Positions 1-18,587 of a DNA stretch of 18,587 bases are shown here, piece after piece. Origin of the DNA: an uncultured archaeon (lineage in GTDB: Archaea > Asgardarchaeota > Thorarchaeia > Thorarchaeales > Thorarchaeaceae). Each line of letters begins with the position of its first letter. The stretch's first letter is position 1. The position numbers were made by a program, and so were the translations under genes. The notes beneath the pieces were generated by a model that was given only the letters and a program-made list of their open reading frames with translations, did not search any database and was not told where the DNA came from. The stretch spans positions 1 through 18,587 of the forward strand of contig CAYWJO010000059.1 of the NCBI GenBank assembly GCA_964458565.1. The letters run 5' to 3'.

Positions 1-99
1 CAGGTGGTGGGTTGGTCAGTGACTATTGGTTCAATAGCTGTAATCGTTATATTCTCAGTTTTAATTTCCAAGAAATTTCTTGTGAAACGAGGTGAGTAG
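1..99 (+). CDS. 3' end (partial) of a membrane-anchored exported protein, probably a paralogue of the ABC substrate-binding protein at 2984..4951
   Basis: Not in the ORF track. Frame 1 reads QVVGWSVTIGSIAVIVIFSVLISKKFLVKRGE* (TAG 97-99): a hydrophobic helix plus basic tail. It is closely similar to the C-terminal anchor IGWSITAGSLVVIVVFSILILKERKSI of 2984..4951. Confidence 0.8.
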   Translation, partial: QVVGWSVTIGSIAVIVIFSVLISKKFLVKRGE

Positions 100-184
100 T
101 TTTAGAAGAACCCAACCATACTGTGCACTGATTTACATTGCGTTGAATAATTTCCTAATATAGAAGTTTGTTCCCATCACATAC

Positions 185-250
185 ACCGAGTAAGAACGCC
201 GAGTCGGACTCGGTAGAGCTGATTGAAGGTCTTCTGACTGATATCAGCTC
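185..250. other. Tandem stem-loops between convergent genes (possible bidirectional terminator or structured RNA)
   Basis: CCGAGT(199-204)/ACTCGG(208-213) inverted repeat, with an alternative partner ACCGAGT(185-191) for ACTCGGT(208-214). Second inverted repeat GAGCTGAT(216-223)/ATCAGCTC(243-250). Confidence 0.5.
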
Positions 251-269
251 GCTTCTTCATTAGGTTGTC

Positions 270-488
270 TTATTCTCTATACTTAATTGCTATAAGCAGA
301 CCTAGTAAAAGAAGTATAGCCCCAATGTAGAGGTGCTCCAGATGCCATCCAAATATGATTATTGGAGTAAAATCGGGCAACCAGTGGAACATATCAGTAC
401 CTGGAATGAAATCGTGCAAATCATCAACAAATATCAATAATCCGACTATGAAAATAATTACACCAATTATTGTACCTTTACTAACCAT
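270..488 (-). CDS. Small hypothetical membrane protein (2 TM helices; loop with DDLHD and GWHLEHLYIG)
   Basis: 72-aa ORF with ATG start, two clear hydrophobic segments, a charged C-terminus, and no overlap with other credible genes. Confidence 0.8.
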   Translation of the reverse strand: MVSKGTIIGVIIFIVGLLIFVDDLHDFIPGTDMFHWLPDFTPIIIFGWHLEHLYIGAILLLLGLLIAIKYRE

Positions 489-566
489 GCAAATTCACTT
501 CTCAATGAATGAATATTTTGTAGGCACTCTTTAGATATCAGTTCTTCTCTTCAAAAGATGAAGTTG

Positions 567-595
567 AAAAGCGGAGAGAAATCTCATCCGCTTTT
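567..595 (-). terminator. Hairpin + T-tract terminator candidate for 604..1125
   Basis: AAAAGCGGA(567-575)/TCCGCTTTT(587-595) inverted repeat with an inner GAG/CTC pair, 8 nt after the stop of the minus-strand gene. The stem is followed by TTTT on the minus strand. Confidence 0.65.
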
Positions 596-603
596 TAATC
601 TAA

Positions 604-1125
604 CTAGAAATCGCCCTCTTCGGATGTAGGTGGTCTTACTCCGACACATAGGGAGCTATACTCAATCAGCTTCCATTGACCATGCTTATTCTTAGCAAGT
701 TGCACCGGTCTTGGAGAGTCTGCGCCACCACAGTGAATGAATATCTTTCTCTTATCGCCACCTAAATCTTGGTCGCTGGTGACTGTCATGGTTAGACTGC
801 TAGCAGTAATTTTGTAGTCTTTTCGATAATCCCCGCCAACATAGGATTTAGCTATGTTTGGATTCTTTTTGAACTGATCGATATAATAACCGCCGCGTTT
901 CGTTCTCATCTTTAGACCTGAAGGAGATTTACTATCTTCTTCACTATCATTTTTGGATACTACAACTGTCATCATAGCATCAGCAAGGTCTTCATTCTTC
1001 TCTATATTTAAAGCAGCAATAAGATAGTACATGATGGAGCTTTGAGGATCTCCAGCGTCTTTCTCCCATGCAGTCTTGAACTTTCTAAAATCAGAAATCA
1101 TTGATTTTATAATTTTCTTTCCCAT
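604..1125 (-). CDS. DUF6935-like protein of unknown function
   Basis: 173 aa. The motifs AKSYVGG...KIFIHCGGADSPRPVQL...GQWKLIEYSSL..GVRPP match my recollection of the DUF6935 family (xGADSPRP signature). GGTG SD-like motif upstream of the ATG. Confidence 0.75.
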   Translation of the reverse strand: MGKKIIKSMISDFRKFKTAWEKDAGDPQSSIMYYLIAALNIEKNEDLADAMMTVVVSKNDSEEDSKSPSGLKMRTKRGGYYIDQFKKNPNIAKSYVGGDYRKDYKITASSLTMTVTSDQDLGGDKRKIFIHCGGADSPRPVQLAKNKHGQWKLIEYSSLCVGVRPPTSEEGDF

Positions 1126-1216
1126 CTAAAAGCACCGAGTCTGTAATAGAGTATTTGTAGAAAAGTTTTCGCATAGTATTGAAGTCTAGGCGTCACATTT
1201 TCATCTAGTCCTACAT

Positions 1217-2221
1217 TTATTGCTCTCTCTGATGGAGTATTACTTCTTTATTTTCTGATTCGTCTAAAGACAGCATTTTCCTTCTTTTTTCAATCATCTT
1301 GATTTTCGTGTCAGTAAGTGATGTATCAAATGCGACAATAGGAAGAAGCACCCAGCTACATATCAGCCACGTAACCCTTATGCTACCAAGGGCAAAAGGA
1401 TATAGATACAATACTTCAGCGATAAACCCATAGCTTATGCAAAGTAATATTCCAGAGAACACTAGAATCATCTGTGGCATTTTTACCGATTTACCCAAAG
1501 CATTCAATGCAAATACAACTACACGTAAAGTTAATCCAATAATAATGAGCGTCAAACCAAATGTGAAGTTGAAAAGAAATGAATTTAGGTTTCCCCACCC
1601 ATTTTCCCAATGTACGGAGAAGTATTCCAACGAAACTAGACTCAAACTAACTGGTATGAGAACGAAAAGGGAAATAATTAGATCTATTGACTGTGTGGGA
1701 TATCCGCGCTTTCCCAAAATCCCGTTTCCATTTTCGATTTGACTCCTTTTTCTCTTGAAATAGAACCTTGTCCCAACCAAAGCAATTCCTAAAACCCAAA
1801 TCATCACCATAAAAGTAAAAAAGCTGAAGCTCATGACTGCTAGGTAAATGTTTCCACCTCCCACGCTAGCCGCAGCTGGTATCATAAATAGATGTCCTAA
1901 TGCTATTAGAAAGATCATCTTCCAAATTACTGATTCCTTTACATTCTCAAAGTAAGTATCAGTAATTGTGGATCTAACCTCATTCTGTTGTTTGTGAATC
2001 AGAGATTCAGTATACTCAGATGCAACATCCGCTGGAGCACCAAATGCAGCAATTGCTCGCTTAGCGCTGTCTTCAGTTATCTCACCATTACCAACGTCTA
2101 AGGCGGCTGCTTCCAAATACGACCTCAGTTCAATTCCTACATCTTCAGCTATTGAAGCAGGAAGTCTTGTTTGTACCAACTCAATATACTCATCAATTAA
2201 CATCATGCCCTTTTTATTCAA
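1217..2221 (-). CDS. HAAS (DUF1700/permease-prefix-like) N-terminal domain + multi-pass membrane protein, partner of PadR regulator
   Basis: The N-terminus IDEYIELVQTRLP...EDVGIELRSYLE...AIAAFGAPADVASEY is the typical HAAS pattern (Y..L...L...EL..HI/LE...AL..LG.P..IA..Y), followed by about 6 hydrophobic helices. The TTG start at 2221 is supported by AAGGAGGT 8 nt upstream (2237-2230). It overlaps the PadR stop by 8 nt. Confidence 0.85.
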   Translation of the reverse strand: MNKKGMMLIDEYIELVQTRLPASIAEDVGIELRSYLEAAALDVGNGEITEDSAKRAIAAFGAPADVASEYTESLIHKQQNEVRSTITDTYFENVKESVIWKMIFLIALGHLFMIPAAASVGGGNIYLAVMSFSFFTFMVMIWVLGIALVGTRFYFKRKRSQIENGNGILGKRGYPTQSIDLIISLFVLIPVSLSLVSLEYFSVHWENGWGNLNSFLFNFTFGLTLIIIGLTLRVVVFALNALGKSVKMPQMILVFSGILLCISYGFIAEVLYLYPFALGSIRVTWLICSWVLLPIVAFDTSLTDTKIKMIEKRRKMLSLDESENKEVILHQREQ

Positions 2222-2594
2222 GTAATTTTACCTCCTTCAATAAAGTTTCAAGTTGTTCATTTAGAACTAACCATGATGACACCATATCGCCCAGAATCTT
2301 CTTTCCACTTCTTGTTAAATAATAAAGACGACGACCCTTCTTTTCAGAAATCGGAGACCATTCAGCATCCAATAATCCAGCCTCTTCCAATCGTCTGAGA
2401 AGGGGATAGATTGTGCTTGGTTCAATCTGGAGCGCAGGGTAATCCTGACTAAGTCTTTTCATAATGTCGTACCCATATGATTCTCCCTCAAGGATGATTG
2501 CTAGAATTGATAATGCAATAGCACCTCTTCGTATCTCTCTTGACCACTTCTCGAATTCATCTTGAATGCGTGAGGAAGAACCCCTGTCGGACAC
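2214..2594 (-). CDS. PadR-family winged-HTH transcriptional regulator
   Basis: RRGAIALSILAII..GESYGYDI...IEPSTIYPLLRRLEEAGLL.AEW......RRLYYLTRSGK is the canonical PadR signature. GTG start. Confidence 0.95.
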   Translation of the reverse strand: MSDRGSSSRIQDEFEKWSREIRRGAIALSILAIILEGESYGYDIMKRLSQDYPALQIEPSTIYPLLRRLEEAGLLDAEWSPISEKKGRRLYYLTRSGKKILGDMVSSWLVLNEQLETLLKEVKLLE

Positions 2595-2620
2595 ATCTTT
2601 TCACTTGTATTAATTATTAT

Positions 2621-2657
2621 GTTATACGATATATCGTATAACGATATAAAATTTTTG
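2621..2657 (-). promoter_or_regulatory. Archaeal promoter (BRE + TATA) with overlapping palindromic operator upstream of the PadR gene
   Basis: The minus strand reads CAAAAAT-TTTATA (TATA at 2650-2645). Perfect 22-bp palindrome GTTATACGATATATCGTATAAC at 2621-2642. A second inverted repeat TATATCGT-ata-ACGATATA at 2630-2648 overlaps the TATA box. Confidence 0.75.
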
Positions 2658-2940
2658 TTATTATCGGAAAGGTGAGATGGGATAGATTATGTCAATTTCA
2701 GTTCTTCTAGGACAAAGATAGAAGAATGGTCCTCCACCTCTAGAAGTGTGGTTAGGTGGCTGCATTTCTGCGGCTTTATCAGTTGGTATGACCTCAATAA
2801 GACCATATTCCTACAATTCGAGCCCAAGACCTAAGCCAACTTGTGTTACTTCGTATGATTCCATATTTTCGTTGAAAAGAAATCAGTTTGCATATTTTCT
2901 ACAAATTTTGAAATTTACTTGATTAAATATCATTGTGCCT

Positions 2941-2983
2941 CAAGAACACAAGAATATATACAAGAATGCCACATAACTATTAG
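2941..2983 (+). promoter_or_regulatory. Putative TATA box for the substrate-binding protein gene (leaderless or near-leaderless transcript)
   Basis: AATATATA at 2953-2960, preceded by purine-rich CAAG, ending 23 nt before the ATG at 2984. This is typical archaeal spacing. Confidence 0.4.
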
Positions 2984-4951
2984 ATGGGTGGCGGTGTGAA
3001 AAGAAGTGTATCAGTATCCATTCTCATTCTGATTATGTTCTTTTCATATAGTCAATCTTTGGTGAATGCACAGTTCGTGTTACCCGGATTTTCAAAGTCA
3101 GGACCATATATTGACAAAATCATATACAATGTTATCGGGAGTGATGAAGAGCAAGTACTCGCCATCCAAAATAATGAGATAGATCTCATCGGGGATATGA
3201 TAAATCCAACTTATCTACCCATGTTTGAAGCATCCGAGTTTATAGAGATTTCTAATGTCTTGCGGAATGGTTATGGATATATCGCAATCAATTGTGCAAA
3301 GTATCCCTTCAATATTACAGAATTCCGTCGAGCACTAGCTTTTGCATTAGACAAACAAGCTATTTCAGATGATGTATGGGATGGGCTCTCCGTACCACTG
3401 GATTCTTGCATTCCAATGATTAACCCATTCTCATGTGAAGGTCATCTTGATTACAATTACTATGAAGCGAATGTTGAACATGGAAATCAATTGCTTGATG
3501 ACCTTGGTATGGTAATTGATCCAATATCTGGTTTCAGACTCACACCAAATGGTGATCCATTTGACGTGTTAATTGAATGTGCACTTTCATCCAACATTGC
3601 TATTGAAGTAGGTCAGAAAATTGCTGATGCTCTCACAGCACTGCATGTTGATGCAACATCAGAACCAACTGACTTCTATGAGTATTTTCCAGGGCTTCTA
3701 CCGTGGCATTGTGATTATGATATCGTCTTTTTCGGTGAGAGCTTCACCAACTTCGATGTTGACTGGCTTGCCTATGAGTACTGGTCAGAATACGTTGATG
3801 AGCCATACTATAACTTCCCCAACTGGCAGAATGCAACCTACGACAGCTGGAGGGACCAACTCCTTCACGCAACTGAGTATGAAGATGTCTATGAGGCAGC
3901 CTTCAAGATGCAGGAGATATTTGTTCATGCTTGTCCGATTATCGTGTGTTATGAGAATATACTTCTTTCAGCTTATAGAACTGATAGATTTGATGGCTTC
4001 ATTAACGATGTAAGTAAAGGTGTACCTGGATGGTGGACAAACTATAAGGTTCACCTCAAGCCAGGTCAGACTGGTGCTCCTTGGGGTGGTGAACTCCGCT
4101 GGAGTACTCCCCTCGACCTTGACACATTCAACTTCATGACAAGCAGCTCTGCGTACACCAATAATGTGCTACAGATGATGTACGATTCTTTGATTAGAAT
4201 CGATTCCGAAGGTCTTGATGTTCCTTGGTTGGCAGAATCATGGATTGCTGAAACTCATGACGATAATCCTTCTGTACCGGTGGGAAACACCAGATTCACA
4301 TTCGAATTGATTCAGAATGCTACATGGAGTGATGGTCAACCTATTACTGCTGAAGATGTCGCATTCACACTCAATTACTATCGAGATGCTCCTGGGAACC
4401 CATTTGGAGTAGAGTTGGGTGATATGATGTCAGCCTATACACCTTCTCAGTACACGATGATTGTACAATTCAATACCGAATCTTATTGGCACCTTCATAA
4501 TATTGCATACTTGAACATAATTCCAATGCACGTCTTCCTCGATCTTGGTCTGGAAAATTGGAATGTATGGGATCCACAGCCTCCAGGAATGAGCATGGTT
4601 ACATCTGGATCCTTCAATGTATCAGATTATTTACCAGGCGAATATTGTGAGTTGACGTATAATCAAGACTACTTCTTTGGGCTCTGTAGAAATGAAGGAG
4701 GATGGTCTCCATATACATCCCTCACAACATCCGTTACAAATCCGGGTTTGGGATACTGGAGTACGACCACAACAACAACTATCACAACAACGCATCCTGA
4801 TTACAATTCAAACACTTCTTCACCCTTGATATCAACAACTATACCTTCTGCATCATATCTAAGTACTATCGGTTGGTCAATAACTGCTGGGTCATTGGTC
4901 GTCATTGTTGTATTCAGTATCCTGATATTGAAGGAGCGGAAATCAATCTAA
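2984..4951 (+). CDS. ABC transporter substrate-binding protein, family 5 (oligopeptide/DppA/OppA-like), circularly permuted, with C-terminal Ser/Thr linker and TM anchor
   Basis: Signal peptide. Family-5 motifs PYIDKII...AIQNNEID, INCAKYPFNITEFRRALAFALDK, YDSL...PWLAESW, TWSDGQPITAEDVAFT and SGSF.V..YLPGEY..L..N.DYF. Thr-rich linker and C-terminal TM. The start could alternatively be GTG at 2996. Confidence 0.9.
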   Translation: MGGGVKRSVSVSILILIMFFSYSQSLVNAQFVLPGFSKSGPYIDKIIYNVIGSDEEQVLAIQNNEIDLIGDMINPTYLPMFEASEFIEISNVLRNGYGYIAINCAKYPFNITEFRRALAFALDKQAISDDVWDGLSVPLDSCIPMINPFSCEGHLDYNYYEANVEHGNQLLDDLGMVIDPISGFRLTPNGDPFDVLIECALSSNIAIEVGQKIADALTALHVDATSEPTDFYEYFPGLLPWHCDYDIVFFGESFTNFDVDWLAYEYWSEYVDEPYYNFPNWQNATYDSWRDQLLHATEYEDVYEAAFKMQEIFVHACPIIVCYENILLSAYRTDRFDGFINDVSKGVPGWWTNYKVHLKPGQTGAPWGGELRWSTPLDLDTFNFMTSSSAYTNNVLQMMYDSLIRIDSEGLDVPWLAESWIAETHDDNPSVPVGNTRFTFELIQNATWSDGQPITAEDVAFTLNYYRDAPGNPFGVELGDMMSAYTPSQYTMIVQFNTESYWHLHNIAYLNIIPMHVFLDLGLENWNVWDPQPPGMSMVTSGSFNVSDYLPGEYCELTYNQDYFFGLCRNEGGWSPYTSLTTSVTNPGLGYWSTTTTTTITTTHPDYNSNTSSPLISTTIPSASYLSTIGWSITAGSLVVIVVFSILILKERKSI

Positions 4952-4987
4952 GAAATCCCTTCAAAATACATAACGAAGAAGAAATGG

Positions 4988-5014
4988 AGCCCGTCACTAA
5001 ATATGTGACAGGCT
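4988..5014 (-). terminator. Hairpin terminator candidate between convergent genes
   Basis: The minus strand AGCCTGTCAC-atattta-GTGACGGGCT forms a 10-bp stem (one G-U), 9 nt past the stop of 5024..7867, followed by pyrimidine-rich CCATTTCTTCTTC. Confidence 0.6.
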
Positions 5015-5023
5015 AGAATGTAA

Positions 5024-7867
5024 TCATCCACCTCGTTTCTTCATTACGATTATGACTATAATGATTAGTCCTGCACCAGCTACAATCAGTATGATTATGA
5101 TTACAGTATTATCAACAGGACCACCTGTTGGTGTACTAGTGGATGTTGAACTAGTCGGTTCTGATGTTGGAGCTATCGAAGGTGTTGTCGTTGTGGGAGA
5201 TGAAACTGTGGTTGTAGTTGAGGGATAGACGCGTATTCTGATGCTATAGTCTCGTATGTTGCCAAAGCTGTCTTCAACAGAAACACTAAGTCCATAATCC
5301 CCAAGTTCCAATATTGTATTATTGGTTAGGAGACCTGTCAGAGTAATGTCAAAATTCGTTGTATCGTTCACATACCAGCCACCAATTCCAGAAGGATCTG
5401 ATGCAGATAGCTGTTGACTGAACGGTTCTCCTGGTCTGAGAAGCTCATCTGTTGGTCCTATAATCCAATCAGGAGCAATATGGTCTTCAATTGTGACATT
5501 GATATAATCATCAGCCCTGTAAGCTACATGATCTCTGACTGTTAATTGAAATTCATAGGTACCTACTGCTAAACCCGAGATGCTCACAAAGATTGGAGAG
5601 CCATCCCAGACCTGAGTATTGATTATCGCACTATCGCGTTTTACCTGATAATCACCAGGTGCGTAACTATGAGCAGTCCAATAGAAGCCACCCTCAGGTC
5701 CTTGAATCTCAAAAACCAAGTTACCGGGATCCTCGATTGTGGGCCGCATGATGTAAGCAATTTCATTCAACCAAAGTTCATAATTGTCAGAGTATGTTGA
5801 ATCATCAGTATCATCATAGTACTGTGAAATACTGAACATATTACAGATAGCCTGACCATTTGCACATTCTATGATTGCAGACATATTTTCTCCTTGACTA
5901 GGTGAAATTCCAGCAAGTGCAGTTGCATTTTCGTATAGCATAACAGAGGTCCAATCTGTTACGTAGTAATTTAGGGCAGAATCGATATAATCAGTTCCGA
6001 AATCGACAGGGCGCTTAAACAGAGTGTGGTAGATTTCCCAGAAATAAACCGGGGGTGGACCATCAGTGATTCGTGCCTCTGGACCTCTTCCATTAAATCC
6101 AAGATAACCCCATAAAGGATAATCTTCAGAAAGGTATCCATCTGGAAAACGAAAAGCAAGGTCTCTCATAAGAAGTTTACCACCATTTTCAAGATGCTCA
6201 ATCAGGACAGGTTGTGTAGGAGTCGGTGATACTGAATTTGCATCATAGATTATCAAATCCCAATCCTGTAAATTCAGACTTAGATTGAAGTACAATGCTC
6301 TAAATGTAAGCATAAAATCTAAACCCAAATCATTCAAAGCCAATGCAATTGGAGACTTGTAATAATTGTAAGGGGTAGCGGGATAATCATGATAGACCAA
6401 AATTCTAGTTTGGGATGTAGTTAACCAATTAGCGACATTCACTAGGAATCGATAATTGTCATCTAATACGATCCATGACTCAAGCAGTGAATTAGCATCA
6501 GGGACAACGATAATTCGCCCTTCTCCTAATTCAGATGCAGCGACAGCAATGTCTGTTGAAGTGTAATTCCAGATTGGGTATGCATTGCCAGATATATTTA
6601 GATTGCAGGATACAGCATAGTAAAGGTCAGTGCAATCCTCAGTTGTTGGATGCATTTCGAAATTGGAAAAAGTGCCGATCTCCGCAGGAAGTGTGTGATT
6701 AAACTGAATTCCATAAGGACTTATGAGTTCATTTAATCGGTAGTTGTCAGGAACACCTACACCATCTCCAACCACAAAGAGCCCACCTCCATTCTGCACC
6801 CAATCTTCAACCGCTTGTATCTCTTGAGTTGTGAAACTCACACCAGGTTGATTGACAACTAACATATCATACGGTGCGAGATTCTCCGCTGTATAGTTAC
6901 CTTCTGTTGAGGGATGTAGTTTGTCAATAGTGAAGGCACGTGAAACCAATGCATCTCTCCATGGTGATAGATAGACCAAATTGGGTGAATCCTCCCAAGG
7001 GTCGGTTGGAACCCAAGGTGTGTGTGAAAGGTCATACAGAATCCTTGCTTTTGGTCGTGGCGCTAACCAATCAACTGCATCATTGATAATCGGTTCAAGA
7101 TCTGGAATATACTCATCATTTAGATCATCACCTATAGTGACTACTCTTCCACCTCTATCACTTGGATCATAGGCAAGGAGGGGTGCTCTCTCACCAAAAA
7201 CAGGTGACTTCCCAACCATGGTTATATCATCAGCAATTGATGTAGTTTGCAATGTTGTATAATTCCACGCAAATGTTCCAAGCGGTAGGTCTATTATATA
7301 GTTTAATGGGTACTCCTGTGCAATTGGATGCCTTGCTGTAATATTTATGTCATCTGAGAAATAACGCCAATATGTGTCGTATCCACCTGAGCCTTCTGAT
7401 TCAGGAGGCAATATTCCGAATGAACAAAGGAAACCAGAAGATCCATCAAAACTGAGCAGCCCCCCACCACCAAGCCAAAAGTCCATAATTCGATACACAA
7501 TCTTCTCACGTGGCTGATTATCTATCAAACAAAATACATCGTAGTCAGCTGTCTTCAATTCGTAATTGTAGATATCATTAACATCCAGTAGAGTTACCTG
7601 ATATCCATATCCTTCAAGGACATCTCTTAGACCAGTTGCATTGTTGTGGGGAATACCTGGATATGTTTGATATACTGGGGGCGTTATATTTGACTCATCA
7701 TATATCGCTACTCGAATGTTTCGAGGCACATATTCCGATTCGGTCATTTTAGATTCTGTAATATCAAGGATTTGTTTCGAATCGTTATCCGAATTTATTG
7801 CTGGAACAAAAAACAGTCCAGAAATAAAAAACACAAAAAGACATAGGACGTGCATTCTTTTCTTCAT
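5024..7867 (-). CDS. Cell-surface protein with three tandem class-I GATase-like domains (middle one DUF4350/GIFT-like), Ig-like stalk, S/T/P linker and C-terminal TM anchor
   Basis: Signal peptide. Three units begin RVAIYD / RILYDLSH / RILVYHD, each with [YW]D..(hydrophobic) and [WL]..GG.L motifs. The middle unit has LAPYDMLVV..P..SFTTQEIQAVEDWVQNGGGLFVVGD...GEGRIIVVPD...N.RFLVNVANWL. Many NxS/T sequons. TM followed by KKRGG. SD GAGGAG upstream. Confidence 0.85.
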   Translation of the reverse strand: MKKRMHVLCLFVFFISGLFFVPAINSDNDSKQILDITESKMTESEYVPRNIRVAIYDESNITPPVYQTYPGIPHNNATGLRDVLEGYGYQVTLLDVNDIYNYELKTADYDVFCLIDNQPREKIVYRIMDFWLGGGGLLSFDGSSGFLCSFGILPPESEGSGGYDTYWRYFSDDINITARHPIAQEYPLNYIIDLPLGTFAWNYTTLQTTSIADDITMVGKSPVFGERAPLLAYDPSDRGGRVVTIGDDLNDEYIPDLEPIINDAVDWLAPRPKARILYDLSHTPWVPTDPWEDSPNLVYLSPWRDALVSRAFTIDKLHPSTEGNYTAENLAPYDMLVVNQPGVSFTTQEIQAVEDWVQNGGGLFVVGDGVGVPDNYRLNELISPYGIQFNHTLPAEIGTFSNFEMHPTTEDCTDLYYAVSCNLNISGNAYPIWNYTSTDIAVAASELGEGRIIVVPDANSLLESWIVLDDNYRFLVNVANWLTTSQTRILVYHDYPATPYNYYKSPIALALNDLGLDFMLTFRALYFNLSLNLQDWDLIIYDANSVSPTPTQPVLIEHLENGGKLLMRDLAFRFPDGYLSEDYPLWGYLGFNGRGPEARITDGPPPVYFWEIYHTLFKRPVDFGTDYIDSALNYYVTDWTSVMLYENATALAGISPSQGENMSAIIECANGQAICNMFSISQYYDDTDDSTYSDNYELWLNEIAYIMRPTIEDPGNLVFEIQGPEGGFYWTAHSYAPGDYQVKRDSAIINTQVWDGSPIFVSISGLAVGTYEFQLTVRDHVAYRADDYINVTIEDHIAPDWIIGPTDELLRPGEPFSQQLSASDPSGIGGWYVNDTTNFDITLTGLLTNNTILELGDYGLSVSVEDSFGNIRDYSIRIRVYPSTTTTVSSPTTTTPSIAPTSEPTSSTSTSTPTGGPVDNTVIIIILIVAGAGLIIIVIIVMKKRGG

Positions 7868-7893
7868 GCTAACTCTCCTCAGCGAAAGGCTAT

Positions 7894-7928
7894 CTTTGGT
7901 ATGAAAGATGCTTTCATTCGTTCCAAAG
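7894..7928. promoter_or_regulatory. Inverted repeat upstream of 5024..7867 (operator or 5'-UTR hairpin)
   Basis: ATGAAAG-atg-CTTTCAT (7901-7917), flanked by CTTTGG(7894-7899)/CCAAAG(7923-7928), 27-61 nt upstream of the start codon. Confidence 0.4.
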
Positions 7929-8058
7929 CGAACTTTGACTATTTAGATTGAGTGCTTTTTTTCTTTGTGGTTCCCATTTTCATTGAAGGTCATTTATTCA
8001 ATCAAGGACATCTCTTTGAGAATAAACGAGATTTGCATATACCGGGACGTACGTTTGT

Positions 8059-11000
8059 TTATTGATTTCTCTTCCTCCTATATGTAAGAACTATAACAAG
8101 ACCCAATGAGATTGGTAGAGCAATCAGAGATACTGATGCTATGATATCCGAAATTTTGGTTTCCAATCCAGCAGTTTCTGCAGGTGGTGGTGGAGACGAG
8201 GGATTTTGTTCATCTGATAATACATACAAATGAGATCCACTATATGCTGCTATATCCATGGTGTCCTTTGAACTCACCCCATCAAAGTATCCAACTACAG
8301 GTTCCCGTATGGAGCCATTTCTCACATAATGCCATAACAAATCTCCAGTATGTCCATCTATGACATTCAGATATTCATAATTGGTAAAGACAAGGTCAGT
8401 ATGTCCATCCTTATTCATATCACCAAATGTACAGGTCGAGTAATATGACCATGGCTCGTACAATGGATAGCTCAATTGAGCATTATACTGCCAAACCATA
8501 GTAGCTGTATCATCGTAGCCGCGTACCCCATAGTATCTGAGGTTCATCACTAGTTCATCAATACCATCATTAAGATACAAATCTGTCGCATAGACCGCTC
8601 GTATGGATGCACCTGGAGCTACGGAGTACATCTGGTCTTCAACAGCAGGATGACAGTCCATAACTCTAACTTGCGATCCCGCTCTGAGCGCAAAATCCTC
8701 GTAGCTATCGCCATTAAAGTAACCTGCATCAATCTCATCTATGTCAGTAAACATATTGTATTCCCATACATATGCACCAGTTGCGCCATTGTAAACACGA
8801 GCTATGTTTTCATCTCCGCCAAAGACGGCATCTAAATATGAAGTACCTCTGAAATGCCCAACAGCAAGTTGATTGTGATCATCTGTTGAATTCACACTTG
8901 ATATGTAACGTAAAGTATCAGCGCTATACCAAGCGAGATAAGCCTGATTCCCAAAGGGTTTTTCGAAGAGGACAACTATCTCATCACCAATGAAGAGACC
9001 ATTGAAGTTGCCTATGTAATAATCAACAACGACAAATCCTGTTGGTGCATAGATATAACCGAGCTTTGCAAGGGATTCGCCCTCGACTAATCCTATTGTG
9101 TTTCCATCAATACGGAATCCAAAATCAGTATTTCCCGAATTATCAATATCGCCAAATCTAACCATATCCATCTGGTCACCTGCAGATATCGGGTGAATCA
9201 GTGTTCCCGTATAGGTATCCCATAAGCCAATTACATCATCACTATATCTCACGAGTACTTCATCAAACCCATCATGATCAAGATCAGATGCCCAAATACC
9301 TTGAATCGTATCGCCAATATCTTCATCCCAATATGGAATATGTGGAAGGTATTGAGGTTCTATTGATGGAGCTGAAAATTCAAGGCCTTCAAAAGCGTCC
9401 AGATAGGATGATGTAGGTTCTATCGGATAGTACCAATATAGTGTAAGAACTGAGTCCTCTCCATCATCATCAAAATCTGCAGCACTCAGAAGACCCAGAT
9501 TATCTTGGATGAAATTAACCCATAGAGGAAGTCCACTTTTACCATCTAGTGTGACCAACTCAGTACTATTCACATTTATTGCAATGTCCATACGTCCAGT
9601 ACCACCAAAATAGCCTGACGTTGCACTAACATGAAATAGATCATATGAGTCAGGTGTGATAATCTCAGCATTGTAGTGCCACTGTGTTCTTAGAGTACCT
9701 ACTTCAACTAGGTATGCTCCACCGTCCTTGGTAAGAATGAAAACTTCTGCAGTATTGTCACCATCAAAATCATCTATGATGAAGTCCATCAATCTCGCAT
9801 TTACTGTAGAGTTATAGATGATAGTTCCTGATACAGCTTCAGCTATTCGAACCATGTTATTATTGCCGAATATAACATCATCAAAGCCATCGAGATTGAA
9901 GTCGTATGCTTCCATCGGCTGCCTACCAAAACTATGACCCACAACATCATTTGGTGACTCATAGAGAAGGGTTCCATCTAAGGGATTGATGATTTTCACT
10001 GCGTAGGTTCCATTTGCATAAGCCACGCCAAGTATCGGGTCATCTGTGAAGTCACCAACAGCCAAACCCCAAATATTCCCTGCGTCTACTGTTTCACTGT
10101 GCCATAGGGCACCTGTGCTGTTGACCACCCAAATCACGCCATCTTCAGTTCCAACGATTATTTCCTTTAGATTATTACCATCAATATCTCCGATATCAAG
10201 GTCCGCGATATCACTACTGAAGACTGTACAATTCCAAAGCAGTTGACCATCCGATGCATTATAGGTCAATAGAAATTGTTCACCCCATTGAACACAGACT
10301 ATCTCTTGTTGACCATCTCCATCTAGATCTGATAACTTGAGGGAGAATAAAGTTGTATCGTGAGTGACATTCCATCCAATGCTTCCATCATCGTCTATCA
10401 TGTAAAGATTCATTCGCGGTGATCCTGTCAATACAGAGAGTACAACCTCATCCTTGGAATCACCATCAACATCTCCACTATCCATAACATAGCCAAATAC
10501 ACCGCCATAGAGATGGAGTGTAGATGTTTTCTCCGATGTTTTGAATCCACTCGCACCATGTGATGGGTCTCTATATTCCCAGATGAATACCTCACCTCGT
10601 TCACATGACACTCCTATTTCTTCCCAGCCATTATTATCAGAATCATACACTGTTAGTCCTGTTATGTCATAGATGAACGGATCAGAGAGATACACTTCCT
10701 CATATGTCATATATCCAGAACCATTAGTAGAATGTACCATTTCATAAACTGCCATCGTTGAATCATAAGAAACAATCACTTCGCGCCGCCCATCAGAATC
10801 CGTATCACCCACGACTAAGTTCGAAACATCACGAAGGTGGTTATTGACCCAGGCATTTGATGGATTGTATCCCCAGAAAATATCAGGATTTGGTGAACCT
10901 ATGAAGTCAAAGATGTTGAAAGCCTGTAAATATAGGAATCCTGTATCTAGATGACCAAGCACACTAGGTGAATAGGTCATAGGCCCCCTGTAGGGCATTC

Positions 11001-14000
11001 CTCCAATATCATAGTAAAAGAGACCAGGGAATCCTGGAAAATCGAGCCTATCCAGATAGTCAGGGTATGTATTGAGGTAGTTCTGATCACTCCACGTTGA
11101 ACCATTATCAACACTAGCAACCATTCCAGTTCGTTTCTCAAATGGGGCGCCTCCTACTTCATATGCCACAATGATTGGATATCCATCACTCCTCAAGTAG
11201 TCTACATCAGGATATATTTCATCATAGTAGGAGTCAGTTGCTCTATGAGGGATGCTATTATTGAAGTTGAAAGAAGCGTTGGTATGTAATGACCAGATAT
11301 CGTAGTCACCCTTGCTTGTCATCGTATTTATTGCAGACATCGCTATTTCGAAGTCGCCATTTGGCATCCGGATAATAGATGCCTTTTGTATATCGAAGTA
11401 ATCCCAACCTGGAAATGTTAGGAGATATGGACCACTTCTCTCAGAGAGGTCCTCTTTCATGAGGTAATAATATGCCTCTGAGGTGTCGATATCATTTTTA
11501 ACGTACATAATTCCAATGTGTGTAGTATTGTAAGCGAACACCTGTGGATGATTTCTACTACCAGAACTTTCAGTGTTGTTCCTCACCCATACAGGGTCAC
11601 TAAACCACATATCACCAGTACCCAGTCGAGAAATCCAAAAGTCATTCTGACCCCAATCTCGTTCTGCTTTCCATGTTAGCCAAATTGCATTATCGTTACT
11701 AGTTATTGATGGTTGTGCTTCAGATACAACTGTGACATCATTATAATCTCCAGATACCGTTAGACTACTGAATGGAATTAATGGTAATGAGCTGACTTGA
11801 AGCGATGTTGTGTTAATGCCCTTCATATAGAGCTGCTCATTATTCACTAGAACCATTAGGGCTACTTCACTCTGGGCACCAATAGAATAAGTCATATCAT
11901 TAGCACAACGATTAGTAAAAGTCAACGTATCAATTCCGGGATATAGAATAGATTCAAGTTCAATATTCGGATAGCTTGGTGAAGATGTGACTTTTGCCGC
12001 ATTGATGTAGTCCTCTGCAAGGTTGTCCCATTCCATGATATCGAATCCCTTCGTATGACCTATTATGATTTCTAGATTCGAATCATAATCTTGGTCGTCT
12101 ATCAGAACTACACTCACAGGATTCAGTGTGACAATATCAGGTGGTGCTTCCCATACCTTCTGGAAGGTTCCTCCCCAACACTCATAGATGTATACAAATC
12201 CATCCTGCCTGCTAACTCTAGTATCATAGGTCCCACCTAGTATTATCTCAGGGTGACTATCTCTATCTGTATCTCCAACTGCTAGACTCTTGATTTCAGC
12301 TCCCTGATATGGGTCTGCTCCCTCAGGATTTCCAAGGAGATAGTAACGGCCATCTACATCGCCAGTTCTTCCAAAGTAGTCATTCAGCTCCAGTCCATCG
12401 AAGGAGTCTACTTCGATATTAAAGACGAATAGAAACGGTCCTACGGCTACCACAAGATCTCTCCGACCATCACTGTCCATATCAATACCAGCCTCTAGAG
12501 CAGTTATCTCTGTCACTTCCTCCCACGCATTTGATTCCTCATTCAGATATCCAAGGTCTCTGAGGTCAAAAGAGTAAGCGAGTTGTATTGTGTCATCGAT
12601 TCCTGTCGCTTCATAGATGTAAATCTGTAAATCACTAGCAATAATTAACTCAGCTAAACCGTCCTGATCAAGATCTGTACCAGTCAAAAGATGCTTTGCG
12701 TGGTCCCAAATCCGTCTGTTGAATTCACCTGAGATACCTTCAAGCTGTTGGTAGGCATACGGACTGGAGTCACTGACTTCGGTGTGATTAAGATCATAGG
12801 ACCGGAACATCCTCTTATAGGTCGCATTTGAGAGGTGTTCGAAAGCATATACATTGTTATCGTAGTCACCGACAATGATTTCACCCCTTCCATCACCATC
12901 TAGGTCTCCGGATGATATTGTCAGAGTCCAGTTTTCTAAATCAAAATCTGTATTCCATGATTCATGCATATGATATCCCAGATTCCTGAAGGATTCACCC
13001 TTCATTAGGCAGAAGTCTAATCTTAATACTCGTGGATAAGTCGCTACCAGAAAAGTATCAATCGCATCATAGTGAGAGAGTGCCCATCTAAGAGTTCCAG
13101 TATCTTCATGATAGGCAGCAAGTGAGAAATCTCCAGTCAATTCAATATCTTCACTCTCTGCAATATTTTGGAGCGTATATCCACCGGTATTGGGAACAAG
13201 TCTGATGTCTTTTAGCTTCAACAGAGTCATTGCTGTATCAGTATCAGGATTATTGAAGATGCGTCGATCTTCTTTCCAGATTGGTAAACCTGAAGTGCCC
13301 TTGTTTAGGAAACATGTAGCACCATACTTATTATCATAGTTTAGAATTAGGTCCAAGATTCCATCGCCGTTGATATCTACGAATTGTGGTTGTCCCCAGA
13401 GGACACTTCCAGTATTCAGATTGATCTCGTCGAAATATCCCGTTTCAAGCTGAAATAGCTGTGCATCTGTTTCACTGAACATATTCTTAGCTAAGTATAC
13501 AAAACCATTAGATAATACCATGTCTAGGTCTCCATCATTATCATAGTCAGCAAAACTCACTCTAGGAGTAGCTTGCGACATTGAGAGTAGTTGAGTAATC
13601 TCCCCAGTCCAGTCAAAGGATCTGATGGAACCAAGCTCCATGAAGTCTTCAAACGGAGTGTTGCGATAATAGAATATGAGGTTAGACCTACTACTCCATG
13701 CTGTTGGGTCTGCATATCTTCCATCTGGACTATAGCCACCAACGGCGACCATTGGCATTAGACCTTGAGGAGTTTCTGGCCAGAGATTCACAATTTCCGC
13801 AGATGTAAAGTCATGTGCTGAGAGTGTTGCTGACAACCTCCCAGTCATGGAGAAATCAGTTTCTCCTGAAACATCAAGAGCAGTTACAATGCTAGCATCG
13901 GTTCCTACTAGATAATATGGTTGACCATTTCCACCTTTTGATACTGGACTGGGAACACCATAAGACCATGAGTTGTATCCTCCGATATGGGGATTTATGT

Positions 14001-18587: not shown

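Follow-up and report, generated by a model that had tools for sequence, protein, structure and literature searches.

Do three neighbouring genes of an archaeon, each coding for a protein anchored in the membrane, make up one cell-surface system, and what might such a system do? The question is raised by a stretch of 18,587 nucleotides (the window) from the metagenome-assembled genome (MAG) of a Thorarchaeota-type Asgard archaeon. A first-pass annotation, made from the letters of the window, had taken the host to be a probable Asgard archaeon; this is confirmed, as members of the same family carry the name Thorarchaeota. It had also described three co-oriented genes with acidic products anchored at the C terminus, here called A, B and C, and all of the coordinates hold (Table 1). 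The whole window is one contig (C59), and for this reason of assembly the 5' end of A is absent from it.

Hydropathy analysis indicated one C-terminal hydrophobic helix in each of the three proteins and an N-terminal signal-like segment in B and C as well. Asp and Glu together account for 20% of A, 16% of B and 13% of C, against about 5% for Lys and Arg. The motif DxDxD occurs 23 times in A (mean 2.3 and maximum 8 in shuffled sequences) and Dx[DN]x[DN]G 13 times in B (mean 0.6, maximum 3), while the same count gave no Ca-type motifs in C. Pfam matches back the assignment of TSP3, propeller and GIFT domains to A, B and C, respectively. Hydropathy, sequons and domain types suggest that the proteins are placed at the cell surface.

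Table 1 Features of the window and the basis of their assignment.
Feature	Position	Strand	Basis or remark
Gene A, 3' part (P0001, 875 aa)	15959..18587 (ORF 15959-18586)	minus	open at contig end
TSP3 repeat region of A, aa 1-600	16787..18586	minus	most conserved part of A
Coupling junction	15955..15976	minus	Shine-Dalgarno sequence in the last codons of A, TAG, one base, ATG of B
Gene B (P0002, 2632 aa)	8059..15957	minus	ORF
First FG-GAP propeller of B, aa ~85-380	14818..15705	minus	most conserved part, 61-68% column identity
Discoidin/CBM32/F-lectin-type jelly roll of B (predicted), aa ~380-565	14263..14820	minus	AF2 model and fold comparison
Six-bladed sialidase/GH93-fold propeller of B (predicted), aa ~1328-1708	10834..11976	minus	AF2 model and fold comparison
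B/C spacer, 191 nt	7868..8058	minus	sequence reading
Gene C (P0003, 947 aa)	5024..7867	minus	ORF

In the 3' part of A, TSP3-type Ca repeats take up some 600 aa. They are followed by a pair of small beta-rich domains (aa ~600-770), a transmembrane (TM) helix (aa 777-799) and a 68-aa tail rich in Lys, Ser, Thr and Pro that ends in a TAG stop. The repeat region is 47-79% identical across Asgard classes and contains invariant Asp/Glu columns. Pfam returned only the model TSP3_bac (PF18884; 2.7e-09 and 1.1e-12 across the two parts of A); the eukaryotic TSP_3 model is not among the matches at E<=0.01, and both parts lack a VWA domain by Pfam. The missing 5' part, whose recovery the first-pass annotation had advised, lies on contig C38 (L128:14298-18359, P0004). 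We infer the join of C38 to C59 from the ortholog in G363, where identity is 84% to residue 1097 and 72% from residue 1122; about 24 codons are missing between the two contigs. Contig C40 was rejected as the missing part since the homologous positions overlap at only 46% identity; a gap likewise separates C40 from C6. The head of A, of about 1150 aa, gave no PDB sequence match and, searched as three pieces, no Pfam match at E up to 1. In the Loki copies the tail measures just 7-9 aa. We rejected a cytoplasmic link through the Lys-rich tail of A on this account, and such tiny tails speak against signalling of the integrin kind and against a connection with the cytoskeleton.

B consists of a signal-like segment and several FG-GAP propellers with insert domains; at its C terminus a TM helix (aa 2605-2623) leads into a basic tail of 9 aa, LTYRRKRNQ. 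Its Pfam matches are FG-GAP_3 (1.9e-34), FG-GAP (5.4e-22), BBS7, BBS2 and Itfg2, and the FG-GAP matches span aa 200 to 2000. Two of the inserts resemble known folds. The jelly-roll insert was modelled by AF2 with a pLDDT of 82.6 and matched galactose-binding-like folds with Foldseek E-values of 2e-4 to 1e-3 and VIA Z of 8.2-10.3 over 117-135 residues; no PDB sequence match and no Pfam match at E up to 1 was found for aa 380-700. With middling confidence, this predicted domain may be called a galactose-binding-like module of the discoidin/CBM32 type. The second insert (pLDDT 87, pTM 0.86) is modelled as a sialidase-fold propeller and superimposes on Neu2, GH93 enzymes and bacterial sialidases with VIA Z of 27-28 and an rmsd of 3.3-3.6 A over 311-320 residues. 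It contains a single Asp-box, SVDNGSTW, at aa 1615. For aa 1300-1800 there was no PDB match, and Pfam (E up to 1) reported only a sub-threshold FG-GAP_3 that belongs to the next propeller. Residues R1350, E1413, D1551, D1553, Y1599, E1600 and R1637 of this insert are conserved in a Thor/Loki subset, but the full set of 33 sequences has no invariant Arg. The likeness in fold of these modelled inserts does not by itself show that B binds glycans.

The junction between A and B reads exactly as annotated before, TAG (15961-15959), A (15958) and ATG (15957-15955), with GGAGG inside the upstream gene. Positions 15976-15964 hold the Shine-Dalgarno sequence GAGGAGGGAGGAG, with the GGAGG core 8 nt upstream of the ATG of B. 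Most A orthologs share a conserved GG[A/E] C-terminal ending, which fits a Shine-Dalgarno sequence embedded in the last codons of A. The host genome contains three paralogous A/B pairs, and the paralogs on C62 and C6 are joined by TAG-T-GTG and by an overlapping ATGA, respectively. The tight coupling suggested for the first two genes is borne out by the conservation of the pair and by these coupling-type junctions.

That conservation is extensive. A lies directly upstream of B, or is fused to it, in 36 of the 40 loci that were fetched and in 69 of 73 informative named loci; of the four exceptions among the fetched loci, two are reversed variants and two lie on cut contigs. The pairing on which the first-pass annotation depended is thus found well beyond the window. 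Fused A-B forms belong to two separate clades. They retain the TM helix of A, the basic loop and the N-terminal hydrophobic segment of B, which together form a TM hairpin, and therefore both ectodomains lie outside, on the same side of the membrane. The A tree mirrors the B tree (Mantel r 0.91, a value reached by 0 of 2000 permutations), with the same clades in both, including the paralogs of one genome, and no swapping of partners between clades was seen in the trees. A and B pass through inheritance and duplication as a single unit and have occasionally been fused. Because adjacent genes share their history, mirrored trees do not show binding; together with the fusions they are evidence of co-inheritance and a common topology and no proof of a complex.

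The occurrence of the pair is patchy. Strong B matches are present in about 24% of 400 sampled genomes of the host phylum and in none of the 135 genomes of one family, so the pair is not shared by all Asgard archaea. The best 80 loci among 185,579 species all belong to archaea, almost all of them with Asgard names. In another archaeal phylum, B matches were found in 2 of 301 genomes, both of them MAGs labelled Bathyarchaeota; as the module is so rare in that phylum, bin contamination or a rare transfer is possible for these two. L. ossiferum carries the pair; in strain B-35 the orthologs lie at about 4.811-4.825 Mb of CP104013.1 (L058:1761-7997 and 8001-15890). We found no published description of it in the literature, in agreement with the earlier remark that no characterised system has such an arrangement.

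We consider it probable that A and B function as a unit on the cell surface. The TSP3 region of A and the first propeller of B are the most conserved parts of the two proteins. Whether the proteins also bind each other was examined by complex prediction with the TSP3 region of A (aa 1-600) and the first FG-GAP propeller of B as the chains. The ipSAE values were 0.44, 0.47 and 0.44, against 0.00 for the best of three controls, with a partner pLDDT of 68 and agreement between runs in at least 67% of contacts. Of 80 solved complexes 58 attain the mark of this test, as do 2 of 110 mismatched pairs, a calibration that is only approximate here because our own alignments were used, and scores of 0.60 or below comprise 7 of the 80 solved complexes and both of the mismatches that passed. 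By the tool's own account, most passes at this level are wrong, except where there were good grounds for the guess beforehand. Of the stoichiometric complex proposed in the first-pass annotation, then, the predicted contact stands at 0.44 against a control of 0.00, but the tool grades it only as 'weak support', and we regard direct binding of A to B as evenly poised.

A possible mechanism starts at the junction. With a Shine-Dalgarno sequence in the last codons of A, ribosomes could continue into B, and both proteins would thus be synthesised jointly and enter the membrane next to each other. The Ca2+-stiffened TSP3 array of A would contact the conserved first propeller of B near the membrane, and the resulting heteromer would display the lectin-like modules of B outward, where they might grasp the glycans of a partner cell, a particle or a substratum and so bring about adhesion or contact. 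We give about an even chance to the reading of A and B as an Asgard-specific, translationally coupled cassette of giant membrane-anchored surface proteins that mediates adhesion or contact. For the role taken separately, adhesion or glycan binding is a tentative proposal and less likely than not, and a Ca2+-dependent Asgard adhesion receptor formed by an A/B heteromer is doubtful.

Other functions can be imagined for the pair. A and B might be a structural surface coat, that is, an irregular protein layer, an S-layer substitute or a glycocalyx scaffold that protects or shapes wall-less cells and has no adhesin role. Such a coat would suit proteins that are giant, repeat-rich, Ca-stabilised and membrane-anchored, that occur as several paralogous pairs in a genome, and that belong to a group whose cultured cells have no cell wall and are decorated with proteins of open identity (PMC13716822; 10.1101/2025.07.22.663070). 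A coat protein should, however, be nearly universal within its lineage, strong matches are confined to roughly one in four of the sampled phylum genomes, and the lectin-like inserts suit ligand binding more than lattice building; we hold the coat to be unlikely. It is somewhat less likely still that A and B are co-transcribed but independent surface proteins whose tight junction is an economy of expression. The grade of the complex test and the poor conservation of the membrane-proximal parts of both proteins are in line with independence, yet the fusions arose independently with the topology kept, neither the gene order nor the junction varies across Asgard classes, and partners are not exchanged between clades. 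The strong fold match of B to GH33/GH93 enzymes, the CBM32-like module in the same protein and the seven residues conserved in the Thor/Loki subset could also point to an extracellular glycan-processing machine, with an active sialidase-fold glycosidase, a discoidin-like carbohydrate-binding module and A as the stalk. We consider this improbable, as the domain is only 6-10% identical to the enzymes, has neither a Pfam enzyme match nor a PDB sequence match, and possesses one Asp-box only and no Arg common to the 33 sequences. Hardly credible is a function in the delivery of polymorphic toxins, which is suggested by the arCOG10338 label given to an L. ossiferum orthogroup with TSP3_bac and FG-GAP_3 (PMC9834061 supplement). 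Unlike polymorphic toxins, A and B end in a TM helix and a short basic tail with no variable C-terminal toxin domain, and the genes downstream are unrelated housekeeping or surface genes and not of the immunity type.

The remaining alternative is a three-gene system in which the GIFT-like protein C works with A and B, as the first-pass annotation had grouped them. C is co-oriented, begins 191 nt downstream and is likewise a membrane-anchored surface protein, made up of a signal segment, GIFT/ThuA/DUF4350-like domains, Ig/PKD-like domains, a Ser/Thr/Pro linker and a TM helix. Its Pfam scores are marginal, 35.6 for ABC_transp_aux (gathering cut-off 34.7) and 27.6 for IFT52_GIFT (cut-off 27.2), and its Atlas neighbours are consistent with the GIFT/ABC_transp_aux assignment. 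The B/C spacer contains a T-rich stretch after the stop of B, A/T-rich boxes and GAGGAG ahead of the ATG of C. Against a joint function, the closest orthologous A/B locus (B 83% identical) has genes for MTHFR and MtrH downstream and no C-family gene, and other genes again lie behind the other two pairs of the host genome. Members of the C family are present in 70 of 86 family genomes, in multiple copies and often in tandem arrays, and among these 86 genomes a member never lies next to a B match or on the same stretch. The closest homolog of C is in a genome without a B match, and a paralog on C23 adjoins an ABC importer operon, whereas the window contains no ABC ATPase or permease genes. A three-gene system is thus highly improbable, and C is an unrelated surface protein of a multi-copy family that lies downstream of B by chance.

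The likeness of A and B to characterised systems is partial in every case. With integrin alpha/beta they share FG-GAP propellers with Ca loops, as seen in the motifs of B, and a design in which two short-tailed type-I membrane subunits are proposed to touch head to head. Integrin alpha, however, has one N-terminal seven-bladed propeller on thigh and calf legs, whereas B has several propellers and no such legs, carries the sialidase-fold and discoidin-like inserts, and lacks the GFFKR motif in its tail, as do the short basic tails of its orthologs. The VWA/MIDAS-bearing beta-I partner has no counterpart in A either, which matches only TSP3_bac. 'Integrin repeats' in Asgard archaea are reportedly treated by Liu et al. 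2021, according to papers that cite that work. The patchy Asgard distribution of the pair means that homology with integrins is not implied. The analogy to a eukaryotic receptor/matrix pair drawn at first is not supported, since A has TSP3 repeats of the bacterial kind and the features that define integrins are absent; the accompanying caveat that eukaryotic homology is not implied was well placed, A matching only the bacterial model.

Thrombospondins likewise have type-3 Ca-binding repeats, but those of A fit PF18884 only, and Pfam gave no match to TSP_C, EGF repeats or a coiled coil in either part of A (E up to 0.01 for the tail and the whole head, up to 1 for the pieces). Bacterial surface proteins with PF18884 repeats are similar to A in their DxDxDG..D Ca repeats and their location; A differs from them in its unmatched head, its C-terminal TM anchor and its obligatory FG-GAP partner gene. 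The predicted six-bladed fold and the Asp-box relate B to GH33 sialidases and GH93 arabinanases, whereas the domain in B is set between FG-GAP propellers in a membrane-anchored giant. GH33 enzymes have an Arg triad, a Tyr/Glu nucleophile pair and an acid/base Asp in the pocket; in B, some R, E, D and Y columns are conserved within the Thor/Loki subset, and none of the Arg columns is invariant in the whole set. C resembles GldG/IFT52 GIFT and DUF4350/ThuA-like proteins just above the gathering cut-offs and differs from them as a surface protein that spans the membrane once and carries Ig/PKD-like domains.

L. ossiferum can crawl while it adheres to a surface, and its cells bear surface proteins that are unidentified (PMC13716822). 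Cultured Asgard archaea make contact with partner cells. A near-Asgard-restricted pair of Ca-repeat proteins with lectin-like modules is a concrete candidate for adhesion or for surface structures. If the proposed adhesion cassette is real, cells like L. ossiferum would grip surfaces and partner cells by means of A and B while crawling, with lectin-like modules on a multi-propeller subunit that is held by a Ca-stiffened TSP3 subunit. The proposal is testable in L. ossiferum, which has the pair and whose whole proteome is deposited as PXD074767, alongside a co-IP data set, PXD068820. The domains of A and B are ordinary prokaryotic repeat types, and the unit says nothing direct on the origin of integrins. 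Particular to the host studied here are the three paralogous pairs, the split of A over two contigs and the lineage-specific GIFT-like neighbour after B.

Gene inspection of contig C59, all 18,587 nt of which make up the window, bears out what the first-pass annotation had read in the sequence: three co-oriented genes for C-terminally anchored proteins, with a coupling-type junction between the first two. The source MAG has 3.73 Mb in 93 contigs and is 93% complete. Hydropathy gives a single C-terminal helix for each of the proteins A, B and C, and a signal-like N-terminal segment for B and C. A and B meet at TAG-A-ATG with GAGGAGGGAGGAG within the final codons of A, and 191 nt separate B from C. 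In Pfam, A matches TSP3_bac and B matches FG-GAP families, while the matches of C (GIFT, ABC_transp_aux and DUF4350) are all marginal. Ca-type Asp motifs in A and B lie far above the shuffled expectation, and the same motif count found none in C. The remaining genes of the window encode DUF6935, PadR and SBP_bac_5 proteins.

Coordinates of the three anchored-protein genes on contig C59
Gene	Position	Strand	Product
ORF A	15959-18586	minus	875 aa, open at contig end
ORF B	8059-15957	minus	2632 aa
ORF C	5024-7867	minus	947 aa

The first-pass annotation had proposed completing A from a 5' contig. Contig C38 of the same genome ends with the 1354 N-terminal codons of A (P0004; DNA stretch L128:14298-18359). 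An ortholog in genome G363 aligns with the C38 piece at 84% identity up to ortholog residue 1097 and with the window piece at 72% identity from residue 1122. Because the alignment breaks there, about 24 TSP3-repeat codons would be missing from the assembly at the C38/C59 gap. Judged from this alignment, A of the window is the continuation of the C38 gene, and the whole protein would reach ~2230 aa. It is laid out as a signal peptide, a ~1150-aa head without a sequence match in Pfam or PDB, the TSP3 array, two small beta-rich domains, a TM helix and a tail. The tail is long and Lys-rich in Thor lineages only and measures 7-9 aa in Loki copies; B tails are short in all copies compared. An internal, strongly hydrophobic stretch of the head (P0004 aa ~1090-1190) is at TM threshold though it lies in the predicted ectodomain, and such a stretch is also present at aa 897-915 of the fused A-B forms at loci L022 and L023. 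The DUF362 and GNAT genes 5' of A on C38 are apparently unrelated.

Two more A/B pairs are found in this genome, on contigs C62 (58% and 41% identity; junction TAG-T-GTG) and C6 (ATGA overlap junction). A of the C6 pair probably begins on contig C40. The A-type N-terminus running off C40 and the A-type tail on C6 look like one split gene, as with C38 and C59. The third B paralog (L005:528-6404 on C6, 1958 aa) retains the first FG-GAP propeller, and NHL-repeat/SGL-type propellers replace the later ones.

A and B form a genuine, conserved cassette that is almost confined to Asgard archaea. At E<=1e-10, 120 of 400 genomes from the phylum of the window contain a B homolog, and about 95 of those 400 (24%, counted from the result table) contain a strong one (E<1e-40). 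These homologs are concentrated in the family of the window (about 50 of 85 genomes); one family of 135 genomes in the same sample has no strong match. Among 40 loci fetched around B homologs, 36 have an A-type gene that immediately precedes B on its strand or is fused with it in frame. The order is reversed in two, both Heimdall-type, and a contig end precedes the upstream gene in two. In a second, independently retrieved set of 80 named loci, A is directly upstream of B in 69 of 73 informative cases; of the other four, two are the reversed-order loci and two were examined on the upstream side only. The lack of joint conservation in related genomes that would have refuted the first-pass reading was not seen. 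The named loci come from Thor-, Loki- (including L. ossiferum), Heimdall-, Hod-, Hermod- and Njord-type records, and from four under other labels, two of which fall within the phylum of the window. The other two (L083 UBA233 and L118 BA_19) are labelled Bathyarchaeota, and they alone, of 301 sampled genomes of their phylum, carry the module. The pair in these two MAGs could be bin contamination or rare transfer.

Some loci vary the arrangement. A Thorarchaeota locus (L021, G325:C621:1-20000) has A followed by two tandem B genes of 2690 aa and 2337 aa. Heimdall-type loci L043/L044 (G067, 'Heimdallarchaeota bin6' chromosome) and L038 (G056) hold a second, reversed variant, B' then an A'-like gene. 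The five-gene cluster of G067 reads A, B, a ~940-aa gene, B' and A'; the counterpart of the ~940-aa gene in G075 has a PPC domain.

For 36 loci, the tree built from the last 870 aa of A and that built from B agree in their major clades, and the A and B distances correlate with a Mantel r of 0.91, reached by 0 of 2000 permutations. Two pairs from the genome of the window, and likewise those of G387, occupy corresponding clades in both trees. The matching trees indicate that the unit was duplicated and transferred whole, which speaks for co-inheritance only and not for binding. Loki-type pairs (L028-L030, from L. ossiferum, Harpocratesius and Promethearchaeum sp.) nest in Thorarchaeota clades in both trees, where they adjoin the G387/G388 copies (L013/L014). 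This nesting suggests that whole pairs passed from one class to another, or else an old paralogy followed by losses. A-B fusions are found within two separate clades. The fused forms keep the A TM helix, a basic loop and the N-terminal hydrophobic segment of B; these would form a membrane hairpin that places both ectodomains on one side. The C-terminus of most A orthologs reads GG[A/E], which is consistent with placement of the SD of B within the final codons of A.

In A, conservation is highest in the TSP3 array, at 47-79% identity between classes; in B it is highest in the first propeller and the stretch at aa 1000-1100. Two B regions without an informative Pfam match were folded using alignments. 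The model of aa 1320-1770 (pLDDT 87) is a six-bladed propeller of sialidase/GH93 fold (VIA: Z 27-28, rmsd 3.3-3.6 Å, 311-320 residues), which has one Asp-box and may or may not be catalytic. That of aa 380-565 (pLDDT 82.6) is a galactose-binding-like jelly roll of discoidin/CBM32 type, of middling strength by VIA (Z 8.2-10.3). A complex of A aa 1-600 with B aa 60-420 was predicted with ipSAE 0.44, 0.47 and 0.44 (best of three controls 0.00; partner pLDDT 68; contact agreement between runs at least 67%), graded as weak support. In calibration, 58 of 80 solved complexes and 2 of 110 mismatched pairs passed the mark of the tool; only 7 of the 80, and both passing mismatches, had scores <=0.60. 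To our knowledge, no complex of this type has been solved. The prediction raises the odds of direct A-B binding only modestly.

Among the candidate roles of A and B, the likeliest would be a Ca-dependent module of two proteins that binds glycans in adhesion or contact. The reading of the pair as a eukaryote-like receptor and matrix is unsupported. A literature search found no paper joining Asgard archaea with FG-GAP or describing the A/B unit. Two papers cite Liu et al. 2021 for 'integrin repeats' in Asgard archaea. In the L. ossiferum supplement (PMC9834061), one orthogroup that has TSP3_bac and FG-GAP_3 bears arCOG labels for 'polymorphic toxin delivery', a role contradicted by the C-terminal anchors. 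Other large Asgard surface proteins include a 'badge' protein and WD40 proteins (2025 preprint, 10.1101/2025.07.22.663070). L. ossiferum crawls in the adhered state, according to a study that does not identify the adhesion molecules and for which a whole proteome is deposited (2026, PMC13716822).

Several observations show that C is a neighbour of the A/B unit and not a member. The three-gene system of the first-pass annotation is therefore not upheld. The gene 3' of B in the three pairs of this genome is GIFT-like (C59), beta-helix/NosD (C62) or an fn3-anchored protein (C6); an ortholog locus (B 83% identical) has MTHFR/MtrH, and other genomes have AAA ATPase, PAS kinase, penicillin amidase, LVIVD, FtsX, VWA, PPC or NosD. 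Of 86 family genomes, 70 contain the C family, which reaches 11 matches in a genome and forms tandem arrays; in none of those 86 genomes does a member stand beside a B match. The best C homolog (57% identity) is from a genome without a B match. The C paralog on contig C23 (L007:6672-9491) is upstream of an SBP_bac_3/permease/ABC_tran operon. Both GIFT/ThuA-like copies in this genome adjoin solute-binding protein genes, the neighbour of C in the window being the convergent SBP_bac_5 gene (2984-4951). In relatives, GIFT/ThuA-like tandem arrays reach four copies (G387:C75).
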